Source: a virus (taxonomy: Duplodnaviria; Heunggongvirae; Uroviricota; Caudoviricetes). From it: a stretch of DNA of 38,452 bases. Positions 1-38,452 of the stretch are shown here, in pieces. Made by a program: the position numbers and the translations under genes. The stretch covers positions 1 through 38,452 of IMG/VR virus record IMGVR_UViG_2728369592_000010. One strand, given 5' to 3'. The notes below the pieces were generated by a model that did no database searches, had not been told where the DNA came from, and saw only the letters and a program-made list of their open reading frames with translations. How positions within the stretch are numbered: the stretch's first letter is position 1; each line of letters begins with the position of its first letter.

Positions 1-516
1 ATGAAATTTAAAAAATGTCTTCTGCCTGTGGCAATGTTAGCGTCATTCACTCTGGCAGGATGCCAGTCAAATGCTGATGATCATGCCGCCGATGTTTATC
101 AAACCGATCAACTGAATACCAAACAAGAAACTAAAACCGTTAATATTATTTCCATTCTTCCCGCAAAAGTTGCCGTAGACAACTCCCAAAATAAACGAAA
201 CGCACAAGCCTTCGGCGCGCTTATTGGTGCAGTCGCTGGCGGTGTAATCGGCCACAACGTGGGGTCTGGCAGCAATTCCGGAACGACGGCAGGTGCAGTT
301 GGCGGCGGAGCTGTTGGCGCGGCAGCGGGTTCTATGGTGAATGATAAAACCTTAGTGGAAGGTGTTTCTCTAACGTATAAGGAAGGCACCAAAGTGTATA
401 CCTCCACCCAGGTGGGTAAAGAGTGCCAGTTTACGACAGGTTTAGCCGTTGTTATTACCACGACGTATAACGAAACGCGTATTCAGCCAAATACCAAATG
501 TCCTGAAAAGAGCTAA
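1..516 (+). CDS. Glycine-zipper outer-membrane lipoprotein (YcfJ/SlyB-like)
   Basis: Lipobox LAGC after signal peptide; glycine-zipper stretch GALIGAVAGGVIGHNVGSG resembles the YcfJ/17-kDa-antigen family; ATG at position 1. Confidence 0.65.
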   Translation: MKFKKCLLPVAMLASFTLAGCQSNADDHAADVYQTDQLNTKQETKTVNIISILPAKVAVDNSQNKRNAQAFGALIGAVAGGVIGHNVGSGSNSGTTAGAVGGGAVGAAAGSMVNDKTLVEGVSLTYKEGTKVYTSTQVGKECQFTTGLAVVITTTYNETRIQPNTKCPEKS

Positions 517-531
517 TAATCAGGAGGAGTC

Positions 532-1071
532 ATGAAGAAAGTTTTTCTTTGCGCCATCTTAGCCTCCTTTAGCTATCCGGCTATCGCCTCATCATTGCAG
601 GATCAACTCTCGGCTGTCGCAGAAGCGGAACAGCAAGGTAAAAATGAAGAGCAAAGGCAGCATGACGAATGGGTCGCGGAGCGCAACAGGGAAATCCAGC
701 AAGAGAAGCAACGTCGCGCAAACGCCCAGGCCGCGGCTAATAAAAGAGCGGCAACGGCAGCGGCAAATAAGAAAGCTCGTCAGGATAAACTGGACGCCGA
801 AGCCACTGCGGACAAAAAACGCGATCAAAGTTATGAAGATGAGCTACGCAGCTTAGAGATTCAGAAACAAAAACTGGCACTGGCGAAAGAAGAAGCCCGC
901 GTTAAGCGCGAAAACGAATTTATCGATCAGGAACTGAAGCACAAAGCTGCGCAAACCGATGTGGTGCAATCTGAAGCTGACGCAAACAGAAATATGACTG
1001 AAGGCGGTCGCGATCTGATGAAAAGCGTGGGCAAAGCAGAAGAGAACAAATCGGACAGCTGGTTTAATTAA
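532..1071 (+). CDS. Secreted coiled-coil protein, function unknown
   Basis: Strong SD AGGAGG 7 nt upstream; N-terminal signal peptide; remainder charged, K/E/A/Q-rich coiled coil; 16-nt gap to upstream lipoprotein gene suggests an operon. Confidence 0.6.
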   Translation: MKKVFLCAILASFSYPAIASSLQDQLSAVAEAEQQGKNEEQRQHDEWVAERNREIQQEKQRRANAQAAANKRAATAAANKKARQDKLDAEATADKKRDQSYEDELRSLEIQKQKLALAKEEARVKRENEFIDQELKHKAAQTDVVQSEADANRNMTEGGRDLMKSVGKAEENKSDSWFN

Positions 1072-1111
1072 TCGATGTAAGTAACTTCAAGCCTATAATT
1101 CTTGAAGATAA

Positions 1112-1143
1112 AAAACCCTCTGTAGTAACAGAGGGTTTTGTTC
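1112..1143. terminator. Bidirectional rho-independent terminator shared by the plus-strand gene pair and the minus-strand lysis operon
   Basis: Hairpin AAAACCCTCTG-tagtaa-CAGAGGGTTTT with an A-run upstream and T-run downstream. Confidence 0.7.
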
Positions 1144-1290
1144 ATTCATAGTGCAGGGATCAAAATCATTCCCACTCAATTATTTACGGATACCATAACC
1201 AATTGACTGATAACAACTTCCTGCAACATGATTTTCACCGTACCGTTTTATATACCGTCACCGGAAATCAGTACCATGAAAAATGCCATG

Positions 1291-1773
1291 CTATCTTGTC
1301 AGGGTGTCATACTGTTTTTCACAGACTCTTCCGGCTTCGGCTGCCCGGTCAGCATACTCTGCCAGTTGTCTGTTTCTCTCGAGAGATTTGCTGAGCACGT
1401 CGGCAAGCAAAACTCCGGTGTCTGCGGCTGACGTCCCAGCGCCGACAATGGCGTTATACTGCCTGAGCTGCTCACGGATGGCAAAGAGTTGTTGCTGCAA
1501 CCTGCCAGCGCGAGCGGCAGCATCAAGAGCATCATTGCGCGCCTGGTCGATTCTCTGCTGCGCTTCACGTTCATTGGTCACTTTCTCCTGTTCGTAGTAC
1601 TGACGAACTTTGTCTTCTTCGTCTTTGCGATCTTCTTCCGCCTGCGCATACCCGGCATCGTACTGGCGACTGCCGTGTATATTCCAGGCAACCACTCCGA
1701 CGATGAACAGAGCAGCAAGCATCACCACGATAATCAGTTGTTTCCAATATGCTTTTACGAATGCCCAGATCAT
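1291..1773 (-). CDS. Rz: Rz-like inner-membrane spanin (i-spanin)
   Basis: N-terminal TM segment then charged coiled coil; start overlaps endolysin stop as ATGA; last gene of the lysis cassette; contains an embedded lipoprotein ORF in another frame. Confidence 0.8.
1299..1535 (-). CDS. Rz1: Rz1-like outer-membrane lipoprotein spanin (o-spanin), embedded in Rz in the +1 frame
   Basis: ORF 1299-1574 contains [13 protein letters not shown] lipobox followed by a Pro/Ser-rich mature part; start set at the internal Met before the signal peptide. Confidence 0.6.
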   Translation of the reverse strand: MMLLMLPLALAGCSNNSLPSVSSSGSITPLSALGRQPQTPEFCLPTCSANLSRETDNWQSMLTGQPKPEESVKNSMTP

Positions 1774-2399
1774 ATAGCCAGCACCTTACTGGCAGTGACG
1801 TACCGCGCGCGCCGGTCGTCGATGCCGTTCCGGCCACCATTGATAATCAGAGTTACACGTGCAATATCACCGGTATACTTCATGCATCCTTTGCTGGCAA
1901 AGAACCACGCCGCGCTACGAGCCGCGTATTCGTCCTGCGCCAGCAGTTCAGGATTCTCCAGCAGGTCAACTTTCAGACCGTTTCCGCAGTCACGATAGTT
2001 ATTTAAACCGGTAATCTGGATAAGCCCGCGCCCACGGTAATTCCAGCCATCGCCGGGAGCATTGTTACCCATGCGTTTGCTGTAAACCAGATTTGCGATC
2101 GCGCGCTGGCGCTCAAGTGGCAATGGTGGTTCACCAGCACGGCGCCCCAGTGAATTAGCCTGTCCCTGGGTGAGGCGTCCAGTCCTGACAAAGCTCGCCA
2201 GTCCGCTGACGCTGTAGTTGAAATTTTCCTGCAACCGGGTGAAGCCTCCAGACTCATGCCCGACCTGAGCAATAAACATTGCCTGATCTTCTGGTTTGCT
2301 GATATCAAACTCTTTCATCGCAGAAGTTATATGCGAGAACCAGCGTGCGGCCAGCGCCTCGCTAATACCAGCAGCTCGTTGGAATTGTTTAATCTCCAT
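1770..2399 (-). CDS. Endolysin, glycoside hydrolase family 19 (chitinase-like lysozyme)
   Basis: Motif [21 protein letters not shown] and overall pattern typical of GH19 phage endolysins; sits between membrane proteins and Rz. Confidence 0.85.
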
Positions 2400-2697
2400 G
2401 TTTAGACCTCGTTATTTTGAAAATCTGAACAACGTTACCGCGAGTTTTAATAACCGCAGCTAGCATGACAGCGTTGATAATGACCTCAGATAAATCCACA
2501 GCCATTGGCGTACGTAACCAGATTGCATAGGCGACACGAACAGGAATACTGGCCGCAGCAACAATCAGGAAATAAGCAAGCCATCCTCCCCACCTTCGGT
2601 GTTGAGAGCCGTTACGCCGGAATGTGACAACGCGAATTGCTATGCCAGTGCAAATAACTGCATTGGTGATAAGCAAAAAAAACTCATGCGTTACCAT
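2389..2697 (-). CDS. Small membrane protein of the lysis cassette (holin/antiholin candidate)
   Basis: 102 aa, about 3 predicted TM helices, overlaps both neighbours, immediately upstream of the endolysin. Confidence 0.55.
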
Positions 2698-3178
2698 CGT
2701 CTTTTCTCCCCGGAATTAACTCGCGTGGATTATCGGAACGGTGATAAAGCCATATACCAATTCGCACAGCGACAATTGACGACACAAATGCGCCAGCAGA
2801 GAAGACGATCCCTTTCTCGAAAGAGTCCTGCGTGATGGTAGGGATCAGGCCGGCTACACCGATAAGGATGGATGCTGTAGGTTTGTAAAAGAGAAGGCCG
2901 CAGAGAAAGCTAAGCATCGACAAGAGTACGCGACGACGAATGGGATACTCTACTGCAGAGGTAACAAAAATAACCGCTCCAGCCAAAGACCCCAAAGCAA
3001 CCTCAGGAGGTGCTCCTGCTATAACCGCCACCAGAGAACTCATGCTAAGCCACTGATTTAAAGACTCACTGGTTATCTGAACTGACATAAAAACCACCGT
3101 TAAATGTGCATATGCCCCACCTAATTTAAGGGGTTCATCATACACAATAAACCACATGTGGTTAAACAGGTAATTCAT
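2684..3178 (-). CDS. Multi-TM membrane protein, putative holin (alternative internal start at Met31 with GGTGG SD)
   Basis: 164 aa with about 4 hydrophobic helices; first gene after the tailspike; no SD before the first ATG but GGTGG precedes an in-frame ATG 90 nt downstream; a seroconversion/flippase-like role cannot be excluded. Confidence 0.5.
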   Translation of the reverse strand: MNYLFNHMWFIVYDEPLKLGGAYAHLTVVFMSVQITSESLNQWLSMSSLVAVIAGAPPEVALGSLAGAVIFVTSAVEYPIRRRVLLSMLSFLCGLLFYKPTASILIGVAGLIPTITQDSFEKGIVFSAGAFVSSIVAVRIGIWLYHRSDNPRELIPGRKDDGNA

Positions 3179-3291
3179 TGTGATACTAATGTTAAACTCA
3201 TTACTGCCGAAAAAGTGTCACTGATTAAAACACGGTAGAGAAATTATTAACGAGTAATTTAGGCATAATTACAATATTTAAGTTATTAATT

Positions 3292-3306
3292 CACTGATTT
3301 AATCAG
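3292..3306. promoter_or_regulatory. Perfect palindrome ACTGAT-TTA-ATCAGT upstream of the lysis cassette, with a related half-site CACTGATTAAAA at 3218-3229
   Basis: Read directly; lies in the 190-bp gap between tailspike stop and first lysis gene. Confidence 0.35.
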
Positions 3307-3326
3307 TAAAAGATAGCTATAACATA

Positions 3327-3345
3327 CCACCTCCCAAGGAGGTGG
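3327..3345 (-). terminator. GC-rich hairpin CCACCTCC-caa-GGAGGTGG downstream of the tailspike gene (weak terminator/attenuator)
   Basis: Perfect 8-bp stem; no clean T-run on the minus strand, so efficiency is uncertain. Confidence 0.35.
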
Positions 3346-3371
3346 TTTAGGAATAACAATAAAATATGTAC

Positions 3372-5387
3372 TTACGCACTTCGTAATAAATGTTTAGACA
3401 TAGCAGCAATACAGAAACAAGATAAGTCAGCGTAATTTACACCGTACATATCCGATTCTTTATCATAAGTAACCAGAGAATAGTCTGTAGGGTTAAGATT
3501 ATATTTCTCCATAATCAGCATTACTTCTTGAGCCATACATCCGAAGTGATACTTATCAGATTCTGCATCTGTCCATTTAAACTTTATCATGCTAATGGCT
3601 AATTCTAGCCCTGCACTATACTCTGCCGTAGATATCTCATACAAATCTTTACATCTACCGTCAGATGTTTGTATTACACCATTAGTTGCAAAGACAGTTT
3701 GCCATCTACGACTAGATTGACCACAAGTTCTTTGATTATCTATCTGGGGGGCAACACTACCATCTATACGCAAATAGTTATCTTCCGCTTGTGCGCCTCC
3801 CATAACACCTTCTAAAAAAGGCAATCCTTTGTGATTATTTACAATGAATTTATTGGAGGTGTCTTCTGATATTCCGGTACCAGCATCTGGACCTATAAAA
3901 ATATTACCATTTCCAGTTGGTAATTTTCTTCCTGCTCTTGCTCCTATCATAACATTCAGGTCACCTGAGGATAGGGAATTGAGAGCATCAACACCAATTG
4001 CTGTATTAAAATTACCTGTGAGAGTCCCAGTGTATGGGTTCTCTGTTGATGATACTCCTCGCAATGCTCCATTACCTATAGCTGTGTTATGATCACCTTG
4101 CTTTAACTCCCTACCAGCTGCATTACCAATAAGGGTATTTCCATTACATTTATTATACCCAAGACGTACACCTTGAGGGTCTGTGTAGATGCCAGTACGC
4201 ATTCCTGCAGAGCGTCCTATTGCAACATTAGCTTCTCCAGAATGGAGTTGCTGCAAAGCTGACATACCAACTGCAACATTGAACCTACCATCCTTACACT
4301 CGTTTAGCGCATCCCTGCCAATACCAATCATGTTATTTCCAGTGGTGGCTTTCTTCAAAGCATTAATACCTATACTGATAATCTCTGTTCCAGAAAATGG
4401 CGACTTATCTGTAAGATCATCTTCTAGAGTATCTCCTGACAAACCACCCACACCAACCACGATTGTGTTAGTGCCGCTAGTTATGTTGCGACCAGAACTT
4501 GGTCCAAGCAAAACCAATTGATTACCTTTACCAGAGTCAGTGTAATTTTTTGCGGCATCATAACCTAAAATAAGGTTGCTATGAGACTGAGCTACATTGG
4601 TAAACGGAATTCGTTCCGCTCCTGTCTCTTTAATTATTTTTCCTGGGCCATAAAATCTTCCATTAATATCTTCCGGCAATAAATACGTGCCATCAGGAAC
4701 ATAAACACCTTGTGGCGAAGCAGATGCCGCGGCAATGAAAGCATCTGTATCATTTGTGACTCCATCACCTTTAGCGCCAAAGTCAAGAACACTGACAGTA
4801 TCCCGCATCTTATCCTGAAACGTTCTATATACCGCGCCTGAACCATACTGAATAAACCAACCAAAACCACCAACAACCCCGGCGATTGCAGCATCGACAT
4901 AATTACACATTGAGCGATTATTTACAGCGTCCTGCTCAAGTGATGGATCTGCAAGGTTAGAAATTCTGTTTTGCTTTGCATCGTAATATTTTGCAAGCAA
5001 AGATGGTTTCATCAATGCACGTCTGAACCACCCAAAACATTGCTGGATCAGCATCGTCAGGTAGTCAAAAGCATCTTCATGCACTTCGGGGAAAAATTTT
5101 CCCTGATTGCGAAGGTCTGTCTCCTGCACTACATCAAGCACACGATCTATCGTAATTCGCCATCCAGCAGCAAGCGGAGACGGAAGAACAACAGAACCGC
5201 CACTATAAGTGCCCGCCCCAGTTACCGTATAACCGGTATCCAGAACCAATTCTGTTACGTTCCCGTTCAGGTCAGACACCTGAACAACCAGGTCGGATTT
5301 TTTGAAAATACGGAAGGTATACGGAAATGATGTCGTAACGCCGTTACCTGTGTATTCGTTGTGGTCAACTTCGGTTGAGACCGTCAT
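3372..5387 (-). CDS. Tailspike / tail fibre with conserved N-terminal particle-binding domain and repeat-rich receptor-binding body
   Basis: N-terminus MTVSTEVDHNEYTGNGVTTSFPYTFRIFKK matches my memory of the epsilon15/phiV10 tailspike head-binding domain; body has repeated N-x-A-I-G-x-x-A motifs; C-terminal about 100 aa may be an intramolecular chaperone; 3' half is AT-rich. Confidence 0.85.
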   Translation of the reverse strand: MTVSTEVDHNEYTGNGVTTSFPYTFRIFKKSDLVVQVSDLNGNVTELVLDTGYTVTGAGTYSGGSVVLPSPLAAGWRITIDRVLDVVQETDLRNQGKFFPEVHEDAFDYLTMLIQQCFGWFRRALMKPSLLAKYYDAKQNRISNLADPSLEQDAVNNRSMCNYVDAAIAGVVGGFGWFIQYGSGAVYRTFQDKMRDTVSVLDFGAKGDGVTNDTDAFIAAASASPQGVYVPDGTYLLPEDINGRFYGPGKIIKETGAERIPFTNVAQSHSNLILGYDAAKNYTDSGKGNQLVLLGPSSGRNITSGTNTIVVGVGGLSGDTLEDDLTDKSPFSGTEIISIGINALKKATTGNNMIGIGRDALNECKDGRFNVAVGMSALQQLHSGEANVAIGRSAGMRTGIYTDPQGVRLGYNKCNGNTLIGNAAGRELKQGDHNTAIGNGALRGVSSTENPYTGTLTGNFNTAIGVDALNSLSSGDLNVMIGARAGRKLPTGNGNIFIGPDAGTGISEDTSNKFIVNNHKGLPFLEGVMGGAQAEDNYLRIDGSVAPQIDNQRTCGQSSRRWQTVFATNGVIQTSDGRCKDLYEISTAEYSAGLELAISMIKFKWTDAESDKYHFGCMAQEVMLIMEKYNLNPTDYSLVTYDKESDMYGVNYADLSCFCIAAMSKHLLRSA

Positions 5388-5490
5388 GTTAAATCTCCAG
5401 ATAGTCGCAGCACCCGTTGCGCCGCATATCTGGTTATTCTATTACCTGAAAAACCATATATGGATAGAAAGGCTGTAAATACGAATAGAT

Positions 5491-5507
5491 ATTACCTTTC
5501 AGGTAAT
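5491..5507. promoter_or_regulatory. Operator-like palindrome ATTACCTTTCAGGTAAT (TTACC-N5-GGTAA family)
   Basis: Perfect inverted repeat; identical core to the site at 22435-22449. Confidence 0.6.
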
Positions 5508-5543
5508 TTGCAAAACGTGCTGGATAGCAAACAAATTATTTGC

Positions 5544-5563
5544 TACTGTATAAATATACAGTT
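5544..5563. promoter_or_regulatory. LexA (SOS) box TACTGTATAAATATACAGTT
   Basis: CTGT-N8-ACAG with AT-rich spacer, 18/20 match to the E. coli consensus TACTGTATATATATACAGTA; 5-20 bp upstream of the start of the plus-strand small gene. Confidence 0.75.
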
Positions 5564-5568
5564 ATTGC

Positions 5569-5841
5569 ATGGAGAAGATTAAGATGCAGCAGTATCACTA
5601 TCCACTGGAAGACGGATTTACCGAAAGGATTCACACGCCGGGAGGCGTCAGGTCACTGGTGGAGGGATCGCACTTGATGAAATTACTCCGGGATCTCGAT
5701 AAGGATGGATTTAATGTCGATGGCCCACTTGCCGAACTGACTGCACTGATTAACTACGTCACCAGCTCACAGATGTCTATGCAGGATCTGCAAACACATC
5801 TCGACTATTGTGCCGAACAATTACGAAAACAAACCCGGTAA
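5569..5841 (+). CDS. Small SOS-regulated protein, candidate antirepressor (likely start at ATG 5584 after GGAGAAG)
   Basis: Opposite strand to flanking virion genes, own LexA-box promoter and downstream hairpin; 85-90 aa soluble protein with no family I can assign. Confidence 0.6.
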   Translation: MEKIKMQQYHYPLEDGFTERIHTPGGVRSLVEGSHLMKLLRDLDKDGFNVDGPLAELTALINYVTSSQMSMQDLQTHLDYCAEQLRKQTR

Positions 5842-5848
5842 ATTTAAA

Positions 5849-5877
5849 GGCCGCAAGAGCGGCCTGTGACATGTCAC
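5849..5877. terminator. Bidirectional terminator region: hairpin GGCCGC-aaga-GCGGCC followed by palindrome GTGACATGTCAC and a T-run
   Basis: Read directly; sits between the convergent plus-strand small gene and the minus-strand 98-aa gene. Confidence 0.5.
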
Positions 5878-6170
5878 GCTCTTTTTCTGAATGATAGCCA
5901 TTCGAAAAATGATGACATTCCACCGCAGACAATAGCAAAGATGATCCCACCAAAGAAGAGAAGGCCAGCCTGCCACCACTCCCACCGCCATACATCCACA
6001 GCGCCAACCATACCAACAATCGCTCCAACAAATGGAATATAGCTCACGATGAAAGCAATGGGGGCTGCAATTATCCAGTGCAATCCCCACCATGATTCAA
6101 GCCCAGCCATAATTGCTGCCAACTGAAAAAGACCAACGACGATATAAACAATGAATCCTATAGCTTGCAT
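5874..6170 (-). CDS. Small integral membrane protein (about 3 TM helices)
   Basis: 98-aa hydrophobic ORF with SD AGGTGA; sits within the late operon between internal virion proteins and tailspike. Confidence 0.6.
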   Translation of the reverse strand: MQAIGFIVYIVVGLFQLAAIMAGLESWWGLHWIIAAPIAFIVSYIPFVGAIVGMVGAVDVWRWEWWQAGLLFFGGIIFAIVCGGMSSFFEWLSFRKRA

Positions 6171-6365
6171 GTAGTCACCTATTTACCCAGTAAAAATCAG
6201 AGGCCTCCCCTCAATAAGGCTTGCAACAAGAACTATTCCCTGCACAACAAAGATGAACCAGCAAATAGCTTGAGTCTGAGGGTTAAGAAAATATTTGTAG
6301 CGGTCAATAAATAACAACCCACCAGAAATTATCACACTCAAAATAATTAAAAACACAACACTTCC

Positions 6366-8840
6366 TTATTGCGGAGTGACATCCTGAGGTCGCCACCAGT
6401 ATGTCTGGTTAAACTCTTTCTTCGAACGTTGCTCCATTTTACGCAAATAGCCTGGTGAAAAATACTCCTGCATCTGGTTAAAGATCATATGATCGAGAGC
6501 CGCCTTTAAGTACCAGAGATTCGCACCTGGCATCAAACCTTTCCCCAGCTTCACCAGATCACCACCAGTCTGCTCACTCTTCCCTTCCACAGCATTTAAC
6601 GGTATGCCCTGAGCAATCTTCACTACGTCATCAACCAGACCAGCTACCGGGCCAAGCATCGACGCCAGCGCGCCGCTTCCGTACCTAGTGTGATCTGACA
6701 ATAAAAAGTCACCGTAAAGGCCAAGACCACCACCTTTCAGTAGAGCACCAAGCCAAAATTTAGCAGCATCTTCTCCTGTCATCTCGCGAGGATTACGACC
6801 AGACGCAAGGTCGTTAAGTTGCTGCGACAAAGCGCCAAGAATGGTCGTACTGGCAATAAACGTCGCAATATATGCCGCACGCCCACCAGCAGACGGCATA
6901 CCCATAGCGCGTGACCAGTGACGCATAACCACCGAGATAGGGAACGATTTAAACAGGAAAACACTTCTCGTTAATTCACCTTTCCATGTTCCACGCTGAA
7001 TACCAGAACCGGTTATCAGTTGCTCACGTGCTCCTGGTGTAATAACAGCCATATCAACTTCTTCAGTTACGGCACCGAGCAGTTTACGCATTGCCTCAAA
7101 TTTCACGCGTTCAGGCTCACCAAGATGTTTAACTGCTGAATCAGGGATACGCATAATGCTTTCCGGTGTCAGCATCGTATTATTGCCGTTCCCCCAGTCC
7201 TCCTGTTGCGCCAGCTTCCATACGCTCCAGTCTGTGTCAGTAATCCCTTTGCTTTTCAGGATACGAAAATCAGAGTCATCGAGGCGACGAAGGTCTGATG
7301 TCCGTGACACTACTTCTCCCAGGCTTCCCATCATGGTTACGCCATAGGCGCGCTTGTGCGCATCTGACCATGCTGTAAGCCCACTGGCACGCATTACCGC
7401 CGTTGCAGCCCAACGAGACACAGACGGCCCCATATTATCCATCGCCCAGCGGTTAACGCTGCCAAGTAGAGATTCCATCGCCAGACCAGCGCGGCGCGCC
7501 CGCGCAAGTTCTGTACGGTTCGTTGGGTCCATAGCTTCAAGCTGGTTGCGGAATAACTGGTTCATTGGAAGGTTGGTAACCTTCGCAGACAGATACATGG
7601 TTCCAAGATCAGAGAACGATGACAGCAACGCGGATCCGAGTCTGCTGGCAACCAGCCAGTTGCGGATATTGTCAGACCATCGCGCGATGTGCGGATTCGC
7701 TACAGGCTGTGTCTTTCCGGAAATAAAGTTGTACAGATTCTCTGTGTTGTTCGCCAGCCGCTCGACTTTACCGGTTTTACTCGGGTTAGCTGTTGCCGTT
7801 TCTGCCTTCACCTGATCAAGAAGAGAGCGGAAAACATGATCGGGGTTTGGACCATATGTTTCCACCAGTGCAATATCTTTACTGATACCTTCCAGGTGAC
7901 CGACCATGATTTCCCATAGAGAGCGATCGCCATAAAGTTGCTGATATTGCAGATAGGAATCTGCATCTTTGAAATGTATCTGTCGTGATGCATTACCACG
8001 GTTAGCACGTGCGCCGGAAATTCGCATTCCGGTATCAGTAAGCTTATTCAGCCCACCAGTAGCGATCGTGTTATAAGCCTCTCCAAGAAATGCAGACAAC
8101 TCGGCATCGTTCATCAGTTGTCCATCGGCTCGGGTATAATATTTGCGATCCAGCTTACCTATAACATCGCTAACCCATTTATCTTTTGATACCGCCCCAA
8201 CCTTTTCCATAGAATGATGTTGAGGGATCCCCCAGTTTTCGAGATAGCCAATGTCCCCACCAGCATCATTAAACCGGCGGCGCAGTAGCTCTGTCACTTC
8301 TCTCCACGCCTTAGCACCTTTTCTTGCTTTAGCATTGCCAGTATTTTGCCCCCGCATTTCATATACCAGGTCACGTACGCCCGCTTCATCTTCAAACAGA
8401 CCAAAAAAGCGAGGATCAACTGCTTCGAATGCCTCCTGTAATTGACTCAATGCATAATCACGGGTGGCTTTTGTTCTGGATTCAACAGAGAGGAAATTCG
8501 ATTTACCGTCTGCATTAAAAGCAATAGTACGGTTAAGAGCGCCAAGTTTCCCATCAGCCCCTTGATAGCTATTGATAAATTTATCCAATCTCTGACGTGC
8601 GGCTATAGTGAGGGCCACACGACGTTTCTTTAATGCCGCTTCTCGCTGTAATTCTTCAGATGCCAATTGTGCTGCACGATACAGCCGCTCTGATTCGGAA
8701 AGTTGTCGCCACGACATCGGGTCATCACGAGCAATGGAGCGCATATTTCGATAAATGCGGTCTTCAATGTTCTGTATTTCTCGCGCCGTTAACGTGCGCT
8801 GCGCCGCCTGCTGGACCGCTTGTATACATTCCTGTCTCAT
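6366..8840 (-). CDS. Large internal virion / DNA-ejection protein (T7 gp16-position analogue)
   Basis: 824-aa ORF with SD, in a run of three very large genes after the tail tube genes; assignment by size and position. Confidence 0.8.
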   Translation of the reverse strand: MRQECIQAVQQAAQRTLTAREIQNIEDRIYRNMRSIARDDPMSWRQLSESERLYRAAQLASEELQREAALKKRRVALTIAARQRLDKFINSYQGADGKLGALNRTIAFNADGKSNFLSVESRTKATRDYALSQLQEAFEAVDPRFFGLFEDEAGVRDLVYEMRGQNTGNAKARKGAKAWREVTELLRRRFNDAGGDIGYLENWGIPQHHSMEKVGAVSKDKWVSDVIGKLDRKYYTRADGQLMNDAELSAFLGEAYNTIATGGLNKLTDTGMRISGARANRGNASRQIHFKDADSYLQYQQLYGDRSLWEIMVGHLEGISKDIALVETYGPNPDHVFRSLLDQVKAETATANPSKTGKVERLANNTENLYNFISGKTQPVANPHIARWSDNIRNWLVASRLGSALLSSFSDLGTMYLSAKVTNLPMNQLFRNQLEAMDPTNRTELARARRAGLAMESLLGSVNRWAMDNMGPSVSRWAATAVMRASGLTAWSDAHKRAYGVTMMGSLGEVVSRTSDLRRLDDSDFRILKSKGITDTDWSVWKLAQQEDWGNGNNTMLTPESIMRIPDSAVKHLGEPERVKFEAMRKLLGAVTEEVDMAVITPGAREQLITGSGIQRGTWKGELTRSVFLFKSFPISVVMRHWSRAMGMPSAGGRAAYIATFIASTTILGALSQQLNDLASGRNPREMTGEDAAKFWLGALLKGGGLGLYGDFLLSDHTRYGSGALASMLGPVAGLVDDVVKIAQGIPLNAVEGKSEQTGGDLVKLGKGLMPGANLWYLKAALDHMIFNQMQEYFSPGYLRKMEQRSKKEFNQTYWWRPQDVTPQ

Positions 8841-8845
8841 TTAAT

Positions 8846-10648
8846 TTAACCTCTCAAGAAACACGCCACAGCAACATCAAACAGGCTGGAATCCTGTATT
8901 GCCTGCTCACTTTCCCTGTTCGCTTCATCCAGTACTTCACGCGCACTGCGCGATTGTGGATTACCATCATCATCCAGCACGGTGATTATCATGTCAGGTG
9001 ATTCAAGCAGCGAGTCTTCAGCTATACGCAGATCAATATCTCCTGCCGGATCTGCCATCATTTTTTGTTCTGTCTGTTGCAATATCTTACCGGGCTCAAA
9101 AGGAGCTACTTCTTCTGGCGTCCTGACCTCTGCTGTTTTATAGAATGAAACAGCCTGAGCATTAAGTTCACTTTCTGCCTGCTGTCGTCGTGCCAGTTCT
9201 GCTCGAGCTTCAAAAAACTGACCTCCAGGCTCGTGCGGTGCCAACGCGTTACGAGAAAATTCCAGGCGTTCTTGTGCCTGCCGGATTCGTTGGTCAATAT
9301 CGCGAAGTCTGGCCTGTTTATCTGATCGAGCACGAGATAAAGCCTTACCGCTACCGGTTGGCTCTTCTGCAAGAATTTGTGCGCGCTGTTCAGTGAGATT
9401 TTCAATAATTCGTTGGCTATTAGCGATTTCAGACTGGTAAACCTTTCTATCGCCACGCGACAAAAGCTGCGCGGCCTGTTCTTCAAGCAACCGATTTTCT
9501 ATAGCGCGCGCCGTTACTCCATCATCTACAGATGACAGAGCCTCATTAACTGCCTGAGACAGCAGACTCTTGCGCCCAGGAATTTCACTGAAAGATGCAG
9601 ACTCAACAATGCTGGCAACGTCTACAGGTCTCCCCTGGCTAACATCAGACATGGCTTTTCGCAGAGCCTGAATGTGCGAATTACGCGAAAGCACGTTGAT
9701 CGGAACGCCGGGAGCAATATCAATTTCAGCATGATGAGCGGCATTCGCCGCCAGTGCAGCATCAATATCAACTGGTGAAAAATTTGGTGCGCTTGTAGAC
9801 TCGCCGCGAGAGTTAATAAATCTGCCGACACCACCAAACGCCACCCCAAGAACAGCATCAATAGCAATTGCCTGTCGATCCAACACATCATACTGGTTAG
9901 CCATTTCGCTATAGCCACCATCACGAAGCGTTTTTGCAGTAAGCCCACGCTGTGCCATACCGAACGCAATATTTGTACCTGCGGCATAGGCAATATCTGG
10001 CGTTGCACGTACTGCTGTTGCTGCGGCGCGTCGCACTGAACTTTCACCCGTCCGCGCAAGCTGAGCCGCCACACCTTCCGCCAGCGCACCACCAGCACGT
10101 AACCCGAGGCTCATAGGGATCAGTGTTCCGGCACCAGCAGTAATACCCTGCACTAATCCCGCTTCCTGCGCCGTCCTGAAATCAACACCCTGTGCTGTCA
10201 ACCGTTCAAACTCAGAAAAACCCTGTAGAGAAGCTACCGCCGCAGCACCTCCGACCGGACCACCGAGCGCTGTACCGACAACAGCCTGCCCGCCCATATC
10301 GAACAACCCATAAAGGACCTGCCCGGCGGTTCCGGTTGTCGCGGCATCAGGCGTCAGCCGCTTAACCTGCTGCTCTGCTAGTTTTCTCTGCTCAGCAATG
10401 TATGAAACTGAAGTGTCATTGAGCGAGGTGTTTTCGTTAACAAGCTGAGCAATCGGGGATACGATTTTATCCATCCCTGCCCATAGCAACTGATCTGGCT
10501 TTGCCACCAGCCCGGAGTACAAACCAGACAATGCCGCTCCTACAGCATTGTCGAAAAAACCAACATCGCTGTTAAAGCCAACTGGATTTGATGCTGCTTC
10601 GTCAAGCTGCTGATTCTGGTTTACTGGATTAAGGCCAAAGTAACTCAT
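8846..10648 (-). CDS. Internal virion / ejection protein with Gly/Ala-rich hydrophobic N-half and coiled-coil C-half
   Basis: 600 aa; start overlaps upstream stop; glycine-zipper-like membrane segments then heptad-rich region. Confidence 0.8.
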   Translation of the reverse strand: MSYFGLNPVNQNQQLDEAASNPVGFNSDVGFFDNAVGAALSGLYSGLVAKPDQLLWAGMDKIVSPIAQLVNENTSLNDTSVSYIAEQRKLAEQQVKRLTPDAATTGTAGQVLYGLFDMGGQAVVGTALGGPVGGAAAVASLQGFSEFERLTAQGVDFRTAQEAGLVQGITAGAGTLIPMSLGLRAGGALAEGVAAQLARTGESSVRRAAATAVRATPDIAYAAGTNIAFGMAQRGLTAKTLRDGGYSEMANQYDVLDRQAIAIDAVLGVAFGGVGRFINSRGESTSAPNFSPVDIDAALAANAAHHAEIDIAPGVPINVLSRNSHIQALRKAMSDVSQGRPVDVASIVESASFSEIPGRKSLLSQAVNEALSSVDDGVTARAIENRLLEEQAAQLLSRGDRKVYQSEIANSQRIIENLTEQRAQILAEEPTGSGKALSRARSDKQARLRDIDQRIRQAQERLEFSRNALAPHEPGGQFFEARAELARRQQAESELNAQAVSFYKTAEVRTPEEVAPFEPGKILQQTEQKMMADPAGDIDLRIAEDSLLESPDMIITVLDDDGNPQSRSAREVLDEANRESEQAIQDSSLFDVAVACFLRG

Positions 10649-13158
10649 TGCGGAATATCTCCGGAGAATCTCTGACGCTTCTGTGTCAGATCAAGAACAA
10701 CGGGAGAACCATCATCTTTTAGCAGATAACCAGTACCAAGTTTCACCAGGTACTGACTATCGCCGTAACTTTGCAAACCATACTGACCAGGCGGTGTTTT
10801 TATCCCGGCGCCGACCACTTGTTCATTCCAAGCCTGATTAACCTGCTTATCGAATTGCTCTGCAGACATTCCCCACGGCAAAAGGACATTCCCCATTCCG
10901 TTATAGTCATGCACGCCACCTGTAGCTACGTTAACAGCCTGCTTCCAGATATCAGTGTCAATTTCGCCTGATATCACGCCTTTTTTCGCCATCACACCAG
11001 CGTAATAGTCCTTTGCGATCTCGTATGCCATTGATGCCCCCTGAGCATCACCAGCAAATGCATCCTTCACCATGTCAGAAAACTCAAGGCGAAGATCAGC
11101 ATCTTTAGGCATCGGAATACCTTTCGCATCATCAGTACCTTTACGAGCCGCCGCGCCAGTAAGAATTGTCTGCGCAGCGGTTTCAGGAGACACGGAAACA
11201 TCCGGATTAAACCAGTTTTTTTCTGCCAAAATACCACCAGGCTTGTCCATCAGTATCCCGGCAACGGCAGCAGATGGAGCGTTGGCACTGATCTGCTGTA
11301 GTGCTGACATATACACCTGCCCACCACCAGTGCTCTGCCTGATGGTATCGAGATATGCTGCCTGTTGGGAAACTGGAGCATCACGAAAGAAAACACCGAT
11401 CTGATTGGCCTCGTCTTTGGAAAAGAACGTCAGTGGAGTGCCATATGACTTAGCAAGGTCACTGACCTGAGCAGCACGCAAGGCAACGCTCTGTCCAAAG
11501 TTATCCTTATTGCTCATGTCGATAGGCTTTGCCTGTCCGGCGGCAAGAGAGAACTGTACAGGATCAGCCTGTCGCTGCTTTATCACCTGACTTGCAGCCG
11601 ACACAACGTTGTCATAAAGAGCGGCTCGTGCCGCATAACCCTCCCCTGTCTCACCAGTATCCGGGCGTAATTGCTCAACATATGCTGTAATGCTGCTTGT
11701 CGGCATGTTGCGGAAAGAGCCTATATACTGTCCGGCGATTTGCGTATTTCTGAACTCGGTATATCGCAGGTTTCCTTCTCTGACTCCATAAGCTGCAATA
11801 AAATCAGCCTCACCAGGTGGGTTAGGAAATTCAACGCCCCGCATATACGCAGCTGTCGCATCGCGAACCTTGCTGTCAATCATCGTTTTATATTCAGCCT
11901 GCTGCTGCCGACGCAGTTGATCCGCCTGTCGCATAAAACTTGCCTGCGCCTCAGGAGATGCCGCATCGAATGCTGCATTACCGGTATAGCGTTTGGTGTT
12001 GGTTGGAATTGTTGATAAACCAAGTGCTGCACTGACACCAGCAGTTAACTGCTGATCACTGTATGGCTGGCTACCGTTCTCATGATGGATAATGGCTGCA
12101 CAAAGCGCCTTCAGGGTATCAGGATTTGATGCATCGAGAGGCTCATCAGCAGAAACGCCAAGTTGTTCGCACACTGCTTTGATATACGACATAGTGTCAT
12201 TTTTATCAGTAGGCGGTGCCCAGCGATTAATTATCTCGCTGACGGTATCAATACCCTGCCGCTGATACGACATCAGGTTCCGCCCTAATGCACGAATCCC
12301 GTGTTCAGGTGTTTCGAATTTAGCAAATCTACCATCATCACCGGTCTGGCCTACCCACGGATTAGTTTTGCTGTATTCGAGATTTCCGGGGTTATTGTTG
12401 CGTATGCCACGGACACGCTCGGAAGAGCCACTATCTGTTACAGCACGGCGAGCTCCAGCAGCAGTATCACTTAACTCGCCATTACTTTGGATGAATGCGG
12501 TCGCATTGTTTGCCGACCACTGGGACAATGCTGCATCAGCAACCTTCTCTTTAAACTCGATTTTCTTGGTCTGTATTTGCTCGTCGCTCCAGCCATGTGC
12601 AGCACCGTACTCCTCAATTTGCTGGAAAGTTTGCTTATTAGCCAATACGTATGCGGCATTGTCGCCATACAATGCTGCGGCATTTTTACCATTGTTCAGC
12701 AGCGTCGCCTGAAACTGACCTTCTTCGTAGGCATTAATTTGCCCTATCTCGTGCCGCCCGGCCTGCGTAGTGAACTGAATGCGCTGCTGCTGCGCCTGCT
12801 GCATGAAAGCATTACGAGCCTGTTCATCCGGCAGCGACATAGCCAGTTGTTCGACCTGAGCATCAAACTGCTGCGTATACTCATGGCCTTTTCCAATAGC
12901 ATTTTTCCCTTTCAGGTTAAGCAAACCTGTTTCAGGGTTATTCAGCAGATCACTGCTTATCTGACTGAGGTTAAGAGATGCCTCCTGAGCCAGAGCGATA
13001 TTGGCACGCTGTTTTGCCTGCCCCAAAACATCAATTGCCTCTGTCCCTGCCCGAACAAAAGCATCACCAATACCTGGCTGAGAAAACGTCTGCAAGCCTG
13101 CTGACTGAACTCCACGGCTCTCAACCTGGCGTCCGGATACTGTTGGTACGACTGGCAT
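10645..13158 (-). CDS. Large internal virion protein with a conserved central domain (motif GIRNNNPGNL...FETPEHG...RWAPP), possibly enzymatic
   Basis: Start set at ATG 13158 (TAATG overlap with upstream stop, SD GGAGGA) rather than the ORF-track start at 13233. Confidence 0.8.
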   Translation of the reverse strand: MPVVPTVSGRQVESRGVQSAGLQTFSQPGIGDAFVRAGTEAIDVLGQAKQRANIALAQEASLNLSQISSDLLNNPETGLLNLKGKNAIGKGHEYTQQFDAQVEQLAMSLPDEQARNAFMQQAQQQRIQFTTQAGRHEIGQINAYEEGQFQATLLNNGKNAAALYGDNAAYVLANKQTFQQIEEYGAAHGWSDEQIQTKKIEFKEKVADAALSQWSANNATAFIQSNGELSDTAAGARRAVTDSGSSERVRGIRNNNPGNLEYSKTNPWVGQTGDDGRFAKFETPEHGIRALGRNLMSYQRQGIDTVSEIINRWAPPTDKNDTMSYIKAVCEQLGVSADEPLDASNPDTLKALCAAIIHHENGSQPYSDQQLTAGVSAALGLSTIPTNTKRYTGNAAFDAASPEAQASFMRQADQLRRQQQAEYKTMIDSKVRDATAAYMRGVEFPNPPGEADFIAAYGVREGNLRYTEFRNTQIAGQYIGSFRNMPTSSITAYVEQLRPDTGETGEGYAARAALYDNVVSAASQVIKQRQADPVQFSLAAGQAKPIDMSNKDNFGQSVALRAAQVSDLAKSYGTPLTFFSKDEANQIGVFFRDAPVSQQAAYLDTIRQSTGGGQVYMSALQQISANAPSAAVAGILMDKPGGILAEKNWFNPDVSVSPETAAQTILTGAAARKGTDDAKGIPMPKDADLRLEFSDMVKDAFAGDAQGASMAYEIAKDYYAGVMAKKGVISGEIDTDIWKQAVNVATGGVHDYNGMGNVLLPWGMSAEQFDKQVNQAWNEQVVGAGIKTPPGQYGLQSYGDSQYLVKLGTGYLLKDDGSPVVLDLTQKRQRFSGDIPQ

Positions 13159-13703
13159 TATAATCCTCCGGGTAATCTGGTTCCTGCTGCTGCCCCGATT
13201 GGCGCAGGGGTGCTTTGAGTAAACGGACTCCACGTCCCACCAAACATCTGGTACGCACCGTATGCCTTCAGAGGCGCAGTGAGCAATGTTGTTGCTGCTC
13301 CTACATTCCCCTGTTTACGGGCTGAACTGGCTTCTGCTTTATAGTTGGCAGCCTGAACCTGATAACCGTAAGCCTCGCGTTGCGCGTTATTCACCGTCGT
13401 CAGCGAATCAAGAGCGCCAAACTGGGCAGTGTCGCCAAATATATCCAGCGCGTTACCTGTAGATAAATCAGCGCCGGTAGCCCCCATTGTCGCCGCCTGT
13501 GTACCAAGCCGCTGTCGGGTCTCTCTGCGTCGTTGCTCAGCTTCAGCGTTACCTCTGTTTATTGCATCATTTGCCTGAGCTGTGGCTATATCTGCGTTCG
13601 CTTCTGCAACCTTCGAGGCATACTTTCCCTGTTGGTACTGGGTGTATGCCTGAATGCCACTCATGGCGAGCATTGCGCCACCAGCAATAACCGGATCGCA
13701 CAT
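13158..13703 (-). CDS. Virion internal protein (gp14-position analogue)
   Basis: 181 aa, Ala/Gln-rich; translationally coupled to both neighbours by 1-nt overlaps. Confidence 0.7.
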   Translation of the reverse strand: MCDPVIAGGAMLAMSGIQAYTQYQQGKYASKVAEANADIATAQANDAINRGNAEAEQRRRETRQRLGTQAATMGATGADLSTGNALDIFGDTAQFGALDSLTTVNNAQREAYGYQVQAANYKAEASSARKQGNVGAATTLLTAPLKAYGAYQMFGGTWSPFTQSTPAPIGAAAGTRLPGGL

Positions 13704-14167
13704 TATTTTCTCTCCATGTGAAATCTGTGGAAATTAAGACCAAGAGCACCATAAGGCGCGGCTTCTTCAAGCCTGAATCCAAGCCAGTGCAGCCATGCTT
13801 TGGCAACATGGTTTCGCTCGTCGACGTAGTTTTCCAGGCGCGGATAAACTGCCAGCATCTGCTGCAATACAGGGCGGCAGTGGCGCAGAAATGTCTTCTG
13901 ATATTTTTCAATACGGCTGGTTCCTACCAGCCAGGGCGTACCATTGCCACCGATCATTGACGCCGGAGATACGCCAAACATGGTTACCAGTTCTCCGTTC
14001 GCAAATCCTGACCAGGCCATAGTCGCAGTGCGCAGACCAACACGCAGCGCATCTTCGGTAGTCATCAGCGATACCGCATACAGTTCGTCAATATCAGCCT
14101 GACGAACATCCGGCAAAATCATCTGAAGATGCTCTTCGGTAGCGGGAATAATTTGAACATCGACCAT
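13703..14167 (-). CDS. Virion-associated protein, function unknown
   Basis: 154-aa ORF, translationally coupled between the tail tube B-like gene and internal virion protein genes. Confidence 0.7.
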   Translation of the reverse strand: MVDVQIIPATEEHLQMILPDVRQADIDELYAVSLMTTEDALRVGLRTATMAWSGFANGELVTMFGVSPASMIGGNGTPWLVGTSRIEKYQKTFLRHCRPVLQQMLAVYPRLENYVDERNHVAKAWLHWLGFRLEEAAPYGALGLNFHRFHMERK

Positions 14168-16638
14168 CAGAATCCCCCAACAGTAAGGCGAGGAATAACG
14201 GCAAGAACAGACAGCGGCAACGGGTCAAGCTGACGGATTTTTACACGCCCGTTTTTGCCCCAGTTACTGTCCAGCTTCACTTCTACTTTTCCGGTAGCAT
14301 CATCAACAGGATCATCGTAGAACTCGAATTCACGCTGTGGATATTCGTACCATTTACCGCCGGGCGTAGTCGCCCAGATGCCGCGACTGGCATTCACAAC
14401 CAGAGTAACGGACGGGATCACCTGTTTTTTGTCCAGCAGCGTTTCCTGTCCGTTAATGTTGATATCCAGTGTTTCGAATTCAGCAGTTATTGGCAGGCCG
14501 ATGTGCACAACAGCCCCCGGTGATTCCAGCGTGACGGCACCTCCGGAAACCACTTTTTGTGGTTCCACGTTCGCATCAGAGAGGATGTTTACGGTCTGGC
14601 CTTCAAGATGAGACAAGCCGCCAAATGTCCGGCGCGCCATCTGCCAGTTCGTGGTGGCCACATTCCTGAGGGATGGCGGGACGTTCCTGTTAGCACGAAC
14701 CACTACTGCGGTATTGCTGGTTACAGAAATAATGTCGCAACGTAATTCTTTTGACACTTCATCGCCAGTATCAGGATCAGTTCCGGTATAAGGGAACTGT
14801 AGTTGCGCGCCGACATCACTACTGGTGAAGTACGCACCACCAGAAACACTGATTGTATATTCCGCACGGTAATCCCATTCACCAGAACCACCAGTGATGG
14901 TCATCGTTCTGTCAGACGTATTTCTTCCATCATAGCTAAGGCCAGAATCAACAAAGAAAGCATCTTCATCGCTGGTAAATAAACGGCTGGACAGTCGCTC
15001 GATGTATCTCACTGTTTGCCCGTTAACGGTTCGGTTAATGACGAAATACACCGCATCTTCATTGCCTTCGCTGATACTGCATGTGCTTTCATATTTTCCG
15101 GTACTGGACTGTGGTGCCCATGCAAAAACCTGTTGATCACGCAAATAGGTCATCACCAGTAATTTACCGTCATCACGAATGCAGAAGGCGCTGGAGTAAG
15201 GGACAATAGAGAAGCACCAGTCAACAATGCTGTGCTTCTGAAAAAGATGATTGGCAAGGATAGTAAGGTCGTTCCCCTGATAGCCGTCAACATCGAATGA
15301 GTAGGCCAGATCACGGACAACACTGCCTTTCTCCTGGACGAACAGAGCAATATTCGCCACAGCAATTGGTGGGACGTTGCTTGAGCCATTTGATCCCTGA
15401 GAGCTGAATGCAAATGATGATGGGGTTAACACTTTGTTCTGGTCGCCGGTGATGACGTACTCACCTCCGGAAGTCAGCGCCACCAGCGAACCAACATCAA
15501 TCAGGTGGCGGATCTCATTAACCTGACGCCCGGCATAGGTGTAGATAATTCTGTCGTCATCCTGCGTAGGATTGCTTTTGCCAAAATCCTTATAATCCCC
15601 GGTACGGCTGGCCCAGATAGTCTGAGGGAACGCAGTCGATGCGGCGAAGTAAAGACGTTGTTGATAATAAACAACAGTGCCAGGATAACCATTAACACTG
15701 TTCCAGGCATATTTAGCCCATTTATAGCTGGCATTATCCTCGCCAACGACCTGCGAAGGGATATAGGAAATCACCTCGGCAGTTGCAGTAGTGCCGTTTA
15801 CAGCAGTGATACGGGCAATGCCAAAACCACTGTGCAGATACTCCCACTCAATGCCAGTATCATCATCACCGGAGCCGCCCCAGCCATCCCATGATGTGCC
15901 TTCTGTATGCGAAGGGCGCAAAGTGCCTGTTTTGCCTGCTGTAACGGCGCGATAGTAGTTACTGTCTGCACGGCGAATATCGCCAATCGACGTACTCTTA
16001 CTGGTTTCCCATACCGGCACTGAATCCACTGCAGGCTGTTCCAGATAGAACAATTTGCCTACCTGCTCCGCGCCAAAAATAGAGGCGCTTGCCGTTAACG
16101 TAATTGTCCCGGTGCTGGCGCTGGCATAAACCGTCACTGACTCGTCAATATTGATATCTTCAAATGGCCCGTTCTTCGTTACCACATCAACCAGTTGCCA
16201 GTTGTCATGCGCATAGCGGCGCAACTCTTTCGGCGGGTATGCCGGGTGAACCAGCGTAAGCACGTCGGCGCTTTGCGTAAATTTAATTCGGAACAGATCG
16301 GCTTCAGTATATGGCGTGGCAATTTCATAAATAACATTGCTGCTGTTCAGCACCAACGCACCATCTTTGATAACGCGCATGTACTGGTGCCCGAACTCCA
16401 GAGCATAGGTCTGAACCGTCGAGAACTGGAACGGGATCAGGCGGCATTTCCGATTTGGGTATTTGGCGGCACCGACAAAACGCGTACCAGGTCGATTCTC
16501 AACGCCGCCATACTGCCGCACGATAAAGTTATCGCACTTGCGCAATGCCACCTGGTACTTCGCCATGTCGATACGACCGTACAACGACGGTCCAATCTCA
16601 CCACCGGCAAAGCTGGGCTGGATCCAACTGATAGCCAT
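14167..16638 (-). CDS. Tail tube / nozzle protein (T7 gp12-like tail tubular protein B)
   Basis: 823 aa; N-terminus resembles T7 gp12 N-terminus from memory; directly follows the gp11-like gene as in T7-type tails. Confidence 0.75.
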   Translation of the reverse strand: MAISWIQPSFAGGEIGPSLYGRIDMAKYQVALRKCDNFIVRQYGGVENRPGTRFVGAAKYPNRKCRLIPFQFSTVQTYALEFGHQYMRVIKDGALVLNSSNVIYEIATPYTEADLFRIKFTQSADVLTLVHPAYPPKELRRYAHDNWQLVDVVTKNGPFEDINIDESVTVYASASTGTITLTASASIFGAEQVGKLFYLEQPAVDSVPVWETSKSTSIGDIRRADSNYYRAVTAGKTGTLRPSHTEGTSWDGWGGSGDDDTGIEWEYLHSGFGIARITAVNGTTATAEVISYIPSQVVGEDNASYKWAKYAWNSVNGYPGTVVYYQQRLYFAASTAFPQTIWASRTGDYKDFGKSNPTQDDDRIIYTYAGRQVNEIRHLIDVGSLVALTSGGEYVITGDQNKVLTPSSFAFSSQGSNGSSNVPPIAVANIALFVQEKGSVVRDLAYSFDVDGYQGNDLTILANHLFQKHSIVDWCFSIVPYSSAFCIRDDGKLLVMTYLRDQQVFAWAPQSSTGKYESTCSISEGNEDAVYFVINRTVNGQTVRYIERLSSRLFTSDEDAFFVDSGLSYDGRNTSDRTMTITGGSGEWDYRAEYTISVSGGAYFTSSDVGAQLQFPYTGTDPDTGDEVSKELRCDIISVTSNTAVVVRANRNVPPSLRNVATTNWQMARRTFGGLSHLEGQTVNILSDANVEPQKVVSGGAVTLESPGAVVHIGLPITAEFETLDININGQETLLDKKQVIPSVTLVVNASRGIWATTPGGKWYEYPQREFEFYDDPVDDATGKVEVKLDSNWGKNGRVKIRQLDPLPLSVLAVIPRLTVGGF

Positions 16639-17246
16639 CAGGACAACCTCGCAATGGTAAACTCATCAACCGGTGGCTGTGGTTCCTGTGATTCATTCTG
16701 GCTATGCGATCCAGCACTAAGAATCACGCGATTGTACATATTGAGGGCAAACGTACCGAGGTCTGCATTCCCAGTCAGCGCCATGTTAATAGCTGCCGCA
16801 AGACGCCAGGCCAACGCCTCCATAAAAATGGCATCAAACATGTTCACATCTGTAACGCGAGAGACATACTTGAGCCATGCCTGAGGCTGATCTGTGTAGA
16901 TCAACTTTCCTGTTCCGTTGGTGTCTGCACCAACTTCGTACTGAACGCGCATTGATGCTGTTGGATTGCGTACACCAGGAAGCATAATTTCAGTAATGCG
17001 CAGACAATCTGACGGGTACTGGTACGCATATTCCCAGTCAGGCGGTGGATTGCTCGTATCTGCAAGCGCCACGCGTTTGGTAGCAAAGTTCCAGTCAAAA
17101 TCAGAAAGCACAGCATCACGGCAGGCCTCAAAGTGCAGCGAACATTCCCCCGCTTCCTTGCTGGCTTCCGTCAGGCTGTTAATGCTGCGGCTGTTGCCAA
17201 TATTGGACAGCGCACGATTACAGATCTCTACTACAGAGGCCATCAC
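16638..17246 (-). CDS. Tail adaptor / gatekeeper protein (T7 gp11-like tail tubular protein A)
   Basis: 202 aa, size and position match gp11 upstream of the gp12-like gene; weak N-terminal resemblance. Confidence 0.7.
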   Translation of the reverse strand: MMASVVEICNRALSNIGNSRSINSLTEASKEAGECSLHFEACRDAVLSDFDWNFATKRVALADTSNPPPDWEYAYQYPSDCLRITEIMLPGVRNPTASMRVQYEVGADTNGTGKLIYTDQPQAWLKYVSRVTDVNMFDAIFMEALAWRLAAAINMALTGNADLGTFALNMYNRVILSAGSHSQNESQEPQPPVDEFTIARLS

Positions 17247-17566
17247 TCACCTCCGTTACCGTACAGAGTTTCAGCCGCTGATTTTTCTACATCCCCGGAA
17301 ACAGGAGCGATCGCCATATCAGTGATCTGCAGATCGGCGCTGCGATTAACGCCATCGTCAGTTTCTCTGGCAGACAGGCCTCGAATAACAGCCTTTGCAG
17401 TTATCATCACTTCTGTTCCGACGCCCTTAGGTTGCGCCTTCAGCTTATTCAATGTGTCGTTATTCAGCGTGATGCACAGCCCCCACGGGTATTCATCGCG
17501 AGTTCTGGTTTCTCCGCTCTCATCCTGGTAGCTGTCAGTGCCGGTTTTGAGGTTTACGAGTTCCAT
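17243..17566 (-). CDS. Head-tail joining region protein, unknown function
   Basis: ORF with SD AGGAG 5 nt before ATG at 17566; ORF-track start at 17572 is a GTG without SD. Confidence 0.6.
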   Translation of the reverse strand: MELVNLKTGTDSYQDESGETRTRDEYPWGLCITLNNDTLNKLKAQPKGVGTEVMITAKAVIRGLSARETDDGVNRSADLQITDMAIAPVSGDVEKSAAETLYGNGGE

Positions 17567-17582
17567 ATACACTCCTGCAATA

Positions 17583-17600
17583 AAGGGGCCGAAGCCCCTT
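17583..17600 (-). other. Stable hairpin GGGGC-UUCG-GCCCC in the late transcript (attenuator / RNA-stability element)
   Basis: Seven-bp stem with UUCG tetraloop on the minus-strand RNA, between two late genes and just upstream of an RBS. Confidence 0.4.
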
Positions 17601-17616
17601 GTCTGATCCGCGAGGC

Positions 17617-17961
17617 TTACACGCCCAGTTCTTTACGCTTATCTGCGATCTTCTCGCGGAGCGTTTCGGCTTTGGCGTTATGGTGTGGCTTCTCGTTAAA
17701 GAGCAATTCGTACTCTTCACGGAGCTTATCCAGTTCACCATCATCTGACACATCGTTGATGATTTTGGTGCTGATTGCTGCCATTGACACCTTTCCTGCA
17801 ACTTTTGCTTTTGCCTGTCTGGCTGCATCGTTAACAGGTTCCAGTGCGCTACCAGGCTCACCTTCGTATTCGATTTCTGCCCCCTCCGGCCACAGAGTGT
17901 TATGGATATGAGAGAGGCGCAGAACGCGGTATCTTGGTTTCTCACCTGACATAGATATCAC
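17617..17961 (-). CDS. Head-associated protein, unknown function
   Basis: 114-aa ORF in the head module between capsid-proximal genes. Confidence 0.6.
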   Translation of the reverse strand: MISMSGEKPRYRVLRLSHIHNTLWPEGAEIEYEGEPGSALEPVNDAARQAKAKVAGKVSMAAISTKIINDVSDDGELDKLREEYELLFNEKPHHNAKAETLREKIADKRKELGV

Positions 17962-17962
17962 C

Positions 17963-18400
17963 TTAACCAGTTACTTTTGAGCGGATCGGATACGGCGTAT
18001 TGGCATCAACATCAAGACTGATACCAGCAGTGAATTCGCCAGCCGTTAGTGGGCCAGTTGCGACGGAGTAGTTAACACGCAGATATCGCTGAACACCGGC
18101 AGGCACCTTTGCAGAAACAACTCGTTTACCTGCTGTCAGGGCGGTCTTTGCCAGTGCGCCACTATCATAAATAGTGGTCCATGAGCTGTTATTCTCACTC
18201 GTCTGCAACTGGATGTTTACAGTTGCATCACCGCTTGCCGTGGCGGCTGTGCTAACCAGCACCCAAAACTCAAGCGGGTAACCCACGCCGATATCACGAC
18301 GTTTTCCGTCAATTGGACCGAGATCGATTACGTCAGTAGAAGCCGCGGTATCAGTTACCGCCTGTGCTTCGGAGAACATCAACAGTTTGTCGGTGATCAT
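17963..18400 (-). CDS. Putative capsid decoration / minor capsid protein
   Basis: 145-aa ORF immediately after the major capsid gene; assignment by position only. Confidence 0.55.
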   Translation of the reverse strand: MITDKLLMFSEAQAVTDTAASTDVIDLGPIDGKRRDIGVGYPLEFWVLVSTAATASGDATVNIQLQTSENNSSWTTIYDSGALAKTALTAGKRVVSAKVPAGVQRYLRVNYSVATGPLTAGEFTAGISLDVDANTPYPIRSKVTG

Positions 18401-18451
18401 CTTCTTTCTCCATTAGTGGGTCTGTTACGACCCACAGGTTAATAACAGGCG

Positions 18452-19444
18452 TTACACCACGCGGGCTTCTGTTTCCAGAAGCGCATCAGTTTCACGGATT
18501 GGTACACCACGGAATGACGTCCACCACTCGCCTTCAGTCTCTTTTACGCTAATCGCCAGAGATGTTTTCTCCAGAGACTGCAAATCAAGAGCCTGGCCTA
18601 CAGTGCGGTTCATGTAGAACACCGGGCGCCCCATGCCACGGTTTGGAATGCGATGCAGTGCTTTAACCATCAACTTCGCAATATTTGCGGCAGAGGAAGG
18701 TTCTGAAAGATTGCTGACATCGATGTTTGCAATGCGAACAACATAACGCCAGTCACGCAGAGCAAGTCCGTTATCCCATTTGTAATGGGTACGGTAGCCT
18801 TCGTACTTGCCGCCATTAGCATCTTCCAGTGTCACCTGGCCTTTATCTTCCATCTGAATGCCAGCCTTCTGCCCTTTCGGGAAGATGCCATGCACGGTGT
18901 TTTCGCCCCACACCACTAACCAGATTGAGGTGTTATCTGTACCCGTGCCACCAGCATCAATGATGTTCTGAGCATTACCTGCAGACAGGCTGGAATAGCG
19001 GGAGGACAGTCCCATAAACTGCTGAGGGTTAACGCTGGAATCACCATAAAACAGCGTCTGCGCCATCTGCTGATTCATCGCTTCAATAAATGCGCGGTCT
19101 TCAGACAGGCGGAATTCGGCGGTATTGCCGTTCAGATCAGCCAGTGACTTATCGACTTCAGCATAGGTTTCCAGCATGCCAACGGAATCGGTTACCTGCA
19201 CTGTGGTTGATTTGCTTGGCTGTACGCCATAGTTCAGCAAACGCCAGGTAGCTGAAGGTAAACCAGAACGAATGGTGGTTCGGTGTCCGGTAGGAAGGTT
19301 CCCTTCGACAAAAGGCATATCCTGAAGGATCGGGTTAGTTTGACCGAGAAGCTCGATAATCTTATCGACTTTCCCGTTTGGATCGACGCGCTTACCCCAG
19401 TCAGCCAGCGTTAGCGCAGTTAAGCCTTTAACAGCCATTGTCAT
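18452..19444 (-). CDS. Major capsid protein
   Basis: 330 aa, follows the scaffold gene and precedes the decoration candidate; size and position match a HK97-fold major capsid protein of epsilon15-type phages. Confidence 0.8.
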   Translation of the reverse strand: MTMAVKGLTALTLADWGKRVDPNGKVDKIIELLGQTNPILQDMPFVEGNLPTGHRTTIRSGLPSATWRLLNYGVQPSKSTTVQVTDSVGMLETYAEVDKSLADLNGNTAEFRLSEDRAFIEAMNQQMAQTLFYGDSSVNPQQFMGLSSRYSSLSAGNAQNIIDAGGTGTDNTSIWLVVWGENTVHGIFPKGQKAGIQMEDKGQVTLEDANGGKYEGYRTHYKWDNGLALRDWRYVVRIANIDVSNLSEPSSAANIAKLMVKALHRIPNRGMGRPVFYMNRTVGQALDLQSLEKTSLAISVKETEGEWWTSFRGVPIRETDALLETEARVV

Positions 19445-19452
19445 TTCCTCTC

Positions 19453-20154
19453 TTATTTGCCATAGAGCACTTCGGCCGCACTACGCTGGCCTTCATTACC
19501 ACCGGTGACCATGCCATCTTCAGACATCGCCTTTCCGATTTTCACGAACGTTTTGACCAGATCAGGGTGATTACCCAGCCCGGTGGTGTTCAGATATTCT
19601 TTGAGTTCAGGTGTCCCGAACTGGTCAAGCGCACGCTGTGCGGCGCTAAGGTTAGAAATCAACTTGTCGCCACCGATTTCTTTGTCAGCTTTTACATCCG
19701 CAGCCCACTGCTCGGTTGTTTTCTGCCAGGCTTCTGCCTGGCGCTGCTGAACACCTGCCAGAATCTTCGGATAAGCATCAACCAGCTTTTGCGCTTGCTC
19801 GTTGGTCAGGTTAAGTTCTCGCGCCACCGGCTCGAATTCCTTCAACGCTTCTGTATCCAGCTCTACGCCTTCGGCAGCCTGAAACTCGTACTTCTCAGGC
19901 GCACCCTCTGGTTTATCGCCGTCCTTTTTTTCATCCTGCTTATCGTTTTCAGGCTTTTTGTCATCAGCAGGTTTATCGCCATCAGCAACAGGTTGTGGCT
20001 TATCACCTTCCTGTTGTGATGGATCACCAACTGGAGCAGGGTTATCACCTGCAGGCGCTGACGGTTCTGACGCAGCCGGAGCTGCTCCACCATCGACTGG
20101 TTGCTCATTGCAAAGACGGCGATACAGCAAACGCTCAAATAAATTCATGATCAC
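19453..20154 (-). CDS. Scaffolding protein
   Basis: 233 aa, acidic, low-complexity Pro/Asp/Lys-rich segment then coiled coil, located between portal and capsid genes. Confidence 0.7.
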   Translation of the reverse strand: MIMNLFERLLYRRLCNEQPVDGGAAPAASEPSAPAGDNPAPVGDPSQQEGDKPQPVADGDKPADDKKPENDKQDEKKDGDKPEGAPEKYEFQAAEGVELDTEALKEFEPVARELNLTNEQAQKLVDAYPKILAGVQQRQAEAWQKTTEQWAADVKADKEIGGDKLISNLSAAQRALDQFGTPELKEYLNTTGLGNHPDLVKTFVKIGKAMSEDGMVTGGNEGQRSAAEVLYGK

Positions 20155-20447
20155 TCCTGTTCACTGGCCTCTTTGGCCATCTTCAAATACTGTTCAGGGC
20201 AATGCGCCATAACGCGCTGAAACAGTTCCAGCGCCAGATTGCGTTGCCCCTCATTAAATGCCATTGCCATAGCATCCATCGGAGAGATAGCGGAAAACAC
20301 CCGGCCTTTCTCCAGCACAGACCAGACAACGCGACGCCCATGTTCACTGCTCATGACAAAGCGAATGTCATCAATTTCACGCTGTGCCATGTCACGTTGC
20401 TTACGGGCGTTTTCTTCTTTCAGTTGATCGTCTTCGTAATCTGTCAT
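20151..20447 (-). CDS. Small head-assembly protein, unknown function
   Basis: 98-aa ORF overlapping portal stop and scaffold start. Confidence 0.6.
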   Translation of the reverse strand: MTDYEDDQLKEENARKQRDMAQREIDDIRFVMSSEHGRRVVWSVLEKGRVFSAISPMDAMAMAFNEGQRNLALELFQRVMAHCPEQYLKMAKEASEQE

Positions 20448-22123
20448 TGTGATTGCCCACCCTGACCACTAACTACATTCGCCATAGCTGACAAAACACT
20501 CGGATCCGAAGTTTTAGCTTCGCTTAGCGTTTTGGCACCCTGTGCCGCCGCCATCCCCATCGCCATCATTTGTTGCTGCTGTTGCTGCTGTGCCCGTTGC
20601 TGGCGAGCCTGCTCAACCTGTTCCTGCGGAACAATGACGGTTGGAGACACTCCGGACATATCAGCGAATGCATCGATCGCCTGATCAACGTTGAGTTTGT
20701 CGAGAGCTTCTGGTTTCGCTTGCGCAAGTTGACCAATGAAGTTAACCGTGGACGCCAGACTGGACAGGCCGATAGACTTCTGCGCCTGAGCCATGACGGA
20801 AATGTATTCGACCTTCAGGGGCATACCTTCCATCGCGTCAGGCGGTGGCGGCAGCATGTTTTTACGCACCATCATCGAGAAAGCGCGGTCAATGAGAGGG
20901 TTAAGACATTCGTCGTTCAGACGCTCCAGAACCGGCCCCAACATCAGAAGCTTTTCTTCTTTCATTTCGATCACTGCTTCAACAGGCATCGAGCGGGTAT
21001 TGATGTTCTGCAACATCATGAACAGATCGACAAAGTAGGCGCTGTTAATGATTTGGCGGGTGTCCTGAATGTCTGCTACCAGATCTGCTGTACTGGGGTT
21101 AACCAGATAAGCAGGCCTGAAACCATCCTGACCAGTAATCTGATCGATATACGTGATGTCGCCAGGAAGAAGAGAGGCGCGCTGATTCTTGAGGGAAGTC
21201 GGAGCAACCATCGGCGGATTGGTGGCTTTATCAATCAACTGCGACTTGCGCTGCTGGAGAAGCTGCAATGCCTTAACAGGTCCAAGCGCCAGCATACCCG
21301 GGCATGATGATCCATAAACATCTTCGCCGTTAACTTCCCAGCGCGGAGCCATAATTGGAAACTCATCGAATCCGGACTCACGCAACAACTTGTCGTTATC
21401 GCCGCCAACCTCGTAATAAACCGATTTGAATGGCTTGTTCTTGCTATCCAGCTTCGATGTATCGCGGTCAATGTTCGGGTAAACCGAATGCATAACTTCA
21501 ATCCACTTCTCGTAGGTGCCGCTTTCCCACATGCTTTTTACGGATTCGCTGACGTTATTTAGCCCGAACTCCTGAACAAGCTGACGAACAGTCATAGAGA
21601 ACTTGCGAAAACAGGTGTCCACACTGCCACGAGGTGAGTTAGCCAGGTAGTAACTGCCTATCGGGAATGGCATTGTGCGAATGATGTCCTCGTCATCCTC
21701 CAGCACCGCCATTGCACCAGTGCTGTATGTACCGAGGCTTCCGTATAACTGCGGCAGCGACTGGTAGAGATTCGACTTATTGAACATATCGTTCATACGG
21801 TTCTGCACCGCCTCAAGCCACAACTTAACAGGTCCATAATCCATCATTTCAGGATCTGGCGTAGCCAGGCGAAACCACGGACGCGCTGGGCTTGTGATGC
21901 CTGACATCATGCCGCTGGCGAGAGTGCGCGCCGCCATAGTCCCGGTCGAATCAATAATGCGTGTATTGCGTCGATCGTTACGGTTGACCTCAGAAGTCAG
22001 AAAGCGGGAACCACGCGGGTTGATGTAATCACTCAACTCGCGCCAGTGCGGCTCGAACGACTGACGCTCGCTTTCAAGTTGTGCGAACTGTTTGTTCAAT
22101 CGCTCTTTAGTTGTTTCCGCCAT
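20444..22123 (-). CDS. Portal protein
   Basis: 559-aa ORF in portal position between terminase and scaffold/capsid genes. Confidence 0.85.
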   Translation of the reverse strand: MAETTKERLNKQFAQLESERQSFEPHWRELSDYINPRGSRFLTSEVNRNDRRNTRIIDSTGTMAARTLASGMMSGITSPARPWFRLATPDPEMMDYGPVKLWLEAVQNRMNDMFNKSNLYQSLPQLYGSLGTYSTGAMAVLEDDEDIIRTMPFPIGSYYLANSPRGSVDTCFRKFSMTVRQLVQEFGLNNVSESVKSMWESGTYEKWIEVMHSVYPNIDRDTSKLDSKNKPFKSVYYEVGGDNDKLLRESGFDEFPIMAPRWEVNGEDVYGSSCPGMLALGPVKALQLLQQRKSQLIDKATNPPMVAPTSLKNQRASLLPGDITYIDQITGQDGFRPAYLVNPSTADLVADIQDTRQIINSAYFVDLFMMLQNINTRSMPVEAVIEMKEEKLLMLGPVLERLNDECLNPLIDRAFSMMVRKNMLPPPPDAMEGMPLKVEYISVMAQAQKSIGLSSLASTVNFIGQLAQAKPEALDKLNVDQAIDAFADMSGVSPTVIVPQEQVEQARQQRAQQQQQQQMMAMGMAAAQGAKTLSEAKTSDPSVLSAMANVVSGQGGQSQ

Positions 22124-22137
22124 TTCAATGACTCCGG

Positions 22138-22344
22138 TTACTGACCAAGCAGCGTTTTACCGCTGGTATTAGCGGTTGATGTGTCGCCCTGAGAACCGGT
22201 AAGCAGCGTAGAACTACGACCAGCAGCAGCGCGACGGCGACGTGTTTCTTCGTCGCGGGCATCAACAACGGCGGCATCCTGCTCCTGTGGTGCTGCCTGA
22301 ACTTCTGGTGTTGCAGGCACTGATGGTGAGCTACCCATGCACAT
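22138..22344 (-). CDS. Possible small protein immediately upstream of portal
   Basis: 68-aa ORF with SD GGAG; low-complexity sequence, so weak. Confidence 0.3.
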   Translation of the reverse strand: MCMGSSPSVPATPEVQAAPQEQDAAVVDARDEETRRRRAAAGRSSTLLTGSQGDTSTANTSGKTLLGQ

Positions 22345-22412
22345 ATCAATGACTCCGTACGCAATTAAATTATTACCAATTTAACCACATATGATTTATT
22401 TATCGTAGACAG

Positions 22413-22450
22413 TTGACATTTAACGCACGAATTATTACCTTTCAGGTAAC
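22413..22450 (+). promoter_or_regulatory. Candidate promoter (-35 TTGACA at 22413-22418) overlapped by operator-like palindrome ATTACCTTTCAGGTAAC (22434-22450)
   Basis: Consensus -35 hexamer on the plus strand about 350 nt upstream of the tRNA; operator covers the expected -10/+1 region. Confidence 0.45.
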
Positions 22451-22771
22451 CAAAGAGTTCATTCCGGTTACTAACCTGACTGGCTTGTCGTTAAATTGAA
22501 CAGGTGGAGTGAGCTTTTATTTTGAGCAGTACGGCGTATGGCACATGCGCCGATAGCGGTCTGGATACGTTTAAGGGGCACCCTCCCTTGCTCGGGCAAA
22601 CGAACCAGGTAGCCGGAATGTGCAAGTCGAGCGGTTTTATTCCGCGCACGGGGATTCACCATCCCGGCGATTCGGTGTGACGCCTCGGAAGAGACGAGGG
22701 TACAACGATGAGAGCATTTATGGAGCCGCGACAAAGTGTGGCGCCTTAACAGGCTAAGTGCTCTCAGCGTT

Positions 22772-22848
22772 GTGGCATTAGCTCAGTTGGACAGAGCAAC
22801 CGCCTTCTAAGCGGTTGGTCGCAGGTTCGAATCCTGCATGCCACGCCA
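22772..22848 (+). tRNA. tRNA-Arg (anticodon UCU, reads AGA), phage-encoded, with encoded CCA
   Basis: Manually folded cloverleaf: acceptor GTGGCAT/ATGCCAC, D-stem GCTC/GAGC, anticodon stem ACCGC/GCGGT with loop CTTCTAA (TCT at 22806-22808), T-arm GCAGG-TTCGAAT-CCTGC, discriminator G, CCA; similar to but distinct from host argU as I recall it. Confidence 0.85.
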
Positions 22849-22893
22849 GAATCACACCTGAGGACCGTGATGCCAGAAGTTCCAGGGGCTTGG

Positions 22894-22935
22894 CGGTGAT
22901 GGTTTCCCTTGAAGGACTACCACCGCCCTTTTTAC
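22894..22935 (+). terminator. Hairpin GGCGGTG...CACCGCC followed by CTTTTT (first terminator after tRNA)
   Basis: 7-bp GC-rich stem with a long structured loop and a T-run. Confidence 0.45.
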
Positions 22936-23011
22936 AGCAGGACGCCATTGCGATGACTTCATGCTGTAAACCAGTACAGCCACGGAAGGCGGAACTCATT
23001 GCTTCCAGTTC

Positions 23012-23036
23012 GCCCGGTTCGTCCGGGCATTTTTTT
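23012..23036 (+). terminator. Rho-independent terminator GCCCGG-ttcgt-CCGGGC-TTTTTTT
   Basis: Textbook GC stem plus T7 run, ending 6 nt before the downstream ORF. Confidence 0.75.
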
Positions 23037-23041
23037 GCCTG

Positions 23042-23920
23042 ATGACCACAAATTACCTTAAAGGTATAATCATGAAAAACTTTAAGGTAATTAGTATGTT
23101 CGAATCGTTCAAAGAGCTGTTTTTATCTACTGCCAATACTGCCGTGCATCGAGCTAAAAACCCTGTGCTTGGTGCTTTTGTTATGTCCTGGTGCGCCTTC
23201 AACTGGAAATCACTTCTTTATCTATTTTTTAGCAAATCAAATATAATAGATAAAATTTCATACATCTCAGATAACAGCACATGGAAAACTGTTATGTTTT
23301 ATCCATGCTTATCTGTAATTACTATCTGCTGCCTATTACCATGGGTAAACAATATCATTAACGTATGGCAAGCAAAGCCTCTTGATAATAATGACTCAAT
23401 CGAAAATCACCGGAAGGCAAGAAAAATACAACGTGAAACACGGCTACAGAGATTGCTGGCTAAAAAAGACATTACTTACGAAAAAGTAAAAACAGGCGCT
23501 GAAAAAAACATTCAAGACATGAAAGAGGAAATAATTCTTTCAAAAGACAGAATGGGACAACTCACATCTGAATTGAAAGAGAGGGAGACAGAACTGCGCG
23601 CAGAACAAGCTCGTATTTTAGAATTATCTAAGGTTATTGATGAAACAACATCTAAACTAGAAAATCTAGAAAAAGCTCACAAAAATTTAAAAAACGAATA
23701 TGAGTCCTATAAGAAAAACATTCCTTTGGCAACAAATAATACAATTGCTAATGGGCTTGTAGGTCTAAAATCATTACAAGACCTTAATGAGTCCGTAAAG
23801 AAACTTGGCGTTACTGGAATTAACAATCCAGAAATCAATACATTATTGAATAATCCTCTAGTAAATATAAATGGTGGTTTAAATTCCACCTATCAAAGAA
23901 AATTAAAAACACAAAAGTAA
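23042..23920 (+). CDS. AT-rich moron: membrane-anchored coiled-coil protein of unknown function (candidate exclusion/abortive-infection effector); probable start at ATG 23096
   Basis: Clearly AT-rich relative to flanks (by eye about 35% vs about 50% GC); opposite strand to terminase and portal; own -10 TATAAT at 23065-23070 overlapped by near-operator TTACCTTAAAGGTAT (23053-23067); two N-terminal TM helices then about 120-aa coiled coil; uses AGA/AGG Arg codons. Confidence 0.75.
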   Translation: MTTNYLKGIIMKNFKVISMFESFKELFLSTANTAVHRAKNPVLGAFVMSWCAFNWKSLLYLFFSKSNIIDKISYISDNSTWKTVMFYPCLSVITICCLLPWVNNIINVWQAKPLDNNDSIENHRKARKIQRETRLQRLLAKKDITYEKVKTGAEKNIQDMKEEIILSKDRMGQLTSELKERETELRAEQARILELSKVIDETTSKLENLEKAHKNLKNEYESYKKNIPLATNNTIANGLVGLKSLQDLNESVKKLGVTGINNPEINTLLNNPLVNINGGLNSTYQRKLKTQK

Positions 23921-23923
23921 AAA

Positions 23924-25393
23924 TCATTCAAATGGGTCATAGTCTGTTATAGCCCTGCCCTGCTGCTGCCGTGGGTCATTAGTTTTCTTGGCTACCGGGA
24001 AAGCAAACGTCAGCAGTAGCGCATCGCCTTTACCCGGCGAACGCCCAAGCCGCTCTTTGATATCTTCCTTCGGTTCGATAACGATTTTACCGTCCACACG
24101 AACTTTGTACTCTGCCGCCGACAGGTCATCCGCTGTTTCCTGGTCATCCAGCATCCCGCCGAGCCTCAGCCATGTCTTGCATGAGTTGAACATCTCCCCG
24201 CGCTTATTGAGCATCTGCGGGTCAGTAGACGCGCCGCCGAACGGAACAAGTTGCCATGTACGACCCCAGCCGTCACCGATTGACTTCAGACCGGTACCGT
24301 AACCGAAGTCGATGAACACCGCGTCAGCCTGATACTGGTCTTCAAAGTCAGCGATACGCTTTGCCATAATCAGATCGTCAGTGGTCTTGTTGCCGGTCCA
24401 CAGCACCTTACTGTGCAGCCCCTGCCGCAGGTATATCACCGCGTCATCAACGCCTGAGTATGCCGGGTCAACGCCGATTATCACCGGAGCATGTGCAACC
24501 TGCGCAGCGGTGACCACCCGTTTCATTGCCTCGTCAGTAAGTCCGGTAGGGATAAACTGCAATTCAGATGCATCCGGGAATATGCCGCGCACACGGATTT
24601 TAACGAAGTCGCTGTCTTCCCCGTAGTCATCAACCCATTTCTGCAACTGCTGTTTGTTAGTGCCTTCCACCGTCCGGCTGTCAATCTGCGCAGTTTTCCA
24701 GCGGTGTTTATATTTGCGGAAACATTCGCGGAAACGCCCGGTGTTACGTGTAGGGTTTCCGAACGCCACCCAGATAATCTCAGTGTCTTCGTCCGTTAGC
24801 GCCCCCTCAGCAACTTCCCACACCAGATCCGCAATGTTCGACGCTTCATCGAATACCACGATGATGCGTTTGCGCTCGTTGTGTAGTCCGGCGAATGCCT
24901 CAGTGTTGTGCTCAGACCAGGGGATTGCGTCAGCTCGCCACCGCTTGTCGTGCCCAGGATCATTGCTGTACATCGCGGTAGCGGTACAGGTAAACCAGTC
25001 TTTCGTGATAGCAAGGTTCGACCACTTGATAATTTCCGGCCAGGTCTTCGTTCGTAGCTGGTTGTCGGTGTTGGCGGTCACCACGACCTTACAATCCTCG
25101 CAAGTGGACATGCCCCAGTTGATCAGCATTGAGATGAATGCGGATTTACCAATACCGTGACCAGAAGCGCGTGCCAGCATAAGCGGCTGATAGCGCGTCT
25201 CTGGATTCTGCAGGTGATCACGTATCTCTCGGAACGCATCAGCCTGCCACTGACGTGGGCCGGTAGCATGTGCCAGTTCAGTCCCCTCTTCCCCCCACGG
25301 GAACGCATAGAGGGCATAGCCAAGCGGATCGTGAGTGAACCCTGCAATATCCTCGATCAACTGCTCTTCAGGAGATAACGCTGTATCTGTCAC
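23924..25393 (-). CDS. Terminase large subunit
   Basis: 489 aa; N-terminal ATPase features and C-terminal nuclease region; ATGA overlap with small-subunit stop. Confidence 0.9.
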   Translation of the reverse strand: MTDTALSPEEQLIEDIAGFTHDPLGYALYAFPWGEEGTELAHATGPRQWQADAFREIRDHLQNPETRYQPLMLARASGHGIGKSAFISMLINWGMSTCEDCKVVVTANTDNQLRTKTWPEIIKWSNLAITKDWFTCTATAMYSNDPGHDKRWRADAIPWSEHNTEAFAGLHNERKRIIVVFDEASNIADLVWEVAEGALTDEDTEIIWVAFGNPTRNTGRFRECFRKYKHRWKTAQIDSRTVEGTNKQQLQKWVDDYGEDSDFVKIRVRGIFPDASELQFIPTGLTDEAMKRVVTAAQVAHAPVIIGVDPAYSGVDDAVIYLRQGLHSKVLWTGNKTTDDLIMAKRIADFEDQYQADAVFIDFGYGTGLKSIGDGWGRTWQLVPFGGASTDPQMLNKRGEMFNSCKTWLRLGGMLDDQETADDLSAAEYKVRVDGKIVIEPKEDIKERLGRSPGKGDALLLTFAFPVAKKTNDPRQQQGRAITDYDPFE

Positions 25394-25986
25394 TGATTAC
25401 CATCCTGACGTTCTTTGAGTCGCTTCCTGGCTGCTGCTATGCGATCAGCAATTGTCACATTCACATTAACATCCAGACGTTCTTTGAACGCGTTGACATC
25501 AACATGCTTACCAATCAGCTCAAGGTTCTTCACCTTGTCAGGCCATTTAATTTTTTTGAGGATTGTCTCTATCGAATCCTCGTTCATGTTCATGATGGTC
25601 GATGACAGATCAAAGCCACTAAGCGTAGTGCGCCAGATTTTCGGCCACTCACGGATTGGTTTAAGGCTCCCATCGTCGTTGAGGATGTCGATCACGTCCA
25701 TCTGGTCGATCTCCACCAGGCGCATGAGAACGTAATCAGCACTGACGCGCATTCGTTTGTTGCGCTCCTCCATCAACTCGGCAATCCGTTTTTGAATGCG
25801 TTCATCGCGCATCATGACACTGGCTTTAACTGCCGCTGTATTTGGGGAGAATCCTGCGTTAATCGCTGCCTGAGTCTGGTTTTCAGGCGTTTTGATGTAT
25901 GACTGGCAATAAGCCTCCTGCATTGCTGTTAGTGGCTTAAATTGCGTTGATTTGCGTTTATAGGTTTTAGGTTCAGCAGGCATCAT
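25390..25986 (-). CDS. Terminase small subunit (start set at MMPAEP; ORF-track start at 26064 adds a low-complexity extension without SD)
   Basis: Motif AAINAGFSPNTAAVKASVMMRDERIQKRIAE is typical of small terminase DNA-binding domains; GGTGG before the internal ATGs. Confidence 0.75.
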   Translation of the reverse strand: MMPAEPKTYKRKSTQFKPLTAMQEAYCQSYIKTPENQTQAAINAGFSPNTAAVKASVMMRDERIQKRIAELMEERNKRMRVSADYVLMRLVEIDQMDVIDILNDDGSLKPIREWPKIWRTTLSGFDLSSTIMNMNEDSIETILKKIKWPDKVKNLELIGKHVDVNAFKERLDVNVNVTIADRIAAARKRLKERQDGNQ

Positions 25987-25993
25987 AACCACC

Positions 25994-26025
25994 GTGGTAA
26001 TAGTTACCGTTGTGGTAATAGTACC
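25994..26025. repeat. Two direct copies of an everted GGTAA/TTACC element (GTGGTAATAGTTACC and GTGGTAATAGTACC) upstream of the terminase small subunit
   Basis: Read directly; half-sites are the same as the operator family but in everted arrangement with 3-bp spacer. Confidence 0.4.
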
Positions 26026-26096
26026 ATGCAAAATAAAGCCGCCATAGTTGGCGGCAGTATTCAAAACCCATCAAATTCATCATGCATAATCTACTC

Positions 26097-26108
26097 GTGA
26101 CATGTCAC
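26097..26108. repeat. 12-bp perfect palindrome GTGACATGTCAC (second copy at 5866-5877)
   Basis: Identical 12-mers at two loci, each overlapping the TGA stop of a small minus-strand gene at the same palindrome positions. Confidence 0.5.
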
Positions 26109-26443
26109 ACTATTAATTTCGTTTCATGCCAGCCTTTAGTCACCCAGCATTGCGAGTCACCATTACACGGGCATGAATTAACTGGAACTCTCTCGCCGCA
26201 CTTACCGCAACATTTTCTGCTGATCGATTTTATACGCCCGCGCACGCGTGCATCATCCTGGCGGATCAGTAACGCTATATACTCACCAAATTCGTAAGGC
26301 GCACGCCCGGGGCGACGCGTGGCACAGTTACGCTCCAGCATTTCAATTTCCTGAGCATCAAGCACAATTTCCAGCTTACGCACACCAGATGCAGCTTGTC
26401 TGGCTCTCTGAGCGGCTTTGCGCTCTGCTGCTGATTTAGCCAT
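26105..26443 (-). CDS. Small Cys-rich protein (putative zinc-ribbon regulator), last gene before the packaging operon
   Basis: 112 aa; basic N-terminal helix then C-terminal CCGKCG...CPCNGDSQC cysteine cluster. Confidence 0.6.
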   Translation of the reverse strand: MAKSAAERKAAQRARQAASGVRKLEIVLDAQEIEMLERNCATRRPGRAPYEFGEYIALLIRQDDARVRGRIKSISRKCCGKCGERVPVNSCPCNGDSQCWVTKGWHETKLIV

Positions 26444-26789
26444 TCTGATTTTCCTGCATCATGAGAAATACAATCATGGCGGCTCGGAGTGGATTATTCG
26501 CATGAAAGCAAATGTTCTCGGCATTAAAAACAGCTGACCACTCACCGCGAGATTGGTGGCAGGTTAGACTGATTTTATTATCAACAATAATAGGCCATGC
26601 ATCCGATGGATTATTGCAGTAGTCAGGTAAAGGGTTTAATGGCTCAAAAGTTGTATCAGTATTTCCGTAATACCATTTGTTGGTGTTATTCCCTGATGTT
26701 TCCGGTTTACACGCCCAAAGGCCTTTAAAAATTATGTCTCCTACCATTCTGTTAATTTCAAAATCACTTAACTGTGAATAGTCCATCAT
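26436..26789 (-). CDS. DUF2591/NinX-like phage protein
   Basis: C-terminal PLRAAMIVFLMMQE and CNNPSDAWPII motifs match my recollection of the DUF2591 family in lambdoid nin regions. Confidence 0.6.
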   Translation of the reverse strand: MMDYSQLSDFEINRMVGDIIFKGLWACKPETSGNNTNKWYYGNTDTTFEPLNPLPDYCNNPSDAWPIIVDNKISLTCHQSRGEWSAVFNAENICFHANNPLRAAMIVFLMMQENQNG

Positions 26790-27916
26790 TTTGCCTCCTG
26801 CGGCGGTTCTGGTAGCGGCATCCAGTGAGTTACATGTGCCCCGTAATGATTCCAGAACGACGCAACTGGCTCACTGTCTCCATCAGGGACAACCCAGTAA
26901 TCGTGATGAACTTTATTATTAAGCCCATCAAACACCAGATACTCTTTACAACTTCCGGGAATGTTCTCAGGCATTCGCTCACTACAGCTTATCCAACCAT
27001 CCGGAGTTACCGGATAGTTGCCAGCCAGTCTACGCAAAACAGTCTTAACCGCCTCAATACGGTCATCATCGCAACTTTCCAGCGTATCTATGCGATCGAG
27101 CATGATGATGGCGTTATCAATATCAGGATTGCCGGTCCACTCATTACCGCGATTGGATTCGGCAGCCTGGTTGCCGCGTACTGGTTGATTCTCGGCTTTA
27201 CCCTGTCTGTCGTCGCTGCATGAATGCCCTTCCAGCCAGACCAGTGCTTGTCGCATGAAATACGCAATATGCTTGCCGTGGTAATCGTCTTCATCGATGT
27301 GAAAAGCGATACTGCGGATATATTCAATTGCGTTTTCAATGGCCTCCGGCGTTATCGGAGTTGGTCCATCGAATTCGGGCATGTCAGGACCTTTTCTGAT
27401 AGCTTTAGCCAGCTCCAGCGGGTCATCGTAAAGCCAGTCGCCAGTTTGTGGGTGATTTGCTTCTGCAAGCTGCGCAGCCCATTCAAGACCATCTTTTTGA
27501 CCTTGGAGATAATCAAGCGGCAACTCTTCATGATTACTTGCAGGTTCGGCACTATGAAGCATGGCGGCGCGGCATGCGTTCCAGCCTCTCACCTCTGCAA
27601 TAGCGGCAACAGCATCAACCGCGTACATGCTAAGAGGATTAGGCATTGGTTTTTCTTCCGGTACTACTGGCACTGGAGGGGTGGCGTAGAGTGGAACTCC
27701 TCCCCCTCCACCAGAAAATTCATTGCGAGCGTTATACTCACGACCATCTGCGTCATCACGCATCCACGCCACCGGTTCTGCTTCCAGCGATGCCAGTGCA
27801 ATTCGTGCCAGTTCCCTAAGATTTTCGCTATATGGTGAAGTATTATCACGATTGATTATGTGATTAGCTGTATCTATGAGAACTTGCTTTTGTTCTTCTC
27901 TGGTCATAGTGGTCAT
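26786..27916 (-). CDS. DUF551 domain-containing phage protein
   Basis: C-terminal WMPLPEPP signature of DUF551; acidic N-terminal region. Confidence 0.7.
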   Translation of the reverse strand: MTTMTREEQKQVLIDTANHIINRDNTSPYSENLRELARIALASLEAEPVAWMRDDADGREYNARNEFSGGGGGVPLYATPPVPVVPEEKPMPNPLSMYAVDAVAAIAEVRGWNACRAAMLHSAEPASNHEELPLDYLQGQKDGLEWAAQLAEANHPQTGDWLYDDPLELAKAIRKGPDMPEFDGPTPITPEAIENAIEYIRSIAFHIDEDDYHGKHIAYFMRQALVWLEGHSCSDDRQGKAENQPVRGNQAAESNRGNEWTGNPDIDNAIIMLDRIDTLESCDDDRIEAVKTVLRRLAGNYPVTPDGWISCSERMPENIPGSCKEYLVFDGLNNKVHHDYWVVPDGDSEPVASFWNHYGAHVTHWMPLPEPPQEAK

Positions 27917-27917
27917 A

Positions 27918-28217
27918 TCACATCACCCTGAAGCCGTTGCATTTACGTAAGAAATCGCAGATATAGCCCTTCATTTTTTCATGCCAATCTCGATCATTCC
28001 CATTGCACCAACCATCAGGTGGAGTCCAGTTTTCTATCAGAGCAACCATTTTCTTTGCTTTCGCCGGAGTAGCTGTTGCGGTATCGCAGTAATGACGAGT
28101 GTCAACCAACGCATCCATACCATCGATATCAAGTACGCAAAACCATGTGTGATTCGGCATTCCAACAGATGGTATTTGTTGCCCACGTCGACGTTTATCA
28201 ATAAGACATACAGTCAT
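27918..28217 (-). CDS. Hypothetical phage protein
   Basis: 99-aa ORF translationally coupled within the nin-like block. Confidence 0.55.
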   Translation of the reverse strand: MTVCLIDKRRRGQQIPSVGMPNHTWFCVLDIDGMDALVDTRHYCDTATATPAKAKKMVALIENWTPPDGWCNGNDRDWHEKMKGYICDFLRKCNGFRVM

Positions 28218-28759
28218 GGTTCCACCTTCTCTATTTGCTTAAGACCGTCTCTCACTGCATTAAGTACGCGTTCCAGATACTGGTATTTCGGGTTTGGTGC
28301 CGTTGGCCAGTCGGCATACCACGGATCATCACCAAAGAGATTCAGCAGTTTGTTACCGACACCGAAACAACAGCAGCTTTCTTTTACGTCATCGGCGTTT
28401 TCCGCCTCGTCCCACATTTCTCGAGCCTGTACCGCGTCGATTTCTCTCTCTCTTCGTAACTTTATGATTTCTGACTTCACGAAAAGCAGATTTGCATCGT
28501 TGTCATCGTCGACCGTGCTTCGCAGTTGAGGGTCGAAATAGCCGATTAGATACTCGTTGCTGACCCGCTTAATGAACGTCTGCACATCATCACCGCCCAT
28601 AGCAAACCAAGCCGCAGTCCACGCTTTTCCGTAGCAGGTGATGGTGATTCTTCCCTTACCAGGTTCGTAGTTTTCAATCATCACTCTAACCGGATCTAGT
28701 CGCTCTGCACCGGTTATAACGAATGACAACACATCAATCTTTTCAACCGTTACACTCAC
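28214..28759 (-). CDS. Hypothetical phage protein
   Basis: 181-aa ORF overlapping both neighbours. Confidence 0.6.
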   Translation of the reverse strand: MSVTVEKIDVLSFVITGAERLDPVRVMIENYEPGKGRITITCYGKAWTAAWFAMGGDDVQTFIKRVSNEYLIGYFDPQLRSTVDDDNDANLLFVKSEIIKLRREREIDAVQAREMWDEAENADDVKESCCCFGVGNKLLNLFGDDPWYADWPTAPNPKYQYLERVLNAVRDGLKQIEKVEP

Positions 28760-29187
28760 TGGTTGCCTCCTTTGCGAAGCTCAGCGGCGAAGGCTACTGC
28801 GTGATCATGATGTTCAAGTGTGTATGCACACTCCGCAAACATCTCCACGCCCTGCGCTCGTACTTCAGCCAGGAAAGCATCGGTGGCAGGCATATTTCCT
28901 GTTGCTTTCATGGCCTCCAAGATAACCAGAACGCCATCTCTCCCAACCTCCTCGCAGATAACCTCGGTTTTGTCGCCAACAACATCGCAGAATGCCTGAA
29001 CTGCTTTACGAGCCAGCTCATTCTCCGCCGCCAGCGCATTAGCACGCACCAGTTGCACTTCCAGTTGCGTTGCCAAATCGCTGATCAGCTTTGCCACGCT
29101 GCGCATATCAACGGCACCACATTCTGCTTTCAGTTCCGAAGCCATCTCATGCCCGGCGGAAACTAACCCTTTGATATTACTTTCCAT
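28756..29187 (-). CDS. Hypothetical phage protein
   Basis: 143-aa ORF; acidic, helical. Confidence 0.6.
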   Translation of the reverse strand: MESNIKGLVSAGHEMASELKAECGAVDMRSVAKLISDLATQLEVQLVRANALAAENELARKAVQAFCDVVGDKTEVICEEVGRDGVLVILEAMKATGNMPATDAFLAEVRAQGVEMFAECAYTLEHHDHAVAFAAELRKGGNQ

Positions 29188-29248
29188 CTTTACCCTCGCT
29201 TATCCACATAACTTATTGATTACATTGATAACTAAAAAGATCGTCGAT

Positions 29249-29593
29249 TCAGAACTCTTCGATGTTCCAGCCACCACCTGCTTTCTTTGGTTTAACCGTT
29301 ACCCCGATGATTCGGAACGGATACTGATCTGCGGCGACTTTGGTTTTCACCCTGGCGTCGTCGGTCCAGAAACCTTTCACTTCGTGCAGTTCCATCTCGC
29401 CGGTGGCGAGCATCACAGCAAAATCGGGCGTATAGAACGTGTTGTCAGCTAACCGCAGCTTGATACCCTCAAATCGATACCAGGCTATTTCCCCTGCACG
29501 TTTACGCAGCTCAAGGTGCTGGCAATACGCAGATTCTGTTTTGTTCATCTGGCCTGTTTTGAGTCGACCAAGAGCCTGTATCTGTTTTCTCAT
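29249..29593 (-). CDS. DUF1064-type putative nuclease / resolvase-like protein
   Basis: Motifs YTPDFAV and ELHEVKG resemble the DUF1064 family; first gene downstream of an operator-flanked promoter. Confidence 0.65.
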   Translation of the reverse strand: MRKQIQALGRLKTGQMNKTESAYCQHLELRKRAGEIAWYRFEGIKLRLADNTFYTPDFAVMLATGEMELHEVKGFWTDDARVKTKVAADQYPFRIIGVTVKPKKAGGGWNIEEF

Positions 29594-29596
29594 GAT

Positions 29597-29673
29597 TTAC
29601 CCCTTAGGTAATTAAAAACCACATAAGACACGAAATCAATAGATTTTAGAATATTTTATTACCTCAAAGGTAA
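29597..29673 (-). promoter_or_regulatory. Promoter-operator cassette: operator TTACCTCAAAGGTAA (29659-29673), -35 TTGATT (29634-29639, minus), 17-bp spacer, -10 TTTAAT, operator TTACCCCTTAGGTAA (29597-29611) overlapping -10/+1 and the SD
   Basis: Same geometry as the plus-strand cassette at 32702-32778. Confidence 0.6.
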
Positions 29674-29685
29674 TTATCGAGACGT

Positions 29686-29704
29686 AAAAAAATGCGCTAT
29701 CGCG
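29686..29704 (-). terminator. Weak terminator after the P-like gene (GCGC-gata-GCGC then T7)
   Basis: Short all-GC stem followed by seven T on the minus strand. Confidence 0.35.
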
Positions 29705-29710
29705 CTGGTA

Positions 29711-30511
29711 TTACTTGATAAATCCTGACGCCTTTCCCCGCCTGTATTCCTCCATCAGCCACTGCGCCGGTGTTATTCCCCCAAGGGTGGCGGCGTTAGG
29801 CATGCACCCGAAACTTCGCCCTGGTGGATGGTAAACGTCTCTCCCTGTGTCCGGAGGCGTACTCATGGGTTCTGGCTTTGCCTGTATGCTGATCACCGGA
29901 TCGGGTATCTGCTGTCCGGAAGCCACCTTTTTCGCCCAATCATCGAGCAGCCTGCGCGCGTGTTTCTCAACCTCAATCTCGCTAAGCTGGCGCTGATACA
30001 TTGCACGGCGGGTATCACATACGACCCAGTACATAACCGGATGCCGCCACGGGAATCTTTCGGGACCACCAGGATATAAACTTTTTTCCTTGCTGTACCG
30101 GTGAAACTCCGCCATCACATCGTCAATGGTGACGCCAAGAACCATCTTGCTGTCTTTGCACCACTTGATAAATTGCCCTGGCGACGGCCAGAACGGAGAT
30201 TCACTGGCGCGGGCGTGGCGCATACCAGCAGAAACCTGTTCACGGGTTCGGATCCCCCCTTCGGCAAACGCAGCAATCCACTGCTGTTTTGCAGCGACTT
30301 CCTGCTCTGGCGTCTTCAGGTTGGTTACCACTGCCGCCGGAAACAGCTGTTTCAGCTGTTTGAAAAGGGCATCAACAAGCCTCTCTGCTGACATGTTCAC
30401 CACATTGTCATTGTTGACGTACTGATGCTCATAACCTGACATGCGAGAAAGGGCTTCTCCGTCACGGTTTTGTATCGCGGTAAAAACGTTGTTCACAAGA
30501 AATCCTCCCAC
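29711..30511 (-). CDS. Replication protein P-like helicase loader
   Basis: REQVSAGMRHARASESPFWPSPGQFIKWCKD aligns with lambda P MEQVNAGMRVARRQNRPFLPSPGQFVAWCRE (from memory). Confidence 0.85.
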   Translation of the reverse strand: MGGFLVNNVFTAIQNRDGEALSRMSGYEHQYVNNDNVVNMSAERLVDALFKQLKQLFPAAVVTNLKTPEQEVAAKQQWIAAFAEGGIRTREQVSAGMRHARASESPFWPSPGQFIKWCKDSKMVLGVTIDDVMAEFHRYSKEKSLYPGGPERFPWRHPVMYWVVCDTRRAMYQRQLSEIEVEKHARRLLDDWAKKVASGQQIPDPVISIQAKPEPMSTPPDTGRDVYHPPGRSFGCMPNAATLGGITPAQWLMEEYRRGKASGFIK

Positions 30512-31308
30512 GCTTCAGGGCTGTTCCAGTGCGGAACGTTGTTATCAGGTAATGTTGATTGCTTCTGTCTGCTAATCTGCAGCCGCCTTGCCAGCTTCTG
30601 CTCCCACTGTGCCTGATGGTATGCCTTACCCTCAGCCATCCAGTAAATTCTGAACTCTGCAAGTTCCTGTGCTGTTGGCAGACTGTCCAGGTAGATCCCC
30701 TGCAATGAGCTTTTCCGAAGAAAGTCATCTGATGGCTGCCATTGTTCATGCATGACAAATTTGCCTAATTGCCCTGGCCCACCAGGAGGAACAAAGTTAT
30801 TCATCACGGCGTTGTTTGCGCCGGGGTCATGAGGCACAGAATCCCCGCTTTTTGTCCTGCTCTCCCTCTCTTGGTTAAATGACTGGTTATATGACTGGTT
30901 CTGGATCCCGTTTTTGGGATCATTCAACATCCCGTTTTTGGGATCATTCAACATCCCGTTTTTGGGTATATTCCCGTTTTCGGTAACATTACCGTTTTCG
31001 GGTTCATTACCCCCTTCCCGGTTGCCTTTAATGTTCCCGTTTTTGGTTATATTAAGAGAGAAAACCCGCACTCTTTTCGTCGCTCCCTTTCTCTCTCCGG
31101 TATCTGAAATAAGCCCCATTTTCATGAGCGATATAAGTCCGGCCTGCACGGTTTTTTTATTCAGGCAAGTGTCTTTAACGAGGCGTTCTATGCTGGGGTA
31201 GCAGAGGTTATATTCATCGGCTCTGTCAGCCATCGAGAGCAGTATGAGCTTTAATGACGAGCTACCTGGATCTGTCTCCCAGGCCCAATCTGTTGCATGT
31301 CTGCTCAT
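30493..31308 (-). CDS. Replication initiator (lambda O-like) with N-terminal winged-helix and internal iteron-encoded repeat
   Basis: N-terminal HTH-like region, central NGN/KNG peptide repeats encoded by DNA iterons, C-terminal region upstream of the P-like gene as in lambda O-P. Confidence 0.8.
   Translation of the reverse strand: MSRHATDWAWETDPGSSSLKLILLSMADRADEYNLCYPSIERLVKDTCLNKKTVQAGLISLMKMGLISDTGERKGATKRVRVFSLNITKNGNIKGNREGGNEPENGNVTENGNIPKNGMLNDPKNGMLNDPKNGIQNQSYNQSFNQERESRTKSGDSVPHDPGANNAVMNNFVPPGGPGQLGKFVMHEQWQPSDDFLRKSSLQGIYLDSLPTAQELAEFRIYWMAEGKAYHQAQWEQKLARRLQISRQKQSTLPDNNVPHWNSPEAWEDFL
30905..31053. repeat. Origin-like iteron array inside the O-like gene: two perfect 24-bp copies ATCCCGTTTTTGGGATCATTCAAC plus about five degenerate CCGTTTT(T)GG units
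   Basis: Read directly; each unit has an ATCCC...GGGAT inverted core, as in lambda ori iterons. Confidence 0.7.
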
Positions 31309-31323
31309 GATTAATCTCCGCTA

Positions 31324-31524
31324 TCAGCTTGAATGTTGTGGGGAGGAATTAATCATGATCTGCTTAATCTCTGCCCTGATGCGACGGTTTGATTCCATGG
31401 TGCACTCAACACAGTGTCCGTTGTAAACCCAGCGTTCACTGTCATGTCCGTGCTTACATGGTTTTCCGGTGTAGTAGCGTTTAAGTCCGCGCTTTGCGGC
31501 ATCAATACGTGTAATGATTTCCAT
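31324..31524 (-). CDS. Small zinc-ribbon-like protein in the cII position (start at MEIITR)
   Basis: C-x-H-x-H...C-x2-C cluster; ORF-track N-terminal extension is hydrophobic and lacks SD. Confidence 0.5.
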   Translation of the reverse strand: MEIITRIDAAKRGLKRYYTGKPCKHGHDSERWVYNGHCVECTMESNRRIRAEIKQIMINSSPQHSS

Positions 31525-31558
31525 GGCAAGCCCTGTTATTAGTATTGGGATTACGGTT

Positions 31559-31619
31559 ATTTTGTGCTGACACAAAAAAAAGATCAACCAGATTTGGTTT
31601 TTTATTACCTTTGAGGTGC
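31559..31619 (-). promoter_or_regulatory. Candidate promoter for the replication operon: half-degenerate operator TTACCTTTGAGGTGC (31605-31619), -35 TTGATC, palindrome TTTTGTG-ctga-CACAAAA (31560-31577) over the spacer/-10
   Basis: Read directly on the minus strand. Confidence 0.4.
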
Positions 31620-31627
31620 GAATAGAT

Positions 31628-31652
31628 ATGAAAAGACCGCCGGATGGCGGTC
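31628..31652 (-). terminator. Rho-independent terminator after the Cro-like gene (tR1 analogue): GACCGCC-atcc-GGCGGTC then TTTTC
   Basis: Perfect 7-bp GC-rich stem with T-run on the minus strand, 23 nt after the Cro-like stop. Confidence 0.6.
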
Positions 31653-31674
31653 TACAGAGGGTTGTGGCTGGATA

Positions 31675-31905
31675 TCATGAGTAGAAGAAGTATGCCAGTT
31701 CTGCTTTTGAGCGCAACCATTGTCTTGATTTACAGGCTTTAAAAAGCCCATTCATCAATACTTTACCTGGCATTTTGCGCTTACCTGTTAAGTGAGTCTG
31801 GATATAGTGACTCGTCGTTCCGGCTTCCTGTGCGAAGGCTTCACGCTCATCCGGAGTAAGTGCAAGCCAGTGCTTTTTGAAATCGAAATGTCCGTTATCG
31901 CTCAT
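31675..31905 (-). CDS. Cro-like small HTH regulator, first gene of the lytic-direction operon
   Basis: 76 aa with HTH-like segment EREAFAQEAGTTSHYIQTHLTGKR; divergent from the repressor gene across an operator cluster. Confidence 0.6.
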   Translation of the reverse strand: MSDNGHFDFKKHWLALTPDEREAFAQEAGTTSHYIQTHLTGKRKMPGKVLMNGLFKACKSRQWLRSKAELAYFFYS

Positions 31906-31941
31906 AGCTATTGCCTGATATTTATTTCAGATAATAAATAT

Positions 31942-32004
31942 TCACCCATAAGGTAACAAAAATCAAGGATAGTTACCTATGGGGTGCATTTACCTGTTGG
32001 GTAA
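31942..32004. promoter_or_regulatory. Tripartite operator cluster between Cro-like and repressor genes: TCACCCATAAGGTAA (31942-31956), TTACCTATGGGGTGC (31973-31987), TTACCTGTTGGGTAA (31990-32004)
   Basis: Three TTACC-N5-GGTAA-family sites in the 154-bp divergent intergenic region. Confidence 0.6.
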
Positions 32005-32059
32005 TATTGCTTTAAATTGAATCATCTACTGATTCATATATGAGGCGATTTTCCAGAAA

Positions 32060-32644
32060 ATGAAAAGTATCCAGGACGTCCGCAGGCAAAATCTCAACGA
32101 CTTGATCGACCGTGAATTCAATGGTGTTCAGACGCGGATGGCAGAAAAACTTGGAACTCAGGCAAATCTGGTAAACCGCTGGGCTCTTGGCAAGAAGGTT
32201 ATCGGCGACCAGGTTGCGCGAAAAATTGAAGCTGCCGCCAATAAACCCCGTAACTGGCTTGATATCGATCGCTCGCTTTCTCAGGAAGGTTTTCAGCCTG
32301 TCGGCCCAAGCGACATTGGTCAGCTAGCGGCTCACAACCTGGAACGCTGGATGAGCGAAAGCCGCGACCTTTCAACACAGGGAAAACTTCACCGCGCATC
32401 CGGCGTCGCCCAGGTGACAATCAGCCGCCTGTTAAACAATGAGGTCAGCGTTTCCATTTCCACCCTGGAGAATGTTGCATCCGCATTCGGGCGTCACGGA
32501 TATGAACTACTGATTCACCCGCACGACCCTGCGACTATCAACTATGACCGCTCACGCTACGCATTGTTACCCGAAACCGAGAAAGCAAAGATCGAAAGTT
32601 ACATTGAATTTGTCATCAACCAGAACGAAAAAAGCAAACAATAA
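32060..32644 (+). CDS. Immunity repressor candidate with two tandem XRE-type HTH domains and no recognisable S24 autocleavage domain
   Basis: HTH-like segments at about residues 20-65 and 110-150; no Ala-Gly cleavage site or Ser/Lys peptidase motifs seen; divergent from the Cro-like gene. Confidence 0.7.
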   Translation: MKSIQDVRRQNLNDLIDREFNGVQTRMAEKLGTQANLVNRWALGKKVIGDQVARKIEAAANKPRNWLDIDRSLSQEGFQPVGPSDIGQLAAHNLERWMSESRDLSTQGKLHRASGVAQVTISRLLNNEVSVSISTLENVASAFGRHGYELLIHPHDPATINYDRSRYALLPETEKAKIESYIEFVINQNEKSKQ

Positions 32645-32701
32645 AACTATAGTTTTCAGTAAGTAAGCCGCCTCATGGCGGCTTTTTTATTGCCAGATAG
32701 A

Positions 32702-32778
32702 TTACCTTACGGGTAATTTTTTTAACTCATATCTATTGACACCAAACCAAATAAGCATAATTATTACCCCAACGGTAA
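32702..32778 (+). promoter_or_regulatory. Early-left promoter-operator cassette: operator TTACCTTACGGGTAA (32702-32716), -35 TTGACA (32736-32741), 17-bp spacer, -10 AATTAT, operator TTACCCCAACGGTAA (32764-32778)
   Basis: Read directly; geometry mirrors the minus-strand cassette at 29597-29673. Confidence 0.6.
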
Positions 32779-32797
32779 CAGACCGAGGTAACAAGTT

Positions 32798-32950
32798 ATG
32801 CAGTGGAAAATCATCAACGGTTGGTACTGCGTTACTGCATGCGGATTCATGAGCTGGAAGTTCCGCACCTTACAGGAAGGCATTAAGTGGGCTTTCGTCA
32901 GCAAAGAAGCTCGCGATGTAGCCAACGATAACGAGATATGGGAGGGCTGA
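32798..32950 (+). CDS. Possible 50-aa leader ORF of the early-left operon
   Basis: ATG with SD GAGGTAA, not in the ORF track; Trp/Cys-rich product. Confidence 0.3.
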   Translation: MQWKIINGWYCVTACGFMSWKFRTLQEGIKWAFVSKEARDVANDNEIWEG

Positions 32951-32953
32951 TAA

Positions 32954-33252
32954 TGAACGTTAATCAGCAGAAAAATCTTCAAAAAATCATGCTGGCATTC
33001 GACAAGGACTACCGCCTGTCAGAACAGCTATATGACCGACAAGTTGAACTGATTGAGAGCATCCGACTTCATCAACTGTCCTCAACTTTCGACGTTGTAA
33101 CAGGCAAAGGCGTTCGTCAGGAAGTGCTGGAGGCTGCTAAAGACAGCCCTGAGTTCGAAGAACTGGTGGATGCCTACCGGCGCGAGGCAATGGCAATTAT
33201 AGCGCGCTGGGATCTGGCGGATCAGCTTGATGGGCAGAGGGACGCGGCATGA
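32954..33252 (+). CDS. Hypothetical early protein
   Basis: SD GGAGGG 6 nt before ATG 32954 (ORF-track start 32938 lacks SD). Confidence 0.55.
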
Positions 33253-33455
33253 AACCAACACTCCTCTCATTGCTGCGAGGTGGAAAACACAGCATCCGAG
33301 ATATGGCAAAGATTCTTGGTATCTCAAGATCGAAGGTTTCTTGGTTCATCGCTGAGCTTGAACGTCGCAAATGGGTAGAGGTAACCAGGAGCGCAATATA
33401 TTTCCACGATGGAACCCGTTCCAACAAGCAGAACGAATACAAGGTTAAGTTATGA
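33249..33455 (+). CDS. Small putative DNA-binding protein (wHTH-like)
   Basis: 68 aa; segment SIRDMAKILGISRSKVSWFIAELERRKW resembles a helix-turn-helix. Confidence 0.5.
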   Translation: MKPTLLSLLRGGKHSIRDMAKILGISRSKVSWFIAELERRKWVEVTRSAIYFHDGTRSNKQNEYKVKL

Positions 33456-34273
33456 ATACTGGCATCTATTTCGACATCAGCAATGAGGACTACCACGCCG
33501 GTGACGGCGTGAGTAAGTCGCAACTGGACATGGTTGCCAAGAATCCGGCGCTTCTTAAATGGGTTCAGGCAGCACCAGAAGACGAAGAGAAAAAGTCTGC
33601 ACTAGATATGGGAACTGCATTGCACTGTCTGCTTCTTGAACCTGGAGAATTCGACAAACGCTTCATTGTTTCACCAAAGTTCGATCGTCGGACGAAACAA
33701 GGTAAAGCTGACGAAGAAGCATTTCTTCGTGATGTAGCGGATATGGGGATTGCGGTACTTGATGCCGAGCAGTGGCGGAAACTGGAGCTGATGCGTGATA
33801 GCGCAATGGCTCACCCGGCGGCACGCTGGATGCTGGAAGCACCTGGTTACTGCGAAGCATCAATGTACTGGAACGATGAAGAGACTGGTGAGTTGTGCCG
33901 CATTCGTCCAGACAAATGGCTGAACGAGCACAACGTGATCGTCGACGTGAAAAAGGTTGCAGATATGGACCGTTTTGCACGCCACATCGAGGAATTCCGC
34001 TACCACGTGCAGGACGCAATGTACCGCGAAGGCGCAATGAGGGTTACTGGTCAGCCGCATGGTTTTTTCTTTCTTGCCGTGAGCGAAAGCATTGATTGTG
34101 GTCGGTATCCGGTACGCGTGTTCGAGCTGGATGCGCCGGATGTCGATGCCGGGCACGCTCTGTTCCGCCGGGATCTGAATACCTATCACGAATGCCGCAT
34201 CAGCGATGAATGGGGCGGCGTGGAAATTATTAAACGCCCTGAGTGGGCACGCAAACAGGATATGTACGTATGA
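33452..34273 (+). CDS. RecE-like PD-(D/E)xK exonuclease (DUF3799-type)
   Basis: N-terminus GIYFDISNEDYHAGDGVSKSQL and D...IVDVKKV motif typical of the exonuclease VIII C-terminal domain family; immediately upstream of recT. Confidence 0.7.
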   Translation: MNTGIYFDISNEDYHAGDGVSKSQLDMVAKNPALLKWVQAAPEDEEKKSALDMGTALHCLLLEPGEFDKRFIVSPKFDRRTKQGKADEEAFLRDVADMGIAVLDAEQWRKLELMRDSAMAHPAARWMLEAPGYCEASMYWNDEETGELCRIRPDKWLNEHNVIVDVKKVADMDRFARHIEEFRYHVQDAMYREGAMRVTGQPHGFFFLAVSESIDCGRYPVRVFELDAPDVDAGHALFRRDLNTYHECRISDEWGGVEIIKRPEWARKQDMYV

Positions 34274-35187
34274 GCAACGAAATTGCAATCACCAATGATG
34301 TGTTGGCTATTCGGGGAATCGATGAAGTTACATGGAGCGCTCTGAAAAACAGTATTTACCCTGGGGCAAAAGATGAATCGGTAATGATGGCAGTCGATTA
34401 CTGCCGGGCGCGTCAACTCGATCCTCTTCTTAAGCCGGTACACCTGGTACCAATGAGTGTTAAAGACTCGAAGAGTGGAAAGAATGAATGGCGCGACGTG
34501 GTCATGCCTGGCATTGGACTTTATCGCATTCAGGCCTACCGTTCCGGCGATTACGCAGGCGCTAATGAACCTGAGTTCGGTCCAGATGTAACACAAACGC
34601 TTTCAGGCGTGGAGGTTACCTTCCCTCAGTGGTGTAAGTACACCGTCAGCAAGCGAATGGCAAGCGGGGAAATCGTAGAGTTTAGCGCCAAAGAATACTG
34701 GATTGAGAACTATGCAACTGGGGGGCGTGACACATCGGCACCAAATGCCATGTGGAAAAAGCGCCCTTATGCGCAGTTGGCAAAATGCGCAGAGGCACAG
34801 GCATTACGTAAAGCATGGCCGGAGATTGGTCAACAAGCCACAGCTGAGGAAATGGAAGGTAAATATATCGACTCACCTGACATTATTGAACGTGACGTAA
34901 CTCCAAGAAGTCAGGCAAAGCACGGCACAGCATCCAGCATGAACAGTCTGATCAACGCTAAACCAGTGAAAAAGCCTGATGAGCAAACGCGTAAAGCGGA
35001 TAGCCGTGATCCAGAAGAAATGCTGATGGCCTTTACCAGCGCAGCGATGAATTACAGCACTGTATCCGAACTGGATAAGGCTTACAAATACATTGCACAA
35101 AAACTTTCAGATGATGACGAACTACTGGCAAAAGCCACCGACGTTTACAGCGTTCGTCGGGAAGAATTAAACGAAACATCTATGTAA
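34270..35187 (+). CDS. recT: RecT-family single-strand annealing recombinase
   Basis: Motif WKKRPYAQLAKCAEAQALRKAWPE characteristic of RecT; start at ATG 34270 overlapping upstream stop (ATGA). Confidence 0.85.
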   Translation: MSNEIAITNDVLAIRGIDEVTWSALKNSIYPGAKDESVMMAVDYCRARQLDPLLKPVHLVPMSVKDSKSGKNEWRDVVMPGIGLYRIQAYRSGDYAGANEPEFGPDVTQTLSGVEVTFPQWCKYTVSKRMASGEIVEFSAKEYWIENYATGGRDTSAPNAMWKKRPYAQLAKCAEAQALRKAWPEIGQQATAEEMEGKYIDSPDIIERDVTPRSQAKHGTASSMNSLINAKPVKKPDEQTRKADSRDPEEMLMAFTSAAMNYSTVSELDKAYKYIAQKLSDDDELLAKATDVYSVRREELNETSM

Positions 35188-35236
35188 CCACCACCGCGGC
35201 GCCACACGCGCCGCACTGCAACCAAGAGAGGTATTT

Positions 35237-35485
35237 ATGAAAGGTGCATTAGGTAAGAAGGAACTCCTGGCGGTGGTGCCACTGTCATGGAGCACTATCG
35301 ACCGTATGGAGCGCGCAGGGGAATTTCCTAAACGCTGGTATATCACTGACAAACGCTGCGCATGGAACCGTGACGAAGTTGAGCGTTGGCTTGATGAACG
35401 TCAGGCAGCAAGCCCGGCAGAGTTCCAGGGTAAAAAACCTCCTGTTCAGCAACGTGTATATCGTCCCGTGAGCAACGCTGCATGA
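35237..35485 (+). CDS. AlpA-family excisionase / transcriptional regulator
   Basis: Segment LSWSTIDRMERAGEFPKRWYITDKRCAWNRDEVERWL matches the AlpA/Xis pattern. Confidence 0.7.
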   Translation: MKGALGKKELLAVVPLSWSTIDRMERAGEFPKRWYITDKRCAWNRDEVERWLDERQAASPAEFQGKKPPVQQRVYRPVSNAA

Positions 35486-35594
35486 GTGCGCTGCTAAGGC
35501 ACTGGATCAAATGGTCAGGATGGTACTTATTCCTGGCCTCTGTTTCAGCATGGCTTTATCTGCTGGCATTAATTTTCAGAGAGGGTTGGATTAA

Positions 35595-35894
35595 GTGAGA
35601 AAGTTAAGCCGACTTGAAAAATATCACATGAATAAGGTTTCAATGCGCAGTCCGTCAAAGATTGTCGCCGTTACTCCTGCGGCGATAGAGATCGAAAAAC
35701 GCGCGATTGAAAGAGAGAAAAAAGGGCAGTTCCGCATTGCCGCTCACCTTTGGCTTCAGTGTATGGATGTTGCTTCTGGTGATGTTGAGCGTGCAAGGAT
35801 CGCGGTTCGCAGGGACCAATGTATCACAAAAGGTAACGGCCTTCGCCGTGGAGACTATAGCGGTATAGGATGTTGCGGGGTGGTTTATGACTAA
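35595..35894 (+). CDS. Small regulator-like protein (possibly PerC-like), GTG start
   Basis: 99-aa ORF with SD GAGGG; weak resemblance to prophage PerC-family activators. Confidence 0.45.
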   Translation: MRKLSRLEKYHMNKVSMRSPSKIVAVTPAAIEIEKRAIEREKKGQFRIAAHLWLQCMDVASGDVERARIAVRRDQCITKGNGLRRGDYSGIGCCGVVYD

Positions 35895-36537
35895 GAAATA
35901 CACACTAATCTATGCAGATCCACCCTGGGTATACCGGGACAAAGCCGCAGATGGTAATCGCGGTGCCAGTTTTAAATATCCGGTTATGAGTGTGATGGAT
36001 ATCTGCCGCCTTCCTGTGTGGGATTTGGCCGATGAAAACTGTCTGTTGGCCATGTGGTGGGTGCCAACACAACCACTCGAAGCGCTAAAAGTTGTTGAAG
36101 CCTGGGGATTCCGTCTGATGACCATGAAGGGCTTCACGTGGATAAAATGTGGTAGTCGACAACCAGATAAACTGGTTATGGGTATGGGACACATGACTCG
36201 CGCCAATAGTGAAGATTGCCTGTTTGCAGTAAAGGGAAAACTACCTCCACGCATTAATGCAGGGATCGTTCAGTCATTTACCGCACCGCGGCTTGAGCAT
36301 TCAAGAAAACCAGATGTCGTTCGTGAAAAACTTGTGCAATTGTTAGGCGATGTTTCTCGCATTGAACTGTTCGCCCGCCAGACGTCTCATGGCTTCGATG
36401 TTTGGGGTAATCAGTGCGAAGACCCGGCAGTGCAACTACACCCTGGATACGCGTTGGATATTGGCGGATTAACAAATGCATTCAGCAATGCTCCGGTGTC
36501 ACCAATAGACAACCAGGGGCGGGAGCGTGCAGCATGA
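35887..36537 (+). CDS. MT-A70 family DNA N6-adenine methyltransferase
   Basis: Catalytic DPPW motif in [10 protein letters not shown] near the N-terminus. Confidence 0.85.
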
Positions 36538-37193
36538 ACCTATATCAACGCATCAATGGCGCTGACTGGTGCAATATCTTCGTCGTCGGCGATCTGCATG
36601 GGTGCTACACGCTGCTGATGAACGAACTCGACAAAGTTTCATTCGACCCGGCGCGCGATTTACTTATTTCCGTTGGTGACCTTGTTGACCGCGGCGCTGA
36701 AAACGTCGAATGCCTGGATTTGATTACTATGCCGTGGTTCCGAGCTGTTCGTGGCAACCATGAGCAGATGATGCTGGATGCACTGGTCAACGGCGGAAGT
36801 TTCGGACATTGGATGTCAAACGGCGGTGGATGGTGGCACCAACTTGATTCTGAGCAGGATGTGCAACTCAAATACCTTCTGCCAAAGATTACCAACCTCC
36901 CGATGATTATCGAACTGGTTACCGGCAATAAGAAGGTCGTCATCTGTCACGCAGACTACCCGCACAACGAATACGCATTCGATAAGCCAGTACCAGAAGA
37001 AATGGTGATATGGAATCGTGAGCGGGTTAGCGACGCGCAGGACGGTATTGTCTCGGAGATAACCGGTGCCGATTTGTTCATCTTCGGTCATACGCCAGCA
37101 CATCACCCACTGGTGTATGCAAACCAGATGTACATCGACACCGGCGCAGTGTTCTGCGGAAATCTGACGCTTACCAAAGTCCAGGAAGGATAG
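36534..37193 (+). CDS. Lambda-type serine/threonine protein phosphatase (metallophosphoesterase)
   Basis: Motifs GDLHG, GDLVDRG and GNHE; start at ATG 36534 overlapping the methylase stop (ATGA); ORF-track start 36414 rejected. Confidence 0.85.
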
Positions 37194-37195
37194 AA

Positions 37196-38452
37196 TTATT
37201 TATTACTGTCTTCCATCCACCTCTCAAACTTCGACGGGGAGAACGGAATCAGATCCGTATGCTCCCCGTTAATCCAGGAATCAATCATATCGGCCCACTG
37301 CTGCAACATGTAGGCGCGCTGTCTGGCGTATTCCGCTTTGTTATATACGGCGCGCACACCTTTCTGCTCATGTGCCAGAGCCTTTTCAATCCAGTCTGAA
37401 GGATAACCAGCCTCATGCAACAACGTACTTGCTGTACGGCGCATATCGTGTACGGTGAAGTCCTGAATATGCTCACCATCTTCATTTATTATTTTCACCG
37501 TTCTGTCGATCAGAGAGTTCAGCGCGGCATTAGATAATGGCTTCCGGAAATTGTAACGACCAGGAACCAGATATTCACTTCCACCAGCGCACATCTGCAA
37601 CCCAACCAATATATCCTGTGCCTGTTTAGGCAGGTAAATAACGTGCGCCCGGCTTCCCTTCATGCGGTCTGAAGGAATTGTCCATGTCCATTTTTTAAAA
37701 TCTATTTCGTCCCACGTTGCATTAGTGAATTCTCCTTTACGAACCATAGTGATAAGCACCAGCTTTAAAGCCATTTTCATAGTGCCCATAGCACCAATGG
37801 CATCCAGCGTGCGGAAGAACAGGCCAATTTCTTCTGGTGTCAGTGTTCGCTCTCGTGGTTTAAATATGGCGATAGACGAAGGTTTAATGTCAGCCGCAGG
37901 ATTAAACAAACCATGACCACGGTCATTGGCGTGACGGTATACGCTGCTGATGATCTCCCTGGCCTGTACTGCTGTTGCACGGCCACCGCGTTCGACAATC
38001 CGGTCACACAAATCACGAACCATCGATGTGGTAATTTCAGCCATCATTTTGTTGCCAAGAACCGGAAGTATGTCACGGTCGATCACCGCCTGCTTCATTG
38101 CGCGGGTACTGTCAGCCAGGATGACGTGTTTCATATAACTGTCGGTATGTACCGCAAACGTCTCGGCACCACGAATCTTTTTGATACCGTCACGTTTAGC
38201 CGCAGCCGGCGACTGGCCTGCTTTAAGCAGCTTCTTTGCAGCAATCAGTTCTTCTCGCGCTTCTGCCAGGCTGATACCGTCACGCCCATACTGCCCGATT
38301 ACCAGTGTTTCGCGGCGACCGTTGATACGGTAGTCATAGCGAAACGAGACCGTGCCTGACGTAAGCACAGCTACATACAGCCCGTCACGATCGGAGACCT
38401 TGTACAGTTTGTCCTGCGGCTTGAGGTTTTTTAATTTTGTATCGGTAAGCAC
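37196..38452 (-). CDS. int: Tyrosine recombinase / phage integrase (P4-like), start at or just beyond the window edge
   Basis: N-terminus LTDTKLKNLKP typical of P4-type integrases; C-terminal HDMRRT and downstream Tyr catalytic motifs; first in-window codon is GTG at 38452. Confidence 0.9.
   Translation of the reverse strand: MLTDTKLKNLKPQDKLYKVSDRDGLYVAVLTSGTVSFRYDYRINGRRETLVIGQYGRDGISLAEAREELIAAKKLLKAGQSPAAAKRDGIKKIRGAETFAVHTDSYMKHVILADSTRAMKQAVIDRDILPVLGNKMMAEITTSMVRDLCDRIVERGGRATAVQAREIISSVYRHANDRGHGLFNPAADIKPSSIAIFKPRERTLTPEEIGLFFRTLDAIGAMGTMKMALKLVLITMVRKGEFTNATWDEIDFKKWTWTIPSDRMKGSRAHVIYLPKQAQDILVGLQMCAGGSEYLVPGRYNFRKPLSNAALNSLIDRTVKIINEDGEHIQDFTVHDMRRTASTLLHEAGYPSDWIEKALAHEQKGVRAVYNKAEYARQRAYMLQQWADMIDSWINGEHTDLIPFSPSKFERWMEDSNK

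Follow-up and report, generated by a model that had tools for sequence, protein, structure and literature searches.

Dispersed palindromes in a phiV10/epsilon15-like phage as the predicted operators of a single antirepressor-controlled repressor

In the database records of phage epsilon15 (AY150271.2 and NC_004775.2), seven ATTACC-N5-GGTAAT sites are marked "protein_bind: repressor"; three of them precede gp37, and the others precede terS, gp3, the tail fibre gene and the nin region. The Rep protein of SPC32H has been reported to bind palindromic DNA as a tetramer (PMC9638917) and the antirepressor Ant to break that tetramer (PMC9986798), and over-expression of the ZX5 repressor lowered endolysin and holin transcripts by >99.9% in a paper that defines no operators (PMC9782041). 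Neither the motif with its repressor assignment, which the epsilon15 annotation already supplies, nor the mechanism of Rep and Ant, the subject of structural studies, is new. The phiV10-type records that we examined carry no operator annotation, and a full-text literature search returned nothing relevant on the motif or on the epsilon15 repressor sites. Lambda repressor acts at two early promoters only. With P1 C1, and with mycobacteriophage L5 gp71 and its "stoperators", one repressor silences many units directly from many dispersed sites; the P1 C1 and L5 sites are asymmetric, and the L5 stoperators are orientation-dependent and lie within transcribed regions.

The DNA analysed here, called the window below, is the whole 38,452-nucleotide stretch of IMG/VR record IMGVR_UViG_2728369592_000010, and its source is a temperate podovirus of the phiV10/epsilon15-like group (Uetakevirus). 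An earlier note on this sequence had listed eleven TTACC-N5-GGTAA palindromes at as many intergenic promoter regions. All eleven are present, two of them (31605 and 31973) being weak, but they fall in 7 regions, so the regions had been over-counted; the list had also missed a pair just upstream of terS, at 26004 (exact) and 25986. The corrected total is 13 sites in 8 intergenic regions, terminase pair included. Bit scores in the following list of predicted operators and their surroundings come from a position weight matrix built from five other genomes alone; matches of at least 12 bits in the window are counted as strong.

5492-5506: operator O_C, TTACCTTTCAGGTAA (17-mer ATTACC..GGTAAT), between the tailspike gene and ant; exact, 26.8 bits, conserved in six genomes.
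5546-5561: LexA box, CTGTATAAATATACAG, perfect, just upstream of ant.
5584-5841, plus strand: ant, antirepressor gene; the reading frame opens at 5569 and homologues start at the ATG at 5584.
22435-22449: operator O_B, with the leftward head/portal operon on one side and the rightward tRNA-Arg/moron island on the other; exact, 22.3 bits, conserved in six genomes.
22772-22848, plus strand: tRNA-Arg.
23053-23067: operator-like site O_M, TTACCTTAAAGGTAT; one mismatch (GGTAT), 19.5 bits.
25986-26000: weak operator O_A2, over the ribosome-binding site and start codon of the minus-strand small terminase gene; one mismatch, 8.0 bits.
26004-26018: operator O_A1, 18 bp from O_A2; exact, 21.8 bits, conserved in five genomes.
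26038-26055, minus strand: terminator-like hairpin between a regulator-like gene (26105-26443) and the terminase operators.
29597-29611: operator O_I proximal, its centre falling at about +1 of the promoter-like site that faces leftward into the DUF1064/nin-type operon; exact, 22.0 bits.
29611-29639, minus strand: promoter-like site P_I, TTGATT (29639-29634), 17-nt spacer, TTTAAT (29616-29611); consensus match only.
29659-29673: operator O_I distal, 62 bp from the proximal site (about -62); exact, 27.7 bits.
31559-31587, minus strand: promoter-like site P_H, TTGATC, 17-nt spacer, CAAAAT, before the replication genes.
31605-31619: weak operator O_H, GCACC-N5-GGTAA on the minus strand; two mismatches, 8.5 bits.
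31675-31905, minus strand: cro-like gene (epsilon15 gp39 family), divergent from rep.
31942-31956: operator O_G3 (TCACC variant); one mismatch, 15.2 bits.
31973-31987: weak operator O_G2, 17 bp from O_G1; two mismatches, 5.6 bits.
31990-32004: operator O_G1, nearest rep; exact, 22.1 bits, half-sites invariant.
32060-32644, plus strand: rep, prophage repressor, with an N-terminal HTH and a C-terminal domain homologous to the SPC32H Rep tetramerisation/Ant-binding domain.
32665-32684, plus strand: rep terminator.
32702-32716: operator O_F distal, at about -62 of P_F; exact, 22.8 bits.
32736-32764, plus strand: promoter-like site P_F, TTGACA, 17-nt spacer, AATTAT, before the rightward recombination (recET) operon.
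32764-32778: operator O_F proximal, 62 bp from the distal site, centred at about +1; exact, 20.7 bits.

The eight exact copies of TTACC-N5-GGTAA compare with 0.03 expected from dinucleotide shuffles of the whole window; with up to one mismatch there are 11 against 0.73 expected, and TYACC-N5-GGTRA occurs 9 times against 0.07. The inverted arrangement is enriched at a spacing of five only (8 copies; other spacings from 0 to 15 give 0-1 each), and everted or direct TTACC arrangements occur 0-1 times, apart from those made by adjacent sites. At the matrix threshold there are 10 matches in the window, whereas shuffles give a mean of 0.13 and a maximum of 1. All 10 are non-coding, although non-coding DNA makes up 7.1% of the window, and the best match within coding sequence scores 7.7 bits, which is chance level; motif frequency is thus not equal in shuffled or coding sequence, and the proposal that the sites avoid coding sequence stands. 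The three weak sites (31605, 25986 and 31973, at 5.6-8.5 bits) are not significant by score alone, and both two-mismatch sites carry GGTGC. Motif density is highest around rep, yet the family is not confined to the immunity region, again as had been proposed: strong sites lie up to 26 kb from rep, at 5492, 22435, 23053, 26004 and 29597/29659.

The sites keep the same relative positions in nine related genomes from six host genera. A six-genome scan, with seven intergenic regions aligned in 5-6 genomes, found them syntenic in phiV10, epsilon15, SPC32H, Tyrion and BUCT711, and they are also syntenic in Cronobacter, Serratia and food-metagenome prophages, where TTACC-N5-GGTAA ranks first in an unbiased palindrome count. 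Across the nine genomes half-sites are invariant and spacers free. The same contrast appears among 80 near-identical prophage loci (99-100% identical, drawn from a viral-contig scan for distant relatives), in which 3/80 half-site positions vary against 21/40 spacer positions (p=1e-9) and 88/454 other intergenic positions (p=1.7e-4). Even the weak sites at 31605 and 31973 keep ACC...GGTAA in 6/6 aligned genomes, the former as invariant ACC..GGTAAT and the latter with its population variation confined to the spacer; at 25986 the overlap with the terS ribosome-binding site and start codon confounds any reading of conservation. Host flanks that we examined hold no motif, except for one site adjoining int. 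The motif pattern is real and under selection, and a stem that is invariant rather than co-varying, around a free loop, is the signature of sequence-specific recognition by a protein.

Compared with epsilon15, the window has the same ATTACC-N5-GGTAAT at the same positions, upstream of terS, gp3 and the tail fibre gene/ant, downstream of rep and in the nin region. Counterparts of annotated epsilon15 sites are O_A1 (12-27), O_I distal (35906-35922), O_F distal (32616-32632) and O_F proximal (32554-32570). The sites between rep and gp39 and the proximal nin site are unmarked in the epsilon15 record, but are clear both here and in epsilon15 itself. Conversely, the third downstream site of the epsilon15 left operon and the epsilon15-type site before the lysis cassette are missing in the phage studied here. 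The apparatus shared with epsilon15 and SPC32H extends to orthologous Rep, Ant and Cro-like proteins and to a LexA box adjoining ant, while Rep is only 43% identical overall (54% in the N-terminal domain, 36% in the remainder).

The operator sites overlap or bracket promoter-like hexamers. At P_F and P_I the layout is common to six genomes and runs terminator, distal operator, -35, and a -10 overlapping the proximal operator; O_I distal directly follows the replication-operon terminator. The core sequences are invariant in the six genomes, as CTATTGAC at P_F (10/12 consensus positions), CTATTGAT at P_I and GGTTGATCTTTTTT at P_H, about 60 bp upstream of which lies O_H, just past the cro-like gene terminator. 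O_G3 sits inside the cro-like promoter spacer, after an invariant TTGATT at 31966-31961, and the right half of O_M overlaps the TATAAT of a promoter-like ATGACC-17-TATAAT before the plus-strand moron (23072-23920); the homologous moron of BUCT711 and L088 is preceded by an equivalent site. Across nine genomes, neighbouring sites are 62/63 bp apart in 15 cases and 17/18 bp apart in 10. We call these promoters "promoter-like" because they are sigma-70 consensus matches, and such matches are no commoner in operator regions than in shuffles; AT-rich operator flanks resemble -10 hexamers and may inflate the apparent "-10 overlap". No convincing sigma-70 promoter was found between the terminator and the terS start codon, where a roadblock or promoter occlusion is a candidate role for the terminase pair, or on the tRNA side of O_B, where the TTGACA at 22413 is just 11 nt from AATTAT. 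As a whole, the promoter geometry fits repression.

By its sequence, Rep is an orthologue of SPC32H/epsilon15 Rep. Residues 1-190 match PDB 5D50 chain A (E 3.5e-42), the protein also matches the SPC32H Rep C-terminal domain (5D4Z, E 3.6e-20), and it is 99.5% identical to the ZX5 repressor. Pfam detects HTH_3 and only HTH-type domains; the same search finds an S24 peptidase/autocleavage domain absent and gives no family match beyond generic HTH domains that would bear on the comparison with P1 C1 and L5. Ant is 88% identical to SPC32H Ant and matches 5D50 chain E (E 4.4e-47), and the CTGT..ACAG arms of the LexA box are invariant in six genomes. The recognition-helix segment of Rep, NL[VI][NS]RW, is kept in 120/120 family members examined. 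A protein search with the Rep N-terminal domain only returned fragments only, and in a search for covariation of helix and half-site the three most divergent prophages still carried TTACC-N5-GGTAA, so that no specificity variant was found. A more distant comparison is offered by the Pseudomonas siphovirus PseuP_224, whose cI has an N-terminal domain 39% identical to that of Rep. It shares the TTACC half-site and a terminator-operator-promoter-operator layout downstream of the repressor gene, but its spacer is N4 (TTACC-N4-GGTAA), its repressor C-terminus is of the S24 type, and its sites (4 in 43 kb) are in the immunity region only. These observations fit a half-site that follows the Rep-type N-terminal domain family.

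The arrangement around rep is lambda-like, with divergent repressor and cro-like genes, three operators between them and a second set at the other early promoter. The half-sites (ATTACC/ATCACC here, ATCACC in lambda) look related, and the spacer is 5 bp in ATTACC-N5-GGTAAT against 3 bp in lambda ATCACC-N3-GGTGAT; the earlier note had drawn this parallel, and its arithmetic of a spacing 2 bp wider is right, but the likeness goes no further than analogy, the C-terminal half of the repressor being different. Rep differs from lambda repressor as well in being without an S24 autocleavage domain and in its predicted inactivation by an antirepressor, and the predicted operators here also stand at replication, nin, terminase, head, moron and tailspike units. 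Against P1 C1 and L5, the sites of this phage are palindromes that lie exclusively between genes, most of them at promoters; only the terminase pair, which follows a terminator and has no clear promoter, is stoperator-like.

Taken together, the data argue that the palindromes are operators of tetrameric Rep, which would act as the direct silencer of each lytic transcription unit, a reading to which we give a probability of roughly 85%. We infer that Rep is the binder from the epsilon15 database annotation, from homology and from association. The two half-sites of each (A)TTACC-N5-GGTAA(T), one helical turn apart, would be read by a pair of N-terminal HTH domains; because a Rep tetramer has two such pairs, it could hold two operators at once, either abutting (17-18 bp, as with O_G1/O_G2 and O_A1/O_A2) or 62 bp apart and bracketing P_F or P_I. 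In the lysogen, about 13 sites spread over 8 intergenic regions would carry Rep, and every lytic unit would be silenced on its own. The units concerned are the cro-like gene, the replication and terminase genes, the nin-type operon, the head operon with its divergent tRNA side, the moron, the tailspike/ant region and the rightward recombination operon. Induction would start when DNA damage removes LexA from the box at 5546-5561 and Ant is made, and would end with Ant dismantling the Rep tetramer, so that all operators are freed together. Between rep and the cro-like gene, the sites are probably bound by the Cro-like protein too. The proposal that one predicted DNA-binding protein, repressor and/or Cro-like, controls many operons is supported by synteny, invariant half-sites with free spacers, promoter overlap, the epsilon15 "protein_bind: repressor" annotation and the SPC32H Rep and Ant homologues.

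The choice of Rep over the Cro-like protein (31675-31905) deserves scrutiny, since the dispersed sites could be mainly Cro-like targets, with Rep limited to the immunity region. Lambdoid phages have operators common to Cro and CI. The Cro-like protein matches phrog_35 "transcriptional repressor" (E 8.7e-13), its HTH-like segment AGTTSHYIQTHLT is invariant in six genomes, and it co-occurs with Rep and with the motif in every genome examined, the Pseudomonas phage PseuP_224 included; PDB and NCBIfam searches gave no matches for it or for the regulator-like product of 26105-26443, and its profile comparison with Rep was not significant. We nevertheless consider this unlikely. Switching off the head, terminase and tailspike operons in the lytic phase would be self-defeating, the depositors of epsilon15 gave the sites to the repressor, and paired sites suit a tetramer with two DNA-binding units (PMC9638917). 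A weak further point comes from the Serratia prophage, in which the half-site is unchanged and the Cro-like helix (AKYIMAH vs SHYIQTH) diverges more than that of Rep (NLISRW vs NLVNRW).

It is very unlikely that the sites bind another factor, whether a phage middle/late regulator or a host protein common to Enterobacterales. Candidates exist in the regulator-like product of 26105-26443 and a PerC-like activator at 35595-35894; sites B and C are 60-75 bp upstream of late-operon -10-like hexamers, a typical activator position, and other conserved motifs in the same regions show that further regulators act there. However, the motif falls within or across the core of P_F, P_I and the promoter of the cro-like gene, which fits repression and covers early as well as late units; it is also densest around rep. 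The related repressor N-terminal domain of the Pseudomonas phage goes with the same half-site in the immunity region only, and the host flanks, apart from the site at int, are without the motif. The idea that the palindromes work as hairpins in RNA or DNA, serving as processing sites or weak terminators, or that they reflect chance or base composition, is scarcely credible. Each could fold into a 5-nt loop on a stem of 5-6 bp and several adjoin terminators, but the stems are short and AT-rich, the sites are symmetric in regions read in either direction, and no compensatory changes occur in the nine genomes, the invariant half-sites with variable spacers in relatives and population loci ruling out an RNA hairpin, and shuffle enrichment, non-coding matrix matches and N5 specificity ruling out chance and composition.

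A further suggestion, which we advance tentatively and regard as rather doubtful, is that its tetramers clamp promoters via fixed 62-bp operator pairs and that operator specificity is frozen across the Rep family. A conserved "terminator, operator, promoter, operator" cassette would be reused at several units, with operators at about -62 and +1. A described parallel is pLS20 Rco. This HTH regulator forms tetramers, loops DNA between sites ~75 bp apart and has a tetramerisation fold that is reported to be common to SPC32H Rep (PMC9986798); it resembles the present case in that paired operators flank a promoter at a distance of some tens of bp from each other (62 bp here) and differs in being without sequence homology to Rep. 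Across phages of Escherichia, Salmonella, Enterobacter, Klebsiella, Cronobacter and Serratia, TTACC-N5-GGTAA stays the same with Rep identity down to 43% or lower, and a possible reason for frozen specificity is that a single protein has to recognise about a dozen sites. The literature accessible to us contains no report of looping by Rep for any epsilon15-like phage, and no description of such promoter clamping or of frozen operator specificity.

The result mainly confirms and slightly extends known annotation. Of 5,426 complete E. coli genomes, 540 carry the immunity region, and relatives have Salmonella, Klebsiella, Enterobacter and Cronobacter as hosts; this prevalence and host range give the operator map some practical value. 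The complete map predicts which promoters would be silent in lysogens and provides mutation targets for the engineering of phiV10-type reporter and therapeutic phages. The design it suggests is unlike that of lambda, with one antirepressor-controlled tetrameric repressor at every lytic unit. Lambdoid phages have many immunity types; if operator specificity is indeed frozen, all of the prophages listed here could, unlike these, be mutually immune.

The palindrome TTACC-N5-GGTAA occurs exactly eight times in the 38,452-bp window, where dinucleotide-preserving shuffles lead one to expect 0.03; allowing up to one mismatch gives 11 copies against 0.73, and the slightly degenerate form TYACC-N5-GGTRA gives 9 against 0.07. 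Enrichment is limited to inverted repeats spaced by 5 bp (8 copies vs 0-1 at each other spacing). To avoid circularity, a 21-bp weight matrix was trained on 47 exact sites from five other genomes, with the window excluded. In the window it scores 10 matches at 12 bits or more (shuffles average 0.13 and never exceed 1), and 10/10 lie in non-coding DNA, which is 7.1% of the window; within coding sequence, the top score is 7.7 bits, which is chance level. An earlier note, made from the sequence alone, had listed eleven palindromes, all of them present at the coordinates given, and placed none in coding sequence in the regions it covered; both observations hold, as does the expectation that the motif exceeds its frequency in shuffled sequence. 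Seven of the eleven are exact, whereas 23053 and 31942 (sites are named by their start) carry one mismatch and 31605 and 31973 two. The sites had been assigned to eleven intergenic promoter regions, but they occupy 7, and the list lacked exact site 26004 and its one-mismatch neighbor 25986, both before the small terminase gene; with this pair there are 13 sites in 8 regions. The scan of relatives that the note proposed places the motif at the same relative locations in six genomes (the window, phiV10, epsilon15, SPC32H, Enterobacter phage Tyrion, and Klebsiella phage BUCT711).

The window is a temperate podovirus of the phiV10 kind, in the epsilon15-like genus Uetakevirus. It shares ~97% identity with phiV10, phiv142-3, ZX5 and others, and its orientation is opposite to that of the phiV10 record. 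Among 5,426 complete E. coli genomes, 540 carry its immunity region, as do hundreds of IMG/VR contigs. The motif is already known from the epsilon15 record (GenBank AY150271.2 and RefSeq NC_004775.2), which carries seven "protein_bind: repressor (lysogeny)" features, ATTACC-N5-GGTAAT. Three of these follow the repressor gene; the others precede the small terminase gene and gp3 (head operon), separate gp19 from the tail fibre gene, or stand where the replication genes give way to the nin-type genes. The window has its sites at matching places. The phiV10 record annotates terminators only. The feature is most likely the operator set of an epsilon15/SPC32H-type Rep-Ant immunity system, with agreement on every point that could be tested. 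Lambda CI/Cro is similar in how the immunity region works but differs in that the window Rep has no S24 domain and the operators extend beyond the immunity region, while P1 C1 and L5 gp71 share only the dispersal of sites. The Pseudomonas siphovirus PseuP_224 has a cI whose N-terminal domain is 39% identical to that of Rep and whose C-terminus is S24-type; its operators have the same TTACC half-site but a 4-bp spacer, and 4/4 sites lie in the immunity region in a lambda-like layout, with none elsewhere in 43 kb. From this contrast, the TTACC half-site belongs to this repressor N-terminal domain family, whereas genome-wide dispersal and N5 spacing are features of epsilon15-like phages. Divergent from the PseuP_224 cI, at about 3680-3905 (minus strand) of its record (L089), is an unannotated ORF with a Cro-like product, MRTKNPQLLEWLK...TGTTRAYLRMIAYGHK..., whose HTH segment, read by eye, resembles the epsilon15 gp39 family; the repressor/Cro-like gene pair and the half-site seem to travel together beyond Uetakevirus.

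Regulatory genes and LexA box
32060-32644, plus strand: Rep, prophage repressor, 194 aa, by homology to SPC32H Rep
31675-31905, minus strand: Cro-like protein, match to phrog_35 "transcriptional repressor"
5569-5841, plus strand, probable start 5584: ant, antirepressor, by homology to SPC32H Ant
5546-5561: LexA box CTGTATAAATATACAG, directly upstream of ant, perfect, kept in 6/6 genomes

We regard Rep as the putative binder of the palindromes, an assignment with good indirect support and a probability of about 0.85. SPC32H Rep (PDB 5D50 chain A) aligns to its whole length (E 3.5e-42), at 54% identity over the N-terminal 70 residues and 36% over the remainder, and a match to 5D4Z covers its C-terminal half. 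Its Pfam hits are to HTH-type domains, with none to an S24 peptidase domain. NLVNRW, the segment at the recognition helix, is unchanged across the six genomes and almost unchanged across 120 family members. Over-expression of the ZX5 repressor, which is 99.5% identical to the window Rep, lowers endolysin and holin transcripts by 99.97-99.99% (PMC9782041). One competitor is the Cro-like protein, which has an invariant helix of its own, AGTTSHYIQTHLT, and is found with Rep everywhere, so that sequence alone cannot tell which sites it shares; as main binder of the dispersed sites it would be compatible with the sequence evidence, but it would make little biological sense for late operons and would be at odds with how epsilon15 is annotated. 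Binding by some other regulator or by a host factor is unlikely, given that the sites overlap the core promoters of early units and that the half-site travels with the repressor N-terminal domain family. RNA hairpins and chance are excluded by the statistics and by the invariance of the arms.

That invariance is seen in alignments of single intergenic regions, where the half-sites stand unchanged within variable surroundings, and in 80 near-identical prophage loci, where 3/80 half-site positions vary, against 21/40 spacer positions (Fisher p = 1e-9) and 88/454 other intergenic positions (p = 1.7e-4). Invariant arms around a free spacer argue for sequence-specific recognition by a protein and against an RNA hairpin. 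At the weak sites 31605 and 31973, ACC...GGTAA is kept in 6/6 genomes, and these are therefore probably real low-affinity sites. The Rep protein also led to three more distant prophages, from Cronobacter, Serratia, and a food metagenome. When every 5-Nx-5 palindrome in them is counted without bias, TTACC-N5-GGTAA comes first, at 7-8 exact copies in 16-20 kb and again at matching positions.

Probable operators and promoter-like sites
32736-32741 (TTGACA) and 32759-32764 (AATTAT): P_F, candidate promoter of the rightward recombination operon; operators 32702 and 32764
29639-29634 (TTGATT) and 29616-29611 (TTTAAT): P_I, candidate promoter of the leftward nin-type operon; operators 29659 and 29597
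31587-31559 (TTGATC-17-CAAAAT): replication-gene promoter-like site; weak operator 31605 at about -60
31966-31961: invariant TTGATT between rep and the cro-like gene, then operator 31942 within the promoter spacer
26055-26038: terminator at the terminase start, then directly two sites 18 bp apart
22435: operator between the head operon and the divergently oriented tRNA-Arg (22772-22848, plus strand)
23053: operator overlapping the TATAAT of a promoter-like site for the plus-strand moron
5492: operator 40 bp from the ant LexA box and ~58 bp upstream of a conserved TAGAAT before the tailspike gene

The promoter calls are consensus matches, which are no commoner here than in shuffles. The same cassette is present at two transcription units in 6/6 genomes, in the order terminator, distal operator, ~24 bp, CTATTGAY (-35-like), 17-nt spacer, -10-like hexamer, RBS, and ATG, with the 3' end of the -10-like hexamer overlapping the proximal operator. 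At P_F and P_I, 62 bp separates the operator centers, which fall at about -62 and +1; the replication-gene site has only a half-site at the proximal position, and on the rep side of the rep/cro-like intergenic region operators 31973 and 31990 are 17 bp apart. Across nine genomes, neighbor spacing is quantized at 62/63 bp (15 cases), 17/18 bp (10), 47/48 bp (5), 75-77 bp (4), and 30 bp (2). The second terminase site, 25986, is a candidate: it is conserved, yet it overlaps the RBS and start codon. Because no convincing promoter was found between the terminator and that start codon, the pair may act as a roadblock. The longest small terminase ORF (25390-26064, minus strand, TTG start 26064) takes in the terminator and both operators and corresponds to the phiV10 RefSeq annotation (L001 41-715); alignment with epsilon15 and Tyrion places the true start at ATG 25986 or 25983. 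A site equivalent to 23053 precedes the homologous moron gene in two other genomes. An operator-like TTACCYTAAAGGTAT also lies ~45 bp upstream of int in phiV10 (L001 26870) and three relatives' records (L002 26882, L003 26960, L004 28568), a position that in the window falls just past the right end. In phiV10 and SPC32H its 15-mer is identical to site 23053; the site may put int under Rep control as well, or it may be part of attP.

Other elements and cargo
3150-3158, 5452-5462, 22383-22393, and 29617-29625, minus strand: (C)ATATGTGGTT / CATATATGGTT element at the lysis, tailspike, head/gp3, and nin starts
1-516, plus strand: glycine-zipper/TraT-like protein, cargo ORF
532-1071, plus strand: DUF5384 protein, cargo ORF

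The (C)ATATGTGGTT / CATATATGGTT element sits just upstream of the -10-like region at four leftward operon starts, and six genomes keep it at three of these (gp3, tailspike, and nin). Before gp3 and the tailspike gene, a lone GGTAAT half-site comes after it. It might be part of middle/late promoters or a site for an activator. A perfect palindrome, GTGACATGTCAC, occurs at 5866-5877, by the terminator after the last virion gene, and at 26097-26108, at the end of a regulator-like gene just before the terminase terminator; its positions are conserved in 9/9 genomes, and it also follows terL in relatives. The latter copy overlaps a promoter-like GTGACA-18-CATGAT with a terminator immediately after, a layout resembling lambda PR'-tR' with Q upstream, so by analogy 26105-26443 might encode a late antiterminator or regulator. 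The two cargo ORFs lie past the lysis cassette (1-1071, plus strand), and phiV10 lacks them; of the relatives listed, TL-2011b is the only one whose alignment begins at window position 1. The O-antigen acetylase gene found between the tailspike and lysis genes in phiV10 is missing at 3137-3372 of the window, as is the operator that precedes the lysis cassette in relatives; all that the window retains of this operator is a lone ATTACC half-site, adjoining CATGTGGTT and TATGAT. The gene for the replication initiator (30493-31308, minus strand) contains iteron-like tandem repeats in three sets at 30872-31011 (24 bp x 2.6 with 100% match, 18 bp x 3.1, and 12 bp x 2.4). They probably mark the replication origin, which would then lie within the initiator gene as it does in lambda O.

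Ant shares 88% identity with its SPC32H counterpart (62-98% across the genus), and 5D50 chain E is a match at E 4.4e-47. The linker and C-terminal domain of Rep, which Ant reportedly binds, are 36% identical to those of SPC32H, against 88% for Ant; either only a small conserved patch forms the interface, or the histories of the two modules differ. Kim and Ryu are said to have placed ant of SPC32H under LexA control in 2013, and the LexA box is consistent with this. SPC32H Rep is described as a tetramer on palindromic DNA in which each DNA-binding pair draws on different dimers, dimeric Rep as a weak DNA binder, and tetrameric Ant as breaking the Rep tetramer (PMC9638917); both tetramerisation and Ant binding are assigned to the Rep C-terminal domain, which has a fold in common with the DNA-looping regulator Rco of pLS20 (PMC9986798). 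Rep tetramers would bind the palindromes via pairs of N-terminal HTH domains, and one tetramer, with two pairs, could occupy either two sites that abut or two that flank a promoter at a distance of 62 bp; we infer such bridging or looping from the spacing and the tetramer literature. In the lysogen each lytic unit would be repressed directly; upon DNA damage LexA would leave the ant promoter, and Ant would dismantle the Rep tetramer, freeing all sites together.

Our additions are refinements of something already described: a corrected, complete site list for a phiV10-type genome, the rep/cro-like intergenic sites and the proximal nin site omitted from the epsilon15 record, the 62-bp bracket design, and population-level evidence of selection. 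We put forward only tentatively, and think rather doubtful, a combined reading in which promoters are clamped by operator pairs at a fixed 62-bp distance and the specificity of the operators has been frozen in phages of six host genera; if true, such frozen specificity would lead to broad cross-immunity.

Follow-up and report, generated by a model that had tools for sequence, protein, structure and literature searches.

The window, as the whole stretch of 38,452 nucleotides analysed here is called, contains an immunity region built around rep, a gene for a 194-aa protein. Across a 154-bp intergenic gap, rep is divergent from a Cro-like early gene, which is syntenic with SPC32H_042 and phiV10 p41 and whose product matched no Pfam or NCBIfam family. 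The following features define the region and the end of the window beyond it:

32060-32644, plus strand: rep, open reading frame with an ATG start, 194 aa, ortholog of SPC32H Rep
31675-31905, minus strand: Cro-like early gene, 76-aa HTH protein, divergent from rep; matches phrog_35 'transcriptional repressor' (8.7e-13)
32665-32684, plus strand: intrinsic terminator after rep, consisting of an 8-bp stem, in which 6 pairs are GC, and then a T-run; phiV10 is annotated with a terminator at the same place
32736-32764, plus strand: early promoter TTGACA-17-AATTAT, just past the rep terminator and inside the element 32702-32778
37196-38452: integrase gene, at the opposite end of the window from the att core

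The neighbours of rep are the Cro-like gene and small early genes assigned to phrog_898 and phrog_856; no protease gene, for instance of the COG2856/ImmA type, adjoins rep in the window. As in SPC32H, rep is divergent from a Cro-like gene and recombination genes follow. A leftward promoter, TTGTTA-17-TATTAT, is predicted at 31959-31931 and is overlapped by the first of the candidate operators described below (31942-31956).

The window is a Uetakevirus (phiV10/epsilon15-type) prophage of E. coli integrated at the 3' end of guaA. It is collinear with phiV10 taken in prophage order, and the DNA of its immunity region is 97-98% identical to that of phiV10, PAS61, TL-2011b and others. The att core reported for phage ZX5, ATTGAGTGGGAATGATT (PMC9782041), was located at positions 1164-1180. 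Missing from the window are the Bro-N (p23) gene of phiV10, the stretch 5842-6362 standing in place of phiV10 19339-20542, and the O-acetyltransferase gene of phiV10; the tailspike is also different.

Relatives, domains and fold of Rep

Rep is 100% identical to a protein of phage HEMP4 and 99.5% identical to both phiV10 p40 and ZX5 ORF21. Identity falls to 78% with Enterobacter phage Tyrion, 45% with Klebsiella podophages and 43% with the repressors of epsilon15, SPN1S and SPC32H. A phmmer search aligned residues 1-190 with residues 2-197 of the 'Repressor' chain of PDB 5D50_A, from the SPC32H Rep-Ant complex (E=3.5e-42), and PDB 5D4Z, which corresponds to SPC32H Rep 92-198, was matched as well. 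By part, identity to SPC32H Rep amounts to 54% in the N-terminal domain, 17% in the linker and 41% in the C-terminal half, with residues 152-194 aligning to SPC32H Rep 157-198. The phiV10 record itself describes p40 as having 'two helix-turn-helix motifs (PF01381); similar to putative repressor epsilon15p38'.

Pfam HTH_3 was matched by two stretches of Rep, the better one at residues 106-147 (E=1.2e-9), and a YdaS/Cro-type HTH match covers residues 21-61. An AlphaFold2 model built from 38 relatives (mean pLDDT 79.6) places a first helical bundle at the N-terminus (helices 4-19, 24-31, 35-43 and 50-59) and, beyond a disordered linker at 74-82, a second bundle (helices 83-100, 107-114, 118-125, 133-142 and 147-151). 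The C-terminal module, which closes with a long helix at 172-193, was modelled at low confidence (pLDDT 53-79). When the model was compared with the PDB by Foldseek, 5D50 and 5D4Z headed the list, and over the C-terminal half the TM-score was 0.75 (5D4Z). The architecture of SPC32H Rep, in which a linker joins the two HTH bundles and a helix closes the C-terminus, is thus present in Rep, its last module at low model confidence.

According to PMC9986798, SPC32H Rep consists of an N-terminal DNA-binding part, a middle dimerisation part and a C-terminal part that tetramerises and binds Ant; the same paper names this last module CAD and assigns it a p53-like beta-beta-alpha fold. By homology, the second HTH of Rep would be a dimerisation domain rather than a second DNA reader, and residues ~152-194 would form a third module, for tetramerisation and Ant binding. 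The protein can be divided as follows:

32060-32269, plus strand: residues 1-70, N-terminal HTH domain with helices 24-31 and 35-43; DNA-binding role as given in PMC9986798
32270-32323, plus strand: residues 71-88, flexible linker, pLDDT below 50 at 74-82 and with indels relative to SPC32H Rep
32324-32512, plus strand: residues 89-151, second HTH_3-fold domain, the putative middle dimerisation domain (MDD) by homology (Pfam, Foldseek, PMC9986798)
32513-32641, plus strand: residues 152-194, putative C-terminal tetramerisation/Ant-binding module (CAD / TetDloop) by homology (alignment; PMC9986798 and PMC9638917)

Conservation follows these divisions. N36, R40 and W41, located in the presumed recognition helix of the N-terminal domain, are invariant in 38 relatives, and the 'recognition helix' of the second HTH keeps conserved Q118 and R123. 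In the C-terminal module the conserved residues are P154, D156, I160, Y162, D163, R164, L170, P171, K175, E179 and F184.

Rep carries neither hallmark of S24 self-cleaving repressors, that is, an S24 domain with its Ser/Lys dyad and an Ala-Gly or Cys-Gly bond. A Pfam search returned no match to Peptidase_S24 (PF00717) even at E<=1, and AG, CG and GG dipeptides, as well as cysteine, are absent from the whole sequence. The tail past the second HTH measures ~43 residues, too few for an S24 domain to fit. In a collection of 5.8 billion proteins, 86 relatives at 52-98% identity were found, nearly all of 190-200 aa; none of the 86 has an S24 domain, their Pfam domains all being of HTH type. The PDB matches of the Rep model in Foldseek likewise include no S24 fold. 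The sequence is therefore compatible with a protein that is not cleaved on SOS induction.

The first-pass annotation of this locus had described an immunity repressor of 194 aa, divergent from a Cro-like gene, with two HTH domains and no recognisable peptidase module. The reading frame is exact, with its ATG start and the phrog_35 match of its 76-aa neighbour; both HTH folds were recovered by domain search (Pfam HTH_3 and YdaS/Cro-type) and by structure prediction; and the bona fide S24 domain that was named as grounds for abandoning the claim was detected neither in Rep nor in its relatives nor in the fold search. The two-HTH layout needs amending, since the second fold is a dimerisation domain by homology and the third module at ~152-194 had been missed. 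The immunity role is borne out by the full-length homology to SPC32H Rep and by overexpression of the 99.5%-identical ZX5 ORF21, which left no free phage and lowered endolysin and holin mRNA by 99.97-99.99% (PMC9782041).

The antirepressor gene and its SOS box

Some 26 kb from rep, the window carries a small gene preceded by a LexA box:

5584-5841, plus strand: ant, 85-aa antirepressor (PDB 5D50_E 'Anti-repressor protein'; phrog_450); the called open reading frame starts at 5569
5544-5563, plus strand: LexA (SOS) box TACTGTATAAATATACAGTT, upstream of ant, matching the E. coli LexA consensus at 18/20 positions

The open reading frame 5569-5841 matches 5D50_E, the SPC32H Ant of the same crystal entry as Rep, at E=4.4e-47, the identity between the Ant of the window and that of SPC32H being ~88%; neither Pfam nor NCBIfam has a family for the protein. 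The second ATG, at 5584, is probably the true start, because the alignment, an upstream GGAG and the gene models of phiV10 p24 and SPC32H all agree on it. Homology together with the LexA box just upstream marks 5584-5841 as a predicted SPC32H-type Ant.

No sequence equal to the 18/20 consensus match at 5544-5563 arose in 100 shuffles. The loose pattern CTGT-N8-ACAG occurs at three sites in the window against 0.43 expected; the two others, at 18422 and 22964, were rejected as functional SOS boxes, their spacers being G+C-rich and the 20-mer consensus unmatched within 3 mismatches. The box lies ~37 nt 5' of the start codon of ant in each of five genomes, namely the window (-38), phiV10, SPC32H, Tyrion and Klebsiella phage BUCT711, the BUCT711 copy having one mismatch. 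This distance is fixed across the five although their Rep proteins are just 43-78% identical. It is on these five diverged genomes that conservation of the box rests: a scan of viral contigs for Ant gave 80 loci, but all are 99-100% identical and therefore show prevalence rather than deep conservation, and the box count at the 80 loci is confounded by a pseudo-box with 1 mismatch at -110. A consensus promoter scan found no convincing sigma-70 promoter for ant. A weak TTGCTA-17-TATTGC arrangement across the ant SOS box was spotted by eye.

The deposited genomes of SPC32H and SPC32N differ at exactly two positions, one being a CTGT>CTTT change in the box equivalent to 5544-5563 and the other lying in the tailspike gene. 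This comparison agrees with what Kim and Ryu reportedly described in 2013, namely that mutation of the LexA box renders Ant constitutive and the phage lytic. They are also said to have found that SPC32H Rep is not cleaved during SOS.

A separate induction trigger had been proposed for rep in the form of a gene with an SOS box at 5569-5841. The proposal is upheld by the ~88% identity to SPC32H Ant, the 18/20 LexA box and the SPC32N box change. Gene and box are real, and only the start given for the gene, 5569 instead of the probable 5584 with its GGAG and agreeing gene models, has to be shifted.

Both genes recur among E. coli genomes. Among 5,426 complete genomes, rep is present in 537 (~10%) and ant with its box in 529; in NZ_CM163382.1 a distance of 26.6 kb separates them, as it does in the window. 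RefSeq labels rep a 'helix-turn-helix domain-containing protein' and ant a 'hypothetical protein'; the functional annotation of the pair could be transferred with good confidence to ~10% of complete E. coli genomes.

A recurrent palindrome as candidate operator

A 15-bp palindrome, TTACC-N5-GGTAA, occurs in the window at 11 sites with <=1 mismatch, against 0.73 expected, and nearly all of them are intergenic. The same bias was found in phiV10, where 12 of 14 sites fall within the intergenic 6.5% of the genome (P=4.5e-13). The sites are distributed as follows:

31942-31956, 31973-31987 (2 mismatches) and 31990-32004, no strand: three candidate operators in the rep/cro intergenic region, from the palindrome scan
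32702-32716 and 32764-32778: palindrome pair 62 bp apart that brackets the early promoter
29597-29611 and 29659-29673, no strand: second palindrome pair 62 bp apart, downstream of the replication genes
5492-5506, no strand: candidate Rep operator TTACCTTTCAGGTAA, in the gap that separates ant from the tailspike gene
22435: palindrome preceding the structural operon
25986 and 26004: palindromes at the start of terS
23053: palindrome at the start of a 292-aa open reading frame

Nearly every transcription unit is marked by the palindrome, often by two copies that flank a promoter at a spacing of exactly 62 bp. Many of the positions are shared. SPC32H has three palindrome sites in the same rep/cro place, and a pair 62-63 bp apart around the early promoter is also found in phiV10, SPC32H, Tyrion and BUCT711. 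Pairs syntenic to 29597/29659 lie at 35070/35132 in phiV10, 35972/36034 in SPC32H, 37265/37327 in Tyrion and 4210/4272 in BUCT711. On the ant side, the palindrome occupies a fixed position ~54 bp upstream of the SOS box and ~91 nt 5' of the start codon of ant, both in the window and in these four phages.

The Rep operators are most likely of the form TTACC-N5-GGTAA. The invariance of N36, R40 and W41 fits a palindrome that is conserved across Uetakevirus. The Cro-like protein or the phrog_536 regulator encoded at 26105-26443 could bind it instead of Rep, or besides it. A literature search, with Kim et al. 2016 outside its scope, returned nothing usable on defined operators in SPC32H, epsilon15 or Uetakevirus.

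A broader proposal, which we consider possible but doubtful, is that the palindrome is the Rep operator throughout Uetakevirus, with a double lock on ant and possible cross-induction. If it held, the paired palindromes could allow each promoter to be clamped or looped by a single Rep tetramer. Binding of Rep to the ant-side site would place ant under both LexA and Rep, and induction would become a self-reinforcing switch. Since Ant is ~88% conserved while Rep is 43% identical, one Ant could cross-induce different Uetakevirus prophages. The candidate operator map could also help in the engineering of phiV10-type reporter phages.

A proposed Rep-Ant switch and its relation to known systems

The gene at 32060-32644 very probably encodes Rep, a lysogeny-maintenance (immunity) repressor of non-S24 type that is inactivated by a LexA-controlled Ant. 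Its homology, its architecture and its synteny all agree with an SPC32H-type Rep, as does the presence of a partner Ant behind a LexA box, and this is as far as sequence can take the assignment. In the resulting model, homology, domain layout, the absence of S24, the SOS box and synteny come from analysis of the window; tetramer binding, disassembly by Ant and LexA control are taken from the SPC32H literature; and the identity of the operators is one that we infer.

In the lysogen, the N-terminal HTH of Rep would read DNA, the second HTH-fold domain would dimerise, and the short C-terminal beta-beta-alpha module would join two dimers into a DNA-binding tetramer. By occupying palindromic operators at the divergent promoters of rep and cro, as well as at other early promoters, this tetramer would keep the lytic genes silent, and host LexA would repress the distant ant (5584-5841) through the near-consensus SOS box. 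Upon DNA damage, LexA would be destroyed and Ant made; an Ant tetramer would then bind the C-terminal module of Rep and split the Rep tetramer into weakly binding dimers, derepressing the prophage. Two steps have precedents. PMC9638917 states that SPC32H Rep binds DNA as a tetramer, which the Ant tetramer splits into poorly DNA-binding dimers, and PMC7380047, citing Kim & Ryu, has an Ant made after LexA self-cleavage that inhibits the repressor through protein-protein contact. For the present pair, the binding of Ant and the disassembly of the tetramer are extrapolated, because SPC32H Rep is 43% identical overall and 41% identical in the C-terminal half. Having no S24 protease module, Rep could not be triggered to self-cleave by RecA*; it would lack a self-cleaving protease domain because a small SOS-controlled antirepressor switches it off.

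Several other readings of the locus were weighed against this model. Improbable, though the best of them, is the view that both HTH domains bind DNA and that each chain reads two half-sites. It can draw on the second domain, whose HTH_3 score is better than that of the first and whose 'recognition helix' conserves Q118 and R123, and on the occurrence of palindromes in pairs. Yet a single palindrome type is over-represented, as fits a single DNA-reading domain, and in SPC32H Rep the equivalent region is described as a dimerisation domain and the N-terminal one alone as DNA-binding (PMC9986798).

Somewhat less probable again is that Rep is inactivated mainly by other means, such as a separate protease, a Bro-N-like antirepressor or dilution, with Ant accessory or non-functional here. 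In phiV10 and ZX5, ant has a Bro-N 'anti-repressor' as an additional neighbour, lysogeny fell when the Bro-N protein was overexpressed, and the Ant-binding half of Rep is just 41% identical to its SPC32H counterpart. The 'ORF4 anti-repressor' tested in the ZX5 study was this Bro-N protein, a homolog of phiV10 p23, rather than the small Ant (PMC9782041). The window, however, has no Bro-N gene and yet keeps ant and the SOS box intact, and no protease gene, of ImmA type (COG2856) or other, lies beside rep. The layout of SOS box and ant is moreover conserved across the genus, and the ~88% conservation of Ant between E. coli and Salmonella phages indicates strong selection.

It is hardly credible that Rep, instead of being the prophage master repressor, serves as an antitoxin of HigA/VapI type or controls a moron gene as a generic XRE regulator. 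The phage BP9 record labels the identical protein 'plasmid maintenance system antidote protein VapI', residues 24-71 match NCBIfam HigA weakly, and distant HigA hits are among the Foldseek matches. The HigA match, however, scores 18.7 bits where the cutoff is 47.7, no HigB-like toxin gene adjoins rep, and the gene lies where an immunity repressor canonically does, facing away from a Cro-like gene. Rep is also homologous along its whole length to SPC32H Rep, which has been defined experimentally, and the 99.5%-identical ZX5 ORF21 shuts the lytic cycle down when overexpressed. A hidden S24 domain was rejected on the results from Pfam, the 86 relatives and Foldseek.

The preferred reading, a Rep inactivated by a LexA-controlled Ant, carries little weight as a discovery, and its practical value lies in annotation. 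The Rep-Ant-LexA switch is already known from SPC32H, where its description and crystal structures date from 2013-2016, and several phage records already annotate the identical E. coli protein as a repressor. Only the genus-wide palindrome map, including the site upstream of ant, is mildly new.

The closest known system is that of SPC32H (Kim & Ryu 2013, J Virol; Kim et al. 2016, PNAS; PDB 5D4Z and 5D50). It shares with the window the genus Uetakevirus, the gene positions, a three-module Rep without S24, a small Ant (~88%) behind a LexA box and the same palindrome at syntenic sites. It differs in its host, which is Salmonella and not E. coli, and the two are also unlike in the spacing of the rep-proximal operators (20/28 bp against 17/30 bp). 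From phiV10 p40, ZX5 ORF21 and the HEMP4 repressor, the Rep of the window shows essentially no difference at the protein level; at the genome level, phiV10 carries Bro-N and O-acetyltransferase genes and another tailspike, whereas the window copy is an integrated prophage without those two genes.

The same logic, a non-cleavable repressor paired with a small LexA-repressed antirepressor, is ascribed to CI/Tum of coliphage 186 and to Salmonella Gifsy/Fels-2 in PMC7380047. The proteins of these phages are unrelated to Rep and Ant, and they act otherwise than by the disassembly of a tetramer through its C-terminal domain that is described for SPC32H. The Ant of SPC32H is reported by Kim and Ryu to be structurally distinct from the Tum type.

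With lambda CI, P22 C2 and LexA, Rep has in common an N-terminal XRE-type HTH, SOS-dependent induction, multiple operators and, for the group, the immunity position divergent from cro. Unlike them, it has no S24 domain, Ala-Gly site or Ser/Lys dyad. By analogy with SPC32H, it would oligomerise through a second HTH-fold domain and a p53-like tetramerisation module, and its inactivation would be reversible, in contrast to the proteolytic inactivation of lambda CI, P22 C2 and LexA. A more distant parallel is offered by Rco/Rap of pLS20 (TetDloop), which, in the account given in PMC9986798, resembles Rep in its N-terminal HTH, its C-terminal beta-beta-alpha tetramerisation and its relief by a partner protein. 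Rco differs from Rep in that it is without the middle dimerisation domain, belongs to a conjugative plasmid and responds to peptide quorum sensing as its signal.

Palindromic sites and the region upstream of ant

A 15-bp palindrome, TTACC-N5-GGTAA, occurs at 11 sites in the window against 0.73 expected, and is intergenic in nearly every case. Pairs of sites with a spacing of exactly 62 bp frequently flank promoters on both sides, and four other phage genomes (phiV10, SPC32H, Tyrion and the Klebsiella phage BUCT711) keep the motif in syntenic places. This palindrome is a candidate operator for the immunity repressor Rep (or for Cro).

Palindrome sites in the window
5492-5506, about 54 bp upstream of the ant SOS box
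22435-22449
23053-23067, one mismatch, at the start of a 292-aa ORF
25986-26018, sites
29597-29673, sites
31942-32004, sites
32702-32778, sites

The deposited genomes of SPC32H and SPC32N differ by exactly two bases. One of these, G>T at position 19960 of those genomes, abolishes the CTGT arm of the SOS box that precedes ant, the small antirepressor gene, a direct confirmation of the published genetics at the sequence level. Two additional CTGT-N8-ACAG matches in the window (18422-18437 and 22964-22979) have G+C-rich spacers and are both conserved in phiV10; neither of the two matches the 20-mer LexA consensus within three mismatches, and they are probably chance matches.

A further conserved element, TTCTATTACC...AACCATATATGGATAG, lies at 5430-5475, in the interval from the tailspike gene to the palindrome. 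It was seen in all five genomes compared, being located upstream of ant also in L001 (phiV10), L002 (SPC32H), L004 and L005, and could serve as a promoter element, either a late one or one for the tailspike gene.

Annotation of rep and ant in E. coli genomes

Across over 500 complete genomes of E. coli, the RefSeq/PGAP names, taken from matches H58-H70 in that genome set, are 'helix-turn-helix domain-containing protein' for rep and 'hypothetical protein' for ant. Ant has no model in NCBIfam or Pfam, and its known function therefore fails to propagate.

Prophage ends and comparison with phiV10

The window holds a prophage in its integrated form; the lipoprotein and DUF5384 genes of the flank resemble E. 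coli yfgH and yfgI, which lie beside guaA.

Features of the prophage
1-1163, host flank with genes for a glycine-zipper lipoprotein and a DUF5384 protein
1164-1180, att core ATTGAGTGGGAATGATT
3372-5387, minus strand, tailspike gene
5874-6170, minus strand, small ORF matching phrog_3075 (PHROG label: unknown function)
23042-23920, plus strand, 292-aa ORF, phrog_4780 (PHROG label: unknown function)
37196-38452, integrase gene, at the opposite end from the att core

Compared with phiV10, the window lacks the Bro-N 'anti-repressor' gene (phiV10 p23, ZX5 ORF4); about 520 bp (5842-6362), including the small ORF, stand in place of phiV10 19339-20542. In the ZX5 study (PMC9782041), it was this Bro-N protein rather than the small Ant of SPC32H type that was assayed as the anti-repressor.

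The tailspike gene has no nucleotide similarity to phiV10 outside the N-terminal head-binding part (region 3167-5263), and the window has no counterpart of the phiV10 O-acetyltransferase gene (oac). Together, these differences suggest that the prophage may have a different O-antigen specificity and would not mediate O-acetylation-based serotype conversion. Between the terminase and structural genes, phiV10 carries p03/p04, whereas the window has the 292-aa ORF instead (23037-23996).
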